Shown: positions 1 through 64,000 of the stretch, in pieces
Layout: each line of letters opens with the position of its first letter
Numbering within the stretch: position 1 is the stretch's first letter
DNA from: Phyllosticta citribraziliensis
Lineage: Eukaryota
Reading direction: 5' to 3'
NCBI RefSeq assembly: GCF_038025025.1
Contig: NW_027117348.1
Coordinates: 124,001-188,000 of the forward strand
Length of the DNA: 64,000 nucleotides
The notes under the pieces: model-generated
What the model saw: only the letters and a program-made list of their open reading frames with translations
What the model was told of the DNA's origin: nothing
The model's database searches: none
Made by a program: the position numbers and the translations under genes

Positions 1-2513
1 GATTAGCGGCCATGCGGTCGTAGACGCTGTACGACTGCGCGGCCGTGTCGACGGCCAGCCCAAACGTGTCTTGGACGTGGTCGACAAAGGTCATGTCGAC
101 CAGCGCGTCGATGCTCTGGCTGCGCTGCACCAGCGCCACGCCGTACAGGCCGGCGGCGACAATCTTGATGGCCGGGATGAACAGAATGACAAACGACGAC
201 GCCGCCACCGTCAGCCCGAGCCGGTTCTTGACGGCGCGGAACGGCGCCAGGACGCTCGGCGCGCTGCTTAGGGAGGACAGTAGCGGCTGCTTCTTGCCCG
301 AATACCCGTTCCAGAGGTTCTTGTACGGCGCCATGACACGCACCGCGGCATCGAGCCCGGAAGACGCATAGCCCAAGACGAGAAAGACGACCGTGGGCAC
401 GAACGCAAAGGCGTCGGACGCGGCGGCCGTGTCGGCGCAAATGCCATCATGTACTTGCGACAAGGCCATGAGAGCAGCGAGGGCCGCCATGACGGCCAGG
501 GTAGCTGCAATGACGCCCCACTTGGCCCAGAACTGAAGGGCAAGCGGGCGGAAGCCGTCGTGGGAGTAGACGCCGGGCGACTGCGAGGGCACGGCGTTGA
601 CGGGCTGGTCCTCCTGCTTGGCCGCTTGCAGCATGACGCCGCCGTTGGGGCTGGGCTGCAGACTCCAAATCTTGGACGCGAGCCCGTGCCGCATGTGGCT
701 CTCGGACGACACGGCCTCGCGGGCAAAGAGTCGCTCGACGGCCTCGGGGGACGACGCCAGCACGACTGCTTGGGCGGCGATGGAGCCGGGGTCCTCGCGG
801 AGGATCGTCTTGGGGCGGAAGAGGGTGCTCTGCAAGACGCACGCAACGGCAATAGCCAGCAGGAAGGCCTGCAACGCGCGCAGCGATATCTGTCTCAGAA
901 ACAACTTGGGCCCGTCGGTGCGAATCTTGCCCTCGACGGGGCCTGTCGTATTGGCACGAGCGAGAGAATTGGTGATTTGCGCCATGATGGCGTTAGCCTG
1001 CTGCTCGACAGCACCAGTCAGCCTTTCAGGGTCGCTGAGGAACGATTCAATGTTCAAAGCGACCTCGTTGTCGGTGATGGACGACGTAAAGGGGTCGAGT
1101 TTGTAGTTGGACAAAAAGTAGCTTGCCGCTTCGGTGATGACGCTGAGATTGGCCTGCGGCTCGACGTTGTAAGTGAAGCCGACGTCGTTGAGCGCAAAGA
1201 CCTTTTGGCTGCGGCCGTCCAGGGGGTTGTTGAGATAAATGTACTGCGCAGCCATCGACGTCTGAATGTCGACTGGAGAGGGCGACGCGCCGAGCGTGTA
1301 GTCGAGCACCTCGCCCGTGGACTGATTGACGCGGACCGTCGCGTCTTGGATGGTGAATGAAGACGAGCACATGGCGCTCACCATGGTCGTGTTGAAGGTG
1401 GTGTCGGAGTCGTCTGCCTGGGTGATGTTTGTTCTCCGGGCGAGGGTCGACACGAGCCGCAGATCCGATTCGTCGTCGCCACAGGCCGTGACGTTGAGCC
1501 ACCCGAGCACAACATCATTGCCATCGGAGCCGGTCGAATACTCCATGACCGTGTCTCGACTGCAATTCAGCTCTGGCTGCTCGCTCGTCTTGGCTGTGAA
1601 GAGCAGCATGTAGGAATTTTCCGGGTCCTCGCCAACAGTCATGTCAATAGGATGGCAACTCCAATTCGGAAAAATGGCCTTGGTTGGCGCCTCCATGGTC
1701 CCATTCTCGGGCATTTGCGACGTATTGGTAAACGACTCGAACACATAGCTGTCCAGCGTCCAAGCCGCAGCCTGGCCATTGGGCAGCTCCTCGGCAACCA
1801 CCGCAGCATACGGCTGCTGGCCTTGAGACGTGTAGGGAATGGCAAGAGAATGATTCGCCGTCTCCAACGCCTCTTCAAACCTAAAGGTGGTGGCCTTGTC
1901 GAAGGTGGCAGGCTGGGTGCTGCTCGCAAACAGATTGACATAGGTGAGCGAGTTGGCCACGGCGACGAGCGCGCCGCAGACGAAGCCAACGACGAGCCCG
2001 GTGAAGACGGCCCAATGCCTGCGGCGCAACGAGGGCACCACCGTAAAGGCCTCGGTGCTGTTGACGTAGTCCAGCGCAACCGAGTTTGAGCTCTTTGACC
2101 ACCGCCGGCTCATGGTCGACCAGGGCGTAATCTTTTTGGCATCGCTGGCGATTGACTTGCACGCGAAGCCCAGCACGACAATGCCAACCGTCGGGATATA
2201 TCTCGCTGCATTGACGCTGCTCGTGTGTTTTGCGTCGGCGGCCAGGCCCTCGTTTCGGCGCACTTCCACGTCCAGGATCTCGAGCAGCAGGGCAAAGACG
2301 ACGCAGTAGAGAGCCAGCGGCAAGGTGCGCGTCATGCGCAGCCATGGAGGGATCCATTCGCGGGGTCGGGGTCGGAGGTGTTGAATTGGTCGAGGCTCTG
2401 CCAGGTCCGCGAGCATGTACTCCTCCTCCGTCGCCACTACCTCAAGTCAGCTGCATTCAGTTCCAGTCCGCAAAGAGACACCAACGCTGTTTTTTCGTAG
2501 TATTTGTCGCCAT
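1..2513 (-). CDS. DUF3433-like multi-pass membrane protein (3' end runs off the window)
   Basis: Minus-strand frame with no stop seen toward position 1, so absent from the ORF track: ...REWIPPWLRMTRTLPLALYCVVFALLLEIL...RYIPTVGIVVLG...KITPWSTMSRRWSKSSNSVALDYVNS...LRRRHWAVF. The W-x-P-x-x-LR, Y-x-P-T and LDY motifs with several hydrophobic segments match my recollection of fungal DUF3433 proteins. Proposed ATG 2513 and intron 2485-2437. Confidence 0.7.
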
Positions 2514-3278
2514 TTTCCGGCGGGCAAACAACAGACGAGCCAAGGCTGGCAGGCTGGACCCTACATATTGATGCACATGTTCAGCCCCCACGCTAAGGAA
2601 CAGGCGCAACAGCCACCCGGCAAGCAGAGCCACCCTAGTTGGCTGCTTTAATAAGATTGTCTCCGTGCCACGATGCGCCCGAGCGCCTGGTGCTTTTGGT
2701 TGAGATGGATGGGCGCGAATCCCGCACGCCGTCAGCTGACATGCAGGCCATGGCAACGAATGGCGGACTGTCCTGGGCGCACTCCACGAAACGTCGACAT
2801 CTAGAAATTTGCTTTGCCAGGTGAGCAACGTCTGATTGGCGGTCACTCTGAGGGTCGACGTAGCACAGCCTGTCGTGGCGCGTTGGGGGCGAAAAGCCTG
2901 GGGTCCAGGCCGGTGGTGCCTCCGCACATTTCCTAGTCCTGTGTCCTGTCAACGCACTCGAATGCCGCCAACGTGTCAACGGAGTTGTTGTAAAGCAAAT
3001 CTGATTGATACCTCCCCTGAAAACTCGAGATCCTCGCTGAGCAAATACGCCGAATGACCGCAAGTAAAAGCAAAGCCGCCCATTTTAAAAGGTGGAAGAG
3101 AGCCGCCAGTGTGTAAGAGGATGCCGACCGCGCCAGTAGGAAACCGCCAGAACTCAAGTAAATGTAACCGCCGTCTAGCTGTAGTAAGAAAAGACTTTTG
3201 AGCAAACCTCGTGCAGGGCAAGCAACTGGGGAATAAAGGAGGAAATGCCAAACTAGCAGGAAAACCAGGGGATTGTGC

Positions 3279-5419
3279 TCAGCGAGTCGGCCGATAACTG
3301 AGGAGCCTCTCCTTGTCCCTCTCCATGGTCGCTGGCGACGACGGCCTGCGCAGCTTCTCTGCGATTAGTCCCTCAACCAAGTTGTACGCATGAGGACCGA
3401 GGTCCTCCTCCGCATACCAGCTGTATTCTTCCGGCGGGCAAGGATCTTCATGCCATTGGACAAGGTAGTGCATCTTGCCGTCGACGACTTTAAGATCAAT
3501 GACCTTTGAGAAGTGGTACTCTTTTTCCTCATCATATTCGTCGTCATCATCCAGACAGATGGCGGTTTCTTTGGTCGCGCCCTCAGTAAGCAGTGGCGCC
3601 ATCTTATGGGCCACGATTCGGTGCGCGGGAGAAGGGTTGGCAGGACCAGGCGTCGGAGTTTTGTGGCGCGGCGGGGTGCGGGGACGAGGAGCATCCAAGG
3701 GACGAGGGGCATTCGACGGACAAGCAGCATTCGACGGACGAGAGGCATTCAACGGACGAGGGGCATTCGGCGGACGAGCAGCACTCAACTGGCCCTGACT
3801 GTTCACCCCGATATTGCGGCGAATCATCTCAACATTTTCACGGGTCTCCCGGTGCCGAGCTTCTGCCAATCTAATGGCTTCTGCACTTCTAATGATCTCG
3901 GCGTAGCGAGGGTCCCGGCGCTGTTCCTCCGTGGGTCCGAAACGGACATCATCCTCGTCGTCTGACGAGTCGGAGCTGGATGAGATTTCGATGATTTCGA
4001 CGGGCCGGCGCGTGGGGGTTTCGGGGAGGTTGCTGGCGGGCTGTGGCTGTGGCTGCGGCAGCGGATGGGGCAGGACTGTGGTTTGCTGTTCGGATTGCTG
4101 TGCGGGCGGCTCTTCACCGTTTTCGTTGACCTTTTCGGCCGCGGTGTTGGTTTCAGGTTCGCGCAACGGTTCTTCGGGGCAAGGAGACTTACTCGCATTG
4201 GAGTCGCGGACCCACTCGTCAGACTCCACATAGGCGAGTAGGCTGCCGATACTTTTGTGCGCTGCAGCTGACTTGGGAGGGCGGCCACGCTTCCGAGGCG
4301 CGATGTTCGGAGAAGCAGATGTGGTCGAGTACTGTGAATTGGTGTGGTCCTCTTTGGTGCGGCCCTCTTTGATGCGGCGAGGGTTGAAGCCTGACAACAA
4401 ATCCTCTGGCTCCTGGGAAACCGAGGCGGAGCTGATGGGAGTGAGAGACGGCTTCTTGATGGGGTGAGGTTGGGCAGTCGCGACAGGTCCAGCTTTTCTC
4501 TGGCTCGAGGCGGCGCTGCCAGCTCGAGAAGGGATAAGGATATAGCCGCCGACGCCTCTGACACTGCCTGGAGTTGCTGTGGTGGCCGCGCCTCTCACAT
4601 TGGCCGGATCCACCTCATCTTCGACGTTGTCAAGATCGTGTGACGCCTCCCGGTCGCTGCCATTGCTCTCCGAAACACCATCAAAGGCGCCATTGGCAGG
4701 GCCCACACCCATGATCGCAGCCGTCTTCTTTGGAGGTCGTCCGCGTCTCTTCCCCGCAGGCAGCGTGTCCACGAACGCCCGAGGCGCTTTCTTGGTGTTG
4801 CTCGTCGCCGAACGCGGCCTCTCCTCGTCTTCACCCGTGCTGCTAGGTGTTTTCCACGTCTGCGTTCGCTCAAGACCCGCCGCGCCAATAACGATGCCCG
4901 GCATGACCTCGTCCGGATTGAAATAGGCGAGCTCGAAGCGCTCCAGCTCGGCGGGGGAGACGTAATCATCAATGTCGTCGAGCTCGACCTCGCGCTCTTC
5001 AGGCTCCGTGTCTCCATCCTGGCCGGCCCACTCGATCCTCACAGTGTAGATTGGCTCGCCGCTGCCGTTGCGGTAGCGTCGCGACACGATGGTTGTCGTT
5101 GCGTCGGCGATGGGGATGCGGTCGGAGGGGGTGGGCCTCACGGGGCTGATGGAGGAGCGGCGGACGTAAGGAAGGGGAGGCTCGACGCTGCCATTGACGC
5201 GCGCATGGTCTTTGACGAGCTGTAGCCGAGGGTCAGCAGGCGAAAGCGGCGGCGAGAGGACGAGACGCGTAGTGGGGAGCGAGGGCAGGGCGCGACGGAT
5301 TGGGGTGCGGATGACGCGCAAAGCCGGAGCGACGCGTCGCCAAGTGCAAGACGAACCTTGAGCTCTTGAGAGGTGCGCTGCCTCTTGCGGGGCCGCGGAG
5401 AGGACGCGTCAGACGTCAT
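3279..5419 (-). CDS. Chromodomain protein with two AT-hooks
   Basis: Exon 1 5419-5357 (MTSDASSPRPRKRQRTSQELK), intron 5356-5220 (GTTCGT..GCTGAC..CTACAG), exon 2 to stop 3279. AT-hooks KRRGRPPKK and RKRGRPPKS. C-terminal EYHFSKVIDLKVVDGKMHYLVQWHEDPCPPEEYSWYAEEDL fits the chromodomain pattern. Confidence 0.85.
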
Positions 5420-6533
5420 GGTGGAGGGGAGGGTTTGGTTGTTGGTGGAGAGAAGAAGTTCGGCCGTGACCCGGAGTTAAGGCTGACACGTGACGCGGAA
5501 CGCTGACAAAGCGCCGAGCCTTACGCCGCATGTGGAAATCCGGCAGCGATGGTGACCATTTGGGACATTGGTCGACTTTCTTGGGACGCCGCTTGATTCT
5601 GGGAGAGCCGGCGTGAGATCCCGTTCTCATTTTGATCTCCGTCTCTCACTGACAGGTCCTCACCCGTCCAACCACGGCGCAGCCCACTCACCCGCGCATG
5701 ATGCTGAACTTCACCCAGCAGGCCGGCGCCAGACTGGATTGTCCGCCGAACGCGATCCGGCAGTCTTTGAAACAAGTAGCATTCGCTCACAAACGCCCCA
5801 AAAGACCAGACTTGGCCATGGAGCGCACGAAGACGGGACGATGCGCCAGTGAATCTCTTCGGTGCAAAACTCGAAATGCGTGGAACGAGAGTCTTATCCT
5901 CGTGCTCAGTCTTTGAGATTTTCGGCTGTCTGGATGTCAAAGGCTTCGGAGCCAGTCAGTATACCGCACCACTGTCAATTTGTGAGGTCGAGAAACTTGC
6001 CTGTTTTTGCGCCGCGCAGACCGACAGCTGTTGGCCTGCTCATTTTTCCGGCCCTCCGATGCACCACCACCGGCAAGACACTGTGCAACTCGCATCGCTG
6101 TCCGCCGTATGGAGATGTTGATGGGAAGCCGGAATATTGCCTGTCGTCCCTCATCCAGAGTGCAATTCCCGCTCAATGAGCCATGCCCACCTACTCAGCT
6201 CTCCTGCGCGCGGCAACCGCACCATTCTTGGCTTCAACGAAGAGCACAATCGCCGCGACACCGAGATCTTCCGCCGAATCGTCCTCAGCAGAAACAGCGC
6301 AGCATTACCCACAACGCAGAGCCTGGGCTGGCAGAGGTGCACAGCATGGCCGCAGACCCAAAGCTTGTCCAGCTCACAGCAGCACGCCAAACTCACCATC
6401 TCTCATCCCCCTCACTCCATTGTGTTGGAAGTCGACTTGTCAAAAGATCGGTATCCCTACGAGTGGAAAGACAGCCAGTTAGCACGAATCATCGGTAAAT
6501 GGGGAGGACTTGAAAGAGGAGAATGCAGCATTG

Positions 6534-6601
6534 TCAGAGAACAGTGTGAAGTCACGGCCGCGACTCGTAATCTTTATTTTGCCATGTTTCTGGCTCATCA
6601 T
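6534..6601 (-). ncRNA. Intronic box C/D snoRNA-like unit 1
   Basis: Box C ATGATGA 6601-6595, box D CTGA 6537-6534; intron 6642-6457. Confidence 0.75.
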
Positions 6602-6746
6602 GGGTTGGTTTGATGTAGGGGAGGGAAAGGGAGCGAACTCACATCCGTAGCTTCAACGCGCAGAAGTCGGGCCAGATCACCTGCGTCCATTGAATCAGCC
6701 GATGCCGCAAGCTTGGAGTGATTTCCTTCGGAACAACGGAACAGCT

Positions 6747-6816
6747 TCAGAGTAAATTGAAAGTCACAGTCGAAACTCGTCGATCTTATGTCGCCAACAG
6801 TGTGGCTGATCATCAT
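6747..6816 (-). ncRNA. Intronic box C/D snoRNA-like unit 2
   Basis: Box C ATGATGA, box D CTGA; intron 6851-6681. Confidence 0.75.
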
Positions 6817-6964
6817 GCGCTGCTGCGGTGCAAAGGCAGGGAAGGACTTACGTTCGCTGCTCAGGCGCGTGGAGGCTGCGGAGGCCACGCAGGATTACTT
6901 GCGGCACTTGAACTAGCTGATGCTGCAAGCTTGGAGTGGTTGACTTCAGAGCGATGGAGTGGAT

Positions 6965-7042
6965 TCAGATTTTTACCCTACATGTGATGAAAGTCATGGT
7001 CGAAACTCTTCCATCTTTTTGACCAAATGTTTGGCTCATCAC
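6965..7042 (-). ncRNA. Intronic box C/D snoRNA-like unit 3
   Basis: Box C GTGATGA, box D CTGA; 5'ss at 7083; branch site and 3'ss degenerate. Confidence 0.65.
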
Positions 7043-7245
7043 GCTGAGCTTCGGTGCGGGGGGAGGGAAGGGAGTGGACTCACGTTGGTGACTCGAGCTG
7101 ACTTCGAGGTCCACACACGGACGGAGATTGCGGAGCGCGCTTCTTTTTTGACGGTCGCCATGCCGCGTCAAACGTCCACCTGATGTTGAATTAGCTGAAT
7201 TTGCAGGGTCGACAAGCGAGCGAGCTGGGAAAAAGGACAGCGGAG

Positions 7246-7323
7246 TCAGTACACCAGTGCGATGAATCAACGGCACGTCCTCGAACGGAAGGAGAACGCA
7301 CCTCGTCACGCTTGTATCATCAC
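7246..7323 (-). ncRNA. Intronic box C/D snoRNA-like unit 4
   Basis: Box C GTGATGA, box D CTGA; intron 7360-7180. Confidence 0.75.
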
Positions 7324-7512
7324 GTGCTTGCTTCGGGCGGTGGGAAGGAGAAGGACTTACATGTGCGTCGAAAGCTGAATTGCGACGTCTGTTCGCTGCA
7401 CATGGAAGAGGATCTGTGAACTCCGCCTGCAGGTCTTTCGGCGGCCTGCGCACACCATGTCAGCTACTGGACGATTCAATGTCTTCGATCGCAAGGAGAC
7501 GCAGCAGCAGTA

Positions 7513-7600
7513 TCAGATGGCCGTTTCTGCTTGTCTTCGTCATCGCGGAAACCGCAACTCAGACTGCATGACTACAACTTGTTGCTTTGGCTCTCATCAA
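7513..7600 (-). ncRNA. Intronic box C/D snoRNA-like unit 5
   Basis: Box C TTGATGA, D' CTGA, C' CGATGA, box D CTGA; intron 7644-7446. Confidence 0.8.
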
Positions 7601-7754
7601 GCGTTGTGCGGGTATCCCGCTCGGAGGTACGGGAGGTGACTTACTTGAGACAATGAACAAGGGAAATGCGTTTTGAAAAGACCCGCCCTGGCATCGCAGA
7701 AGGTTAGCAAATGCAAGTGACGACGGAGCAAGAAGACGGCGAGGAGGAGCAGAG

Positions 7755-7813
7755 TCAGAGAGTGTTTTCGGTCATGTGTTTCAGAATAAGATCAAGAATT
7801 TGGTAGTCATCAT
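7755..7813 (-). ncRNA. Intronic box C/D snoRNA-like unit 6
   Basis: Box C ATGATGA, D' CTGA, box D CTGA; intron 7845-7688. Confidence 0.8.
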
Positions 7814-7948
7814 TCAGCGCAAAGGTAGAAGGAGATAAAGCTTACCTTTGAGCCCAGTCGCTGCGAAGACGTCGCAAATCTACGGTGCAGAAACCAGTCA
7901 GTAAGTGAGATTGCTGAAAGCATGGAAACGAGGCATGGCGCAGCAGGA

Positions 7949-8003
7949 TCAGAACAATTCTTTCGCTCATGGCGGTCAGAAAGAGAAACATAGGTGTCAT
8001 CAC
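7949..8003 (-). ncRNA. Intronic box C/D snoRNA-like unit 7
   Basis: Box C GTGATGA, D' CTGA, box D CTGA; intron 8039-7880. Confidence 0.8.
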
Positions 8004-8139
8004 GCGGTGAGTTTTTGCAGGAGCAGGGGCAAGACTTACCACGAGTGCGAGTGCTAGAAAAGCCGCGAACCTGAAATGAAACAGCCAATCAGCACTTGGC
8101 CACGCTGAGGGTGCGGGAAAGAGGAAGGAAGGAGCAGAG

Positions 8140-8191
8140 TCAGGGTAAGTTCTCGCTAATGGATTTCAGAAAGAATCATGAATGTCATCAT
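8140..8191 (-). ncRNA. Intronic box C/D snoRNA-like unit 8
   Basis: Box C ATGATGA, D' CTGA, box D CTGA; intron 8234-8071. Confidence 0.8.
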
Positions 8192-8337
8192 GCACGTGGT
8201 GGGTTTCTGGAAGTGTGCGGGTCGTGGGACTTACTGGATAGAGCTTGAGGCAGTTTTGCGAGGAGCCTGTGCCTTGCGTATGTTAGCAGCTGCAATCAAC
8301 TACTCAGTGGATGCAGGAGAATGTGGAGGGAATGGGG

Positions 8338-8396
8338 TCAGAATATGCGTTGTTCTCATGGGGCTCAATGTGACAATAACAGACTTGGTTCATCTC
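8338..8396 (-). ncRNA. Intronic box C/D snoRNA-like unit 9
   Basis: Variant box C GAGATGA, D' TTGA, C' ATGAGA, box D CTGA; intron 8439-8267. Confidence 0.7.
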
Positions 8397-8579
8397 GCGT
8401 CTGTCGCGTAATATCGGTGCGGAAAGGGATGAAACTTACGGAGCGATACGGCCTGGAGCTTCACGGGACGGCAGGATGGGAGAAAGGTATCTGTGGAAGC
8501 GTTGGTAACCGGTCTGTGCTTTAAAAAAGTCAGCATCAGGACTATTCAATCATTGAAACGAGGGTATGTTGGAGTAGAG

Positions 8580-8636
8580 TCAGGACAGCTTTGCGTTTTC
8601 ATGGTTGTCAAAAAGAGCTTCTGGATGGGTCATCAT
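8580..8636 (-). ncRNA. Intronic box C/D snoRNA-like unit 10
   Basis: Box C ATGATGA, D' TTGA, box D CTGA; intron 8669-8514 (GTAATC donor). Confidence 0.8.
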
Positions 8637-8776
8637 GCGAGGTTCGGCGGAGGCTAAGGTAGAGATTACCGTACTGTTGAACGTGGAATGTCCTGCTGCA
8701 GCTGATTTATGTTCTGTGACTTGGTCAGTATCAGGAAATCGTAGGTGGGTCGAGGACAGAGGAGATTGGAGTGGGG

Positions 8777-8836
8777 TCAGAACAGGCTTTTGCTATCATG
8801 GGTTTCAAAACGACATCTATTACTTGTGCTCATCAC
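8777..8836 (-). ncRNA. Intronic box C/D snoRNA-like unit 11
   Basis: Box C GTGATGA, D' TTGA, C' ATGATA, box D CTGA; intron 8869-8714. Confidence 0.8.
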
Positions 8837-8971
8837 GCCAGACTCGGGGGAGGATTGGTCAAAACTTACAAGGAGGCTGAAAACGAAGTGCTACTGCGGC
8901 CAATCTGTCTCGCAGCGAGTCAGTTTCTGGACGGACGGGCAGGACGAAACGTGGAGTCGGATGAATGGGCA

Positions 8972-9033
8972 TCAGAACAGCAGTTGAGAGATCATGGATT
9001 TCAAAATGATAAAGACAAATTTGGGTTCATCAC
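8972..9033 (-). ncRNA. Intronic box C/D snoRNA-like unit 12
   Basis: Box C GTGATGA, D' TTGA, box D CTGA; intron 9067-8905. Confidence 0.8.
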
Positions 9034-9174
9034 GTGCCGCTGGGTAAAGGAGCAGGGCTGAACTTACCAAAGGGCACTCATGCTTAAAGCGTGACTGCAG
9101 ATCACCTACACTGAGGCTCGTCAGCTTCTGAATTCGATGGCCGGCATGGCGGAGGAGGGGCAGGTGCGAGAGCG

Positions 9175-9233
9175 TCAGAACAGGTTTGATTTCATGATTT
9201 TTCAATCTGAGGACGACGAAGTCGATTCATCAT
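9175..9233 (-). ncRNA. Intronic box C/D snoRNA-like unit 13
   Basis: Box C ATGATGA, D' TTGA, box D CTGA; intron 9267-9106. Confidence 0.8.
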
Positions 9234-9370
9234 GTGCTGCGGTGGAGAGATGAAGGGTTGTGCTTACCAAAAAATGCGCCGCGACGTAGGATTGTGAAAG
9301 GTGCACTGTGAGCAGTCAGTTTACGAGTCTGTCCATGTATCGAAGTAAGGCTCGGCGGGGTTGAAGAGGG

Positions 9371-9429
9371 TCAGAAAAAAGTTGATTTCATGGTGTGTCA
9401 ACCAAAGAACGAAGTTTTGACTTCATCAC
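9371..9429 (-). ncRNA. Intronic box C/D snoRNA-like unit 14
   Basis: Box C GTGATGA, D' TTGA, box D CTGA; intron 9463-9306; core differs from unit 15 at one base. Confidence 0.8.
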
Positions 9430-9564
9430 GCAGGGTTGGGAAGAGAAGCAGGTTTGAACTTACAAAAGGGCGTCAGATGAGGATGGACGGAGGGTGACCT
9501 GTTCCACGAACAGTCAGCTTTGAAGTCTGCGTGAGAATTTGGGCTCGGTGTGGGTTGAAGAAAG

Positions 9565-9623
9565 TCAGAAGAAAGTTGATTTCATGGTGTGTCAACCAAA
9601 GAACGAAGTTTTGACTTCATCAC
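9565..9623 (-). ncRNA. Intronic box C/D snoRNA-like unit 15
   Basis: Box C GTGATGA, D' TTGA, box D CTGA; intron 9658-9499. Confidence 0.8.
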
Positions 9624-9762
9624 GCGGTGTTGAGGAGAAGAGGTAGATTTGAACTTACTAGAGAGCATGATTCGAGGGGGGACCGACGATTATCTGTACC
9701 GCAACAAGTCAGCTGCTGAATTTGCCAATCAAATCGAAGCGGAATGGGTTGAACGCATCGCG

Positions 9763-9822
9763 TCAGAAGAGAGTTATTTTCATGAGTTTCAGAATAAGGA
9801 CAAAGGAAATTGGGATCATCAG
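9763..9822 (-). ncRNA. Intronic box C/D snoRNA-like unit 16
   Basis: Box C CTGATGA, D' CTGA, box D CTGA; intron 9857-9694. Confidence 0.8.
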
Positions 9823-9962
9823 GTGCTGTATTCGCGTGGAAGGATGGTTGAACTCACAGAAGACGGGCCTGGTGCTCCAATGCCATCAGGATCCATCTGA
9901 GTGTGCACAAGTCAGCAAAGTGCACAAGCGGCCGAGTCGGAAGTGGGCGGGAGCAGGTAAAC

Positions 9963-10020
9963 TCAGACGAGATGGTGTTTTCACTAGGCTCAAAGGAAGA
10001 ACAAAAGACTATATCATCAT
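9963..10020 (-). ncRNA. Intronic box C/D snoRNA-like unit 17
   Basis: Box C ATGATGA, D' TTGA, box D CTGA; intron 10055-9897. Confidence 0.8.
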
Positions 10021-10156
10021 GTGGGGTGTTTGTGCAGAGGAAGGGTGAAACTTACGGCATCGAATCAGCGGCAACGAGAATTCTCCAAGCTAGAGGTCAA
10101 AGTCAGCGGACTGAAGTTCAAGTGGAAACGCAACAAAGGTGTGGTGTATGGTAGCA

Positions 10157-10216
10157 TCAGAACGGATTTGACATCAAGGGACTCAGATGGACGAAGAAAT
10201 ACCTGGGGTTCATCAG
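10157..10216 (-). ncRNA. Intronic box C/D snoRNA-like unit 18
   Basis: Box C CTGATGA, D' CTGA, C' TTGATGT, box D CTGA; intron 10250-10090. Confidence 0.8.
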
Positions 10217-10360
10217 GTGATGTGGTGGGCAGAGGAGTGTCAGAACTTACCGCAGGCTTTCATTCACTGCCTCGCCGAAGATGCTGGCGATTTGTACCCT
10301 GACGAGGAATTAGCAGGAACATTCAACGGCGGAATCAGACGGGAAGGACAAGTAGTAGCA

Positions 10361-10426
10361 TCAGAAGAAGGTTGTCATCAAAGAGATCAGACTGAGGACG
10401 AAGAAGAATGATGGTTGGTTCATCAT
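10361..10426 (-). ncRNA. Intronic box C/D snoRNA-like unit 19
   Basis: Canonical C ATGATGA, D' CTGA, C' TTGATGA, D CTGA; intron 10468-10299. Confidence 0.85.
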
Positions 10427-10559
10427 GTGCAGGATTTGGGTATGGGCTTCGCGTCCGGAGGAACTTACTGGCAAGAAAAAAGTTGATCTGTGGACAAGGA
10501 AAAAGTCAGCGGAAAGCTTCGATTGATGATTCAGGCTGAGTCGGGGGGAAGGAAGGTAA

Positions 10560-10614
10560 TCAGAAAATTTGTGTCTTCAGAGTGAACTCGGAAGATTGAA
10601 TACTAAGGCATCAT
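10560..10614 (-). ncRNA. Intronic box C/D snoRNA-like unit 20
   Basis: Variant box C ATGATGC, D' CCGA, box D CTGA; intron 10650-10488. Confidence 0.7.
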
Positions 10615-10757
10615 TTGGGAAGCCGTTCGGCGAAGGAGTCAAGAACTTACCGTCTCACAGGAACATCGTTGAAGCTATGCGACACTGCACACGGGGAAAA
10701 TGTTAGCACAAGCGTTCAATTCAGAGGCAGGGTGAAGGCATGGAAGTTGTAGGTCCC

Positions 10758-10816
10758 TCAGACAAGTTGTATCATCAAAGGATTCAGTACGACATCCTGT
10801 AAGAGATTGTCATCAT
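10758..10816 (-). ncRNA. Intronic box C/D snoRNA-like unit 21
   Basis: Canonical C ATGATGA, D' CTGA, C' TTGATGA, D CTGA; intron 10847-10685 (GTGTGT donor). Confidence 0.85.
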
Positions 10817-10987
10817 TGGGTGGTGGAGCGGGGACACAAAAACACACCTGACGACAGTTTCGACCAGCAGAGAGGAGCTGGGTGATCGATGGCGATCGCA
10901 GGTTGCAGAGGCGTCGAGGTGTGGTCTGTAAACGTTGTCAGCGCGGGCTTTGAGAATCAAAAGCAAATCGGGCGGTTGATTCAGGGA

Positions 10988-11098
10988 TCAGCTTTCAGCG
11001 CTTCGGTCGTCATGTATCCGCCGGGGCTTGTTGCAATGTGCAATGAGACAGACCACAGCGACGGAAGCGTACTTCGGACAAGTGTAGTGTGTCATCAT
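10988..11098 (-). ncRNA. Intronic box C/D snoRNA-like unit 22 (long form, candidate U2 snRNA guide)
   Basis: Box C ATGATGA, D' CCGA 11077-11074, three candidate D boxes (10981/10988/10995); intron 11133-10926. Confidence 0.75.
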
Positions 11099-11269
11099 GT
11101 GGGAAAGAGGGGCGAGGGAGGGCGGGGACTCACCCCGGGAAGACGCCATTCGGGGCGACGGGACATCGGCTTGGCCTGAACTCTTTTGGAATCTGGAAGG
11201 CGCATTAGCAGGATGGCTTGCTGGAATAGATGGGAAGTGTATTGGGAAGTGTATGGAGAGGGTGAGATG

Positions 11270-11422
11270 TCAGAATGCTTGCCCTTGCTGCATGTTCCGT
11301 TCTCGCCGGCCTAAAGGCTGCGCGCCCGGTTCGTGGTGAGGGAGTGAACCAGAGCGAGCACAGTCCCATGGAGCCCAGACAAGGGATTAAATGACGAAGT
11401 GTTGTGGTAGAGGGCTCACCAG
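11270..11422 (-). ncRNA. Intronic box C/D snoRNA-like unit 23 (long, degenerate box C)
   Basis: Box D CTGA 11273-11270, possible box C CTGGTGA; intron 11470-11193. Confidence 0.5.
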
Positions 11423-13639
11423 GGAAGGGAAGGTTGTCTGGTTGGAGGAGGAGGAATGGGCAAAGCTTACAGAACAAGATATCCGGACGACTATTGTGCG
11501 GCGGGGCGCCAACCCTGACGCCGAGAGTCAGTAATGGGTCTTCCTTGGGATATGAGGAGACTTACATGAGACCTGGAGCGATCAAGTACCTTCAAGGTAG
11601 CAAGACTGCTGGGTTGGAGGGGTAGGGCGGTGTCGGAGATCCAGCCCCGCGAGCGAGGGTGGCAGCCAACGCCCGAGGAGCCTGTTTTGCAATCCTTCAG
11701 CGAGTATTCAACGTCCATTGCTTGGGGATGAGAGGAGGGAAGGACGCCAGACAGTCTGGTCGCAATGGACCCTCGACGCTTGAAGCTCAGCGTCTCGCCG
11801 GCGACCCAACTGGGTGAACGGCGAGCGTGCCGGCGTAGAGCGCAGAGCGCCAGGGGGATTGGCGTGGAGAGGAGAAGGGGAGGATGCTGCAGAACGTACC
11901 TGGAGGATGCAACAACGAGATGCCTTTGAAGAAGAGGCGATGGGCAGAAGGGTGATGGGATGGCGATGATGGAGGAGAGAGGGTGTGGTGGAGGTAAACA
12001 AAGCCAAAATGCCGGATGTGCGTGGCCCGAGCGCCCGGAGGCGATGGATTGGGACACCGCCGGGGCAGAAAACAATGCACTGAGAGGTGAATGCTGCTTG
12101 GTATGTCTATGGCTCGTCATCATGCTCTTGTGCCTGGCTGAGGTCTCTTCCTGTTTGACTTCCCCATTCCTCACTCTGCTTCAGTTCAGCGCAGCAATGC
12201 TCCCTCTTGATTCAAAAGGTAGAGTATCAGCTTGGAGCCCAAAACTTGAGGACCTGAATCTGGCTGACCCAAACTCGCAGAAGATACGGCCAAAGCTGCT
12301 CCTCTTCCATCCCGTGTCCCTCTGCTCCTCGTCTCGCTGCTCCGGCATCAAGATCCCAGCAATCCCCCTACCGGAAGCCGGAGAGTTCGCCTCAATATCC
12401 AGCCACGCGCCAGGAACCTTGTCATCCCTACAGACCCTCGGAGAAGCCATCAGGTGCCAGAAAGAACAAAGGGTCTCTATCCCGCAGGACGGAGACGACT
12501 TCGCGGCGCGACAGGCGATTACAAACAAGGGGCGAGCTCGAAAAGACTTCAGTCTCGGCATACCACAGCACCAAGAGCACCAGCGTGATGGAAGGCCTCA
12601 GGACAATCCAATTCCTTTCGCGAGGCCCGCGTCTCTTCGTCTTCCGCTGAAGCTAGCATCAGGCTTCAAAACAAAGGCGGGCATGCCAGCAAGGGCACGC
12701 CAGGCCCCATCTCACCAAGATCCATCCCGGGATATGTACGACCATAGAGCGTCGAGAAAGACGATGCCAGCAACGCAACAAAGATCAGACACACCCACTG
12801 CAGCCTCCGTCCCCCGTCCTGGAAATCCCGCAATACAGCAGCGCACCGCAGAGCCAAAGTCGCCTCAACACCAGACCCAGCACCCCGAAGCCCTCTCTGT
12901 CCACCGAAGCAAGCACAGCAGCACTACAACAACACCTCAAAGATACGCTGACATCCACAGCCCAGCCGTTGCCGGCCAGGGACGACGGGCGCACGTCCAA
13001 CCTGCCGCTGTCGGTTAGGCGATCTGCAGCGTGCAGGGATGCGCTGCCCCTTGCTTCGCGGAACTGCCGCGTCGACACGGCTGGGCTGGCGAGTGGTCGC
13101 TCCATCATTCGTCGAGCTGGGGATGACGCGGATAATGGATAAGAGACGTGAGGGCTTCCAGGGGCTGGGAGGGCTGCGGTGGTCTGGTCCCCCGTTTGGA
13201 GAGGGGACAGGGATGCGGAGGCGGCCCGATTTGCTGCAGCGGAAGGTTGCGCCGCGTGAGGGGGATTGGGATACTTCTGAAGCAAGCCTATTTTCCTAGA
13301 AGGTAAGGGAAAGATGGGGGATCTATATTGTGCTGCTGCAGCGTTCTCCGGAGTCGTTGCGACAACATGCGGCATTGCGTGGTGTCCGAATCGCTGCGTC
13401 TGCGGCCAGCGTAGAGACAAAAGCAGGGAAAGGAGCAAGGGCAGTTGTTCGCGGGATGGGAGGACACGGGCGAAGAGGAGAGCCGAGAACGATGTATTTT
13501 CGTGTCGTAGAGACGCAGACATCGCTGCAAGAAATATCGCGCAAGTAGAAGAAGACGGGATGACATATTTAACGACGCTGTCAAGCTTCACAAGTCCCAC
13601 ATACATATTCAATTATCCCGGAAATATATTCAAACGAAC

Positions 13640-15760
13640 GCTCAAAACTGTCTGCTCTTCCAACGACTGCTTCTCATCCGATCCATCAAGCCACCGCCAC
13701 GTCCGCGAACGAACAAGACGGCCGCGACACATTCAGAGTTCGGTGGACACCCGACTTTTACTTCTTTCACGGCTTCTCGCCGATATTTTCATACGAGCTT
13801 CTCGCAACCCCACAAAAGCAGTCGTCACCCGCGTCATAGACTCTACGGGAGCCCAATTTCGCAATCTGACGGCAGAGCCGCGACGGTAGGAGGCAGGAGT
13901 GATTGGTCTTGGCCTGGATCTACTTGCAGCCAGCCATTGGAGGGCTGGATGCAGGCGTAGAGGGGGCCGTGGACGACAGATTCACGTATGCTTGGCTTGG
14001 AGAATGATGGTAGATTGATACTTGGCTACGGAATGTATTGTCTGCCCTTTCGACGACTGCGTGCTGCGTTCAACCACCGCCACGTCCGCAGACGCGACAG
14101 TGAGTCTCGTTACGGTTTATTTGATGATTTGCACACGGGAAGCGAGCCTCCCTTCCTTTTCCCCACTAAAGCCGCAGTCGTCGTCCACGTCGCTGACTCC
14201 ATTGGTGCCCGGTTTTGCAATCTGTCGGCGGAGGCGCGGCGCTGGGGGGCTTGTTGATCTTGGCTGCAAACCGCTTGCTGTCTGCCATTGAAGGGCGCGA
14301 CGCAAGGTGTGAAAGCCGTGCGTGGTAGATTTGTGGTAGATGGGGTCAACAGAAAAATGTTCTAGATGAGACGGGAATTGGAAGTGCTGGAATTGATTTG
14401 CTGAGATGTACCCGTGCCGTTAATGACAGCGTAGCACCTGGAGCGCCCAGAGACGGGACAGGGCTGCGCTGTGAAGGGGAGTCGACGAAGGAGAACAAAG
14501 CCAAAGGCTTGCGTCACTCATCCCTTCATCTTTCGGTCTTGTAGGTCGAAAGCATCTCGGCTTCTCGCAGAGCCTATGCGGCCCGATTTTGCAATCCGTC
14601 GGCAGGCGAGCCTGTGAGAAGTCGAGATGAAATTTGCCGGGCAAGTCAATGTAGGCCGCTGCGCATTTATAGCCAGCGTAGGAGAGATGCGCTGCAGACG
14701 TGAAGGAGGCCGTTGGGCGAACACTAGTTGACGTCGGCAAAGTAAGCGAAGATATAATCCGAATGACAGGTTAATTTGTTGGCTACATGTTTGCCCATGC
14801 TTGTTGTAATTAAAACCTGGAGGCACCTACCGAGTCCGAGGACAGAGTAGGGCTGCAGTGTGGTCGGGGCGTCATGATGCGATGTGGATGTTGAGTTCTT
14901 CCCCTTTTCACTTCTAGCTTCCGTGGGCCAGAAGCGTCTCCACCTCCCACAGGACCTACGGATGCCCGGTTTTGCAACCCGTCGACAGGCCGTATGAGAG
15001 GTATCGAATAATCGCTGGGCATGTTGTTGTTGGCCTCAGGGACGCTTCCGGTCAGCCATCGAAAGGCGTGATCGAAGGAGCAAGGAGGCCGTCGAGACAC
15101 AAAACGCTGTCACAGCATTAACGGAGAAGTAGGATCAAAAAGTGTAGTTTTTAATGGCTGAATATCTGCCCAAGCCGTGAGTAGAGCTCCAAAACGCCTG
15201 TCGAATCCGGGGACTGGGCAGGGCTAGGCTCGAGAGATACCCGTTGCTAGGTGAAATTATGAGTGTTCAACAGAGCAGTTCGTTACAAATCGCTCTGATG
15301 AAATGCATCGCCACCTCTCACAAGACCCAAAGGCGCCCGATTTTGCAATCTGTCGGCGGGACAATGAGAGGTCGCAACTCCTTGGGCGGGCATGTTAATC
15401 TTGGCCTGGAAGCAACCGAGTCGACCATGGATATCGGACAACCCCGGAAATGCTCTGCGCCGTGAGTAGCTACCAGAAATGTCAGAAATGAAGTATGATT
15501 GTGACCCCGAAGGTGTCTTTTGCCGATTTGCACGTCGCAACCCCTCGTGAGAGGGGTTGAGGAACCGCTGCTCTTGGTCTAAACGACCAAGGATTTACGG
15601 CACCGTTCAATCCACGGAAGCCCGATTTTGCAATCTGTCGGCTGAATCAACGGCGCGAGTAGATTTTGTTTCATTTCTTTCAATGTTGGCCCGGGGAAGT
15701 CGCGTCAAGCCAATGGATGCTGGTTTGACCACGGTACGGAGGCCAAGAGAAAGTGTAGGT
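13640..15760. repeat. Diverged tandem array of six ~290-380 bp units sharing a 23-nt core GCCCGATTTTGCAATCTGTCGGC
   Basis: Core copies at 13851, 14207, 14581, 14964, 15335, 15620. A secondary TTGGC(C)-type motif lies ~30-60 nt downstream. Units 1 and 2 also share TGTCTGC..CGACTGC..CCACCGCCACGTCCGC. Confidence 0.8.
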
Positions 15761-17359
15761 GTTGGGATCGCGGTGGAACATACGATCGCTTGTATTGGAA
15801 GTCGTGGAGATACCTTTGCGTCAGCCTGGACGGCTGCAGGCGAGGATTGTTGTCGTTCTGGATGTCTCGACGGCGGCAGCCTGCGCGCGAAAGGAAAGGC
15901 GGGGGATCAGAGATGCAGTACTTGAGGAACCTGGAAGAAGAGTCAGAAAAGGCAAAGTTGGAGGTGTTGGGGAGATCAACCGTGGTTGGATCCATGTTTT
16001 ACGTAATGCGACGAATGCCCTCGTGCCCGTCTGCGTGACAGCCGTCGCTTGCGCGTTCAGGGGATCAGGTTGCCCTGCTCAACGACACGACGATGGCTGT
16101 ACAGTCCCAAGTTTCTGCGAGATTGGTTTCGTTGGAGCCTCATCGACTGAAGAAAGAAAAGCGCTCCTGTGATGGTGAGGCCAAGACGCGGCAAAGAGAT
16201 GAGGGAGCCGGCGTTGAGAGAGCAGAGCGAGCGTCTGGGCATGGATGGAGTCAACAAAAGGACGCAAAACAACCTTAGAGACAAGTGTGAAAGTAGAATC
16301 GAGGAAATGAGTTGACAAGGTGTTTGTGGGCGGAGGTGCAGCGAAAGGAAGCTCAACACAGCGCCCATCACGCAGCCAAACAACCCATCTGGGTCTAGCG
16401 CATCGCGTCGGACCGAAATGATCCGACAACACCATTGATTCTCCGCCCCATTTTCCTTTGCTGTATAGATTGAATGTGAGAGCAATTTATTCTGTCAAGA
16501 GTGACTCCTGGATACTCCGGAGGGCATGAGGGCGACAAATACGAGGGACTGCTGGAGCAGCGGCTGCTGGATACGCCTCTGTCACTACTTGCGGCGTCGC
16601 CCTTCTCGCACTTTTGAGCGCTGACGCGAATGCACCTTTGAGATAATATTTCTCATCGATTGGCTTGCCTTGTGCGGGTCCATGGGGATGGAGAAGAAAT
16701 TCTGTTTGCCAGGGTCACAGCGCCGGAACGCTCTGCAGTTTCTTGCCTTCGAAATATTCCCACGCCGTCCATGGTGTTGAGACTACGTCACTTGGCTGCA
16801 GATGAAGCAATCTGACTCCGTTGGGAGCCGAGAACTTGCTGCAGCTTCTTTTTCTTTTGCAGTCACTGCGGTCTAAATTGCAAATGTATCCCTCAGCCCC
16901 TTGACTTTGGCCGCTGTTGGTCGAGAGCATTGTTTGCGTTCATCAACATAGTGAAAAGAATCCGATTTTGCTACACGCTTCCCAGAACGAGTTGCGAGAC
17001 ACCATGATACATAGGTGGAACATGAACACCACGAAGTCACAGGAGCAAAAGGTAAAGGCATCAAAATCGCATTAAACAAAGCATCAAGATAGACATGTTT
17101 GCAGCATTCTCAAGCCGAATCAGGCAGAAGCCCAGCCAGCTGGTGAGTACAGCAGCAATTTGGTCGGTTACTTGCATTGGCTTTGCAGGTAGCAGATTTC
17201 AAGCATAACAGCTGTAGCAGGAATGAAACATTTCACGAGAACACAAGAAAGGCAATCAAGTACGAGCAGCAACATTCGATTGATTTAGCAGCTCTACTCG
17301 CGCCAGCGGCGCCCACACGAAACCCACAGCCTTCAAACCAGACCTCCCGGGCGTACCGC

Positions 17360-17599
17360 TCACTGGTGGCCACCCTGTGCGGCGCTCTGCGCGGCTTGCT
17401 GCTGCTTGATGTTGTAGTTCTCGAGGACATCGAACCAGAAGACGCGGTCGGTATCGTCGCGCTGGACGTACGACTTCAGCTCCGTTTTCTTGTCTTTGCG
17501 GCTCTTGTAGCAGTGCTTGCACAGCGCAACGACGGCGAAGAGCGTCGTCAGGCCCAGCATCAGGACGATGAAGGCGATGAGGAGCGTGGTGTTGTCCAT
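17360..17599 (-). CDS. Small single-pass membrane protein (79 aa)
   Basis: ATG-started ORF with GC3-rich codons; N-terminal hydrophobic helix followed by a Cys/basic stop-transfer segment; probable 5'UTR intron at ~17723-17771. Confidence 0.7.
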   Translation of the reverse strand: MDNTTLLIAFIVLMLGLTTLFAVVALCKHCYKSRKDKKTELKSYVQRDDTDRVFWFDVLENYNIKQQQAAQSAAQGGHQ

Positions 17600-18246
17600 G
17601 GTGCTGTGTGTGTGGTGTTAGTGCGCTGTGAAGATGAGAGGACGCGCTGGGCTTATGTTGATGTGGGATTGTGAGGTTGCGGTGAGGTGATGGTTTGTAG
17701 GGAGGAGAGGATGCGAATATTGCTACGTCAGGTAAGCTGAGTGCAGGAAAGAGACGGCGCAGGAGGTGTACCTGTGGTGGAGCGCGTCAGGGTGGTTGGT
17801 GTTTGGGAGCGGTCGCGCGTGGATCGGCGACAAAGGCTTGGGCATCTCGCAGGCGTCAAGCGAGAATGAACGCGTCCGCACCAGCGCAGTTCTTTAACGC
17901 GTTCTACAGGTATCCCATCAAGTTGAGCGCGATTGAATCCTCTCTTTGTACCAGTCCGAGTGAAGCACGGCTGAATGCTCCCTAACCATGCTGGCGCCCC
18001 TGGCGATGATGGCGACGAATGCTTCACCTGCGGATGCTCAATACATGTGGATGACGATGACGAATGCTTCAAGCGCGCATGCTCCTCGAAATCAAACAAT
18101 ATCACATCCAAAGCGCAGCAAGATAGAGAGCCAGGACATCCATTGCTTTAGCTCTACGTGCAGGCCAGCCTTCTGCTCCCATGTCCCTGCCCACAGGACC
18201 ACCCATGGCTCGCCTCACAGTCCCGGCAGGTCCAAAAGCATGCTCC

Positions 18247-18378
18247 CTAGACATCGATGTCTCTCGACTCGATCCTGTTCTTCCAAATGGTGTCGTAGAA
18301 TAGCTTGGCCATGGCGCCGATGCTCGTCGCGACAGCCAGACCGAAGAAGACGCAGGCGACGATGCCGACAGCACCCAT
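18247..18378 (-). CDS. Small single-pass membrane peptide (43 aa, MGAVGIVACVFFGLAVATSIGAMAKLFYDTIWKNRIESRDIDV)
   Basis: Read by eye (below ORF-track cutoff); hydrophobic N-terminal half; upstream intron-like signals. Confidence 0.5.
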   Translation of the reverse strand: MGAVGIVACVFFGLAVATSIGAMAKLFYDTIWKNRIESRDIDV

Positions 18379-19512
18379 TTGGACAGCTTACTGGACGTCA
18401 GCTACGCACTCCGGTACGGAGAGAACTCTGGCCTACTTGTTGGAGAGCTAGGGCGGTGGTGGGAGAGGAGGGCGAGGATGGCGACGGGGCGCTTGTTGCG
18501 TTGGAAGAGGAAGACGCGGTGTCTGGCGGGAAGTCAGCCGCTGGAGAAACAAGGACGAAAGGACGGCACTAGTACCGTGAGTTGATGAAGGGTTGGAGAA
18601 GCGAGAGTTGAAGCTGGTGGAGGAGTGCAATTTGGAGATGCCTGGGCTGGGTAGAAACTTTCGAGGACCAGAATTTCGACGTGCTTCAGTCCGACCGAGC
18701 CGCAGCCTGTCGCAGCGCCGCCGGCGAAGACCCATTGTTAAGACAACATACTGAAAGCAAGCCCCCTGCCGGCCGAAAGTTCTACCAAGCTCTTGTCCCT
18801 CACAAGTACTGGTCTTCGAGATGTACACTGGCGTAGCAGACTGCTCTGACAGCTCCTTTATCTCAAATCTCGCAAAACACTGTCCCATTTGCTCGATTCT
18901 CGCAATCCATCTCCAAATATAACACATTCGCCTGCTGCTTTGCCACAGGACCAGGTAGCGAAGCCGGTATATAGAAGACTGAACAACGCAGCATAGCAGA
19001 TCTTTCTAGCTTCATAGCGTGGCATCCCCATTGTCTTCGCGGACCATGTACTTCTAAAACACAAGAAGGGAGCTGCTACTGGATCAGAGCCCTTGCTACT
19101 GCCAGACGAAAATTTAGTCGAATCATGGCGGAAGCCGTGCAAATGGTACAGGAGAAGCTGAAGGCACTGCGGTTGTTTCGGACCGGCGAAGAAACGAAGA
19201 CCTTCCGGGAAAGCGATTGCGTTGACGAAGCGGTCGGGAAACCGTGTCAAGGGCGCCTACTTGGGATAGCGAATAGCAGTTGAAGAAGGCCCTAGGGAAA
19301 GGCATTCAAATGGGGGGCACAAGGACCTGAAGAAGAGGGCAGCAGGAGGCTTTTCAACAAAGCTGAATGGAATCGATGGTGGAGAGAGAAGCATCAATGA
19401 TTTGTTCAAATACAATGTCCTTGTTCAACGCCAGTTCCCCGAAAACCGTACCGCCCAATATCCCCAGGCAAACAACGCCTTGCAACTATCCCCAAAATCC
19501 TGGCTTTGTGAC

Positions 19513-20183
19513 CTACGCCTCCTCGGCGTCGACCGGCTTTCCGAACTCGAGGTGGACGGCGCGGAACTTGACCTCCACCTCCGGCTTGAACGACCCATTG
19601 ATCAGGTCGTCGAGAAGATGCTCGAACTCGTCCTGGTAGCCCTGGCGCGTCTGCTCCTTCTTGTCGGTCGGGAACAGCGGGAAGAAGAAGATGTTCGAGT
19701 CGCTGGTCTGGGGACGCCGTTAGAGCGATGGCGGCGCACGTCGGGCTTTGGGGGCTTACATTCTTGATCGAAGCGAAGTCTGGCATCTCCGCTGCCGGAA
19801 ACTCCTCCGTGTCGGCGGGGAACTTGGGGAAGCAGTAGAAGTCCAAGACTCGTGGCTCGGGGGTCTGGGGATTGTCAGTGATACGCGTCTGGAGGTCAGT
19901 CTTTAAGGGTACTCGCCTTGTCCGTCTCCATGTTCATCTCGTTCTCCATTGTGGGCGTCTCGCTCTTGGTCGTAGGTGCCTCGCTCTTCATAGTAGGCGC
20001 CTTGGTATCCTCCGTAGACGGCTCCTTCAAGCCGTGGTACAAGACAGGGAAGAGCTGGATGTCGGTCGAGTTTGGGACGCTGGCCTGTGATGTCGTCAGT
20101 GGACTGCCGCCGGGGTGGTTTTTTTTGGACCTCAAACCATGAAGACCGTGATAATCTCTTTGGTGTTCTCCATGGTGGACATG
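19513..20183 (-). CDS. Hypothetical protein, 4 exons
   Basis: MSTMENTKEIITVFM/ASVPNSTDIQLFPVL..METDK/TRITDNP..FASIKN/TSDSNIFFFPLFP..DAEEA*; introns with branch sites keep frame; recurring F-P motif. Confidence 0.55.
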
Positions 20184-20716
20184 ATGCTGTTTGGAAAGTC
20201 GGTTTGAATCTTGAGCGGAAGGGTCAGCGGGCGACCGAAGATGATTCTGCTTTGGAGCAGGACCAGTGGGCGGAACCGACTTGAGGATAAAGGTTTTGAG
20301 AATGTGAAATGAATTGATTTCGAAGGATGTATTAGAGGTTGCGGGTTGAGCGATCAATGCGAAGAGTTTGGAGGGAAGATTTGTTTGGTTGCGATGATCC
20401 TGCATCCGCCGACGCGACGTGCACCACGCCGTGGAGTCCATCAAGCGCACGTGCCCAGCAACCAGAGGCTCAAGACGTCCAAAAGCACGGATTGACAGAT
20501 GCAGTGTTAAATCTGAGCACTTTGGCTATCTTCGAATATTCTACTGTCAGCGCGATCCCGCGAGATAGTGGTCAAAGGAGAAACATGATTCCAGTAGAAT
20601 AGTAGGCGCTTTATCAAATCCCAATTCCTGCACGATGAACCTCAACTCAAGCCCTTTAAGCCTGAGTTTTTTGAGCCTTGGTGTTTTGTATTAGCGTCCA
20701 TCAAACACCTGCCCCA

Positions 20717-21039
20717 TCAACAGAGCTCCATGGCCTCGCCGTCGTCCATGTTCTTCCTGCGAAGAGCCGCTTCCTCGCAGAGCCTGGCCACCACAGCGCG
20801 ATACTTTGCCAGCTCCTCCTGTTCCTCCACGCTTGACGGGCTGGCCATCTCGAGCTTGGCCAGGAGCTGCTCGATCTCGGCAACTTCCTTGTCGATCGGG
20901 CAGATGGGTACCAGGTTGATCTTGGACCAGTGATCGCGTGCCTGAGAACGCAGTTAGCTACCAGGCTGGAGATCATCTGGGTGTTTCTTACCGTTGCTGC
21001 GGCGTTGGAGACGCTCTCAGTGCTCGAGCTGGAAGACAT
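20717..21039 (-). CDS. Hypothetical small helical protein, 2 exons
   Basis: MSSSSSTESVSNAAAT + intron GTAAGA..GCTAAC..CTCAG + ARDHWSKINLVPICPIDKEVAEIEQLLAKLE..MELC*. Confidence 0.65.
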
Positions 21040-21633
21040 TGCGATCGGGCTGCTGGTTGGTTTGACTACGGACCTTGGATGTTGACTAGCAATGTTAGCG
21101 ACTTGACCGTCGACGTTCCGTCTCAAAAGGATGACAATTACTTGATGCGTACCAGAGGCGAGGCGATCTCTTCGAGGGGAATCCAGAAGTAACAGTCCAA
21201 GGGCTGCTTGTTTGGACTTGACAGGAAGCGTCAGCAACTTGGCAGTTGATTGTTTGTCTCGAAGAAGAAGGATTGCGGGAGACTTACTCGTGAAGGGATG
21301 CTCTTATAGATGAGACAGGTCAATATTCGAACACTAGCGAAGAATTAATTGACGCAGAGACTTGCTGTTGAGAGTTTTGAGATGTGGTTGTTGGGGAGTG
21401 GTGGTCGAAAGCAAAATATACCACATGCCAAGACTTGCTTGAGCCACCATTCAACCACGGGCGCAAAACAACGTCAATTTCACTGTCAAAATATATCGGG
21501 AGAAGATTGAAAGCGTGGAGGGGGGATGCAATGATTCATTTGTGTAGAAAAGGCAAAGTAAGTCCAGAGTCCCCCCTTGTGGCCCCCGCCCACACCTGGG
21601 ACCATGCCGCCCTGAAGATTTTCCCGCCGTGCT

Positions 21634-21981
21634 CTAGAGCTTCGAAGCGCAATTCGGCTTGCCAGGGTTGCTCCAGAGTCGAGCGACCAAGGCCTGGTGC
21701 CGCTGTCGCTCGTCAATCGCCTTGAACATCCGATAATACTTCCTCGTTCGGCGCCAGGCCTCCTCTTCGATCCTCTTCCGCTCTTTCTCCACAAATGCTG
21801 CGAGCATCTGTTTCAGTATCAGTTAGATTCACGTTTCAATCGCGTCGACAGATGTGCTCACCTTGGGGTCTGCGAGGATCTGTGTTGGTGTTAGTCATGT
21901 CCATGCGGGATTCGCGTTGACAGAGATGCTCACCTTAGGGTCAATGACCGGAAAGCCGTTCTTGTTCATGTTGGGAGACAT
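21634..21981 (-). CDS. Hypothetical small basic protein, 3 exons including an 18-nt micro-exon
   Basis: MSPNMNKNGFPVIDPK/ILADPK/MLAAFVEKERKRIEEEAWRR..CASKL*; two GTGAGC..CTAAC..CAG introns. Confidence 0.65.
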
Positions 21982-22503
21982 TGTGGTCTGGGTATGAGCT
22001 TGGCTGGAAGTGTCAGAGGCGTGTCTGGGGCTCAAGCTCCTGCAGGAAACATACTTGCGGAGGAAATCTTTTCGATGACTGGGAAGCTTGATTGCGGAAG
22101 CTTAGAGTGGGAAAAGAAAGTCATATACGGTTAGAGAGAGAGTTGCAAAGAGTAGGCTTGCTTGGCGGTGGTGCTACTGTCGCTGTAGGCTAAAGATGCA
22201 GCCTCGGGACACATCCAAAACACGTGCTACTACTTCTGCGTGTTACTTGGAAGATGGAAAAGCTCAGAAAGAACAAGGGCAGATTTTCAAAGGCTTCTGT
22301 AGTATACAATGTTACGAAATTCAACAAAGCACCGCTCAGAGCCAATGTGGGTAAAATTCAACAGGAGCCACCAAAAAAACATGCCATTCATTGCATTCCA
22401 GGCTGGCATGAACGGCCAATCTATCTTTCGCCCCGACTCATCTTCGCGTGAGCCGTTATGCGGATGGAATGCCCGCAGCCCCTACTCCTGTACTGCCCAT
22501 GAC

Positions 22504-22841
22504 CTACTTCCAGAATCGGTCGAGTGCCTCGCGGACGGTAGCGATCATGCCGCTATAGTCGTAACGCAGAAGTCGAAGCTTTCTGATTTCGAGCTCAGCC
22601 TCGCGAATGGCCAGGGCCTGCTTCTTTTTCCGGAGCTTCTTCTTTGCTGGATGAGGGGAGACGGGAGCAGCGGGAGCGGCAGCAGCAGCAGCGGGAGCGG
22701 GAGGAGCGGGAGGAGGGCCAGCGTTGGTGTTGCTGGGGCGCGGCTATTCGAGGTCAGCACTGGCGACGGTGTGGGGTACCTTTTGGGATGGAATACCTGC
22801 TGCTTCTCGTCGGCGACGGGCTTTTTCTCGTCGGAAGGCAT
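22504..22841 (-). CDS. Hypothetical small Pro/Ala- and Lys-rich protein, 2 exons
   Basis: MPSDEKKPVADEKQQ + intron GTATTC..GCTGAC..AATAG + PRPSNTNAGPPPAPPAPAAAA..KKKLRKKKQALAIREAELEIRKL..RFWK*. Confidence 0.6.
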
Positions 22842-23296
22842 GGTGGTGGTGTTGTTGCGAGATGGGCTTTCGAAGAAGTTTCTAAGATGTACGCGTCAAT
22901 ACCGTGGCGGGGGAGGGGCTAGATGTGGTACTCACGCCTTTTTGGCTAATGGAGAGTGGTTTTGCGTTGAAAGCTTGTGCGGAATGAAGTTAGATGTCTC
23001 GTTTGGAAGGATGGCGAGGGCGCAAATCATATGGCGTTATTTGCGGTGGGGCCAGCGCGCGCTAGCACAAGGCGCACGCTTCACTGATGTTTAGAGAAGC
23101 ATTCAGAGAAAATTTTGATAGAAGCACGATAAATGAAGAAGCAGAAACATTTCAATTCAGCGCGCCTTCATGACGCTCGATTTTGGAGCGGTTTTGGCTA
23201 GCACATCGCGCCCCCCCAAAAACCCCGTGCTGACCTGCGCTGCTTTCGCTTGGACTCGATGCTAACGAGCTCCCGGCCCTGTAGAGTCCCCAGCCT

Positions 23297-23545
23297 CTAC
23301 TTCTTCTCAGTGTTGGTCGGGTTGGGCTTCGCCGCCTCGATTCCTTCCTCGGCGGTCAGGACCAGGAACTTGGTGTTGGCAGCCTGAAGCTGCTTGTCGA
23401 CGCTCTGCTTGGGAGTCTCAGGCGTGAAAACCAGGAATTTGGTGGCCGACTGGGAGACTTGTCAGTGACAGGCTGCAGGCGGTCTCTACTTAGAACATAC
23501 CGGGCCGGCGCAAGGGCAGGAGGTCTTCTCGTTCTTGGGAGGCAT
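23297..23545 (-). CDS. Hypothetical ~65-aa protein, 2 coding exons
   Basis: MPPKNEKTSCPCAGP + intron GTATGT..ACTGAC..CCCAG + SATKFLVFTPE..NTKFLVLTAEE..EKK*; 5'UTR intron upstream. Confidence 0.55.
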
Positions 23546-24352
23546 CGCTTGGGAGAGGTGCTTCTGGTTTGATCTGGGATAGAAGCGTAAGTACATCGAA
23601 TTTGAGGTTCTCCACCAGAAGAGAGAACGCCATACTCACGTTTGAATGGGAGAGATTCGGTTTTGAAGGGGGTGAGGATGGAGTTCGAGGCGTTGGATTT
23701 TGTGGAAGAAGTGAGTTGAAGTAGGTGTTTAGTGTCGACAGTTTGGGCGGTGCGGCGGTTTTGTCCAACCCAGGCGCCGCGCAAAGCATAGCTGCCGCAG
23801 GCGGAAGCACCGTCCAAACAAGCCTGAATTAACACAGCGTATTGTTAAATCAAGATCAATGGCCGCCGTAGCTGTTGAAATTGAAGCATCTCGACGAGAG
23901 TAGACACATTTTGACATTGGCGGCGAAAAAGTCAACCCACACCACCACAGATTCAGCAACGGTGTCGTGTTCTTGAGTACCTCCATTAAAACCAAACCCT
24001 TTGAATTGAACACAGAAAAGCTGTTGTTTTGACCCCCTTGCCTGTCCCAAATCGTTTCCCATCCTGACTATTGCAAACACCAACTAGGGCCCATTGACAA
24101 ACCTCCTTTTGGTTTCAAACAACGAAGCACCGGGATTGCGGATGGATTCGCGGCTAAATCTGTATGATTGAGTAAGAGGGGTCGCATGTGCGGTGATGTC
24201 CAGCAATTCGGAGACTCAAAGCAAGCAAGGCACTTGTGATGAAGGGACGAAGTAGAAGAGTGTGGAATTGATTGATACAGTATAGAATTCGCTCCCATGC
24301 ATTCGAGGCCCACCCAGGCAAGACTTCCAGAAACCCCAGCGAGACGACCACC

Positions 24353-24862
24353 TCAAACGTCCCTCAGGCCGGACGTCGCCTTCTCGACAACCCAGGCCGC
24401 CTGAGCCATCTTGGCGCTCAGCTCCTGCACCTCCTTCGCGGCCTTGATGGCCTTCTTCACCGAGCCCTTCTTGTCCTCTCGGTGCTTTGCCTCGTTCTTC
24501 TTGGCCGCCTCCGTCTCGGCCCTGAGCTGGTGCAGGATGGCGCGGAGGGCCCGATTCTCCTCGTAGAGCGGCTTCAGGGCCGCGTTCTCCTCCTGCAGCG
24601 CCTTGTTGGCTGCGCGCAGGGCTTCGAGCTCGACGACCTTCGGGTCGCGGACGTCACCCTCGGAGGGGGTGGGCACTTCGCCGTCGCTGGCCTGGCCATC
24701 GCCGCTCTCGCTGCCGCGGTCGGAGGGGACAGGCGCCGGCTCGTTGACCGGTTCCTTGGGAGGTCAGTGTATTGTGATCCTCTGGAGTTCTGGAAAACTT
24801 ACAAATTGGTCGAACAACTCTTCGTTGCTCCGGAAGCACGAGGGCTTCCTGAAAACGGGCAT
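24353..24862 (-). CDS. Hypothetical coiled-coil protein
   Basis: MPVFRKPSCFRSNEELFDQF + intron GTAAGT..ACTGAC..CAAG + EPVNEPAP..LEALRAANKALQEENAALKPLYEENRALRAIL; heptad pattern. Confidence 0.7.
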
Positions 24863-27023
24863 TTTGACTGTATAGTGGAGGTGGTGGTGATCTACGATTG
24901 TCAGAAAACAATGCATGGGTGGGACTTCGGTGACAGGGCGGAACTTTACATTAGGAAGGCTTTGGTGGGAGGGGATGGGGTTTGGCGGAAAGGTGTGAAT
25001 GTGCTGTGGTGTGAATGTGCTGTGGTGGAGAGAGGATGTGGTGCGAGGATGTGGTGTTGGAAAAAGAGCCGCTCGCTTCGGGCGGTGCTGTCAAGTTGCC
25101 CACAACAACCACCGCCGGACGCACCACACCACACGCCAAATGTAGCTTGTCCATCTCCCACACCTCAGAAAAGCCAGTATATACTTCTGCTGGTCCAGAA
25201 CCTTTAGCGCCGGTGACCACATGCCGTATTTAAGGCTTCCAGATTCAGTTGCGATTCAACAAGGAGGATTGCTATCAAGTTGGGCAAGCCCTTTCTCAGC
25301 AGTCTTTGGAGACTACAAACTGACTCTACTCAGGGCCATCGGTTCCTAACAGATCGTCTGTCGAATGGCTTTCGGAAGGTTCTGGGCTGTACGCTTCCAG
25401 TGAAAGCAGTCTCGATCGGCATGAAGACTTGCTTTTGGGAAGTAAAAGCAGTTTACCACACAATATTCCCAGAAACCCAAACAGGCAAAGACGGTACAAA
25501 CGAAAGAGACGGCTAAGGCGAAAAGGACGTACCGCGGGCTCCAATCAACCCTCTTTGGCCCACTCGATTGTTCGTGCTGCCCTCTCGTCTACCCTTCCCG
25601 ACTGTCCGATGCTCGCCGCCAACATGCTCCAGCCTGGAGCAACGCGCTCTTGCAACGTCCCTACTCTCGGCTTCCAAATACGCGAAACCACGGTGGTCAG
25701 CTGGTTGTGCATTCGTTTTACAGACTTCCACAGTGTTCGACATGCGTCCACCGACTCGAAATTCCTACGTTCCGTTCATTCCAGCCCCGACACGACGCGT
25801 TGAATCCGAGACAAGACGATAACAGACAGCTGTCAGTCGGGATGCGGTGCCTGCGGCGGCCTCAATCGACAAGGCTTCGCCCTGCCAAAGGCCTTCAATC
25901 TGCAAGGGAATGAAAGGGTGGGACCCGCCTGGACACGGCCACTAGGTGATGCGTCTCTGGGGCGCGGGTCTCTTCGACAGACCGAAAGGAGTGCGTCAAT
26001 TTGTCCAGGGAGGAGACGGGACAGCCGGCAGGGCAAACTCTGCTCCAAAGTCGATCGCCAAGGCCTAGAATTTACAGGTATCGTCCAATTGTTGCCAGAA
26101 TCCCCAAAAGTTAGGCTGAGAATTGCGTGTTGAACAGATCACTGGAAGTCAAGGCGAAGCGTCACGGGACGAGGCGCTTCATTCGGCGAGCGGCTTTACA
26201 CGAAGAAGACCCAAGGAATGCTTCGCGCACATCGGTCAGGGGTGGCACTCGGCAATATAAGCTCCCTTGGATCTGTTATAGGCACAATAGATCGTTGTGC
26301 AAAGAAGAACATTTTTTTCGATAGGAGAGTCACACATCGGGTTGCCTACGCTGCAGCCACAAGGGATCCAGAGGACTCGGGATGCCAGCTGAGCAATTAC
26401 GATGCGTCATTATCAGCTCCCCTGGATTCGCCTTCTACAACCGCTGGCTTTTAAAGTACCTGCGCATCTACACCTCTTCCTCGACGGCGAGGGTCGTCGG
26501 CCCTGCAGCGTTCCCTGCCCCTGATCGCTCTTCACCGTCAACTCCAGTGCTGCAGCCTATTCCAGTAGTGGATCCATTGAGAGGGACGATTTCTCTCCAG
26601 GAGAAGAGCTCGACTCTGGTCCGAGCGGCGCGTGGGCTACGGACAGCATTGCCGAATCTCCTTGGGACCATCCCCTCTGGATTGGACGACTCCTGATCGC
26701 CCCCGGACTTTCTTGCCTCGAGATCCCGAAGCCGAAGGAAAGACAACGAGCACTTCCTTGCCGTACCATCTCTTTGCGCGGTGGGATTCTCGCGCGTCAT
26801 CGGTAACCCGCATTGAGAGTGGAGCCGCAGTAAAGTGCCCGGACCTCCCTGATACCAACACTTTCGGGCCGAACAACGAAATCCCTTCATCCTCTCCTCT
26901 CTGAAGACAAAAGAGACGAAGATTTCATGGCTTTGAAGTTGCTGGACCAGGTCTGCTTGGTCGTCGTGGATTGTCTCACGATTCATAAAATATTTTAGCC
27001 AGGGCTCCTCCATCAACAACAAG

Positions 27024-27168
27024 TCTTCGATGGTCTAGTGGTGATGATTTCCGCTTGTCATTACAGCGTAGTGCAAGCGCGGGAGACCGGGGTTCGATGT
27101 AAGTCTTGATCTAAACGATCCGCTTGTCCAACAGTTCACTAACAGTATTCACAGTCCCCGTCGGAGAG
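27024..27168 (+). tRNA. tRNA-Asp(GTC) with a canonical intron (27061-27077) and a spliceosomal-type intron (27099-27154) in the T-loop
   Basis: Acceptor stem TCTTCGA/TCGGAGA with discriminator G; A-box TGGTCTAGTGG; anticodon arm TCCGC-TTGTCA^C-GCGGG; variable loop AGAC; T-arm CGGGG-TTCGAT^T-CCCCG; T-runs at 27181-27198. Confidence 0.9.
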
Positions 27169-27740
27169 ATCCAATAATCCTTTCTTTTTGCTCTTTTTGT
27201 CGGCGGTAGTTGCGGATGTGGACATGTCACGCTTTGCAGCAGAGTCTGGCTGTTGATCTTTTCTTTCGCTACAAGACTTCATTGGGTATCGCGCAGCGGA
27301 AGCTCGTTGCGGGTGGTGTTTGCGTGCGTTGAAAACAGCTTTTCTGCGACAAGAGGTTGGCTTGAAAGGCAGGCAATTACGTGAGCCATAAGATAAAAGG
27401 AGCTTGGCACAGCGTATACATGTTCCGCCGAGCTTCCATTTTGCAGGTTCTTTTGTTGCTGGGACAGATGGGTGTTCAGTTCAGTCTGATGGTGCACGGA
27501 CCACCAATGACCTGCGACTGACAACACGGCGTCTGCCAACACCTCTCCCCAAACACATCAACACATTCTCATATTTTGTCGTTTCAACCTACGTTCGAGA
27601 CCTGGGTCCTCAACATCAAAAGGCTTACCACACCTGATTTATTTGGCCCAGAAAGATCTTGCGAGATCTCGAACAGTGTCGAAGCCCATCGCCACGCTTT
27701 GGAGAACGACGGTGACGCGGACCGACGCACCAAAGTCACA

Positions 27741-28409
27741 ATGCCAGACCGCTACGCCAAGCGCAACGTGTACAAGGAGAACAGGTCTGAGCATTCCGAC
27801 CGAAAATGTCCAGGCTGAAGCGCTGACCAAGATTTCAACGACAGCTACGTCCATGGTGGCAGTTCCCTTCTCCCGAACAGCTACGTCCATGCCGATAGTT
27901 CCCTTGTCGCCAACAGCGAGTCCACGTCGCGCGAGGACAAAGCGATGAGGACCCGCCTCGACAACATTTACCAAGATGTCAAGGAAGCCGAGCACGAGAA
28001 CAAGCTCATCACCTCGTCTCTCGTCAACTTCAGAGAGCAGTCCATGAAGGCGGAGATCAAAGAGCTGAAGAAGGCGCTCCACAAAGCCGACAAGAGAGTC
28101 GCCAAGTTTGAGGAGAGGGAAGAGGAATACGAGAACCACATCGAAGTCCTGGAGAGGAAGCTGGAGGACACCAACAAGACCGTCTTCGCGTTCAAAGACA
28201 AGGCCCGCAGGTTGCAGGAGGAGCTCCGTCGTGAGAAGTACTGTGCATTCAGGCTCCAGCAGGAGGGCCGTCCTCTCGTGGTCGCTGGCCCTGGTGGATC
28301 CCGTGGTGCAGAGGGTGCTCAGCAGATCCACTCGGGCAAGTACAAGAAGCGCGACAAGGAACTCGACAGGCTGGTGCAGGAGGAGGCGATGCGAAGGGCT
28401 TCTCGCTAG
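27741..28409 (+). CDS. Hypothetical coiled-coil protein
   Basis: MPDRYAKRNVYKENS + intron ~27785-27844 joining in frame to ORF 27945-28409 (KAEIKELKKALHKADKRVAKFEEREEEYENHIEVLERKLED). Confidence 0.7.
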
Positions 28410-29190
28410 GTAAGCTGCCGCTTCTGTTTCGAGTTGTTGGTTGGACATGGACTGATCGATTTCGTGACAGATGGAGCGGCTATCCAAACTCCAATTTTGC
28501 GACAGAACGACTAGACATGGATCGGATCACCCTCATGCTTGAATTCAAAGACGCCGCCCGTGGGCTACTTTACCAACAACAGAAGATCGACACACAGAGC
28601 TCAGGGCTGCTCAAACGGACCTTCATTCCACCACTTCACGACGGCGGGCTCACGATCGATCGGTTCCGAGGCATCCGCCATTTTCTCGATTCAACTCGTG
28701 CTTCCCCTTCTACAGATCGCCACGATACAACAGGTCGAACAGCGACTGCAAGCCCCGGTGGAGACTTGCTGGAGCGGACTCAGGATGGAGGGAATTTGCG
28801 GTTTCTTTTTCCATTCTCACTTTTTGTTTCTTGCATTCTCACTTTTTGCTTGTCTATGGCTCTGGCGGCCAGTTCGCCCGACTCTTGCTTCGACCCTTGC
28901 AAAACCCCAAAGGATCGCCTTGCCATAGAAATTTCGCAGGTTCTCTTGCGGAAAGCAATGCTGCGTAGACAGGGACAGGCGAAGGCGACGGGTATTCCGA
29001 CAGGCGCTGGAAGGGTGGCCGGACTTTGCTTGAGTCACAGAGAAATTGTCCAAAGGCGTTCACGGTTGCTTTCTTGATTGGCATTACGGTAATGGACAAT
29101 TGAACGACGAGGTTTCTACTGACTACACGCGAGACTTGAAGACGTGAGGAATGGAGAGACGGCATCGGAACACGGCAGCACTGCTACGCA

Positions 29191-29570
29191 GTTGGGCACA
29201 GTGTGGTCGACAACCCAACCGGTTGCGCAAGTTGCGCAATCGATTTGCTCAACGCAATTCAATCAATTAGGTACCCGCTAGTTTGGGGAATCAATCAATT
29301 ATACGTCTCTGATTGCGTTGGCGAGATGTGCTTATTGCGAAAAGGCTTTTTTGGCAGTTTTTAGCCCCTACCACCCCCCTTCTGATTCACTTACTTGTGG
29401 GATCGATATAATTTACTTAGAAATTTATCATTTCACCTTACTTGTGACTCATCCTTCTACTTTGAATAGTACCTAAGGTATCTATAAAGTCTTGGTGCAC
29501 TACTGGGCAACACTGCTCAGTCAGGTTGGACATTGCGTTGCGTTGAGTTCCTGACCACACTGGTTGGGCA
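29191..29570. mobile_element. Non-autonomous hAT-type MITE (364 bp) with 8-bp TSD
   Basis: TIR CAGTGTGGTC 29199-29208 / GACCACACTG 29553-29562, imperfectly extending to ~21 bp; identical GTTGGGCA at 29191-29198 and 29563-29570; subterminal TTGCG/CGCAA repeats; AT-rich interior. Confidence 0.85.
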
Positions 29571-30076
29571 GAGTTGCAAACAACATGTGGAATTGGACGT
29601 TATTGTGGCTCATTCAGTGAGGCGTTGGACTTCCGCGAGGGCTGGCAAGGACCAATTTAACACTTGAACTTTTGATGGTGCTGCTATTGTGCACTGTTTG
29701 CGTACTTCCCAATGGTTCACACTGAGGGACGAAGTCTGTGCGCTGCCGTCGGCGGACTGATGAAGTGCAGTCAGAGGAGTGCCATGTCACGCGTATATTC
29801 CACCACAACACAATCACATTGGTCTTGAGCATTCTCATCAACCCTCTACGAACAGCCTTTATATCCATTCCTGGTGAGTATCTTGTTTCTCGTGCACATG
29901 CAAAGCTAACGTCGCCTCAGGTCACTTCCAAGACTCAGCACAAGGATCTCCGAGCGAAACAAACACTTGCTCCATTACTTGGGAATAACCGCTTTCACGG
30001 TCACAAGGTCCACCCATCACCGAGAAATACTGCTCAAGCGCTGACGAAGGTGACAGCTTTACTATAATCAGTGGCC

Positions 30077-31132
30077 ATGGACCCTCACCAACGCCTGAGG
30101 GAGAGTTGTCGTGATCAAGACCTTGAGTACCAGAGGTCCCTCCACGCCGGCACTGACGCGACGCCACCGCGGCCTTCAATGGCGAATCCTGATCCTGGCA
30201 ATCGAGCCTTGATCTCGCGTCTGCAGCAGAAGGTTCGAGAGGCGGAGAACCAAATCAAGCATTTGGTGGCTAGCGAAACTGGACAGAACCAGCGGATCAA
30301 GGTCCTGGAGGACGAGGTCAAAGCCTTGAAGTCCCAGGTCAAGACGCTAGAGGACCGTCAAAATACCAGCCAGCGCTCCCAGAAAGCCTCCGACAACAAG
30401 CATTCCCACAAACCTTCCGAAAACCAGCGTTCCCACGAAGCTTCCACCGAAAAGCAGCTAGAAAACCTCACTGAGCACGCGGTCAACAAGCTGAACAACG
30501 CTGTCATCAATGGTCACGAACCTCTTGGCAAGAAGCCTGAGGGAAGTCTCCTAGCCCAGACTGGCGCCATTTTCGAGTGCGCCAGCAGAAAATCTGCCTC
30601 GGCCATACACGCAGAATGGGAATGGGACGAGGAAATGAAACTTCTGAAGGAGAAGACTCAGCGTTTCGAGGCCGTGGTCCTGCGCACGAGATCTACGCTT
30701 TCTCCGGCCAACAAGACCAAGAGCCTGATAACGACATCTAAGGACTACGGCAAGGACCTGAAGACCCCGAGCAGCAGCAAGAATCTTCAGCCGGGAGCCA
30801 GCAGCCCACATGAGTCGCCGACCTTCAAATATGGTCGTTATGAGCCAGCGACCAGTAGTCCCTCGCCCAGGAACCAGAGGAATACGCGCACGGAGACCGC
30901 CAACCGCTCTCCCGAAGCCCAGAAGACTGCGCGCACCGACAGTGTCCTGACCGAAGCCGCCAGCCAAATCAGAAGCCGTCCGACTCCCGCGAAGCCCGCC
31001 ACGGATCGCCTCAACAACGGCAAATTGGAATGGTCTACTCGCACCCCTGCGCGCACCGACAGCTCTCGCGAGAAGCACCGCAGGACCAGGTACAGACCAA
31101 GCGAGGACAAGACGCCCAAGGCGGACTCGTGA
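30077..31132 (+). CDS. Hypothetical protein with N-terminal coiled coil
   Basis: Long ORF; LISRLQQKVREAENQIKHL..RIKVLEDEVKALKSQVKTLED heptads; 5'UTR intron 29874-29920; 3' structure uncertain. Confidence 0.65.
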   Translation: MDPHQRLRESCRDQDLEYQRSLHAGTDATPPRPSMANPDPGNRALISRLQQKVREAENQIKHLVASETGQNQRIKVLEDEVKALKSQVKTLEDRQNTSQRSQKASDNKHSHKPSENQRSHEASTEKQLENLTEHAVNKLNNAVINGHEPLGKKPEGSLLAQTGAIFECASRKSASAIHAEWEWDEEMKLLKEKTQRFEAVVLRTRSTLSPANKTKSLITTSKDYGKDLKTPSSSKNLQPGASSPHESPTFKYGRYEPATSSPSPRNQRNTRTETANRSPEAQKTARTDSVLTEAASQIRSRPTPAKPATDRLNNGKLEWSTRTPARTDSSREKHRRTRYRPSEDKTPKADS

Positions 31133-32361
31133 AAGGCCGACGCGCCGGACAGCAATTGCAAGGCTGAGCCGTTCTCTTACTACAAGCGCGAGTATGGCGC
31201 TGTTGTCATGAATTTGCCACCCAGCAATCCTGTTCTGGGGAAGTCAAGTAGAAGGTGTATGGGGAGCCTGTGTGATGGGAAGGCCTGGGGACTGGAGAAT
31301 CGGATTCAAGAGAGGCACGGATTGGAAGGCTGAATCTTGGACGACTCAGCTTCTTGATTTTGTGAGCAAAGGCTTCTGTATTGGCTTGACTTCTCTGTCG
31401 TTTCGGTAACCTGTTCTACGAGTTCACTTGCTTTCAGTTCCTGTCGAATTGTCACGGAGCGGTCGAGGAGAATGGGATGGAGCGACAGTGTGGCGGCGTT
31501 GCAAGGGTCACGGGACAGGAGATGAATAGCTAGAAATTAATGGATTAAGTACCAACTCTCCTGTAGCCCAAGTGAAATCATCTCCGTGCGAGGGCTTTGA
31601 TTCTGATGTCCGAAGATGCTTCCGCACTTTCCGTGCCGGCTGTTCAGTACAAAGACCGTGACTTGCGCGGATGGAGGACTTTGGATTAACCAACGGTGCT
31701 CTGCTCGGACGAGGATCAAATCGTTTTCTCGGTTCTATCACCAGCATTTGCAAACTGCCAGAGATTTGTATGGCTCAACTGTCAATGGTATCTTAATCAG
31801 CATTGTGGCAGCTCTGCGACACAGTACGCTGATGGGGTGCTCGAAAGGAAGGGGAATCGAAAGAGCGCAGACACTGGACCCACAAGGGCTCAGCTTTGTT
31901 TAGGTACAATGAGTGAGCCCGCATGAACCCTTCGGAGTCGTTATTCTGGGGTGGAGTAACAATTTCATCGATATCTAACACAGGTTGCTTTGTTTCCCGT
32001 TCAATATTCTTCTCGCATGTCCCAACATGTTTAAAACCCCTGTAGCCCAAGTGGCACCACCAAAGAACGCTGGTTTTGATGCCGTTCTCTGGCATGACTC
32101 TTTCCTCCCACATGCTTGTCCTTGTACTTCCTTACACCCCCTTTCTCTCTCTTGTTCAACACACCAGCCATCCCCACAAAGAAACAAGACCCCTCGACCA
32201 CGAAGTGTGCGTCCTCCCTGCAATGCCCCTGTCAACCATTCCCCTCCCTCCATGTCCATCCAAGTGTATCACCCCCTCGCCGTATTTCCTTCCTCCGCGA
32301 GTCCGCAGGGCGCCAATGAATGAATATGACGGAAAAGAAGGGAAGACCGTTGATCTAGTGC

Positions 32362-33345
32362 CTACTTCTTTGCTCCTTGTGCGTGGAAGAATTTGGCCGA
32401 GATGTGCTTGGCTTTCTCCACAATCTTCTGAGGAACCGAAGAGCCAGCGTCGCGAATGAGATGGAAGAGTTCCGCGACGTCCGAAGCCAAGCGAGAGTTG
32501 TATTCTTGGGCGACTGCGACTTCAGATCTAAGCGCCTTGTTTTCGCTCTCAAGCTGGCGGATCTTCGACTGCGCCGCGAGAGCTGCTTGGTCCGTCGACT
32601 TGGCCTTTAGCTTCTTCGCAACTTCTTCGCGCTCCTCCCTCAGCCGGGCGATCTCCTTGTCCAGTTCCTCGACGCGAGCCTCGAATGTCGACGCGTCAGC
32701 ATTTCCAGCCTCCTGCTTGTGCGCAGTGTCGCCGTGGATTTTAGCGCACTCGTGGATCTTGGCCGTCATGGTATTGAGGGCGCCGTCCATCTGCTTGTTT
32801 TCGTTTTCGATGTTCGTGATGTGCGTCTGAAGGGTGTCGACGGTGCCGCTGAGGTTTTGATTGTTCCTCTCGGCGGCGGCCAGGCGCTTCCCCAGCAAGA
32901 CCATGTCGTTGCGCAGCTGGATGTTTTCCTGACAAAGGCGTCAGTATTGGAAGTGTTAGATGTTTTGAAATCAACTTACGACTTCTGCTGCGACCTGCTC
33001 TTCAATTCCAACTTCTGGGTTGTCCTTGTTGACGACCGGCGCAGCAGGGCTGGTAGCTGAGCCAGAAACCTTTGACTTCGACTCGATGTCGGCGGCGTCT
33101 TTGTTGTGTTTGGTGTTGACTCGGGCGGAAGCACGAGCTGCATGACTTTTGCTGTTGTCCTGGACAGTTGCGACCACTGGTCCTGTCCGAGGCTTCCTCT
33201 CTCGAATCCAACGATCTGGCTTGCCGGCGTGATGCTTGTGGCCTCTGGGCGAACGGACCGTCTTCGTTTCTGGCTGTGAACGCTTCTTGGGGTGATAGAC
33301 ACCAGCCATCTGCTCAACGAAGGTACCAAAGGTAGTGGGAGCCAT
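32362..33345 (-). CDS. Hypothetical coiled-coil protein, 2 exons
   Basis: MAPTTFGTFVEQ..QVAAEV + intron 32979-32929 + ENIQLRNDMVLLGKRLAAAERNNQNLSGTVDTLQTHITNIENEN.. Confidence 0.75.
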
Positions 33346-34418
33346 TTCGAAAGGTCGTGATTGGAGCGAGAATTGAGAGTGGAGCGATTGGGCAAAGTGT
33401 GGTCCGAAAGTTGGAGCGTGAGGAAATTTGGATATCGGTGAAGAGTTCAAAGATTGATCTGTTGTGTTGATGGGAACAGAAAAACCGAGCTGCGAAGGTT
33501 GTGTTGACCGGGAGCTTCGACGGACGAGCAAACAATCATCCTGGGCACGCGCCACCTGGACATCGACAACAACGCGCGAGACGCGTCCGCAGATAGCCAA
33601 GGCAAAGTTAACACTCTGCTGTGTCAAGTTGGTGCCAACAATGCTCCCGGTCCATCCTCAACCCTCGGCGAAAACAATGCCTGGGACAGTGATTCGGTCG
33701 GGGGACACATCGAGACTGGAAAGGAGCGGAGCATATCTTAGGTGGTAGAACTTGAAGCTTCGTCGAAATACGTTGGCTCCATCAACAATGCCTATGGTTT
33801 ACTTGTAAACAAATTGAACGTGGGTGAGAAGAAGTCTTTGAACCATCCGTGAATGAGAGGTTGAATTAATCGCATTTGTATCAAGCTGGTCTAGAAACCC
33901 CAAAGCAACCAAAGTAAAAGAGTCGTGAAAGCCCCCTGAGCCCTCATGTCAGACCCGACGACAAGCAACTGACAGAATAGAAACCGTGAAAACCCAAGTG
34001 CAAGTGAAAGTACCAAAAAGGCCCATCTCCAACTGTCCCGCGTGAGGCTTGCAGACGTACGACGTAAGGGTAAGACGAATGAACCCGAAGCCTGGAATCT
34101 ATCGTGGCCGTGTTAGAGCTGAAGACGACTTGAAAGAAAACCACCGGGGAAGACTGACCTCGTTGCCCGAACACCGTGCCCGAAGCAATCGTCTCAAGAG
34201 TCCCTCTCTTTCATGTCTCGGACAAAGCGAGCCGTGGGGAAATGTATTGCCACAGCGATACGTACAAAGAACAGACAGATGTTGAGGGTCGACAGGGAGC
34301 AGACTTGAAGCGCGGAAGAAGAGCTGGGCTCCGAATGAACAACCGGATCTGTTGAGGAGAAGAAATTAGCTTGAGCAGAGAAGGGTGAGTTGATTGAACG
34401 TACCCAGCAGGCATGCGC

Positions 34419-35654
34419 TCAGAGATCTCCTCGACGCCAAGAGGGATGGGTAACAGCCTGATCAAGACGTTCTGCCAGAAACTTGATGTTTTGTGGAGCG
34501 TTTCCGTTGACACGAACGGCACTGACAAGGGACTTCGCCGCGGTCTTGACTTCGGCCTGGCACTTCTCAGCGGCAGCCAGCTCGGTCTTGCGGACTTCGT
34601 TCTCTCCTTCAGCCCGCAGAAGCTCGTTGAAGTGCCGCCTGGCACTGCCGGAGTTGAGGCCCATGGCCTGCATGTCGCGTCGAAGGGAGTCGAGCTCACG
34701 GCGCTTGGAGTCGTTCTTGTCGTCGAGTGTGGCGACCTTCCTTTCCAGGGCAGCGATCTCGTCCTTGAGCTTCTCGATGCGGACGAAGTCTTCCGTGTCA
34801 TGCCAGACCTCGGGCCGTTTCGCGTTGTCCAAGTCCTTCTTCAGGCGGTCGGTTTCTTGCTGAAGCTTGCGCTTGTCCTCCCGCAACGAGGCGCATGTCC
34901 GGTCCTTCGCCTCTGACGACTTTTTGGAGATGTCCCGGGATTTTTCCAGCTTTTCCTTTGCTTCCTTCAGCTGGTCTCTCTCCCGTTCAAGGCGAATGAT
35001 CTCGAGAATGTGGATATGCTCGCGCTGCTTCAACTCCGTGACCTGGGTGGCGGCAGATCGGTCGGCAGAGCTAGGCGTTGACTTGGCTGCCTGCTTCAGC
35101 TGGATGACCTCCTGCTTGAGCGCTCGAATCTCGTTGGCAAGCCCGGAGTTGTTTTTCCCCTCTTGCCTCAGATGGGAGTTCTCGCTGCGAAGTTGCGACT
35201 GTTCTGCCTTGAGAGACTCGACTTCCTTGGCAAGCTTGGCCTCGGCTGGATTGTCACGCTTCAAGCGGAAATTCTCCGCGCGGACTCGGCGCTGGTCTGC
35301 CTTCAGCTTCTCAATCTGCTTGTGGAGGGCGTCGTTGGCCGCGAGGGTGTCGCTCAGGGTCGAGTTGGTCTGAGCGATCTCCGCCTCGAGAGACTCCATG
35401 CGCTTTTCTGGGTCTGTGGGTCGCCCATCCGAGTCGCACTCCGCCTCTGCATTTTCCTCCTCATCTTCCTCATCCTCCGCCGACTCGACCCAACGCGCGG
35501 TTGCTTGGTGGTTGGGGGTGTCCGGGCGGCGAGGAGTAGGCTTGGAGGCGGCTCTAGCAGCGGGAGAACCCGCACTGGTTTGACGAGGGACGCCAAACAG
35601 CCTCTCAGCGAGACCCTCGGCGATGGAGCGGTGTCTGCGAAGCGTGGGAGACAT
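34419..35654 (-). CDS. Hypothetical long coiled-coil protein
   Basis: ATG 35654 (MSPTLRRHRSIAEG) after a pyrimidine-rich leader; extensive heptad repeats. Confidence 0.8.
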   Translation of the reverse strand: MSPTLRRHRSIAEGLAERLFGVPRQTSAGSPAARAASKPTPRRPDTPNHQATARWVESAEDEEDEEENAEAECDSDGRPTDPEKRMESLEAEIAQTNSTLSDTLAANDALHKQIEKLKADQRRVRAENFRLKRDNPAEAKLAKEVESLKAEQSQLRSENSHLRQEGKNNSGLANEIRALKQEVIQLKQAAKSTPSSADRSAATQVTELKQREHIHILEIIRLERERDQLKEAKEKLEKSRDISKKSSEAKDRTCASLREDKRKLQQETDRLKKDLDNAKRPEVWHDTEDFVRIEKLKDEIAALERKVATLDDKNDSKRRELDSLRRDMQAMGLNSGSARRHFNELLRAEGENEVRKTELAAAEKCQAEVKTAAKSLVSAVRVNGNAPQNIKFLAERLDQAVTHPSWRRGDL

Positions 35655-36794
35655 CTTGTTGGTATAGCGTTGGGAAAACGTGAGAAGTTGGGATTTGGAG
35701 GGCGATGAAACGGGGAATGTGGCTGTCCGTAGAGCAAAGAGCAACAGAGGAGTATACGGTAGAGGTAAAAGAAAGCTGGTGAGCTGAAAGGTAGGCAGTT
35801 GGTTGGGTTGGGTTCCGAGACGAAAGTGGGGCGTGGTGGTCAAGAGAAGGGCGAGCATCAAGATGGATGTAAACAATGGTGGCCGCCGACATGGGCACAG
35901 ACCATTTGACGTGCCGCCTGGCGGGCAACAATCGAGGTCAAGATTAACACCAGAAGTGCTAAAATCCAGCTGTGATATTGACCCGCTGCAATGCCACACG
36001 CCATGGAGACTACTCGGCCTGCCATATCGACGCCTGCGCCATTCCACTTTGGCAACGCACCAAAGGAGCCCAAGTATCCCCCAAAGTAATGCTTCCCTTT
36101 CGTAGCCCCTGCATTGTTTCTGAAATAGTCACGAATATACGTTGTTCATGTACAGCATATACAAAGCAACGGTGTCTCTTTGACGGGCAAAGAGTCCTAC
36201 AAGCTGTTGCACGAGGGAAGAAAAAATGTTGGAACGGAATTTGCAAGAGAAAACTGCCCGGATGGAGCGCTGATATACGAACAAAGAAGTAAGAAGCCCA
36301 AAGGAAGACAAAGGGGTAAGAGGTTTCATGTCTAGTGAGTATTGGAACAAAGACTGGCCATCGCCGCAGTATTGCAATATTAAAGGTATCTGCAGACGAA
36401 AAAGCATGTGAATTGGGCCAGAAGATGCTACCTGGAGTTCCCTTTTTGTTCCTACCCCTTGGTCTGTCCAAGCAACTGCTGTCCCTGGCATGCTTCTCGT
36501 GTTACAGGCGTCGATGTCCGTAGCCGACTCTGTTGAGACCCGTCAGCTTTGCAGTCTGCAAGCAGATTAAGTGCTGATTGTTGGCACATACCTGGATATA
36601 GGTGACCGGGGAAAGAAGAAGAAGGCGTGAACACTTGTCAAGTGCAGAGCGCATAGCGCTGATGGCCCTTCGAAAGACATGTTAGCAAAGACTCATTGAA
36701 TACGGAGGGATTTGGCATTAGACGTACCTGTGCAAGATAGACAGAATGGGCGTCAACACAACCCAACCCCATGGCTCCGGACCAAGCAAGACGC

Positions 36795-37262
36795 TCAGCC
36801 GTCGCGCGGAAGACTGCGCACACGCTCCCTAAGACGCTCGCAGATCCTCCTGATCTCGAGAGGGAGCATGTTGGCGTGGCGCTCCAGGAAGCCGAGGACG
36901 TGCTCAAAGTCCGGGAGCATGTTCATCAAGGCGGCCTTGACGTCGAGGAGAGTCCTCCTTTGCCGCCTGTTCTTCTCGTCGAGCATGGCGATGGTGGCCT
37001 CTTGCTCCTTGAACTGCTTGACCGCCGCCGTCTTGCTGATGGTGAGCGAGCGGACGGTCTCCTCCAATGCGTACCGGTGGTGGCCAGCAAGCTCTGGGAT
37101 CCTCTCGGGGTTGGGAGGGACAGCGTGGCGGCGAGCTACGAGCTCGATCTGGGCTTGATCGCGCTCGTATTTGACTTGGCGAAGCTCGGCGCGCAGGCGA
37201 GAAGCCTCGTCCTCCGCTGTGATGCGCAGCTGTCTGTCTCGCTGCGCCGATGCTGCAGGCAT
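36795..37262 (-). CDS. Hypothetical coiled-coil protein (155 aa)
   Basis: ATG-started ORF with coding-like codon use; helical heptads. Confidence 0.7.
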   Translation of the reverse strand: MPAASAQRDRQLRITAEDEASRLRAELRQVKYERDQAQIELVARRHAVPPNPERIPELAGHHRYALEETVRSLTISKTAAVKQFKEQEATIAMLDEKNRRQRRTLLDVKAALMNMLPDFEHVLGFLERHANMLPLEIRRICERLRERVRSLPRDG

Positions 37263-37893
37263 GGTTCTGGTGGGCGTTGGTTGGAGGTGGCGGGAGAGGG
37301 GGCAGAAAAGGTCACTGGCGTGATCTGACGGTATCGTGAGCTTTTGAGGTCGTGAGAACGTGACTGAGAAATTTGATGAAGCTTGACTTACGAAAAGGTC
37401 TGGGACGGTGGTGGAGGTCGGTTGTGGTGTTAGTCAAGTTTTGCTGTCGACAGCAGCCGAAGCCCCAAAAGACCGCCAACAAACGTGACTAACCCAATTT
37501 GGACCGCCGACGACGCCAACCAGCGCCGAGCTAAGCCACGGGAAAGACCTAGATACAGCTTCCACACCATCCTGTAGCGTCTCTTTGGGTCTCGAAGGAC
37601 GGAGAAAGTCCAGTATATAATTCGATCTACGAAGCTGAAGACCAGCGCAAAACTACAGCTGGCATGGTAGCATCCGCGACAGAACGCTGGTGGAAAAGGA
37701 GCTTTTCATCAATATACGAGCGAGTTTCTATTGTCAAAAACGAAGGTAATAAAGATGAGTGTGAAAGAAAAGATTCGCGATTCAATGCAGGAAAGCTTCT
37801 CGGCCATTCATTAAAACGAGGACTGTCCAAGTGAGCCAGAACATATCCAAGTCTTGCCGGGGAACCCTTTTTAGTGTTCAGACCAACTCATCA

Positions 37894-38385
37894 ATGGAAA
37901 AGAAACCAGCGGAGAGAGCAGGCCTTAGTGATGAACCAGTAGTCGACACTTTCCGAGGGGTCGAAATATCCTCGAGGGACGGGAGGGATCTGCTCAAAGA
38001 AGTGTTAGCAAAGTCCGAAGAGTAGTCCAGCGGAAACCAGGGGATGATGGCCCAGTCCGAATTCCAGGCTGTCTTGATCGAGGAGTCGCTCGATGGGACA
38101 TCGACTCGCGATACACCACTCCCAGACTCAAGAACCTCTGGGACCATGCGAACGGGCGAAACGGACATGGTGAAGGAGTTGATACCTTCGGCCTACCCTC
38201 ACGCCACCGTGGCCACCATGTCTGGCGTGCTGAGTTGCAAGATCTTTCTCCCCCTGCGCCCGCACTTCCTGCGCTTCGCTCCCAAGTCAACTGAGTTCGG
38301 AATGAAGCCTGTCGACTTTGACCTTGAATCACCGGACGGTCGCTCGACCGTGGTCTTCGGCTTCGCCACCCATGTTGCTGGATGA
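37894..38385 (+). pseudogene. Coding-like frame interrupted by an in-frame TAG at 38023-38025
   Basis: ORFs 37831-38025 and 38044-38385 are in the same frame: MEKKPAERAG..LAKSEE*SSGNQGMMAQSEFQAVLIEE.. Confidence 0.35.
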
Positions 38386-39077
38386 GATTTGGGTCGACGT
38401 GGGCGACACGGGCTGCGAGACGGCGTGTTGGAATTCGACGCGGTCAAAGCAAGGCGGCTGGATCGCAGAATATATGGTTCGACGGCAGCGGTTTGATAAG
38501 GCATCCGAAGTTTGTCGAAAACAGTCGTAATGGGCTTGAATGAGGAAACGCGAAAGACAACGTGGCTGCTGGAAGAAACACGTGCGTCGATTTAGCCCAA
38601 ACGCTTTTCCAGCTACCCGCCAGAATCGTCCGAGTGACTGCTGCAGGATGTCAGTGTCGCTGCATCAACTTTTGTTTGCACAAAGCGAAGGGCGGTCCGT
38701 GGCCTCGTGTCGACAAACGGCGCGAAACCAAGGATGCAAGGAAGAGATTGAAGAAAGTCTTGTATTGATGCTGATAAGTCCTGCTTCTGTCCGAGTTTTC
38801 CGTGTTTTGCCTCCTTCATTCCGCCGCCTCAAGCTTCCCGAAGCGCAAAGTGTGTCCGTCCGATTGCAACCGCAAATCTGGAACGAATTGCGTCGGTGCA
38901 AATCAAAAGTAGTTGAGTAGCAACTTCACGTACCTCAAGACAGCAGACCAGCGCAGGACCAGGAAGTTTTCAAGCCGAGAGAGAGCGCTTCAAGTAGAGG
39001 TCAGCATTTCTTCTCAGCCATGTGGTGCGATGGAGAGCTTACCCAGGAAAGCAACGGTGGTGGCGACCTCAGAACGC

Positions 39078-39530
39078 TCAGTTCGCGCGTCTACCACGTT
39101 CCATGCTGGCGATGCCGCTGTCGATCTGGTCGGCAAGCCTCTGAGCATCATCGACCTTGTTGACCAGCTTCTTGACGTCGGGAATGAACGTGTCCATGTT
39201 GTGCTTGGCGATGTTGGCGATGTCGGTAAGCTCCTTGTTGCGCTCGCGAAGGTGCTCGATCTCCTTCTTATCCTTGGAAATCTGCTGGAGATCTCCCTGG
39301 AACCGGACCATAGTCTCCCTGGCCGGCTTGTTGGCCTGCTTGCGGAGAGTCTCGTTCTGCACCTTCAGCTGGTCGCGCTCGGCCCTGAGGTCCTTGATTT
39401 CGTGCTCCATGCGGTGCTTCTCCTTGAAGTGCTTAACCGCCTCGTCTTCGCAATCCTTCTTGCAGGCTTCGTACTTGCCCTTCAGCCAAGCATTCTCGGC
39501 CTGGAGCTCGGAGACGTTCATAGTAGGCAT
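39078..39530 (-). CDS. Hypothetical coiled-coil protein (~150 aa)
   Basis: MPTMNVSELQAENAWLKGKYEACKKDCEDEAVKHFKEKHRMEHEIKDLRAERDQLKVQNETLRK; GC3-rich. Confidence 0.75.
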   Translation of the reverse strand: MPTMNVSELQAENAWLKGKYEACKKDCEDEAVKHFKEKHRMEHEIKDLRAERDQLKVQNETLRKQANKPARETMVRFQGDLQQISKDKKEIEHLRERNKELTDIANIAKHNMDTFIPDVKKLVNKVDDAQRLADQIDSGIASMERGRRAN

Positions 39531-40441
39531 GGTGTTGGGTTCGAGAGTCGTAAGACGATTGGCGAAGAAGATTGAACGCGGCGAAGGCGCGGCGATTGAG
39601 ATGGTGCAAAGAAGGAAAGGCAGTGAGTGTTGGTTGGCTTTGATTGTTGTTCGAAGAATGGACCGATTCGGAGGATGAATTTTGTGGATGGAATAGGTCT
39701 TGGAGGATGGGCAAGATGCGGATGCGCGTCGTCGGTGGGCAAACAGTAGTGGCACGTGCACTGGTTATGGAAATGTCAACAAGACTCGCAAAATGACTCT
39801 GATTGGCCGAGATTCGCTGACCTCTTTTCTCCAGGTGAATCCTGTCGATGGGCCACATCTGCAGTTGCTTCACAGCTGGCCTTGAAAGCTTACAGTCACA
39901 GTGAGCTGGGAAGCAGCAACGATTAGGAAGAACGCATGAAAACTTGAATTGCATTAAACTAAGGAACGCTCAACCACTTCTCCAAGCCAGCGACGTCGAA
40001 GTTGTCCTTGTGGTCCTCCTGAAGCCCTTCCTACAAGACGACCTGCAATCCAAACCATCAGTAAGGGTTAGGAAGTCTGGACGAGCACGAGATGACATAC
40101 CTTTGTCGTGACTTGGCTGAGCCACAAGAAACGGAAATTGGTTGAGCGCAAATGGTCCTTGAATTGTTGGAAAAGACCGGATCCCCAGAATAGCATGTAA
40201 CGAACTACTGAATGATTCTCGTTAGCTTTTACATGGCCTCAAGATACTGGAAGCAGCGTTGAAAGTCTTACATATACAGCAGAAGGCCGCAGCTGATGGT
40301 CATCAGACCAAAGCGCTCACTCGACCTCCGATGGCGACCCTAGAAGAAGCTTGTTAGCAAAGCTCCAAGTCAAGGTCTAGGAGAGCACGGTCGGATTGAG
40401 GGAGCGGGAAGTGGACAGTGGGGAACGAACCTTGTCGTCCC

Positions 40442-40942
40442 TCAGTTGGCGTCAGGATCCGTGAACTCGTAGAGGTCGTCCTTGAGACGACCAGCGGCCT
40501 CGAGGGAGGAGGGAGGGGGGTCTTCGACATTGTAGACCACCTCAAGGAGCTCGAGGATGTCCTTGGCGATGGCGATCTGGGTGCGCTCGGCGTTGGTGAC
40601 CTTGATCTTGGGGATCTTGATCTGGTCGTGCTCCACCATCACCGCGTCGGATTCGAAGTGCTCGGCTTTGCTGGCCTTCTCCTTCTTCTTGCTTTCCGCC
40701 TTCTTCGCGGCCTCCTTGAGCTTCTCGGCCTCCGCCTTCAGCTTCTTGACCTCAGCCAGGGCCTTGTTGCGCTGGCTGCGGAGGCGGTCGATCTCGTCCT
40801 GGAAGGCCTTCCTCTCGGCAGTCTCGCGGTTCGTCCTGTCCGCCTTCCACGCCTTGCCCTTGGCCTCCCAGAGGGCCTTGTTCCTGGCGGCCTGGGCGGC
40901 CTCGACGCCGAGGGGCAGACTGAAGTTGGTGGAGGAAGACAT
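40442..40942 (-). CDS. Hypothetical coiled-coil protein, paralog A of a tandem pair
   Basis: MSSSTNFSLPLG..NKALWEAK..IAIAKDILELLEVVYNVEDPPPSSLEAAGRLKDDLYEFTDPDAN. Confidence 0.8.
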   Translation of the reverse strand: MSSSTNFSLPLGVEAAQAARNKALWEAKGKAWKADRTNRETAERKAFQDEIDRLRSQRNKALAEVKKLKAEAEKLKEAAKKAESKKKEKASKAEHFESDAVMVEHDQIKIPKIKVTNAERTQIAIAKDILELLEVVYNVEDPPPSSLEAAGRLKDDLYEFTDPDAN

Positions 40943-41554
40943 GTCGTCGGGATGTAAGCGGTGATTTGTGGAAGAAGTGTTTGGGATGATGGTTTTGAGA
41001 AGGTGGGAGAGAGAATTCGTCGGTGGCAAAGAGAAGTGGAGACGTTCAAGTTTTGTGGACGTGGTTGAGAAGACGAGAGGTGTTCAGGTGCAGGTTGCGG
41101 AGGGAAGAAACAGAAGCAAAGGTCACGACCGCAGCCAAAAGTCGGGCGGTACATCTCGGCGGCGCGCCGACGTGACCTTTGGCGAACGATGTCTTGGCAA
41201 CTGACGGCCGGCAGCAGAATTAAAGCATTTAACACGTCAAGTTTGAAAGTGTTAAAATTAGGGGGAACACATGAAGCTAGTGAATTTGTAGAGCTAAGTA
41301 GAACTCGATGTTGCAGCAGCACCATCCCAATCCAGCCCTTGATAGTCGAGATGTCCTTGCCATCCTCCTCATGCTTTTCCTACGAACCATGGATTGAAAC
41401 CCCAAGAAAGAACATCATCCCTGCCAGACGTGGTGTCGAAAGCTGTGTTCTCGGCGTCGAGTCGTGGTCGCAGCCCTGGCAGAAATGTATTAGCAAAACT
41501 TCAAGAGAAGATCGAGGGGAGCAGAAAGTGGACAGAAACGAACCTTGGTGTCGC

Positions 41555-42115
41555 TCAATGAGAGTCGGGGGCCGTGAAGTTGTGGATGTCTTTGCGAAGA
41601 CGGTCTGCAGCCTCAATGGTGGAGCGGGGTGGGTCATCGACGTTGTACACAACTTCAAGAAGCTCAATGATGTCTTTGGCAACGGCCAGGTTGCTGCGTT
41701 CTCCTTTGGCGGCTTGGGCGTGCTTGCTGACTTCCTTGCGGTCGACGAAGACGTCATCCTCCTCGAACAGTTCAGCCTGGCGAGCCTTGGTAGTCTGGAC
41801 CGCCTTCGGGTTCTTGTCGTTCTTGACCATGACCTCCGTGGTCTTGGAGTGCTTGGTCTTCTCAGCCTTGACGGCTTGGTTGTTGGGCTTCGAGAGCTCG
41901 ACCTGGTAGGCCAGCCTCTTGATCTCGCCGTGGGCGTAGTTGAGCTGACCACGAAGAAGCCTGATCTCAGCGTACAGCTCTTCTTTCTCGGGGTCGGCCC
42001 TGGCCCTGAGGTTCTCTGCAACGAAGACTTCGGACTTGGCCTTCCATAGGGCTTTGTTCTTCCTGGCCTCGTCGCTGTCCAGGTCCAAACCGGCAGGCGT
42101 CTTGTAGGAAGACAT
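41555..42115 (-). CDS. Hypothetical coiled-coil protein, paralog B of a tandem pair
   Basis: MSSYKTPAG..NKALWKAK..LAVAKDIIELLEVVYNVDDPPRSTIEAADRLRKDIHNFTAPDSH. Confidence 0.8.
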   Translation of the reverse strand: MSSYKTPAGLDLDSDEARKNKALWKAKSEVFVAENLRARADPEKEELYAEIRLLRGQLNYAHGEIKRLAYQVELSKPNNQAVKAEKTKHSKTTEVMVKNDKNPKAVQTTKARQAELFEEDDVFVDRKEVSKHAQAAKGERSNLAVAKDIIELLEVVYNVDDPPRSTIEAADRLRKDIHNFTAPDSH

Positions 42116-42872
42116 CTCGCGGGGATGAATGTGGTGATTTTCCGTTGAAAGGTTTGAAAGGTGGAATTGAGAAAGGAGGTTCGAGGAATCGTCGTTGGTG
42201 GAAGAGGAGACCGTGGGTGTAGACGATGAAGCGTTGGAGGGGTGGTTGTTGTGGAGCGAGGGAAAGGCCACGACGGCGGTCAAAGCCGGGCGGTAAACCT
42301 AGACGCCTACCGATGCGACACTTTGGTAGCAGTTATCTTGGAAGCCCAAAATTTCCAGGTGGGCCAGAGCATGTACTACGTCCAGCTTCAAAGTGTCAAA
42401 CTCGAAACGATGAAGCTTTGCCGCGGAAAAAATATACATCTTGGATTTTGATGACAGTGGGAGTCCCCTTAGCCGCTCCAGTATCAATTCAACGTGATTC
42501 TTACGATTCTATATCTGGGAGTTGATTGATTTGCTTGCTCATTGGCTGCTTTCAATATCTGGTGCGGCAAATGGAACTGTTTGTCAAGGCATTGACAGGG
42601 AATTTGGCTGACAGCTCACGTGTCCAGCAAGCCAGTGTCGCAAGTTGCCTGTCCGTTCATACCTTACAAGGAAGCCGTTTTCACTCATGAATCTGAATGA
42701 AATCAATCCCAATTACTCTCCACCGTCTATATGTACATGAAAACAAAATCTCCCGGCAAAACGAACCCCTGACTCCGAGCCGAAACACCACGAGTACCAA
42801 ACTCCAGGCAAAACCCACCAAGACTCCCTCCACAGACCACTCAACCTCAACAGACCAGACCCAAGCCTCGGA

Positions 42873-44315
42873 CTACTCCCCATCCTCCTCAGGCAGGGCG
42901 GGCAGCGGCTTGTCCAAGGCCGCGCTGCCGACGGACGACGACGACGTCTTGCGCAACGGCCAGTCGGCTGGCGCATCGTCGAAGGGGCTCGCGCAGTCAC
43001 CCGTGAGGGAAGCCGACTGCTGACGCTGTAGCGGCTTGACTGGCGAGGGGCCCATCGAGATGGCCAGTCCGACGGCCTCTCTCTCCGCCTCCACCACCTC
43101 GCTCTTCTCCTCCTCTCCGCTTCCTCCAACGGCCCCCTGTCTCTGCACCGCGAACGGACGAGAAAAGTTTCTGGACCCCTGGCGACGGATCCGGCAAGCA
43201 TTGGCAGCGGCAGACATGGCAATGGTGTCGGCGGCAGCAAACACACCAGCAGCGGGCGAGGGGCGGGCGGCGACGACGGGCTGGCCCAGGATGACCGGGC
43301 TGAGCGGCAGACGAGCAGGAATGCTGGCCCGGCGGGCGGCGCGAACGAGAGTCTCCGTGCTGGAGACGCGAGGGTGACGGATCACCGTCTCCGTGCTGGG
43401 AGAACGGGAGTGGGCGTCCAGGTCGGGCTGCTGCTGCTGCTGCTCCTGGCGGCCGCGGGTGCGAGGCAGGGCGAGGCCGGATCTGCCAAAGGGACCAACG
43501 GGGTCCAAGACGGGCGGGTCCTCCTCCTCCACCGCAGCGCGCACGCTCTCCAACTCCTCCTCCAGCGACGCGCGCACCCTCATCTCCTCGGGGTTCTCCG
43601 CCTTGTAGCCGGGCGGGAGCGGGAACTGTAGGAACCGCGCACTGGCGGTCGACGACGGCGCGGGCGAGACGGACCGGGAGGCTCCCAGCGACTGGCCGGC
43701 GGGCACGCTCACAGGGAGGTGCAACGATGAGGCCGTCGACCGGGAGCTCTCCTTGCGCAGGTCGGCGTGGGAGCGTGTCAACAGCCTCAGTGCCCGAAGG
43801 CCTCCTCCAACGCTGGTCATGACGCGGCGGCCACGACTCGTGGTGGCGTCGGTGGTGGTGGTGCTGGTGGTGGCGGCATCGGCGCGGGCCGCAGCGTGCT
43901 TCTCCCTGAGGAAGCCGAAGAGGCGCTTGGGCTGGGGAGGCGGAGGGAGGCTCTTGTCAAGGTTGACGCCGGAGTCCTGCGAGGCGCGCTTCTCGGGCGA
44001 CTTGTCCATGGACGGCAGCGCCGTCAGGGTTTGCTCGGGCGCGTGAAAGGCGGCGGGCTGGGAGGACTCGAAGCCCTCTTCGTCCGAAAAGTAATCTTCT
44101 TCTAGAGTCAATACACTTCAAACCAGTTCGTCATCTTTAAGGTGCTGACCGTCGTCATGGCCGCCTTGCTCCATATGCGTTTCCGCAGGGATGGGCAGGT
44201 CAGGCACGGGAGGAGCATCAAGGCCGGGCGCCTTTGGCGCGGGCTGCTTCGAAGGCGAGGGCGTGGCGGAGCGCGAGACGGGAAAGGAGCCGGGAATCTT
44301 CTCGTGGAAAGACAT
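42873..44315 (-). CDS. Hypothetical Ser/Pro/Ala-rich disordered protein, 2 exons
   Basis: MSFHEKIPGSFPVSRS.. + intron ~44149-44102 joining ORF 42873-44111; LDK-x-LP motif at two sites. Confidence 0.75.
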
Positions 44316-46289
44316 GGTGGTGAGAGGAAAAAGAGATGATGGGATGGTTGTTCGTGGAAAGCTGCGATGAAAATGGTGGTGGTGGTGACGGCGAGCTTGA
44401 CAGGAAAAAGATGATGGTGAGAAAGTAGAGAGTCGCAGATGGTAGACCAAAGGTAAACAAGACGAATTGGTAGACTTTAGTTGGTGGTGATGCTGTCTGT
44501 GCGGCAACGGTCAGCCGGACGGGGTCTGGCTTCGAGAGTTAACACCTCGACGCGCTGCCCCCAAACAATCCTCCCTGCTGTCACCATTCTACAACTTCGC
44601 TCCTGTTCTCTCCATTGTCCAACAGTTCCATAAAGCTGCACTCCACAAGCCCTGCCAATGGCGCCATGGCGACGCGTGGGCGAGCTAGCAAACAGTTCAA
44701 CGCCCCTCGTGCAGCCATCGAGCAGGAGAAGTACCATTATCCCCAGAGCCTCCCTAAGGATGTACAGATATCTCTAACAAACAGACAGGTACCAGGAGTA
44801 ACTTTCAGCGTCTCGAGGATGCTCCGCGGACAGAAGACATCAAACGACCGCATCGCAACCAGCCAAATCCGCAAATCGAGTCGGATGCGTCCCCGTCGAT
44901 GATCAACTTCTTTCTCGCTGCTGAAGTAACAGGCTACGAGTCAGCTTGCATATACAACGCGAAGAGACTGCAAGCAGTACACCGGGGGAGTATGGAAAAG
45001 CCGCAAGGCCAGGGAGGACCACCAACGACTGCGTCGAAAGGGCCGCCCGGCTCCTGTTCTGGCTCAAGGTCTTGCAGCCAGCTTTTATCCTTGTTGAATT
45101 CGGCAAACTGGACAACGAAGCAAGTGACAAGATCGACATGCGGAATGTTGCCCCTGCAGAAACCACGAAACCGTTTCCCCCGTCCCCCGTTCCCCGTTCA
45201 GACGGATTGCTAACATCTCGCAGAACAACCCTTTCTCTTCGTTTTCGACAAACATCCTATCTCCCTCTCTCGTCGACTTCCTTTTCACAAAGGCGTTGTC
45301 TGCATACAAAGCAATGATGTGTGGTTTGGTCGCTCGTCAGCCCTAGCGTCAGGGATCTATGCATCCGTGGGCCCCGGTCGCACGCGATGTCTGAGAGGGG
45401 AAGTTCGATCGACAGGCCCAACCACGCCATGCCGAACCTTGTTTCGACCCTTTGCAGGGGACGCTTGCAGAAACACCACCACAATTCAGCGTCCGATACT
45501 CCTCGGAGGCTTGGAAACGAAACGTGCCGCAAGGATGAGGAGGAAAGGGAGGAAAAAGCAGTTTCCACGGTCGACATTGCAGCGATCAGGCCGTTGCCTG
45601 TGCGACAAAAAGCAGGCTTGTGGCGGCAATGGACTGCTTCGTAGGAAACTGTTTCCATCGGGGGTTTGGACGACAAAAACGATGCATACAGGATATATTG
45701 ATCTTGCTGCCACTCGGACGCTATGCGCTACCTGTCAACGGTTCTCCGGGCCTCGCGGTGTCTGCCCCCTTGCTGTGGACCATTGGCGTCATTTGTACAT
45801 TCGAAACTTTGGATTCGTCCTTTTGGTAGCTAATTCGGATCTTTTCCATGACCGGGTCTATGGAAAATTGGACAGACAGTAGGCTGAATGCATAAAAGCA
45901 AGAGGACACTAGATCACTGCGCAAGAGGAAGACGCTCGATTGCCGGACTGGTAGGACATTTGCAACAACGCAATCCTCGAGATTCGCAAGCACTTGAGGC
46001 GAAGAAGTAGCGGTGAAGATATCCCAGTGTTACCAGTGATTTCAGGAGAATGGGCAGGCCAAGTCCAGTCAGTTTCCCTGTAATTGTCATCCCCAGATTC
46101 CTCTACTTCTTCTATCAGTATTTCTGCATCTGATGCGCCCGAGAATATCAGCAGGTATGCGTCAATTGTAACTTGGCCGATGGCACCAGCGCCTGTTCAA
46201 ATTCACTTCAACAGTGAGGCGTCTTCGGACCGCCTGCAAAGCAAAGAAAGATCCCAGGTAGCCCTTTTCCTCAATGTGAACCATATCAC

Positions 46290-47746
46290 GTGTTGTGTCA
46301 GCCGGAACGAATGTTCGGCTGCGCTGGCGCACAATCCCACCAGACCCAAAATTCATCTCACAGCACCATCACTCCCTCCCTCCTCATCCTCCCTCTCTCC
46401 ATCAACCAAACGGCAAAGCTGTACTCACTCAGCCACGAGAACACCACCATCACCACCATCACCCAACTCCATCTCCTTCTCCCTTCCGGTAACGACGACC
46501 ACGACGAAGATGAAGGCACATTGGGCGGCAGTGGTCTTTCCAGCAGCAACAATGGCGGCAATGGTGCTGGCCCCTTCAATTTTGCTCCTCAGGATATGGG
46601 TCCGGGTGCCCATTCAGTCCTTGATTCCATCGCGGCGTCGCGCTCGCGGTACGGCCATCAATGAGGCTCACCGACCGCTTCCACGGCTCAACGGCATCGG
46701 GCCTGCTTGTGTGCCTACGCTCGCTAAGAGCAGCATCGACGCTCCTGTGGTCCCCAGCACTGGCCAATACAGTGCTTCGACTCGCCTCCCTGGCCGCTCC
46801 CAACAACACCAGCATGTATCCGACGCTCCCCTCTTTCAGTGCCATGTCGGACACTGCCGGTAGCTACCCTGTCACCAGCAACGCGCCCAACCTCACTCTG
46901 GACTCGGAGAACCGCCAACAACGATCTGACAACCAGCCTCACGAGGCTGGTCCCGCTCGCGACTCGGGGGCGATGGACATTTCGGACAATGACTCGACCC
47001 CCAACGCCTCCCGACGAAACTCTGTCGATCGCGATGGTCTCCGCATGGATGTACGCAAGCTCGCGCCTCGCCGCCGGTGGGCCTGGCAGTCAATTTGAGG
47101 TAAGTTTGCCTTGATACGTGACCGCGCGCAGTCTTGCTTACCCTGGCTATCAGATTTCTGTCCATTGCCTAGGGCAAAGTCTCATCATGAAGAGGATTAC
47201 GCGACTGTCTTCAAAATCCAAGCGCACCAGCCCAGAGCTGCCCCCGGGAAAGAAACGCAAGATCTTGGTGTTTGCTTTCGCTCGGTAAGTCGTGCTGAAG
47301 TCGTGCTGACTCCTCACATCTCATAATCCGGAGCTAATATCATGCGCAGCTCTTTGCTACTTTCAGGCGCTGCTTTCCTGAACACCTTCAACCCTCAAGA
47401 ACATGGCCCCTGCATCACCATGTTTCAGGACGCGCAGGCAGCTCTGGAGGACCTCGCCATGCGTGTCAAAGTGCTTAAGCAAGACAAGGAGATCCTGATC
47501 CGCAAGATAAAGTCTCTCGTGGAAGACGTGTCATGCCTGAGTGGGAACGCCGCGTTCTCAGCCAAGCAGACTTTCCAGCATCATATTCACCAAATTGTTA
47601 TGGCGGGGGGTGTACTTGGAAGTAGCAGCAGCAGCGTCACCACTTGGAGAGCCTATACCTTCGGCAGCACTACTACTAGTAACCCTTTTGTCCCTCCTTC
47701 TTCGACGGCAGAGCAAAATGAGCCAGATGGGGTTGGAACTATGTAG
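46290..47746 (+). CDS. Probable multi-exon hypothetical gene (model uncertain)
   Basis: Coding-like stretches (GNDDHDEDEG.., MYPTLPSFSAMSD.., AQAALEDLAMRVKVLKQDKEIL) separated by GTAAGT donors at 47100 and 47285. Confidence 0.35.
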
Positions 47747-48345
47747 ACTTACTTGGTGCCAAACAAATATTTTACGATTTGCTTTTTTCATTCGTCTCAT
47801 ATGACTTGATCTCCCCGTCCTTATCGAAATATTTCGTTTCGCTTTTGTTTGCAATGACGCCTCCGTCACGTCCGCAAGATCATCCAAGACTTTAGCTTCG
47901 TGGTGAATTATCCTACAATGGCTTAGCCATTCTGAAGATCACGATGTATATTTGTGAATGATGGCAAAGGTAATACCACTCTTGATCTCGTTTCTGGAAA
48001 AGGATACCTGCATATCATGATCTGTTGGCGCCATGTTCGCACGTTTATGCCCCTGGCTTTGAACTGCTTGCAGCCGTTATTTTTCAAGGTGATAGAGTTA
48101 GCAATATTTCGCAGCGCGCAAACCTGATATTTGGTGAAGGTACAAAAATGAACAGAATTAACACTGGCACCTAGCACCATTGGGCGGGTTGTTGAGCTGC
48201 ATTTCAGTTCAGTCTAGAGTACCGCCCACGATGGCCCGTGCCCAACCACCACCACTGCAGGTTGTCTGGTCCCATTTCGTCATTCTGCACCACCAAAACA
48301 CAAGCATCCCTTCATCCTTCCAAATTCTCGAATTTACCCTTCAAA

Positions 48346-49578
48346 ATGCGCCCGAACTTCTACGACGACCTGTACATCCTACTGGGCGTCACCCGCGAGG
48401 CTTCTGCGGCGGAGATCATCCTCGCAGCCGACCGCGAGACCAGCAAGATCACCAACGCCCGGGACACGTTGCTGCAGCTTCGAGACGAGCAGGAGAGGAG
48501 CGACACCGAGTCCTCTGCCCACAGCCCTGGCATCTTTGACAGCGCTACTGTCACCACCGAACCTTTGACTCCGGGTCTCGCCGAGGGCATGGCTTCTGGT
48601 AAGCAGACCAACAAGCTTCCAAAACTTCAAGACATTGGCTGACTGAAGATAGGCCGGGCTGCGACGGAGTTTGAGAGGTTCCCATCCTTCCAGGATCTCT
48701 ACGAGGCGAGGAGAGGTGCGGTCGCCCAGCCTTTTCTTCTTGCATGCCAGAAGCAACGCTGACCAGCTGTAGTAGATCCCATCACCGAGCCCCTCGCAGC
48801 TTCGTCCGTCGACACGGAACAGGAGAGCAGTTCCAGCGCCGAGAGACCCAAGCAGCCAAGCCGCGGTCGCCTCTGGGGAACTCTGCGCAGGACCGTCAAG
48901 AAGGCCAGGTCGGTAAAGGAACTGGCAAAGACAATTGCGTCCAAGGAGACATCTCGTCTCCGGCATATCCGGGGTTCCCTCATGTCGCTCAACATGCTGT
49001 ACCAGAGCGACAGTACCAGTTACACCTCGAGCGAGTCCAGCCAGGTCTCCCTTCCGCATCCCGCGCCCAAGACCATCACGGCAAAGGGCTCAGCACGCCT
49101 GCGACACCTACGGGGCTCTCTGATGTCCCTCAACATCCTCGCCGCGAACGACAGGAGCGGCCCCGCATCAAAGGGCTACCAGGTCCTGTCATCGAAGAGC
49201 CAGCTGTCGCTCCCCCGTCTGGACTTCAACCACAGCCAGGGCTCTATCGTCCCGACCGGCCGCTCGCCCACCTTCGGCCTGGGCCTCACCATTCCGAGCA
49301 GCGCCTCGCCGACCGTCTGCCCCCCTCCGACTGTCGAGGCCGTGCCTCCCAAGGACTTTTCCACCGTGAGTCGCGACCCGGCAACTCTGAGCTCGTTTCC
49401 TCCCCTGCTCGAGCCGGTGACCTTCAGCGAGCCGCCCAAGATGCAGGAGGCTCCTGTCGACATCTCGTCGCCATCGAGCACCTTTCTGGACAGGCTGCGC
49501 AAGGCTGGCGCGCCCAGGTTTCGGAGGAAGTCGGTCTTTGGTCTCTTCCCGGGCGTGGATGGAAACAAGGGGAAGTAG
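48346..49578 (+). CDS. Hypothetical protein with a truncated J-domain-like N-terminus, 3 exons
   Basis: MRPNFYDDLYILLGVTREASAAEI; introns 48599-48652 and ~48716-48771 keep frame into ORF 48982-49578; repeated RLRH(I/L)RGSLMSLN. Confidence 0.7.
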
Positions 49579-51769
49579 TCGGTGCGGCTTTGGCTGCGTG
49601 TGATGGAGGGACAACAAGGATACGGCAGAGCGGGTATGATGGTGTTGGCTGGATTGATGGCGTACATGCGGGACTTCTTAGTAATAATGCGACGCCCCTG
49701 TAAGTTGCCCGACTGCGTATCATCGTCTTCGAACAATGCTGACAGAGTTCCAGGGACACTTGGAGTAATCCTTTCCTTCTTCTCTTGAGTAGTTGTTAGC
49801 CAATGTATTGGATCAAAGATGGCTCTGTTCATTCTCTCCCGTCTTGCCCGAGTTCACGAATCAAAGATTGTTTACGATGTGTCTCATACTACTAGCGGAC
49901 CGATAGAAATATCCCGATGGAGATTCGATTAATACTGCTATGATTTTGCTGCCTGTCTACGAGTTTGCTTGCTCCACTAGCCTCCAAGGCAAGCATCGTC
50001 CTCGAGGAGATTTCGAGCGTGATACCGGCCTGTAGCATCCCGTCCAGTCGTTGTACAGACTCGAGCTTGCTCTATCAAACTCCAGCTTCAGATCACTGCG
50101 CTGAGCGGCGGAATGAAGATTCATCGGTCTTTGCGTACTTTCCCTGCTTAATCGAACCGACTGTGCTGGTGTGTTTGGCCGGCATAGGAAGTTTCGTGTG
50201 TATCAAAATGAGACTCCTTCGAATCTTGCGCCGCTTACTGGGGACTGCAGGACTACAGGCTGTTGATATTTCGTTGACAAACTGTGTTGAAATGTCTCTG
50301 AGCAGCGTTTGATGGGATTTGATACCTGCTGCGCCTGCTGTTGCGCGTCAGTGAGGTCCTGAGGGAGACGTAGGATGTTCCGTCCAGTAGATACCACGAA
50401 GGCAGATTGCTCTGCGTATAGAGTTGCTCGGTATGGCATAGAGGAGCCTGTAGAGCTGTCAGTGATGGATCTCCAGGCGTACTGCAGCGGAGGATACTGC
50501 CTTGAGAGCTGCATTCCGGGTGCGGAGCCGGTCACAAGGGTATCTCTCGAACTCGACGTGGCCACTGAAGCCCGAAACGTAGTCCACAAGGACTCGGAGC
50601 CTTCCCAAAGCGGTATAACGTCATTGAAGGGTCGAATAACGCCCCCGAGGGTCGGGAGGCCGGCGCCGGTACCGGACCGCCTGTCGTGGTGTTTATATTG
50701 CCGGCACCAGCCCACAAACGAACCCACAAACACCTCAAAATCCTCCTCCAACGTAAGCCACCTCCCCCAACCATCAAACCTTCACCCGCTCACCTCCCCC
50801 TTCTTCCAAGGTTCAAGCATTGGTCCATTCAGTGGTCGTGCTCGACAAGCGGCGTCTCAGCTGTTCGGTGACAGCGGACACTGGCTCTCAAGGTTTGTCT
50901 GATGCCCCCTCCCTTGATGAACCTCACTGACGCATCCAAGGGCACAACGAGCAGGCCGACTGTCAGACCCCTCTCTGGCCAGTCTCGCTGGGACAAACCA
51001 CCTCATCCAAGGTACCAGAAGCGGATCGCCGGCAGCTTTCCCTTCAGCTCTGCCGGCTGTCCTTCCAACCTTGCGAGCCTCTCACCGGCGGCCATGCACC
51101 CATTCCCAGCCATCGATCCGCTTGCTTGTTCCAACAATCGCCAGCTCCCCTTCAGTCGTGTCCCTGCCAACTGCAACTCTCCGACTGGCGTTCCTGCTCG
51201 AAAGTTCAGCCATTCTTGATCGTTTCCAGCTCACCTTCGACTGCGGCCCTCGCAACATCAACGACCCGCCTTTTCACCTCCGAGAAAATCCAGCCATTTC
51301 TGACTGCCCCTCCTTCGAGCAGTGCCACGCGGCTGCCACGGCCGACCACAACTCCCCGACCAAGCTTGCCTCGAACCCGCCCCTCCGAGTTCGCCAAATG
51401 AGCCTCGAAAAACTGCTACCCGTCCATCCAGTCCCGTCAATGGCCCGCTGGCTCGCTACACCGGCGGACATCTCCCGTTCGGTCGTGCCCCGCCCACCAG
51501 CGGCTCTGCGTCTGGCGGTCCGGCCCCCAAGTCAAGCTACTTTTAACTTGACTTGACCAGGGGGCCTGGTCAAATGAGCCTCGAAAAACTGCTACCCGCT
51601 TGCGGGCTCCCTCTCCCAGTTGGTCGGCCGAGTGTTGATTGCGTTGTCGCCCTTGGGCAACGCGACCTTCTGTTGCGCGTTCAAGTTCAGCGAGCAGACT
51701 GGTCTGCCATTCTTTGGAGAGATTGGCAAGGAGCTGCCTTTCCCGGCGGCCAACAATGACGCCAAGCTC

Positions 51770-52610
51770 CAGCGTTCACGCCAGAACGCAGAGACGCAGG
51801 GTAAGCATCTTCAACTCACCTTCAACTCGCCTTTGACTTTGCTGACCCAGTCCAGGCTGACCATGAGGCCAAGCTTCAGCGTCCGCGGCAGAATGCCGAG
51901 ACGCAGGGTAAGCTTCTCCATCCCCTTCCCTTCACCTCGTTTTGACTTTGCTGACCCGCTTCAGGCCTCCGGTCGGCCCACGCGAGGGAGGATCAACGGC
52001 GTGCTCGCCAGGGGATGGGCGACTGTGGCAGAGTCAAAGCCACGGTACGCTCCATCCCTTCTCGCAACACCATGCTGCAAAGTTCTTGCTAGAACGCTGA
52101 GGGTCAGGGTAAGCATCCACTCCCAAGTTCCTCTTTGCCCTTGCTGACCTGTTTCAGACCTCTGGCCTGCTCATGCGAGGGAGGACCAGCGTCGTGCTCA
52201 CCACACGACGTACGGCCGTGGCAACCCCAATGCCACGGTGCGTTCGGTCCCTTCCCGCAGCGGCACGACTGCAAAGTTCTTGCTAGAACGCTGAGACGCT
52301 GGGTAAGCATCTTGCCTCCACTTCCTCCCCGACCTTGCTGACCTGTTCCAGGCCTATGGCCTGCTCACGCGAGGGAGGACCAGCGTCGTGCTCGCCACAC
52401 GACGTACGACCGTGGCAACCCCAATGCCACGGTGCGTTCGGTCCCTTCCCGCAGCGGCACGGCTCTCTCCTTCAGCGTCCACGAGCGACCTGGCTCTGCT
52501 GCAATCCCCAGCGTTGGTGGGTGGGAACATTGGGTTTGGAAGGGTCTGTTCTTGTTTGTTCTCTTTTTCTCGAGCTGGTGCCCGCTCTCGACTGGACAGA
52601 TAAGATGATG
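51770..52610 (+). repeat. Tandemly duplicated exon/intron modules in a probable multi-exon repeat-protein gene
   Basis: Four GG|GTAAGC..GCTGACC..CAG introns (51801, 51908, 52109, 52303); near-identical ~190-bp blocks at ~52075-52270 and ~52268-52460. Confidence 0.65.
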
Positions 52611-53771
52611 GATAACACTTTTGGCGGATGGACGGATTGCTACGGCCTCAAAACCCCTAGGGAGAACATCAGAAGAGGGTTGGGTTTGATTTGGCAGTTT
52701 GGATTCAATGAAAATAGCCGCAGTGGACATCATGCATTTGCCTTTGCTCGTGATTCGCACTGCTGAGCCTGGAGGTGTCTGTACAGCGACTCTTTGCTCA
52801 TCGGCCATGATGACCGAGGCCTTTCGTGAGCCTTTCTTGATTCATTGTTCCCACCACGGATGGCGAAAGCCTCTTTGTTGTCGAGCCACCCTCAGCAACC
52901 GCCGCCCAGACTTGGTCTGCCTGTCGCGCGGCAAGCTTGCGTTTACCTGTCGCACAGATTGGAGGAGACGCAACGAGAGAGGGCCTCCGATGTGAGCGTT
53001 GGAGGAGGGGATGACGGAGGAATCCGATGCTGCATCTGGCCTTGCAACTATGCAATGGGACACCCTTTCCTTTCCCCACGTTCCTTGCTGTGTCGTACTG
53101 TCCGTACACAATGTGACACGCTCCTCGGTGTGTTCGAATACTATGGTCTGCCTGTCCTGCCCATCCCCTCGCGCGCTTGTAGCTGGGTACCGAATTTCGC
53201 GACATGCGACGCGCAAACTCGGCCCATCTCTGCACTTGTGCCGTAGCTGAATTGACTGCATTGATGTCTCTCTGGTGCTGGAGTGCCTTGCTGCCTTTGT
53301 TCCCTCCGTCGCCGCATCGCTGCAGCCCCTCCCAGTGTGTGTTTCCCCTGTTTGTATGGTCACTTCGTCGCCGTTAAGGAAAGATCGCGTGCATCGGTCT
53401 TGGAGAGGGTCTGGGATCTCGGAAGAGCTGCAAAGGCGTGGCCACAGTGGTGGAGCGAGGCTTCCGAGCCGGAGGAGGTGCTGAGGGAATCTGGGGCCCG
53501 CAAATGCTGTTGATGCAGAGGGGAGGAAATGAACAATGAGATGTCGGTAGTGCATTGGGCCTTGTCGATGTAGACGTCCTGTGCACGCGTCGAGGGCCTC
53601 TTGGATGGGGGTGCAGGTGGTGAGGTCGCTCGGGGTCACGGGGTCCGCCAATGGCCTCAAAACCGGATCTCAGACCAGACCCTCACCATCTCCTCAACAC
53701 CAGCCTCATCGCGCTCCTCCAGCGCCTCCACATCGGCATTTTGTCCCTCATTCGCTCAATCCATCCTCAAG

Positions 53772-54565
53772 ATGAGTGGCAATCCGCTCCTCTACTCATT
53801 CCTTGCCCTTCTGGCCCTCTTGGTCTTCGCCTTCATCCTCATGGCCATCATGGACCGCGCGGCGGCCAGGTTTCTCTGCTGCGGATGCATCTGGGACTTG
53901 TGCCTTGATTTCGCCGCCAACGAGCCTGACCCCGACATCTACCCTCGCATGGCCCGATTTGACTGGCCGCGTCGTCCCGCCCCTACCACTGCCCAGCTCC
54001 CCACGTTCTTCCGCTTGTCAAGTCGCGGCGAGAGGCGCAGGATGATCAGGATCCCACTGTCCGACACTACGCCGCCAAGGCTTTCGTCCCCCATCGAGGT
54101 CCCCGACTGGCCCCCGCCATGCTTCCCTCAGCCGCCTGCCTACCGCATGGAGAGTGACAGCGTGGTCAACCTCCCCATCTACACCAAGGACCCGGGCCCG
54201 TGAGTCTCCGACCGCTGCGGGCAGTTCGCTGGCTGACTTGCTGCTCTAGGAATGAGACCCACCTTGACGAGTTGAACCCTGTCACTCCTGGCAACAGGTT
54301 CGACTCTGACAGGCCTGAAACACCTGATATCATGAGGTTTGCCATGATCGAGGAGTTTTCCGTTGCTGGCAGCAACCCTTCGAGCAGGGCTGCTTCTCCT
54401 AGCCCCGCGGGCGAGTCGACCAGGGTTTCCACTGCCACCCAGACGGACGATTCAAGCAGGTCTCCTTCTCCTAGCCGCACGGCCGAGTCGAACAGGGCTC
54501 CTACTCCTGGCAACATCGTCGAGTCCAACAGGACTGTCGCTTCTGCCCACACGGTCGAGTCCTAG
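53772..54565 (+). CDS. Hypothetical N-terminal TM, Pro/Ser-rich protein, 2 exons
   Basis: MSGNPLLYSFLALLALLVFAFILMAIM..; intron GTGAGT 54200..GCTGAC..CTAG 54249 joins to NETHLDELNPVTPG.. Confidence 0.7.
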
Positions 54566-56409
54566 CCACGCGGACCTCGGACACTGGCAGCGTAAGTCAA
54601 GCCCCCATTGCACGCGTAGAAGAATATTGCTGACATCCAAAACCAGACGCCAACATTACTCCAACACGGAAGCCCCACGGACACATCAGGACATCATTGC
54701 TTACACAACCTGGTCCACGAGACGGCAGACGCATTCCTTGCACCATTACCAACTGATAAGAACGAAACTTGCTTTTTCCCGAGCTCTTCGAGTTCGCGAC
54801 ATCCATTCCAAGCCACGAAGTGTGGGCATTTGCTTTGAAAAGTCTCGGATTTGCTGAATCGAGTCGACGACGGAGGAGGATTTACACGACGGGGACCTGG
54901 AGGAGCTTGCTCAGCTAGAGGAGAGATACGGAGAAGAGAGATGGACATGATGAAGAGGGGAGGTACAAGGGGTTCAAAGAGGGAAGAGAAACTGGCTCAT
55001 CGCTCTCACTGCAGTCGCGCCACTCGGTAGCCTCTGTAGCCAAAATAGAGGTATCGGAAGGGATCAATCGCCGTTGTGGACAGCCAAGTGACGACGTAAC
55101 GTTGTATCTCGAGTCGTGGTTGCACTTGGGAGCGCTTCTCGTTGACAGCGCAGGCGACGCAGCAAAGTTCTTTGCTTCCTGGCCCCGGGTTCCATGGAAG
55201 GGTCGCCACTTCAAGGTTATGTCTCCCTTCCCACGCTCCCACCTTTTACAAGTTTGGCATGTTGGTCTAACCATATCCCAGGTCTATTCGGATTCCTGCT
55301 CGTACTCGCTTCAGATATCGCCGTTCGCGTGATGCTTGCCTCTCCAGGGATGCGCTCCTCTTACTCGGACACCCTTCCTCGGAATCGAAACACAAGCCGG
55401 GTATCAGAAAGAGTCAAAAGGGAAGCCGCGATAACACGCTTTTAGAGAGCAGATGTTGAGTACTCCTTTCCATTATGCATGATTTGGCCAAGTCTGCTGA
55501 CAGCACAACAGACGCAACGAGTCGTTGTTTCTGGTTTCTAGTGTGTCAGTATACTTCTGCTGCCTCCCAATCTGGGTCGAGTCCCGAGCCATACTCTCAA
55601 TGTCTACTTGCGCACCTTGGTGTCTTCGGAGTTTTGCGATGGTCCAACGAGAGTGCCCGACGCCTAGCCTCCGCCCTTAGCAAGTGTCGTCTTCGTCACG
55701 CTGATGAATCATCATTACGCTTGGAGCTCGGCTTGGCCATCGCCGTGCGCGCCCGACGAGGTCAACCAAAAGAGTGTGTGCACTGCGAGCCCCGGAAATT
55801 CGGAGACGCATGCCACAAGTGTACTTACTCAACATACAGGACGAAGAGGCTACTTGGAGTATTTAGAAGCGAGAAATATCCAAAGTGGCCACCCCGCAAA
55901 GCCAAGCTCGGGCTTCACCCGATGCATCCCTACGGCCCGCATCTTGGCACCAAAGCCAAGTGTCTTGGGTTTCCCTGCGGAATCGTTATTGCGGAAGAAA
56001 GGCTTGCTCGGATGAGACATTGAATCGCATCATCATTCCCCAATTCTTGCCTATACAAGTTACCGCAGCTCATTCTTCCTACTTTAATCCACGTAACGTG
56101 TCCAACTTCTCCATCAAGCATGCTTTCGTCGGAAGCTTATACATTGACAGCTGTAGGAGCTTTTCCCCGGGATCATCAGTACCCAGGCGCTTCGCCTCAC
56201 GGAGAGTCCATTGGACGACTTCTTACCATGGCTGCGATTTCATCAGCCACTTCTCTGGGCTCACGAGTCTCACGTCTTTGACCTAATAAAAAGCCCTCGT
56301 GGGCCATGTCCACCACCGTCTACGATCACCTCCAGTTTCTTCGTTTCACACGCGGCTCGACTCGCTCATTCAGCGCTTGTAACCTCTGGAATTCCAACGA
56401 GACACAAAG

Positions 56410-58482
56410 ATGACGCATCGACTTACCTTGGGGAGCGTCCTTGCAGCGCTGCTCGCCTGCGCCTTCGCGGCACCACTCAAAGGGCTCGACCGCCAAACCG
56501 TCCAGGACGAGTACGACTTCATCATCGCTGGAGGTACGTGACACCATCCCCAAATCCGCTTTTCCATCCCTGCCAGGAAACAAAAGCAAGTCAAGCCCGA
56601 GAAGCCACATTTAAGCATACATCGAACCCAGGAAACAACGTGTCAGGCAGCTAATAGCGACCAGGCGGAACCGCCGGCCTCGTACTTGCCAATCGCCTAA
56701 CCGAATCTGGCAAGAATCGGGTACTTGTGCTCGAAGCGGGACCCAGTCCTGAAGTCGTCTTGGCGTACAAGCCACCGGGCGGAAATCAATTCCTTGGCGG
56801 CTCCGCCATCGACTGGGGCTTCGCCACGACACCTCAAGAGTTTTTGGACAACCGCATCCTCCGCTACTACCGCGGAAACTGTCTGGGCGGCAGCAGCGCC
56901 ATCAACGGGTTCTACTATGGCCGCGGCACCTCTACGGTCTACGACGATTGGGTCACGCGCGGGAACCCTGGCTGGGGCTGGGACGACGTTTACCCTCTTT
57001 TCGTCAAGGGGACTACATTCAACCCCCCTTCCGACCACGCCGCCAAAGGATTCGACACTAGCTACAAGACATGGGATCCCTCCGCTTATTCCGATGGACC
57101 CCTGCAGATCGGCTTCCAAGGCTACGTCCCCCCTTCTGGCGTGGGATTCATCGAAGCCTCTGCCGAGGCCCTAAGGATTCCAATCGTTGAGGACTACAAC
57201 ACCGGCAACAGTACTGGCGTCAAGCAGGGAACAGCGCAACTGGATGGCAAGTTTGAACGCAGCTCTAGCTACGACGGATATCTGAAGGAAGCCCTCGGCC
57301 GGCCCAATCTGGACGTTTTGCACGATGCGCCCGTCTGGAAGATTAACTTTGACACCACGGGGGACAGGCCTAGGGCTACGGGAGTTGCGTTCATGGACCA
57401 TCCGACGGGTATTGTCCATGATGTTTACGCGAAGAAAGAGGTCATCGTGAGCGCTGGGGCGTTCAATTCGCCTCAACTACTCATGGTGTCCGTAAGTCTA
57501 TCATCGCGACGACGGATGAGAATTGTGCTGACTCAACACAGGGCGTCGGTCCCAAAGACCAGCTCGAAAAGTACGGCATTGACATTGTTCACATCAACGA
57601 GAATATCGGCCAACACCTGAATGACCACTCCGTCTTCTCAATCATGGCCCTGTCGACTCCTGAATTCTCCACTTCCGACATGGCAGCGACCTACTCTGAT
57701 CTCCGCGCCGCACAGCTCGAGTTTTACTCCAACTTGACCGGCCAGTACACGGCGCCTTCGGGGATCACCAACGCCTTCCAGCGTCTTTCTGCCGAGGAGC
57801 TCAGGGAAATCGGTGCCGAGGCCATCCTCGATGCCGGCCTGGAGAATCAGTCGCATATCGAGTATCTGTATGAGAGTGTGTTCTATCCCAATGGTCCGAC
57901 GCCGTATTATACGCCCAAGGGCAACGAGACGTACATCAGCTTGACAGCGTCGAGCATGGTCGCCTTGTCCAGGGGCAACGTGACGCTGCGATCCAACTCC
58001 ATGGCCGAGTTCCCCGCCATAAACCCCAACGCAAGTCCCCCTACAAGAATCTCACTCCGACGACCACATCTAACAGACCGCAGTACTACGCCGACCCCAC
58101 GGACGCCAAAATCGCCATCGCGTCCTTCAAATACCTCCGCAAGATCCTCGCGCACCCACGCATGTCACAATACACGGTCGGGCCAAACAACGGCGAAGTG
58201 TCGCCCGGTCCCGCCGTCGCCGACGACGACGACGACGCCATCATGGCGTACGTGCGGCAGAACACGGTGCCCAACTGGCACGCGTCGGGGACGAACCAGA
58301 TGCTGCCGGAGGCGGCCGGCGGCGTCGTCGACCCGTCGCTCAAGGTGTACGGCGTCGACGGGCTGCGCGTGTGCGATTGCAGTATCATTCCTGTTTTGCC
58401 TGATGTCAATATTGTAGCGACGGTATTTATGATTGGGGAGAAGGGGGCGCTGTTGATTAGGAGGGATTGGGGTGATTTGTGA
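56410..58482 (+). CDS. Secreted GMC oxidoreductase (CAZy AA3-like)
   Basis: Signal peptide MTHRLTLGSVLAALLACAFAAP; EYDFIIAGGGTAGLVLANRL (FAD-binding); GNCLGGSSAING; KEVIVSAGAFNSPQLLMVSG; WHASGT; LKVYGVDGLRVCDCS; NIVATVFMIGEKGA; introns ~56534-56665, 57492-57541 and GC-AG 58031-58083. Confidence 0.95.
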
Positions 58483-58949
58483 GGGTGTGGTAATAGGGGG
58501 CGTTTGGCACACGGGTTGGAATGCCAAGTTTCTCATGACCAGCGATATTCATCTTCGACATCAATGCCGTGGACTACGACACTGAAGACTCGCCCTTCTC
58601 TACTTCGCCCAGCCCATCATCAAAACTACCCCTGATGCTGAGGGTCAGATCCAGGGTTGTCCCATTGCCTTCTGTCAGGTGGCTTTCCCCTTCTGTCGAA
58701 CAATGCCAAAGTTTCTCGACAAACGTCGCCCGCGCGCGCACCTTCCACTGCAGTCCTGCAGCTGCAGGTGTCTTGCTTGCTTGTTTGCTTGCTTCGAGGT
58801 CTGAGACAGTACCGTCTTCATGACTGTTCTCTTGCTTCCTTTGTTAGTTCGACACTTATTATCGCCGTCTTGCGCACCTTCCGCGATGGACTCAATCATC
58901 CTGTTTTCGCACAGTCTTTGATCATCATCATGTCTACTGTCTTGTCAAG

Positions 58950-59132
58950 CTAGCAGTAGCATACTGCCAAAACAATGTGCTCGTCTCCAGTATACAAAAT
59001 TGCTCTCCTAAAGCTGCAATGTTCGTGAACAACGAAGCCGGCTAGCAGGAGAATGCTCCCAAAACAATGTGCTCGTCTCCAGTGGCCAGAATCGCTTTCC
59101 TGAGACCGTGATGTCCGTATACAACGAAAACC
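58950..59132. repeat. Two-copy ~92-bp direct repeat
   Basis: CTAGCAG..CCAAAACAATGTGCTCGTCTCCAGT..ACAACGAA present twice. Confidence 0.8.
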
Positions 59133-59253
59133 TCAATCATATATAAACTCGACGCTTCCCATATATTTTGGTGCCAACACTCTCTCAGAAACCAAACCCC
59201 GAAATTCGATACAGGTAATCGAACTTTCCCTACATACCAAAACCCTCACCAAA

Positions 59254-60006
59254 ATGTCTTCTTCTGACGATTCTAGCACTACGCAGCAGCGCGAGAACGG
59301 CCAATTGATCAACGTCGCGCGTGGCCGGGCTCCGAATTTTATCGATGCCCTTCTTCCCGAAGGCGTAGAGCCTCCGGCGGCCAACACCCAGGCCCCGTCC
59401 GCCCGCGCCAGCGTCGCCAGCGATGCCAGCGACATGAGCTCCAACTCGGATGCCGACCTGCCAGCCCAGATCGCCTGGGCCAACGGCAACTTCATGGACG
59501 TCATGGGTGAGACCATCGACGCGCTGCCTCTGGCCATCACAGCCGGACCCCATGGCAACAGCGCGCTGCTAGCCCTCATCAACATCATCGCCGCTCGCCG
59601 CGTCCTCCCCGACGCGCCGGGAGGCGACGATGCCATCAGCCGCTTCTTTACCTCGATCCTGGGGTACATTTCGCCCCGGTTCCACAACCAGGCCGTCGGC
59701 AGGGGCGTCCCTGACCGTGTGGTGAACGTCTACGCGCTGGCCAACCGCGTCTTCAACGAGGCGCACGAGCAGGTCACGGCGCGCAACCGGTCCCTGGATG
59801 ACGGAAACCCATTCCAGTCGCAGGATGGCCTGCGCCTGCTGCGTATTGACCTGCTGGCTCACGCCCATAGCCATATCCGGCGGGCGGCGCGCACTGCGCA
59901 GACCCCGAATGACCACGCGTTTTGGCTGAATGTTCAGGGGTACGTCTTGCTCCTGACGAACGAATTGGACGACGATGAGGCCCGGCGCTTCTTTGCTGTT
60001 GTCTAG
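59254..60006 (+). CDS. Hypothetical protein (250 aa)
   Basis: ATG in good context (CAAAATG), GC3-rich uninterrupted ORF. Confidence 0.8.
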   Translation: MSSSDDSSTTQQRENGQLINVARGRAPNFIDALLPEGVEPPAANTQAPSARASVASDASDMSSNSDADLPAQIAWANGNFMDVMGETIDALPLAITAGPHGNSALLALINIIAARRVLPDAPGGDDAISRFFTSILGYISPRFHNQAVGRGVPDRVVNVYALANRVFNEAHEQVTARNRSLDDGNPFQSQDGLRLLRIDLLAHAHSHIRRAARTAQTPNDHAFWLNVQGYVLLLTNELDDDEARRFFAVV

Positions 60007-60673
60007 AGGTCAGGCAAGGTAGGTGGCGTGCAGATTCGATGCGCGCAGCAACCTATGGGGGACTAGGGAGAGAGGTGAGTGTTTTTCTCTTAGACGAGAA
60101 TTGCAATAGAGTATAGATTTTCTTGATCTTTGACAGCCATGGTGGATGCTTGAGAAATGTGAATCAATTGGTGCTGTGTAGACGTATCGTGCGTTGCTAG
60201 GGATTTGTTGTGAAATTTGCTGTTGACTTGCAGAAGAACTCGCCCCTGAAATGCTGATTCCGCATGCCGCCTAGCATCTCAATCTGGTCGTGAATTAGCT
60301 CAGCTCGGAGTGAAGTTTGATCTGCGTGATTGGTGTTGAGTTTCAAAATTGTCCGGATTGGGCTTCTTGGTAAAGGGTCGAGAAGGGAACAAAGAAACAA
60401 AGAGTCCTAATGCGGCGCCACCCGCACTTTCGACTTCTTTGTTGCTCAACCAAAACCTTCGTGTAATCTCAACTTGACGCATCCGGCGATGTCAACGGAG
60501 CATTGTTCTCTCGATACGAGTCTGAGCTCGCTGCCACTCTTCTCGACAGCCGAATCTCCTGGCTTTTTGTTAATCGCCATTTTCTTCCCAACTTGACTCC
60601 AAGGTCCACTCAGATCAACCCATTCACCTGCAAGCCTGACTACGCCGGAGCAAGGCGGCATCGTCCCTGTACA

Positions 60674-63013
60674 ATGGAGCAGTTTCCGTACAACTCTCCG
60701 CCCCAAACGCCAGTCAAGCGAATGATCAACCCAGAGCCATTCGACAATACTCCACTCGGACCTCTTCCGGAACTTCCTCAGTGGCTGCAGGACAAGTCCA
60801 GCACGCCTGCGAGGCAAGAAATCAATTCTGATCAAAGACCACGCACGACGAACTGGATCACATCGCGCGCTTTTCCTCCGCGGCCACAACACGGAAGAGC
60901 CAACCCAGAGACGTCTCTGAGGCAAGCATTGGAGTTTGGTTTGAGGTCGCGCAGCAGCGACGCCGCAAGGTCAACTGCGCCTCCTCCTTCGTCACAACCC
61001 GTTTCCGAGACACCTGCGTCGGAGGTGGTCGACGAGACTGACAGACCTGGATCTCCATGGCCGTCACCAAGACTACGCCAGACAGAATGGGCGCCCACGC
61101 CAACAGCGCGATTGGGAGAGCGAGCACCGCCCAGCCCTGTTGCCCCGAAAATGCCAGGTCAATACCCTCCTGAAGTAGCTGGACGCAAGACTGTGCATTT
61201 CAGAAACACGCCCGTCGTATACGAAGTCGAACGCACCGGCTGGAGGCCAGTCCCCGAGCAGCGTAGACGCCGACACAACAACCGGCGCTTCCGAGTCGTC
61301 GAGGTAGACCGCCCACCAATCTTTCCTGATTCTTTCACGAAAATGGCTTTCGATCTGCTGCCGTGGACATTTTTTGTTGCGTTCGTCGTCGCTTTTGTCG
61401 GCATAATGACGCAATTGAAAGGCAGCGCACCAATCGCGCAGCTTGATATGCGATCCAGGATTCCGCCCGACTTCTTCTTTACGCACCGAGAATTCCGCAA
61501 ACTGACGCCAGAAAAAGCACCGGCGTATGAATATCTTTCGAAGGCTGGAAATGCGGGCATGGGACATCTGGACCAATTGATCCGGTTGAACAAAGAGGCT
61601 GAGAGGCAGGAGAAAGTCGACGGGTCGAAAAAGAAAGAGTGGCATTCTTTGTCCCGAAGGCTCGATTGGGTGAGGATCGAATGGGATGATGTGTTGCACA
61701 ACGTCCGCGGGGCGGAGAAAGATTTGATCACTCAGTCCACACACTGGTACGACACCAAGGCCGCTGCGCAGTGCAGTCTGCACTCACCACAGATGGGGTC
61801 TCTTGAAGCGCTTGAAAGACGAAAGGCACGCGAGGGATGGCTCGAAGACATCCGAAACGCGGCAAGCTTCTCAGCAAAGGCCATTGAAAACCAATCTCGG
61901 TTCGTCAATTCGTCCCTGGACACAGCCAAAAGAGTTGCGGACATGATGTTGCCTTCTGGATGCGGACAGTGGGAAAACATACTCCTCGGTCCAGACTTTG
62001 AAGAGGAAAAACCAGGATACTTTGATAGACTACCAAGCCTCTACGCCAAGTTTGCGCCTTCTTGGACGAGCAAGTGGCTGGAACGGAAGAGAAGGAGGAT
62101 GCAGATTTGCTCGGTGTTGGTGCCACATCTTGCTTACTTTCAGGACTATGTTCGGATCGTGATTCTCAGCAATGAGCATCTCCGAGCCGCGGCGCGAGGA
62201 GTAGCGGAGTTGACCGGGGTTGATGATTCTCCAGTCAGTTTCGACGACACAATCCCACCACCTGTCATCGTGACCAGCGACGATCTCAACTTGCCGACGA
62301 TTTCCTTGACCAGTCATGATGAAGGTGCAGCTGAAGCAGCGAAGACTTCTTATCCCGCTGAGGGAGTTGAGGGAAACCAGACGTCCACCACTCCAATATT
62401 GCCGAATCATTCCCCCCGGGGGCCTGCTTACCGGGCAAGTGTTTGGAGTCCTGTGCACAAGACCGATGAGGAGGCGTCGAAAGAGGCTCTGGGCGAGAGT
62501 CAATCGGACACGACACCGCAAATCGCCGGAACGAGTCCAACTGCACCTACTGAACCGAGGACCGGAGGAGACGCATCAGCTGAAAAAGGAAAAGAAAACA
62601 GCCCCGTTGAGAACGAAGCGCCGACAGTCGATGATGCCAGTCTGACGTCGAGTCTGGAGCCAAGCACCAACGAAGTCGCAGCGCAGACAGAAGCTGAAAA
62701 CGTCTCGCCTTCTCCTCATCAAGCTGTCCCTAGCTGCGAACCTGGATCAACTTTACCTTGTGATCTTCCGGTCCAGACTGGAGGGGTTACATTGCCAGAA
62801 GCCGAGGAGAGCATCCCTCCCTCAACCAGCAGCATCAACGAAACCCCGTCGCAGCGCAACTCGCATCTCGGAAACGCGGCACGAGAGGCCAAGAAAGAAG
62901 GCTCCAAACCTGCCACTCCAGCTGCTCCGGCGACCATTGACGACATTTTCCGGGCTTGGGACAAGATTGTGGGAGGCATCAGCTTGGTTATTGAGAGGGA
63001 GTTTAGGACTTGA
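60674..63013 (+). CDS. Hypothetical protein with one central TM helix
   Basis: Long uninterrupted ORF; likely start MEQFPYNSPP; TM LLPWTFFVAFVVAFVGIM; disordered termini. Confidence 0.75.
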   Translation: MEQFPYNSPPQTPVKRMINPEPFDNTPLGPLPELPQWLQDKSSTPARQEINSDQRPRTTNWITSRAFPPRPQHGRANPETSLRQALEFGLRSRSSDAARSTAPPPSSQPVSETPASEVVDETDRPGSPWPSPRLRQTEWAPTPTARLGERAPPSPVAPKMPGQYPPEVAGRKTVHFRNTPVVYEVERTGWRPVPEQRRRRHNNRRFRVVEVDRPPIFPDSFTKMAFDLLPWTFFVAFVVAFVGIMTQLKGSAPIAQLDMRSRIPPDFFFTHREFRKLTPEKAPAYEYLSKAGNAGMGHLDQLIRLNKEAERQEKVDGSKKKEWHSLSRRLDWVRIEWDDVLHNVRGAEKDLITQSTHWYDTKAAAQCSLHSPQMGSLEALERRKAREGWLEDIRNAASFSAKAIENQSRFVNSSLDTAKRVADMMLPSGCGQWENILLGPDFEEEKPGYFDRLPSLYAKFAPSWTSKWLERKRRRMQICSVLVPHLAYFQDYVRIVILSNEHLRAAARGVAELTGVDDSPVSFDDTIPPPVIVTSDDLNLPTISLTSHDEGAAEAAKTSYPAEGVEGNQTSTTPILPNHSPRGPAYRASVWSPVHKTDEEASKEALGESQSDTTPQIAGTSPTAPTEPRTGGDASAEKGKENSPVENEAPTVDDASLTSSLEPSTNEVAAQTEAENVSPSPHQAVPSCEPGSTLPCDLPVQTGGVTLPEAEESIPPSTSSINETPSQRNSHLGNAAREAKKEGSKPATPAAPATIDDIFRAWDKIVGGISLVIEREFRT

Positions 63014-64000
63014 TTTGTTTGCAAGGCCTGGTAATGGATTTGTTGACGTTTGTTGCTTGATGGCGGCGAAGAATACAGAAAGGCGTGATCTAGTTTGTTT
63101 TCGGTCGAATTCTCAGCTCTTTCGCAATGTCTGCTCCAAACCTAGGTGTATCCGCGTTCCATTGATTTTTTCAAAGAAAACGTAGTTGTGCAGCTCCAAG
63201 AAAATAGCCACATGGCTCGTCCTGCCGCTTGTTGCTTGTACGTGTTCAACATGGCAGTGTTACTCAACGACTCCAAATGTAAAAGCCACCACGAAATATA
63301 TCGCCAACCCCAAGCTCCTGGATTTCACGACACGTAGCCACCGGCCTGAAACGTGGATCCGCCATGAAGCCGGTAACAAAACCTGATGTTTTCTCGGCGC
63401 ATCGACAAGACGCGGTTGTAGAGGATTGTCGCGAGCAATACTTCGAGCGTGACGTACTGGCCTTGATCTACGCTCGGTTGGCACCTTGCGTTGTCGAAAT
63501 TCTGTGGAGTGGGGAACAAAGCGAGTATTTCGATCAGGACAGTGAACCGAAGAGTCGCCCGCCTGGTGGATGAATGAGCTACTTTCGACTCTCGGTTTTG
63601 TTGTGACACTCACCTTGAACGATGCGCTGCAAGCCCGAGATACTAAAGAGCATGTGGATGTCGTGATACTTCCCGGCTCAACAGCGCAGTGGTCAAATTG
63701 CGTAAGAGTAATGTGCGGAGTCGACGAAGACGAGCTGCGCAAGACGGGGCTGCTGGCGACAGAGCAGCAGAATGCAAAGAGGAGACATGCAGCAGAAGGG
63801 TGTGGCCGCAGTGAGATACGTGTAATGATTGGGTTTGTTATCCAGCCGGCAGCCCGTTCGGAAAAAGATGCACCGCAGCACTCGGCCATCTATCCTCGGC
63901 CTCGGTCCTCTCACGACTCCCACTAGCTAGAAAGACAAATTAGAGGGATAATTTATCCCCGGGTGTAAAGCTGCACCCTTTGCGAGCTAGTTTGGCAGCG

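What the first reader, a model, noticed from the sequence alone, without database searches (positions are those of the whole stretch)
6457..11565. Tandem array of 23 paralogous intron-encoded box C/D snoRNA-like RNAs in a non-coding multi-exon host
Seen: on the minus strand the same grammar repeats 23 times at ~200 bp period: donor, box C (RUGAUGA), variable guide, D' (CUGA/UUGA/CCGA), C', guide, box D (CUGA), ~50 nt, branch site, YAG, then a short exon with no coding coherence that I could find. Established: a box D ~50 nt upstream of the branch point is the position known to favour splicing-coupled assembly of intronic C/D snoRNPs. Fungal intronic snoRNA clusters I know of hold a handful of unrelated rRNA guides, whereas large paralogous one-per-intron arrays of orphan C/D RNAs are a hallmark of mammalian SNORD113-116 loci. 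Inference: this is a fungal analogue, an amplified guide-RNA library with fixed boxes and diversifying guides. Most cores are also unusually compact (~52-65 nt from box C to box D).
Basis: partly seen in the sequence, partly recalled or inferred. Interest (0 to 1): 0.92.

Follow-up and report, generated by a model that had tools for sequence, protein, structure and literature searches.

The report
Fungal 22-intron snoRNA-like gene array
A run of about two dozen short introns on the minus strand each carries one small box C/D snoRNA-like gene, most of them diverged copies of one another with no detectable match to ribosomal RNA, which would make this an unusually large and possibly target-less guide-RNA array for a fungus.

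Summary
The repeated grammar is real. On the minus strand, 11565-6457, I find 24 predicted introns. Twenty-two hold a box C ... box D unit. A strict regular expression for the whole grammar hits 18 times, all inside the array. It hits nowhere else in the 64 kb and never in shuffles.

Box D ends 49-54 nt before the branch adenosine in 20-22 of 22 units. Fifteen units form one diverged family and three form a second. Boxes are 0.63-1.00 identical, guides 0.35-0.46, and exons are at shuffle level. The youngest pair, U9/U10, differs at 1 of 59 core positions against 59 of 139 flank positions (p 2e-10).

Guide complementarity to 18S, 5.8S and about 97% of LSU rRNA equals that of shuffled guides. 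These rRNAs come from other organisms.

No small-RNA data or related genome was available. One RNA contig starts exactly at a predicted acceptor. It retains the last array intron and runs into a chromodomain ORF.

Best reading: a splicing-coupled, intron-encoded C/D snoRNA array, largely orphan. It is a new variant of known snoRNA host genes. Interest 0.6.

The parts
11515..11565 (-). Intron I0 (51 nt), no snoRNA-like unit
   Evidence: GTAAGT ... CTGAC ... CAG
11193..11470 (-). Intron I1 (278 nt), no box C. It has one CUGA about 64 nt before the branch and a 12-nt tandem duplication in between. Possibly a dead unit.
   Evidence: the fold is not better than shuffles (z -1.17)
10926..11133 (-). 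Intron U2 with a long C/D unit, core 11098-10988 (111 nt)
   Evidence: three candidate CUGA; singleton
10685..10847 (-). Intron U3, core 10816-10758; member of the compact family outside the model's training set
   Evidence: model R1 17.5 bits, E 2.4e-4; donor GTGTGT
10488..10650 (-). Intron U4, core 10614-10560, box C AUGAUGC
10299..10468 (-). Intron U5, core 10426-10361, compact family
10090..10250 (-). Intron U6, core 10216-10157, compact family
9897..10055 (-). Intron U7, core 10020-9963, compact family
   Evidence: the D' guide pairs 15 nt (5 G-U) with an LSU G-run site, a lead only
9694..9857 (-). Intron U8, core 9822-9763, compact family
   Evidence: weak Rfam SNORD18 hit (23.6 bits, E 0.56); D' guide 18 nt with 1 mismatch and 4 G-U at an LSU site
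9499..9658 (-). Intron U9, core 9623-9565, compact family; twin of U10
9306..9463 (-). Intron U10, core 9429-9371, compact family; twin of U9
9111..9267 (-). Intron U11, core 9233-9175, compact family
8905..9067 (-). Intron U12, core 9033-8972, compact family
   Evidence: weak Rfam snoR117 hit (25.5 bits, E 0.039); D guide 11 Watson-Crick pairs to LSU
8714..8869 (-). Intron U13, core 8836-8777, compact family
8514..8669 (-). Intron U14, core 8636-8580, compact family; donor GTAATC
8267..8439 (-). Intron U15, core 8396-8338, compact family; box C GAGAUGA
8071..8234 (-). Intron U16, core 8191-8140 (52 nt, the shortest), compact family
7880..8039 (-). Intron U17, core 8003-7949, compact family
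7688..7845 (-). Intron U18, core 7813-7755, compact family
   Evidence: weak Rfam SNORD18 hit (22.7 bits, E 0.9)
7446..7644 (-). Intron U19, core 7600-7513 (88 nt), singleton
7180..7360 (-). Intron U20, core 7323-7246 (78 nt), singleton. An alternative acceptor at 7225 would put box D on the branch site.
6876..7083 (-). Intron U21, core 7042-6965; second family (U21-23). Degenerate branch (CTAGT); the 3' splice site is uncertain (AAG ending at 6898, or CAG ending at 6876).
   Evidence: an unspliced contig of run X3 covers 6857-7003
6681..6851 (-). Intron U22, core 6816-6747; second family. Its acceptor coincides with the first base of an RNA contig.
6457..6642 (-). Predicted intron U23, core 6601-6534; second family. 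It is retained, not spliced, in the RNA contigs laid.
5357..6680 (-). Stretch covered without a break by RNA contig record 9 of run X2 (mean depth 372), from the exon after U22 to the next donor. It forms a leader of at least 1.26 kb before the ATG near 5419.
3279..5419 (-). Downstream 667-aa ORF with a C-terminal chromodomain, interrupted by a 137-nt spliced intron (5356-5220)
   Evidence: joint; ORF; Pfam Chromo E 4.4e-5, 23.7 bits, below the 25.1 cut-off; Atlas look-alikes are Ascomycota chromo-domain proteins, a lead only

Best explanation
This is a multi-intron snoRNA host locus of an ascomycete-type fungus. RNA polymerase II would read the minus strand from upstream of 11565 through 24 short introns.

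Twenty-two of these introns each encode one box C/D snoRNA-like RNA. The predicted mature size is about 60-75 nt for 16 units and 75-120 nt for six.

The units have no terminal stems, and box D sits a fixed 49-54 nt before the branch adenosine. The inferred route is therefore splicing-coupled assembly of the C/D proteins (Snu13, Nop56, Nop58, Nop1) on the intron. Debranching and exonucleolytic trimming down to the protected RNP would follow.

The joined exons carry no reading frame. They may serve as the 5' leader of the downstream chromodomain gene.

Fifteen units descend from one ancestor and three from another by tandem duplication of whole intron-plus-exon units. Selection has kept the boxes, the spacing and, in the one young pair, the guides.

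Most guides have no canonical rRNA target that I could detect. The array is therefore best described as a lineage-specific expansion of largely orphan C/D guide RNAs whose targets are unknown.

Shown: the sequence grammar, the paralogy, the pattern of conservation, and the lack of rRNA complementarity against the references used. Inferred: transcription of the whole array, splicing of each intron, accumulation of the small RNAs, RNP assembly, and any guiding activity.
For: Grammar:
- There are 22 units with box C and box D.
- The strict regex gives 18 hits, all in the array on the minus strand. It gives 0 on the other strand, 0 elsewhere in the 64 kb and 0 in 30 shuffles.

Spacing:
- Box D end to branch A is 49-54 nt in 20 of 22 units by a blind rule, and in 22 of 22 with the nearest CUGA.
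- The spacer sequence itself is only about 0.50 identical between units.

Selection on the RNP motifs among U5-U18:
- Box C is 0.88 identical, D' 0.87, C' 0.63 and D 1.00.
- Guides are 0.35-0.46 and the linker is 0.42.
- Exons are 0.28, against 0.25 for shuffled sequence.

Young pair U9/U10:
- There is 1 difference in the 59-nt core against 59 in 139 flank columns, Fisher p 2e-10.
- The identical run begins 2 nt before box C and ends 1 nt after box D.

Family model R1 finds the 14 training units plus U3 and nothing else in the window.

Rfam in E-value mode gives only C/D families as the best hits on the array strand: snoR117, SNORD18 twice, SNORD104 (E 0.04-1).

The exons are non-coding.

An RNA contig that shows a GT..AG joint, and so is RNA, starts exactly at 6680, the first base after the predicted U22 acceptor, with no loose end. 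This is what a de Bruijn graph break at a used splice junction would give.

No rRNA targeting:
- For 39 guides the mean best box-anchored score is 8.08, against 8.13 for shuffled guides. The count at score 10 or more is 4, against 4.6.
- With G-U rewarded, the mean is 9.91 against 9.85.
- The target motif of U18 (the yeast counterpart of SNORD18), taken as the complement of the SNORD18 consensus guide printed, is present as 12 of 12 in all three LSU references. This shows that a conserved guide would score 12 or more.
- N. crassa guides are listed with 10-17 matched pairs; all but one entry show no mismatch (12/1 for Nc CD15's tRNA target) (Table 1 of PMC2780460).
Against: - No small-RNA or junction reads could be examined.
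- The only RNA contigs inside the array are unspliced pieces at low depth: 7373-7523 in run X2 and 6857-7003 in run X3.
- The U23 intron is retained in the abundant contig.
- No Rfam family reaches its gathering score.
- Terminal or external stems are no better than with mismatched partners. Mean stem is 2.18 bp against 2.20. Duplex energy is -5.55 against -5.40 kcal/mol, p 0.51.
- Four units have a deviant donor, box C or branch.
- The rRNA references are not the organism's own. They come from contaminant contigs in prokaryote assemblies. LSU model positions of about 2272-2355 are missing.
- The LSU 3' third comes only from L037, whose 18S is 84% identical to that of L040.
- Spacers, snRNAs, tRNAs and mRNAs of the organism could not be tested.
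- No related genome was available, so there is no cross-species conservation.
Confidence: 0.62

Rival explanations
1. An ordinary, if very large, cluster of rRNA (or snRNA/tRNA) 2'-O-methylation guides. The targets exist but were missed because I had only foreign and incomplete rRNA, and no snRNA, tRNA or spacer sequence of this organism.
For: A few box-anchored matches exist:
- The U12 D guide makes 11 Watson-Crick pairs at LSU5_L044 1491-1501.
- The U21 D guide makes 11 Watson-Crick pairs in the LSU 3' region.
- The U15 D' guide makes 10 Watson-Crick pairs to 18S.
- The U8 D' guide pairs over 18 nt (1 mismatch, 4 G-U) with LSU5_L037 2105-2122. That is the very site complementary to the Rfam snoR117 consensus guide, and 0 of 60 shuffles of this guide reach its score.
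- The D' guides of U12 and U18 map weakly to the same site.

N. crassa has predicted guides for sites absent from yeast, and for snRNAs and tRNAs (Table 1 of PMC2780460).
Against: - Taken over all 39 guides, the scores are indistinguishable from shuffled guides under two scoring schemes.
- No guide reaches 12 Watson-Crick pairs.
- Matches of score 10 or more within 0-2 nt of a YTGA occur at 7 of 246 positions, against 75 of 3082 for all intron positions.
- In the U8 duplex the mismatch falls on the fifth position from D', the nucleotide that would be methylated.
- None of the matches I obtained lies near the 18S sites that the N. crassa table lists for the cluster I homologues, Am28 (snR74) and Um575 (snR77).
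Confidence: 0.2
2. A decaying relic. Tandem duplication of one or two functional intronic snoRNA units produced copies that no longer make functional RNPs. The similarity reflects common descent, and the splice signals persist only because the host RNA must still be spliced.
For: - The guides differ widely and lack detectable targets.
- There are no terminal stems.
- Some units have degenerate elements: U15 box C, U21 branch and acceptor, and I1 without a box C.
- U23 is retained in RNA.
Against: - The exons have reached shuffle-level identity (0.28 against 0.25) while box D is invariant in 14 of 14 aligned units and box C and D' are near 0.88.
- The box D to branch distance stays within 6 nt although the spacer sequence has diverged.
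- U9/U10 keep 58 of 59 core positions while their flanks differ at 42% of columns.
- Neutral decay would not spare the boxes, the spacing and the guides in this way.
Confidence: 0.12
3. Not snoRNAs at all. The repeat is a tandemly duplicated intron-exon module, or another repeat, whose short box-like words (UGAUGA, CUGA) are incidental.
For: No Rfam hit at gathering score, no terminal stems, and no small-RNA evidence.
Against: Four separate box motifs in the right order and spacing are the best conserved columns of the alignment. The full grammar occurs 18 times here and nowhere else in the 128 kb of both strands, nor in shuffles. The only weak Rfam hits on this strand are C/D families.
Confidence: 0.04

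Closest known systems
Fungal intronic snoRNA clusters in non-coding, UHG-like host genes (cluster I snR78-snR72, clusters II and III; N. crassa clusters I-VI)
   Same: One box C/D snoRNA per short intron, short exons without coding potential, and canonical fungal splice signals (PMC3596301 section 5; PMC2780460 section 7).
   Different: Those clusters hold 3-7 unrelated snoRNAs with assigned rRNA targets and are conserved across Ascomycota (PMC5824354 passages). Here there are 22 units, 18 of them in two paralogous families. No unit gave a match near 18S Am28 (snR74) or Um575 (snR77), the cluster I sites in the N. crassa table, and no rRNA signal exceeds shuffles.
Mammalian SNORD116 / SNORD115 arrays in SNHG14 (and SNORD113/114)
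   Same: Tandem repeats in which each intron yields one C/D RNA that lacks known targets. 29 consecutive introns give SNORD116 and 48 give SNORD115 (start of the abstract of PMC11608373, seen in the listing).
   Different: From recall, the mammalian copies are far more alike than these, whose cores are about 62% identical with different guides. Imprinting and neuronal expression have no counterpart that could be tested here. There is no homology between the two; the likeness is one of organisation only.
Multi-snoRNA host genes of animals and plants (gas5/UHG; Drosophila and rice intronic clusters)
   Same: A spliced host RNA with little coding potential whose introns are the product (PMC2780460 background and section 7).
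   Different: In those hosts the snoRNAs are mostly unrelated rRNA guides. Here an RNA contig suggests that the last exon continues into a protein-coding ORF.
Splicing-dependent assembly of intronic C/D snoRNPs (Hirose, Shu and Steitz 2003)
   Same: Units without terminal or external stems sit at a fixed distance of about 50 nt upstream of the branch point.
   Different: The content of that work is recalled; I saw only its entry in the reference list of PMC11028025. It was done in mammalian cells, and nothing was tested in this organism.

Membership tests
Box C/D snoRNA | Box C (RUGAUGA) near the 5' end and box D (CUGA) near the 3' end | tested here: met
   Box C is NUGAUGA in 20 of 22 units (AUGAUGC in U4, GAGAUGA in U15). 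Box D is CUGA in 22 of 22.
Box C/D snoRNA | Internal D' and C' boxes that delimit two guide regions | tested here: met
   In the 14 aligned units D' is YUGA (TGA invariant) and C' keeps U.A invariant. The same layout is visible in U3 and U19. It is unclear in U2, U4 and U20-U23.
Box C/D snoRNA | Short terminal stem, or external stem, that brings boxes C and D together | tested here: not met
   Mean stem is 2.18 bp against 2.20 for mismatched partners. Flank duplex energy is -5.55 against -5.40 kcal/mol, p 0.51. From recall, many intronic snoRNAs lack such stems.
Box C/D snoRNA | Guide of 10-21 nt complementary to rRNA or snRNA, with the target nucleotide opposite the fifth position from D or D' | tested here: not met
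   Against foreign 18S, 5.8S and about 97% of LSU, observed scores equal those of shuffled guides. snRNA, tRNA, spacers and the organism's own rRNA could not be tested.
Box C/D snoRNA | Match to a curated Rfam C/D family | tested here: not met
   0 hits at gathering score in the window. Only sub-threshold C/D hits were found: 25.5, 23.6, 22.7 and 18.2 bits against cut-offs of 40-42.
Box C/D snoRNA | Stable small RNA bound by Snu13, Nop56, Nop58 and Nop1/fibrillarin | not testable with these tools
   No small-RNA run was available. The runs laid are contigs only.
snoRNA host gene (UHG/SNHG type) | One snoRNA per intron across several consecutive introns | tested here: met
   22 of 24 predicted introns hold exactly one unit.
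snoRNA host gene (UHG/SNHG type) | Spliced exons without coding potential | tested here: inconclusive
   The array exons have 10-12 stops per frame. However, an RNA contig joins the exon after U22 to a 667-aa ORF, preceded by 33 upstream ATGs in my spliced model.
snoRNA host gene (UHG/SNHG type) | The introns are actually spliced | tested here: inconclusive
   The contig start at 6680 coincides with the U22 acceptor. U23 is retained. Two low-depth pieces are unspliced. No junction was seen inside the array.
SNORD115/116-type amplified orphan array | Tandem repeats of intron + C/D RNA + exon derived from one ancestor | tested here: met
   15 units match one family model and U21-U23 form a second. 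The U9/U10 repeat of 194 nt was found by Tandem Repeats Finder.
SNORD115/116-type amplified orphan array | Copies nearly identical, sharing one guide | tested here: not met
   Mean pairwise core identity is 0.62 and guide identity is 0.35-0.46. Only U9/U10 share guides.
SNORD115/116-type amplified orphan array | No canonical rRNA or snRNA target | tested here: inconclusive
   No rRNA signal was found with foreign references. Other RNA classes were not tested.

The most novel reading that the evidence does not exclude
A fungus has evolved its own amplified family of orphan box C/D guide RNAs. There are 15 to 18 diverged paralogues, each with its own sequence-constrained, pyrimidine-rich guide. 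They would be made by splicing-coupled assembly from a single transcript that also forms the leader of a chromodomain-protein mRNA. The guides would act on substrates other than mature rRNA, such as purine-rich mRNA tracts, pre-rRNA spacers or other non-coding RNA. That would make the locus a functional counterpart of the mammalian SNORD115/116 arrays in a genetically tractable organism.
Probability: 0.3. Interest if true: 0.85.

Novelty: new variant of a known kind. Interest (0 to 1): 0.6.

Why it matters
Large arrays of paralogous, target-less C/D RNAs have mainly been studied in mammals, where their function has been debated for decades and the loci are hard to manipulate.

The fungal surveys I read describe clusters of at most seven unrelated rRNA guides. 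They note that snoRNA paralogues are scarce in filamentous fungi (PMC3596301 section 5; PMC5824354 passages; PMC2780460 section 11).

If the units here are expressed, this locus would be several times larger than any of those fungal snoRNA clusters. It would also give a simple system for three questions. What do orphan C/D RNAs bind? How do new guides arise by duplication? Does hosting them in the leader of a chromatin-protein gene couple the two?

If the organism's own rRNA turns out to carry the targets, the locus is still an unusually large rRNA-guide host gene. In that case it is of modest interest.

Tried and rejected
- Sequencing runs: no RNA holder was listed. Four runs kept as contigs were laid. 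Most of the array has no cover in the two runs guessed to be RNA, which says nothing either way.
- Whole genome: none is held for this window. The organism's own rRNA, snRNAs, tRNAs and other loci could therefore not be searched.
- Relatives: earlier findings by place, by sequence and by words returned nothing.
- The single metagenome scan used a box C + gap + U9 D'-guide pattern. It returned one contig, L063, which has no blastn similarity to the window. That contig is a low-complexity artefact with a chance match. This spent the scan, so no fungal rDNA could be fetched from metagenomes.
- A viral-contig scan for the ITS4 primer found nothing.
- The rRNA references had to come from eukaryotic rDNA contaminating prokaryote assemblies. 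L037 has non-rRNA sequence at its end, and its second LSU piece starts only near model position 2356.
- Targets within the window: apart from each guide's own antisense strand, only six scattered matches of score 12-13 were found. None lies in the downstream gene or the host exons.
- Terminal and external stems: none beyond controls.
- H/ACA or other structure in intron I1: z -1.17.
- RIP as the source of the T-rich guides: TpA/ApT is 0.47 and (CpA+TpG)/(ApC+GpT) is 1.32. From recall, these are on the unmutated side of the usual thresholds (about 0.89 and 1.03), and they resemble the rest of the window.
- Descent from U18 (the yeast counterpart of SNORD18): only two sub-threshold SNORD18 hits, and no U18-type guide in the window within 2 mismatches beyond chance.
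I give it no weight.
- The ORF at 11491-12123 (210 aa) over the host's 5' region is low-complexity and has no Pfam family.
- The supplementary files of PMC2780460, which hold the snoRNA sequences, are PDFs and could not be read. No direct comparison with N. crassa snoRNA sequences was possible, and those files may bear on whether any unit has a known homologue.
- Literature on large fungal arrays: four searches and passages from five papers turned up no such array. That is not proof of absence.

Full report
**What is there.** I read the minus strand from 11900 to 6200 and parsed it by splice signals.

- Two introns at the 5' end have no snoRNA-like unit: I0 (51 nt) and I1 (278 nt).
- The other 22 (U2-U23) each contain a box C 32-45 nt after the donor and a CUGA box D.
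- Box C is NUGAUGA in 20 units, AUGAUGC in U4 and GAGAUGA in U15.
- After box D comes a spacer, then a CTRAY branch site, then a YAG acceptor 10-22 nt further on.
- U21 departs from this: its branch is degenerate (CTAGT) and its acceptor uncertain.
- The exons between introns are 19-96 nt.

**Is it more than chance?** A strict regular expression for the whole grammar matches 18 times. All 18 matches lie in the array on the minus strand. It never matches the plus strand, the rest of the 64-kb window, 10 shuffles of the window or 20 shuffles of the array. The four units that miss it each deviate in a single element.

**The spacing is the most regular feature.**

- From the end of box D to the branch adenosine is 49-54 nt in 20 of 22 units under the blind rule 'last CUGA at least 30 nt before the branch'.
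- It is 49-54 nt in all 22 if, for U2 and U21, the CUGA nearest 51 nt is taken. That choice is mine.
- The spacer sequence itself is only about half identical between units.

**Paralogy and conservation.**

- U5-U18 align over their whole cores (alignment A1).
- A sequence-only model built from them finds those 14, then U3 (17.5 bits, E 2.4e-4), and nothing else in the window.
- U21-U23 form a second family. U2, U4, U19 and U20 stand alone.
- Within U5-U18, leaving out the U9/U10 pair, mean pairwise identity by segment is as follows:

| Segment | Identity |
|---|---|
| box C | 0.88 |
| D' box | 0.87 |
| C' box | 0.63 |
| box D | 1.00 |
| D' guide | 0.35 |
| D guide | 0.46 |
| linker | 0.42 |

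- Exon identity is 0.28, against 0.25 for shuffled sequence. Whole cores are 0.62 identical, against 0.27 for shuffled.
- The units are therefore old duplicates in which the RNP motifs and the spacing were kept while the exons decayed completely.

**The young pair U9/U10.**

- This pair, a 194-nt repeat found by Tandem Repeats Finder, is a natural test of constraint.
- It has one difference in the 59 core columns. The rest of the unit differs at 8 of 29, 28 of 71 and 23 of 39 columns (5' intron, 3' intron, exon).
- Fisher p is 2e-10.
- The identical run starts two bases before box C and ends one base after box D.
- The guides of this pair are therefore constrained as well. That speaks for a sequence-specific function and against freely 'diversifying' guides.

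**What the units lack.**

- No Rfam family reaches its gathering score anywhere in the window.
- In E-value mode the best array-strand hits are C/D families: snoR117 for U12, SNORD18 for U8 and U18, SNORD104 for U3. All are far below threshold.
- Terminal stems and longer external stems are no better than when 5' and 3' flanks of different units are paired.
- From recall, the work of Hirose and Steitz found that stem-less intronic C/D snoRNAs depend on splicing and on a position about 50 nt before the branch point. I saw only the reference entry.
- The combination found here, no stems and a fixed 49-54 nt, fits that mode. This is an inference.

**Targets.**

- No genome is held for this window, so I used eukaryotic rDNA that contaminates prokaryote assemblies.
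- The references are complete 18S and 5.8S from two lineages (L040/L017 and L037), LSU 1-1889 from L044, LSU 1-2259 from L037, and the last 1040 nt or so of LSU from L037.
- About 85 LSU model positions (roughly 2272-2355) are missing.
- The 18S of L037 is only 84% identical to that of L040.
- As a positive control, the 12-nt target of the SNORD18/U18 consensus guide is present intact in all three LSU references.
- For 39 guides cut out by box position, the best box-anchored complementarity averages 8.08, against 8.13 for shuffled guides. Four guides reach 10, against 4.6 expected, and none reaches 12.
- Rewarding G-U pairs changes nothing: 9.91 against 9.85.
- Positions just upstream of a YTGA do no better than any other intron position: 7 of 246 against 75 of 3082 at score 10 or more.
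- Exact 10-mers complementary to rRNA and followed by YTGA are as frequent in the rest of the window as in the array.
- For comparison, all N. crassa guides are listed with 10-17 matched pairs; all but one entry show no mismatch (12/1 for Nc CD15) (Table 1 of PMC2780460).

**Individual target leads.**

- The U12 D guide makes 11 Watson-Crick pairs in LSU.
- The U21 D guide makes 11 pairs in the LSU 3' region.
- The U15 D' guide makes 10 pairs in 18S.
- The U8 D' guide pairs over 18 nt (1 mismatch, 4 G-U) with the LSU site that is complementary to the snoR117 consensus guide.
- In that U8 duplex the mismatch sits at the fifth position, the nucleotide that would be methylated.
- Together these leads are what chance predicts for 39 guides.
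- No convincing target lies elsewhere in the window.
- The D' guides are pyrimidine-rich (T 0.50, C 0.22), so their targets would be purine-rich.

**Host and neighbourhood.**

- The joined array exons have 10-12 stop codons in each frame. The array holds no ORF of 100 aa or more.
- Of four runs laid as contigs, run X2 is RNA, because its 2353-nt contig skips 5356-5220 with GT..AG ends.
- That contig (mean depth 372) begins exactly at 6680, the first base after the predicted U22 acceptor, with no loose end. It runs unspliced through the predicted U23 intron and continues into a 667-aa ORF whose ATG lies near 5419.
- The ORF has a C-terminal chromodomain: Pfam E 4.4e-5, just under the curated cut-off. 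Its Atlas look-alikes are Ascomycota chromo-domain proteins, a lead only.
- A contig that ends exactly at an acceptor is what a de Bruijn graph gives when spliced and unspliced forms coexist. I read it as indirect support for use of that acceptor, and as a hint that the array and the chromodomain gene form one transcription unit.
- A transcription start that happens to lie there is not excluded.
- Inside the array, only two short, low-depth, unspliced pieces were laid.
- The array shows no RIP-type dinucleotide bias.

**Comparison with what is known.**

- Fungal intronic snoRNA clusters in non-coding hosts are well described: cluster I (snR78 to snR72, seven genes) and clusters II and III (three genes each).
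- In Euascomycetes all of these are one per intron (PMC3596301 section 5).
- N. crassa has six clusters. It has 45 of 55 C/D genes in introns and almost no paralogues (PMC2780460 sections 7 and 11).
- The pan-fungal survey describes a cluster of up to seven genes and only scattered paralogues (PMC5824354 passages).
- The organisation here is the same kind of thing. It differs in size (22 units), in being mostly two paralogous families, and in lacking detectable rRNA targets.
- In those three respects it resembles the mammalian SNORD116/115 arrays: 29 and 48 tandem introns, no known targets (abstract of PMC11608373 in the listing). Its copies are far more diverged, with different guides.
- I therefore file it as a new variant of a known kind, not as a member of any named snoRNA family.
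- My four literature searches found no description of such a fungal array. The unreadable supplements of PMC2780460, and supplements of the other papers that I did not open, could hold relevant sequences.

**Verdict.**

- The most likely explanation is a splicing-coupled, intron-encoded box C/D snoRNA array that is largely orphan (confidence 0.62).
- The main rival is an ordinary rRNA-guide cluster whose targets I could not see with foreign references (0.2).
- A decaying relic (0.12) and a non-snoRNA repeat (0.04) fit the conservation pattern poorly.
- Expression of the small RNAs, splicing of each intron, the identity of any target and conservation in relatives all remain untested.

Noticed in passing
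window 11231-11254 (inside intron I1, 11193-11470): A perfect 12-nt tandem duplication lies between a CUGA and the branch site of the unit-less intron I1. Without it the CUGA would sit about 52 nt from the branch, as in the other units, so I1 may be a dead unit that lost its box C.
   Followed up: partly
window 5220-5356 and 5357-6680, minus strand: The chromodomain gene has a spliced 137-nt intron just after its start codon. In run X2 it has a leader of at least 1.26 kb that includes the unspliced U23 'intron'. My spliced model has 33 upstream ATGs before the main ORF.
   Followed up: partly
window 11491-12123, minus strand: A 210-aa ATG ORF overlaps the presumed first exon of the host. It is rich in P, S, L, A and R, has no Pfam family, and is probably not a gene.
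   Followed up: partly
window 7875: One contig of run X4 carries an extra A behind 7875, in the exon between U17 and U18, while run X1 matches the window. This is probably strain variation or a contig error at low depth.
   Followed up: no
L037 is chimeric: rRNA is followed by non-rRNA sequence at 8840-8971.
   Followed up: partly
L063 1-950: This metagenome contig begins with several hundred bases of T/G-only and then C-only low-complexity sequence, which looks like an assembly or sequencing artefact.
   Followed up: no
window 1-64000: Few long ORFs in the window have Pfam families. Of 19 tested, only a GMC oxidoreductase fragment (56727-57620) and the weak chromodomain hit scored.
   Followed up: no

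Follow-up and report, generated by a model that had tools for sequence, protein, structure and literature searches.

The three classes of eukaryotic introns are taught as being tied to separate classes of genes. Spliceosomal introns are known, according to PMC5855946, in the genes for the U1, U2 and U5 snRNAs, in that for fungal U6, which is transcribed by RNA polymerase III (Pol III), and in ascomycete rRNA genes, and the same text cites Tani and Ohshima (1989, 1991) for mRNA-type introns in U6 genes, including that of fission yeast. [quoted passage not shown] 2000, cited in PMC8527467), and the rDNA introns of lichens are removed in vivo and, from Pol I transcripts, by yeast as well (PMC8527467). 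The initial annotation of the DNA analyzed here had stated that spliceosomal introns occur in fungal U6 and rRNA genes, and both papers bear this out. Among tRNA genes, those of Cyanidioschyzon merolae have up to three introns, some of which are located in the T arm (PMC9602550). Two tRNA reviews mention the spliceosome once each, in the first case as a contrast (PMC10275265, in 300,000 characters of text) and in the second in a list of Pol III transcripts (PMC7954030). The full-text literature searched, the coverage of which leaves out most subscription journals and old scans, contained no natural case of a nuclear tRNA gene with a spliceosomal intron. Koehrer, Vogel and Domdey reportedly described, in EMBO J in 1990, a yeast tRNA gene that had been engineered to contain a pre-mRNA intron, which the pre-mRNA pathway spliced; if so, a Pol III pre-tRNA served in this case as a spliceosome substrate in a fungus, in an artificial construct and with the intron in the anticodon loop.

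The locus described here is located at positions 27024-27168 on the plus strand of a 64-kb stretch of DNA, which was analyzed as a whole and is referred to as the window. It contains a complete tRNA-Asp(GUC) body that is interrupted by two inserts, of 17 and 56 nt. Exon 1 (27024..27060; 37 nt) provides the 5' strand of the acceptor stem, the D arm, the 5' strand of the anticodon stem and the loop with GTC and A37. It is followed, between tRNA positions 37 and 38, by a canonical tRNA intron of 17 nt (27061..27077), which is supported by an ARAGORN intron call and was placed by the likeness of the resulting anticodon loop to that of an intact tRNA-Asp; in the predicted fold, the intron pairs with the anticodon loop, and intron bases lengthen the anticodon stem. 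Exon 2 (27078..27098) holds C38, the 3' strand of the anticodon stem, a 4-nt variable region, the 5' strand of the T stem and T-loop positions 54 to 59, and includes the first 8 of the 11 B-box positions. The 56-nt insert of spliceosomal type (27099..27154) separates T-loop positions 59 and 60 and carries GTAAGT, ACTAAC and a terminal CACAG. Exon 3 (27155..27168), assigned from the sequence and the cloverleaf, completes the gene with T60, the 3' strands of the T stem and the acceptor stem, and the discriminator G.

When both inserts were deleted by script, a 72-nt cloverleaf was obtained in which 20 of the 21 stem pairs are standard, the exception being a T.T pair at 13:22. The product has G10:U25, the anticodon GTC, A37, C38, a variable region of 4 nt, a 7-nt T-loop, a T stem of 5 bp and the discriminator G (G73), and G73, G10:U25 and C38 are identity elements for aspartyl-tRNA synthetase in yeast. 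It aligns without gaps to an intact tRNA-Asp(gtc) that ARAGORN called at a metagenome locus (L005), with 60 of 72 positions identical; the anticodon loop and the T arm are the same in both, and the differences in the acceptor stem are compensatory at 3:70 and 7:66. With the 17-nt intron placed at 37/38, the anticodon loop equals that of the intact L005 tRNA-Asp. The initial annotation had described an otherwise intact cloverleaf of tRNA-Asp(GUC), a separate 17-nt intron at the canonical 37/38 position and a 7-nt T-loop that is rebuilt by the exact deletion of the 56 nt at 27099-27154. These structural statements hold, and the inference of a tRNA in need of both splicing machineries, which the annotation had added to them, is supported in part.

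The unaltered window yielded no tRNA with ARAGORN, with the intron mode either on or off, and no family at the gathering level with Rfam; two snoRNA-like Rfam matches near the locus were below the threshold and were dismissed as chance. Both programs are therefore silent on a gene that, as the initial annotation had anticipated, tRNA finders would likely miss. After deletion of the 56-nt insert alone, ARAGORN called a tRNA with the exact ends 27024 and 27168 and a 17-nt intron in the anticodon loop. The call is labeled Leu(caa) because ARAGORN sets the 17-nt intron at position 34, and the canonical setting at 37/38 gives GTC. A tRNA-Leu identity was rejected, as the variable region is short, which rules out tRNA-Leu, and the body matches an intact tRNA-Asp.

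Excision of GT..AG segments of 30 to 150 nt over the window on both strands, made as a control, produced a tRNA call in only 1 of 55,181 cases, and this one segment is 27099-27154. The pattern GTAAGT-N20-50-CTAAC-N3-25-YAG has a single match in the 64 kb (both strands), at this insert, with 0.05 matches expected, and 4 of 100 shuffles contained any match; a looser intron pattern is without significant enrichment in the window (20 matches versus 15.5 +- 2.7 in shuffles). By these two counts, the arrangement is more than chance. A near-match to the exon junction at 56615-56628 on the minus strand was rejected, as cloverleaf context is absent there. The 64-kb window contains no further tRNA-Asp pieces or insert copies, only scattered chance matches of 9 to 15 nt. 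Introners are recognized by many near-identical copies in unrelated genes of one genome, and the window holds no second copy of the insert, the best matches of 14 to 15 nt being at chance level.

Scans of metagenomes were made with a pattern of the exons only, which is blind to splice signals, and this pattern matched 9 loci, none of which is a split tRNA. Seven of the nine are chance matches in GC-rich sequence, and the other two are intact T arms of tRNA-Asp type that are followed by a duplicated 3' piece. The junction 17-mer was found at 16 sites, 15 of them on contigs of prokaryotic genomes and 1 on viral contigs; these are chance matches throughout, and none of 235 GT..AG excisions made there gave a tRNA.

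The three signals of the 56-nt insert are those of a U2-type intron. The candidate 5' splice site GTAAGT (27099-27104, plus strand) agrees with GTRNGT, the candidate branch site ACTAAC (27138-27143), with the putative branch A at 27142, agrees with CTRAY, and the candidate 3' splice site CAG (27152-27154) agrees with YAG, and the signals GTAAGT..ACTAAC..CACAG that the initial annotation had read in this insert are thus found at these positions. One AG (27144-27145) is located just 3 nt past the branch A, and it is the next one, at 27153-27154 and 12 nt away, that rebuilds the T-loop. For comparison, two introns of the window were verified through in-frame joins of open reading frames; they are 50 to 51 nt long and of the form GTAAGT..CTGAC..YAG. 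Joining across 57492-57541 cuts the number of stops from 7 to 1, and joining across 32929-32979 cuts it from 3 to 0. The first 8 bases of the T-loop insert are also the first 8 bases of the intron at 57492-57541, and the insert length of 56 nt compares with 50 to 51 nt for the two verified introns and with 47 to 94 nt for 19 other intron-like segments. Judged by its sequence, the T-loop insert is a spliceosomal-type intron and not a bulge-helix-bulge (BHB) intron.

Elements expected of a Pol III gene are present around and within the tRNA body. An A/T-only block, ATAAAATATTTTA (26985..26997, plus strand), lies at -39 to -27 relative to the start of the tRNA and is a candidate TATA-like TFIIIB site; it is the sole A/T-only run of at least 13 nt in the 64-kb window, and by analogy with fungal tRNA genes it may act as an upstream Pol III element. 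The leader CAACAACAAG (27014..27023, plus strand) adjoins the mature 5' end. In sequencing runs X1 and X4, which are introduced below, the flanks of other copies, seen as loose contig ends, likewise end in CAACAA-like strings, a motif that presumably marks Pol III start sites in yeasts. Two T5 runs (27185-27189 and 27194-27198, i.e., 27185..27198 on the plus strand) begin 17 nt past the gene and would serve as the Pol III terminator. Runs of at least four T's are absent within 27024-27168; their absence from the insert is uninformative and was not taken to speak for compatibility with Pol III, as just 1 of the 19 other intron-like segments has one.

The consensus sequences of the two internal promoter elements are TRGYNNARNNG for the A box and RGTTCRANTCC for the B box (PMC7954030). 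The A box, TGGTCTAGTGG (27031-27041, plus strand, within exon 1), matches in full. The B box reads GGTTCGAT followed by GTA in the DNA, so that the final TCC is replaced by GTA and 8 of the 11 positions agree, compared with 11 of 11 after deletion of the insert; the B box is therefore broken in the DNA, as had been pointed out in the initial annotation. Because of this split, TFIIIC binding may be weak or lost. The upstream A/T block, the A box and the T5 terminator, taken as sequence elements, nevertheless fit a live Pol III gene. With regard to the neighborhood, an open reading frame on the minus strand (26471-27013) overlaps the promoter region and has no Pfam family and, among proteins of near lengths, no homologues. 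A coiled-coil-like open reading frame on the plus strand (27511-28409) begins about 350 to 650 nt downstream. The window has a G+C content of 55% and contains genes of fungal type, among them a DUF3433 gene (2-2446, minus strand), which belongs to a fungal family, and a GMC oxidoreductase gene (56658-57620, plus strand). We read its source as a filamentous ascomycete, its short GT..AG introns joining open reading frames in frame.

Public contigs from the four runs X1 to X4 were aligned to 25800-28400; three of these runs are DNA-like, and the kind of X4 is not on record. The contigs of X2 and X3 (organism A) and some contigs of X1 have 0 differences to the window and may stem from its own source. 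X1 is not counted as independent, because it may be the window's own sample. A 234-nt X1 contig is the same as 27085-27318, including the insert, with 0 differences. The insert is not an assembly artifact, as it is carried by this contig and by contigs of X4. Another X1 contig (record 2) is identical over 27024-27098 (0 differences) and represents another gene copy, and the match of two X1 contigs to 27024-27098 ends exactly at 27098, which fits insert-free copies.

Run X4 (organism B) comes from a relative, the contigs listed (records 14 to 19) differing by about 7 to 15% and the run providing cover in 30 of 30 bins. One of its contigs (record 18) begins at 27075, spans the insert as well as exon 3 and continues into the downstream flank of the orthologous locus, up to 27553; it bridges the 3' junction only, because 24 aligned letters precede the 5' junction and a 31-letter rule was applied. 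A second contig of 2,230 nt (record 17) matches over 27031-27168, and thus across the 5' junction, and then continues into unrelated sequence. At 27105-27130, four X4 contigs lie on the insert (depths of 128.5, 148, 82.4 and 79.7, adding up to 438.7), and from 27135 a fifth one joins them (summed depth of 512.8). At least three to four further X4 contigs with other flanks carry the insert, with indels that change its length. Among the indels listed for X4, the insert length changes by -3, +6 and -2, and none falls within GTAAGT, ACTAAC or CAG; this holds for the rows listed, next to which another 21 indel and 318 substitution rows exist, and it does not establish that the signals are conserved.

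The loose ends of the X4 contigs place the limits of homology at precisely 27024 and 27168, a pattern typical of tRNA genes in dispersed families, and another X4 copy has T6 at the terminator position (loose end behind 27177). All insert copies in X4 lie within the same tRNA gene body and not in unrelated genes. Features of a tRNA pseudogene or of a tRNA-derived SINE are not seen at the locus: the cloverleaf is undecayed, and the X4 copies share no common sequence outside 27024-27168. At the orthologous X4 locus (record 18) the insert is kept, and it is present in several tRNA-Asp loci of the relative as well; it therefore arose before the two organisms separated. Summed contig depths in the 5'-exon bin and in the insert bin are 2544 versus 411 for X4 and 83.5 versus 3.6 for X1. 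These depths, which are not copy numbers, give at most a hint that most copies of the tRNA-Asp family lack the insert and that the cell need not depend on those that carry it.

The insert also resembles the 5' part of its own gene. It contains, at 27119..27128 (plus strand), a 10-nt exact copy, TCCGCTTGTC, of part of the anticodon stem and loop (27050-27059), which was found by a repeat search. Furthermore, the insert can be aligned end to end with the last 5 nt of the leader, exon 1 and the canonical intron (27019-27077), with a global score of 13.5 and a z of 4.3. This score was reached by 0 of 5,000 shuffles and by 2 of 4,972 random 56-mers from the window, and the best of the 19 other intron-like segments scored 8.0; the target was chosen after the similarity had been noticed, and the shared start AAGTCTT coincides in part with the 5' splice-site consensus of local introns. 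For the core that is left after trimming at both ends, the p value of the similarity is only about 0.01 to 0.02 (50 of 5,000; 103 of 4,965). If the resemblance is real, it suggests that an internal copy of the 5' part of the pre-tRNA gave rise to the intron. In such a copy, the junction of leader and exon 1 (AAG/T) and the end of the canonical intron (AAG) would supply the larger part of both splice sites. Descent from the gene's own 5' part would thus provide AAGT and AG for free, and it lowers the improbability that the signals would otherwise have in a dead gene; by our own estimate, the chance cost of the remaining signals, given self-descent, is roughly 1e-3. The resemblance therefore cuts both ways, as it offers a mechanism of birth and at the same time eases the case for a dead gene.

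With an even chance of being right, in our judgment, the locus is a nuclear tRNA-Asp(GUC) gene, live now or until recently, of a fungus of filamentous ascomycete type, and the mature product of the gene would need both the spliceosome and the tRNA splicing endonuclease. This explanation builds on what was observed, namely how the gene is put together, how specific the excision is, that a BHB is missing, that the insert resembles local introns and that a relative retains it, and it adds to these observations a conditional account of transcription, splicing, order and origin. RNA polymerase III would transcribe the gene from the A/T block and the A box to the T5 terminator. The spliceosome would then remove the 56-nt insert, with U1 binding at GTAAGT, branching at the A of ACTAAC and joining at the AG that lies 12 nt downstream and is the first one usable, and this removal would restore a T-loop of 7 nt together with the T stem. 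For the 17-nt insert at 37/38, excision would fall to the tRNA splicing endonuclease, and a ligase would seal the ends. As this endonuclease measures from the folded mature domain, the T-loop intron probably must leave first. The intron would be older than the split from the X4 relative and would have spread to, or been retained in, several gene copies there. The spliceosomal introns of the Pol III-transcribed U6 genes of fungi and the lichen introns that are removed from Pol I rRNA speak for its feasibility. What counts against this account is that Pol III transcripts are no ordinary substrates of the spliceosome and that the B box is broken.

A T-arm intron of the tRNA pathway, as in archaea or red algae, would be cut out by the tRNA splicing endonuclease alone. 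Such introns are known in a eukaryote, C. merolae, where one lies at 53/54 in tRNA-Ile(UAU) (PMC9602550), and this gives the idea its precedent. We scored both junctions of the insert, in all bulge registers, for two 3-nt bulges with the cut sites and a 4-bp helix between them. At the ends of the T-loop insert no such motif was found: the central helix forms no more than 2 of 4 pairs, and the total score is 7, against a mean of 6.14 in the background, with 40% of random sites scoring as high. The scorer was used without a validated positive, the canonical 17-nt intron scoring 5 against the background of 6.14. This intron is not a valid positive control, because eukaryotic canonical tRNA introns do not need a strict BHB, whereas non-canonical introns are cut by the tRNA endonuclease only at such a motif. 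Direct reading gives the same picture, in that the first bases of the insert are unable to pair with the CCCC 3' of the junction. The endonuclease route for the T-loop insert is therefore unsupported, and as it would also leave the spliceosomal signals as an unexplained coincidence, we regard a BHB intron as highly improbable. A second alternative leaves the spliceosome in place and changes the polymerase: the 56 nt may be an ordinary intron of a Pol II transcript, such as the 5' untranslated region or a non-coding RNA of a neighboring gene, the tRNA body being incidental or exapted. The splice signals are those of this organism's Pol II introns, and the coiled-coil-like frame at 27511-28409 is on the plus strand downstream. 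The removal of an ordinary intron would not in itself be expected to rebuild a cloverleaf, an outcome seen in 1 of 55,181 excisions; in addition, two T5 runs follow the gene, and the X4 copies are homologous within 27024-27168 only, in the manner of a tRNA gene family. The lack of homologues, among near lengths, of the minus-strand frame at 26471-27013 also counts against this alternative, and we consider a Pol II transcript to be improbable.

The alternative with the most in its favor is that of a dead or dying subfamily, which we regard as possible, although on the unlikely side. An insertion into a tRNA-Asp gene, perhaps a partial copy of the 5' part of that gene, would have inactivated it, and the allele would have drifted and been copied by gene conversion or duplication, so that it now mimics an intron. 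As the tRNA-Asp family is large, each copy would be dispensable. The broken B box fits this picture, and so do the colinearity of the insert with leader, exon 1 and canonical intron at a score of 13.5, the 10-nt exact repeat and, weakly, the depths that hint at a majority of family members without the insert; self-descent, moreover, would yield AAGT and AG without selection. On the other hand, a perfect GTAAGT, a perfect ACTAAC at a working distance and an AG at exactly the base that restores the T-loop are unexpected in junk. The exons are intact, with 27024-27098 identical to record 2 of X1, even though the insert predates the 7 to 15% divergence of the flanks, and in the relative the length of the insert varies, yet the three signals are spared among the indels listed.

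Beyond the single locus, the proposal of a live gene with two splicing systems can be extended to a filamentous ascomycete lineage, in which a subfamily of tRNA-Asp would pass through both systems and would have gained the T-loop intron by intronization of an internal copy of leader, exon 1 and intron, possibly through an RNA intermediate; this wider proposal is tentative, and we would call it rather doubtful as it stands. If the tRNA is truly spliced as proposed, it would be the first natural tRNA known to require both cellular splicing systems. U6 and rRNA, the few genes outside Pol II that are listed as having spliceosomal introns, would then be joined by the most studied class of Pol III genes, and a folded pre-tRNA would be able to serve as a spliceosome substrate. 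The locus would also provide a natural test case for TFIIIC on a split B box, and standard tRNA finders would be undercounting tRNA genes in some fungi. In addition, because the insert resembles the 5' part of the gene in which it sits, the birth of an intron becomes testable in a gene of 145 nt.

Similar to the fungal U6 genes, as described in PMC5855946, the locus is a small RNA gene of Pol III type in which a highly conserved region is split by a short intron whose 5' splice site, branch site and 3' splice site are all canonical. The U6 RNA lies within the spliceosome's active site, and reverse splicing is therefore a natural origin for its introns. The T-loop of a tRNA, in contrast, has no link to this active site, and the tRNA-Asp gene differs from U6 further in having a second intron of another kind, a split internal promoter element and an insert that resembles its own 5' part. 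With the rDNA of ascomycetes, it shares an intron of spliceosomal type in a gene outside the realm of polymerase II; unlike the rRNA genes, which are transcribed by Pol I, it is a tRNA gene of Pol III type, and a single 56-nt intron destroys the fold of a 72-nt RNA. As in C. merolae (PMC9602550), a eukaryotic nuclear tRNA gene contains several introns, including one in the T arm, and is missed by standard finders. The tRNA-Asp insert differs in that it fails the BHB test and bears spliceosomal signals. The T-arm introns of C. merolae and the non-canonical tRNA introns of archaea depend on the BHB fold. From the engineered yeast tRNA mentioned at the outset, the locus is set apart by being a natural gene, by the T-loop as the site of the intron and by the normal tRNA intron next to it. 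Taken together, what is new here is best filed as an extension of a known class, the ectopic spliceosomal introns of genes outside polymerase II, to a tRNA gene, where such an intron is combined with a canonical tRNA intron.

Long open frames extend over much of the window without a match in Pfam. The 709-amino-acid frame on the minus strand at positions 3279 to 5408 has a match to the chromo domain that lies below the threshold (E value of 3.2e-05; 24.2 bits versus a cutoff of 25.1) and no other Pfam family. Closer to the split tRNA-Asp gene, the neighboring ORFs at 27819 to 28409 (plus strand), 24353 to 24763 (minus strand), and 32365 to 32940 (minus strand) have only weak Pfam matches of the coiled-coil type, among them Fez1, ATG16, SIKE, and Rab11-FIP3-like. 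The ORFs around the tRNA gene may form a cluster that encodes coiled-coil proteins whose function is unknown.

The tRNA locus is flanked by the arms of a 23-nt inverted repeat (26932 to 26954 and 27598 to 27620), which are 78% complementary and 643 nt apart and may have arisen by chance. An 11-nt inverted repeat (27593 to 27603 and 27664 to 27674) is present within the spacer before the downstream ORF. In this same spacer, one contig from the public run of a relative, X4 (depth of 64), lacks 56 nt at 27590 to 27647, with AC..GG ends, and a second lacks 41 nt (27590 to 27632). The skipped segments in these contigs do not have GT..AG ends, and the gaps are an indel polymorphism or a species difference. 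Upstream, at 25805 to 26786, the X4 contigs come in pairs covering identical coordinates, with each pair at two depths (56.3 versus 11.7 and 58.8 versus 13.0, which are not copy numbers) and with unequal counts of differences, which suggests that the run contains two haplotypes, two strains, or a hybrid.

Two metagenome loci matched by the exon-only tRNA-Asp pattern, L005 (700 to 830, minus strand) and L008 (approximately 700 to 800 of the oriented match), each contain a T arm and 3' end of the tRNA-Asp type that are intact, with part of the gene repeated in tandem behind them. ARAGORN called a tRNA-Asp(gtc) in L005 and, in L008, only a nearby tRNA-Gly. In both loci, the repeated unit begins with TCGAT and comprises the gene's final ~19 nt together with its downstream flank. 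This shows that tRNA-Asp genes in other eukaryote-like contigs carry partial tandem duplications that begin in the T-loop.
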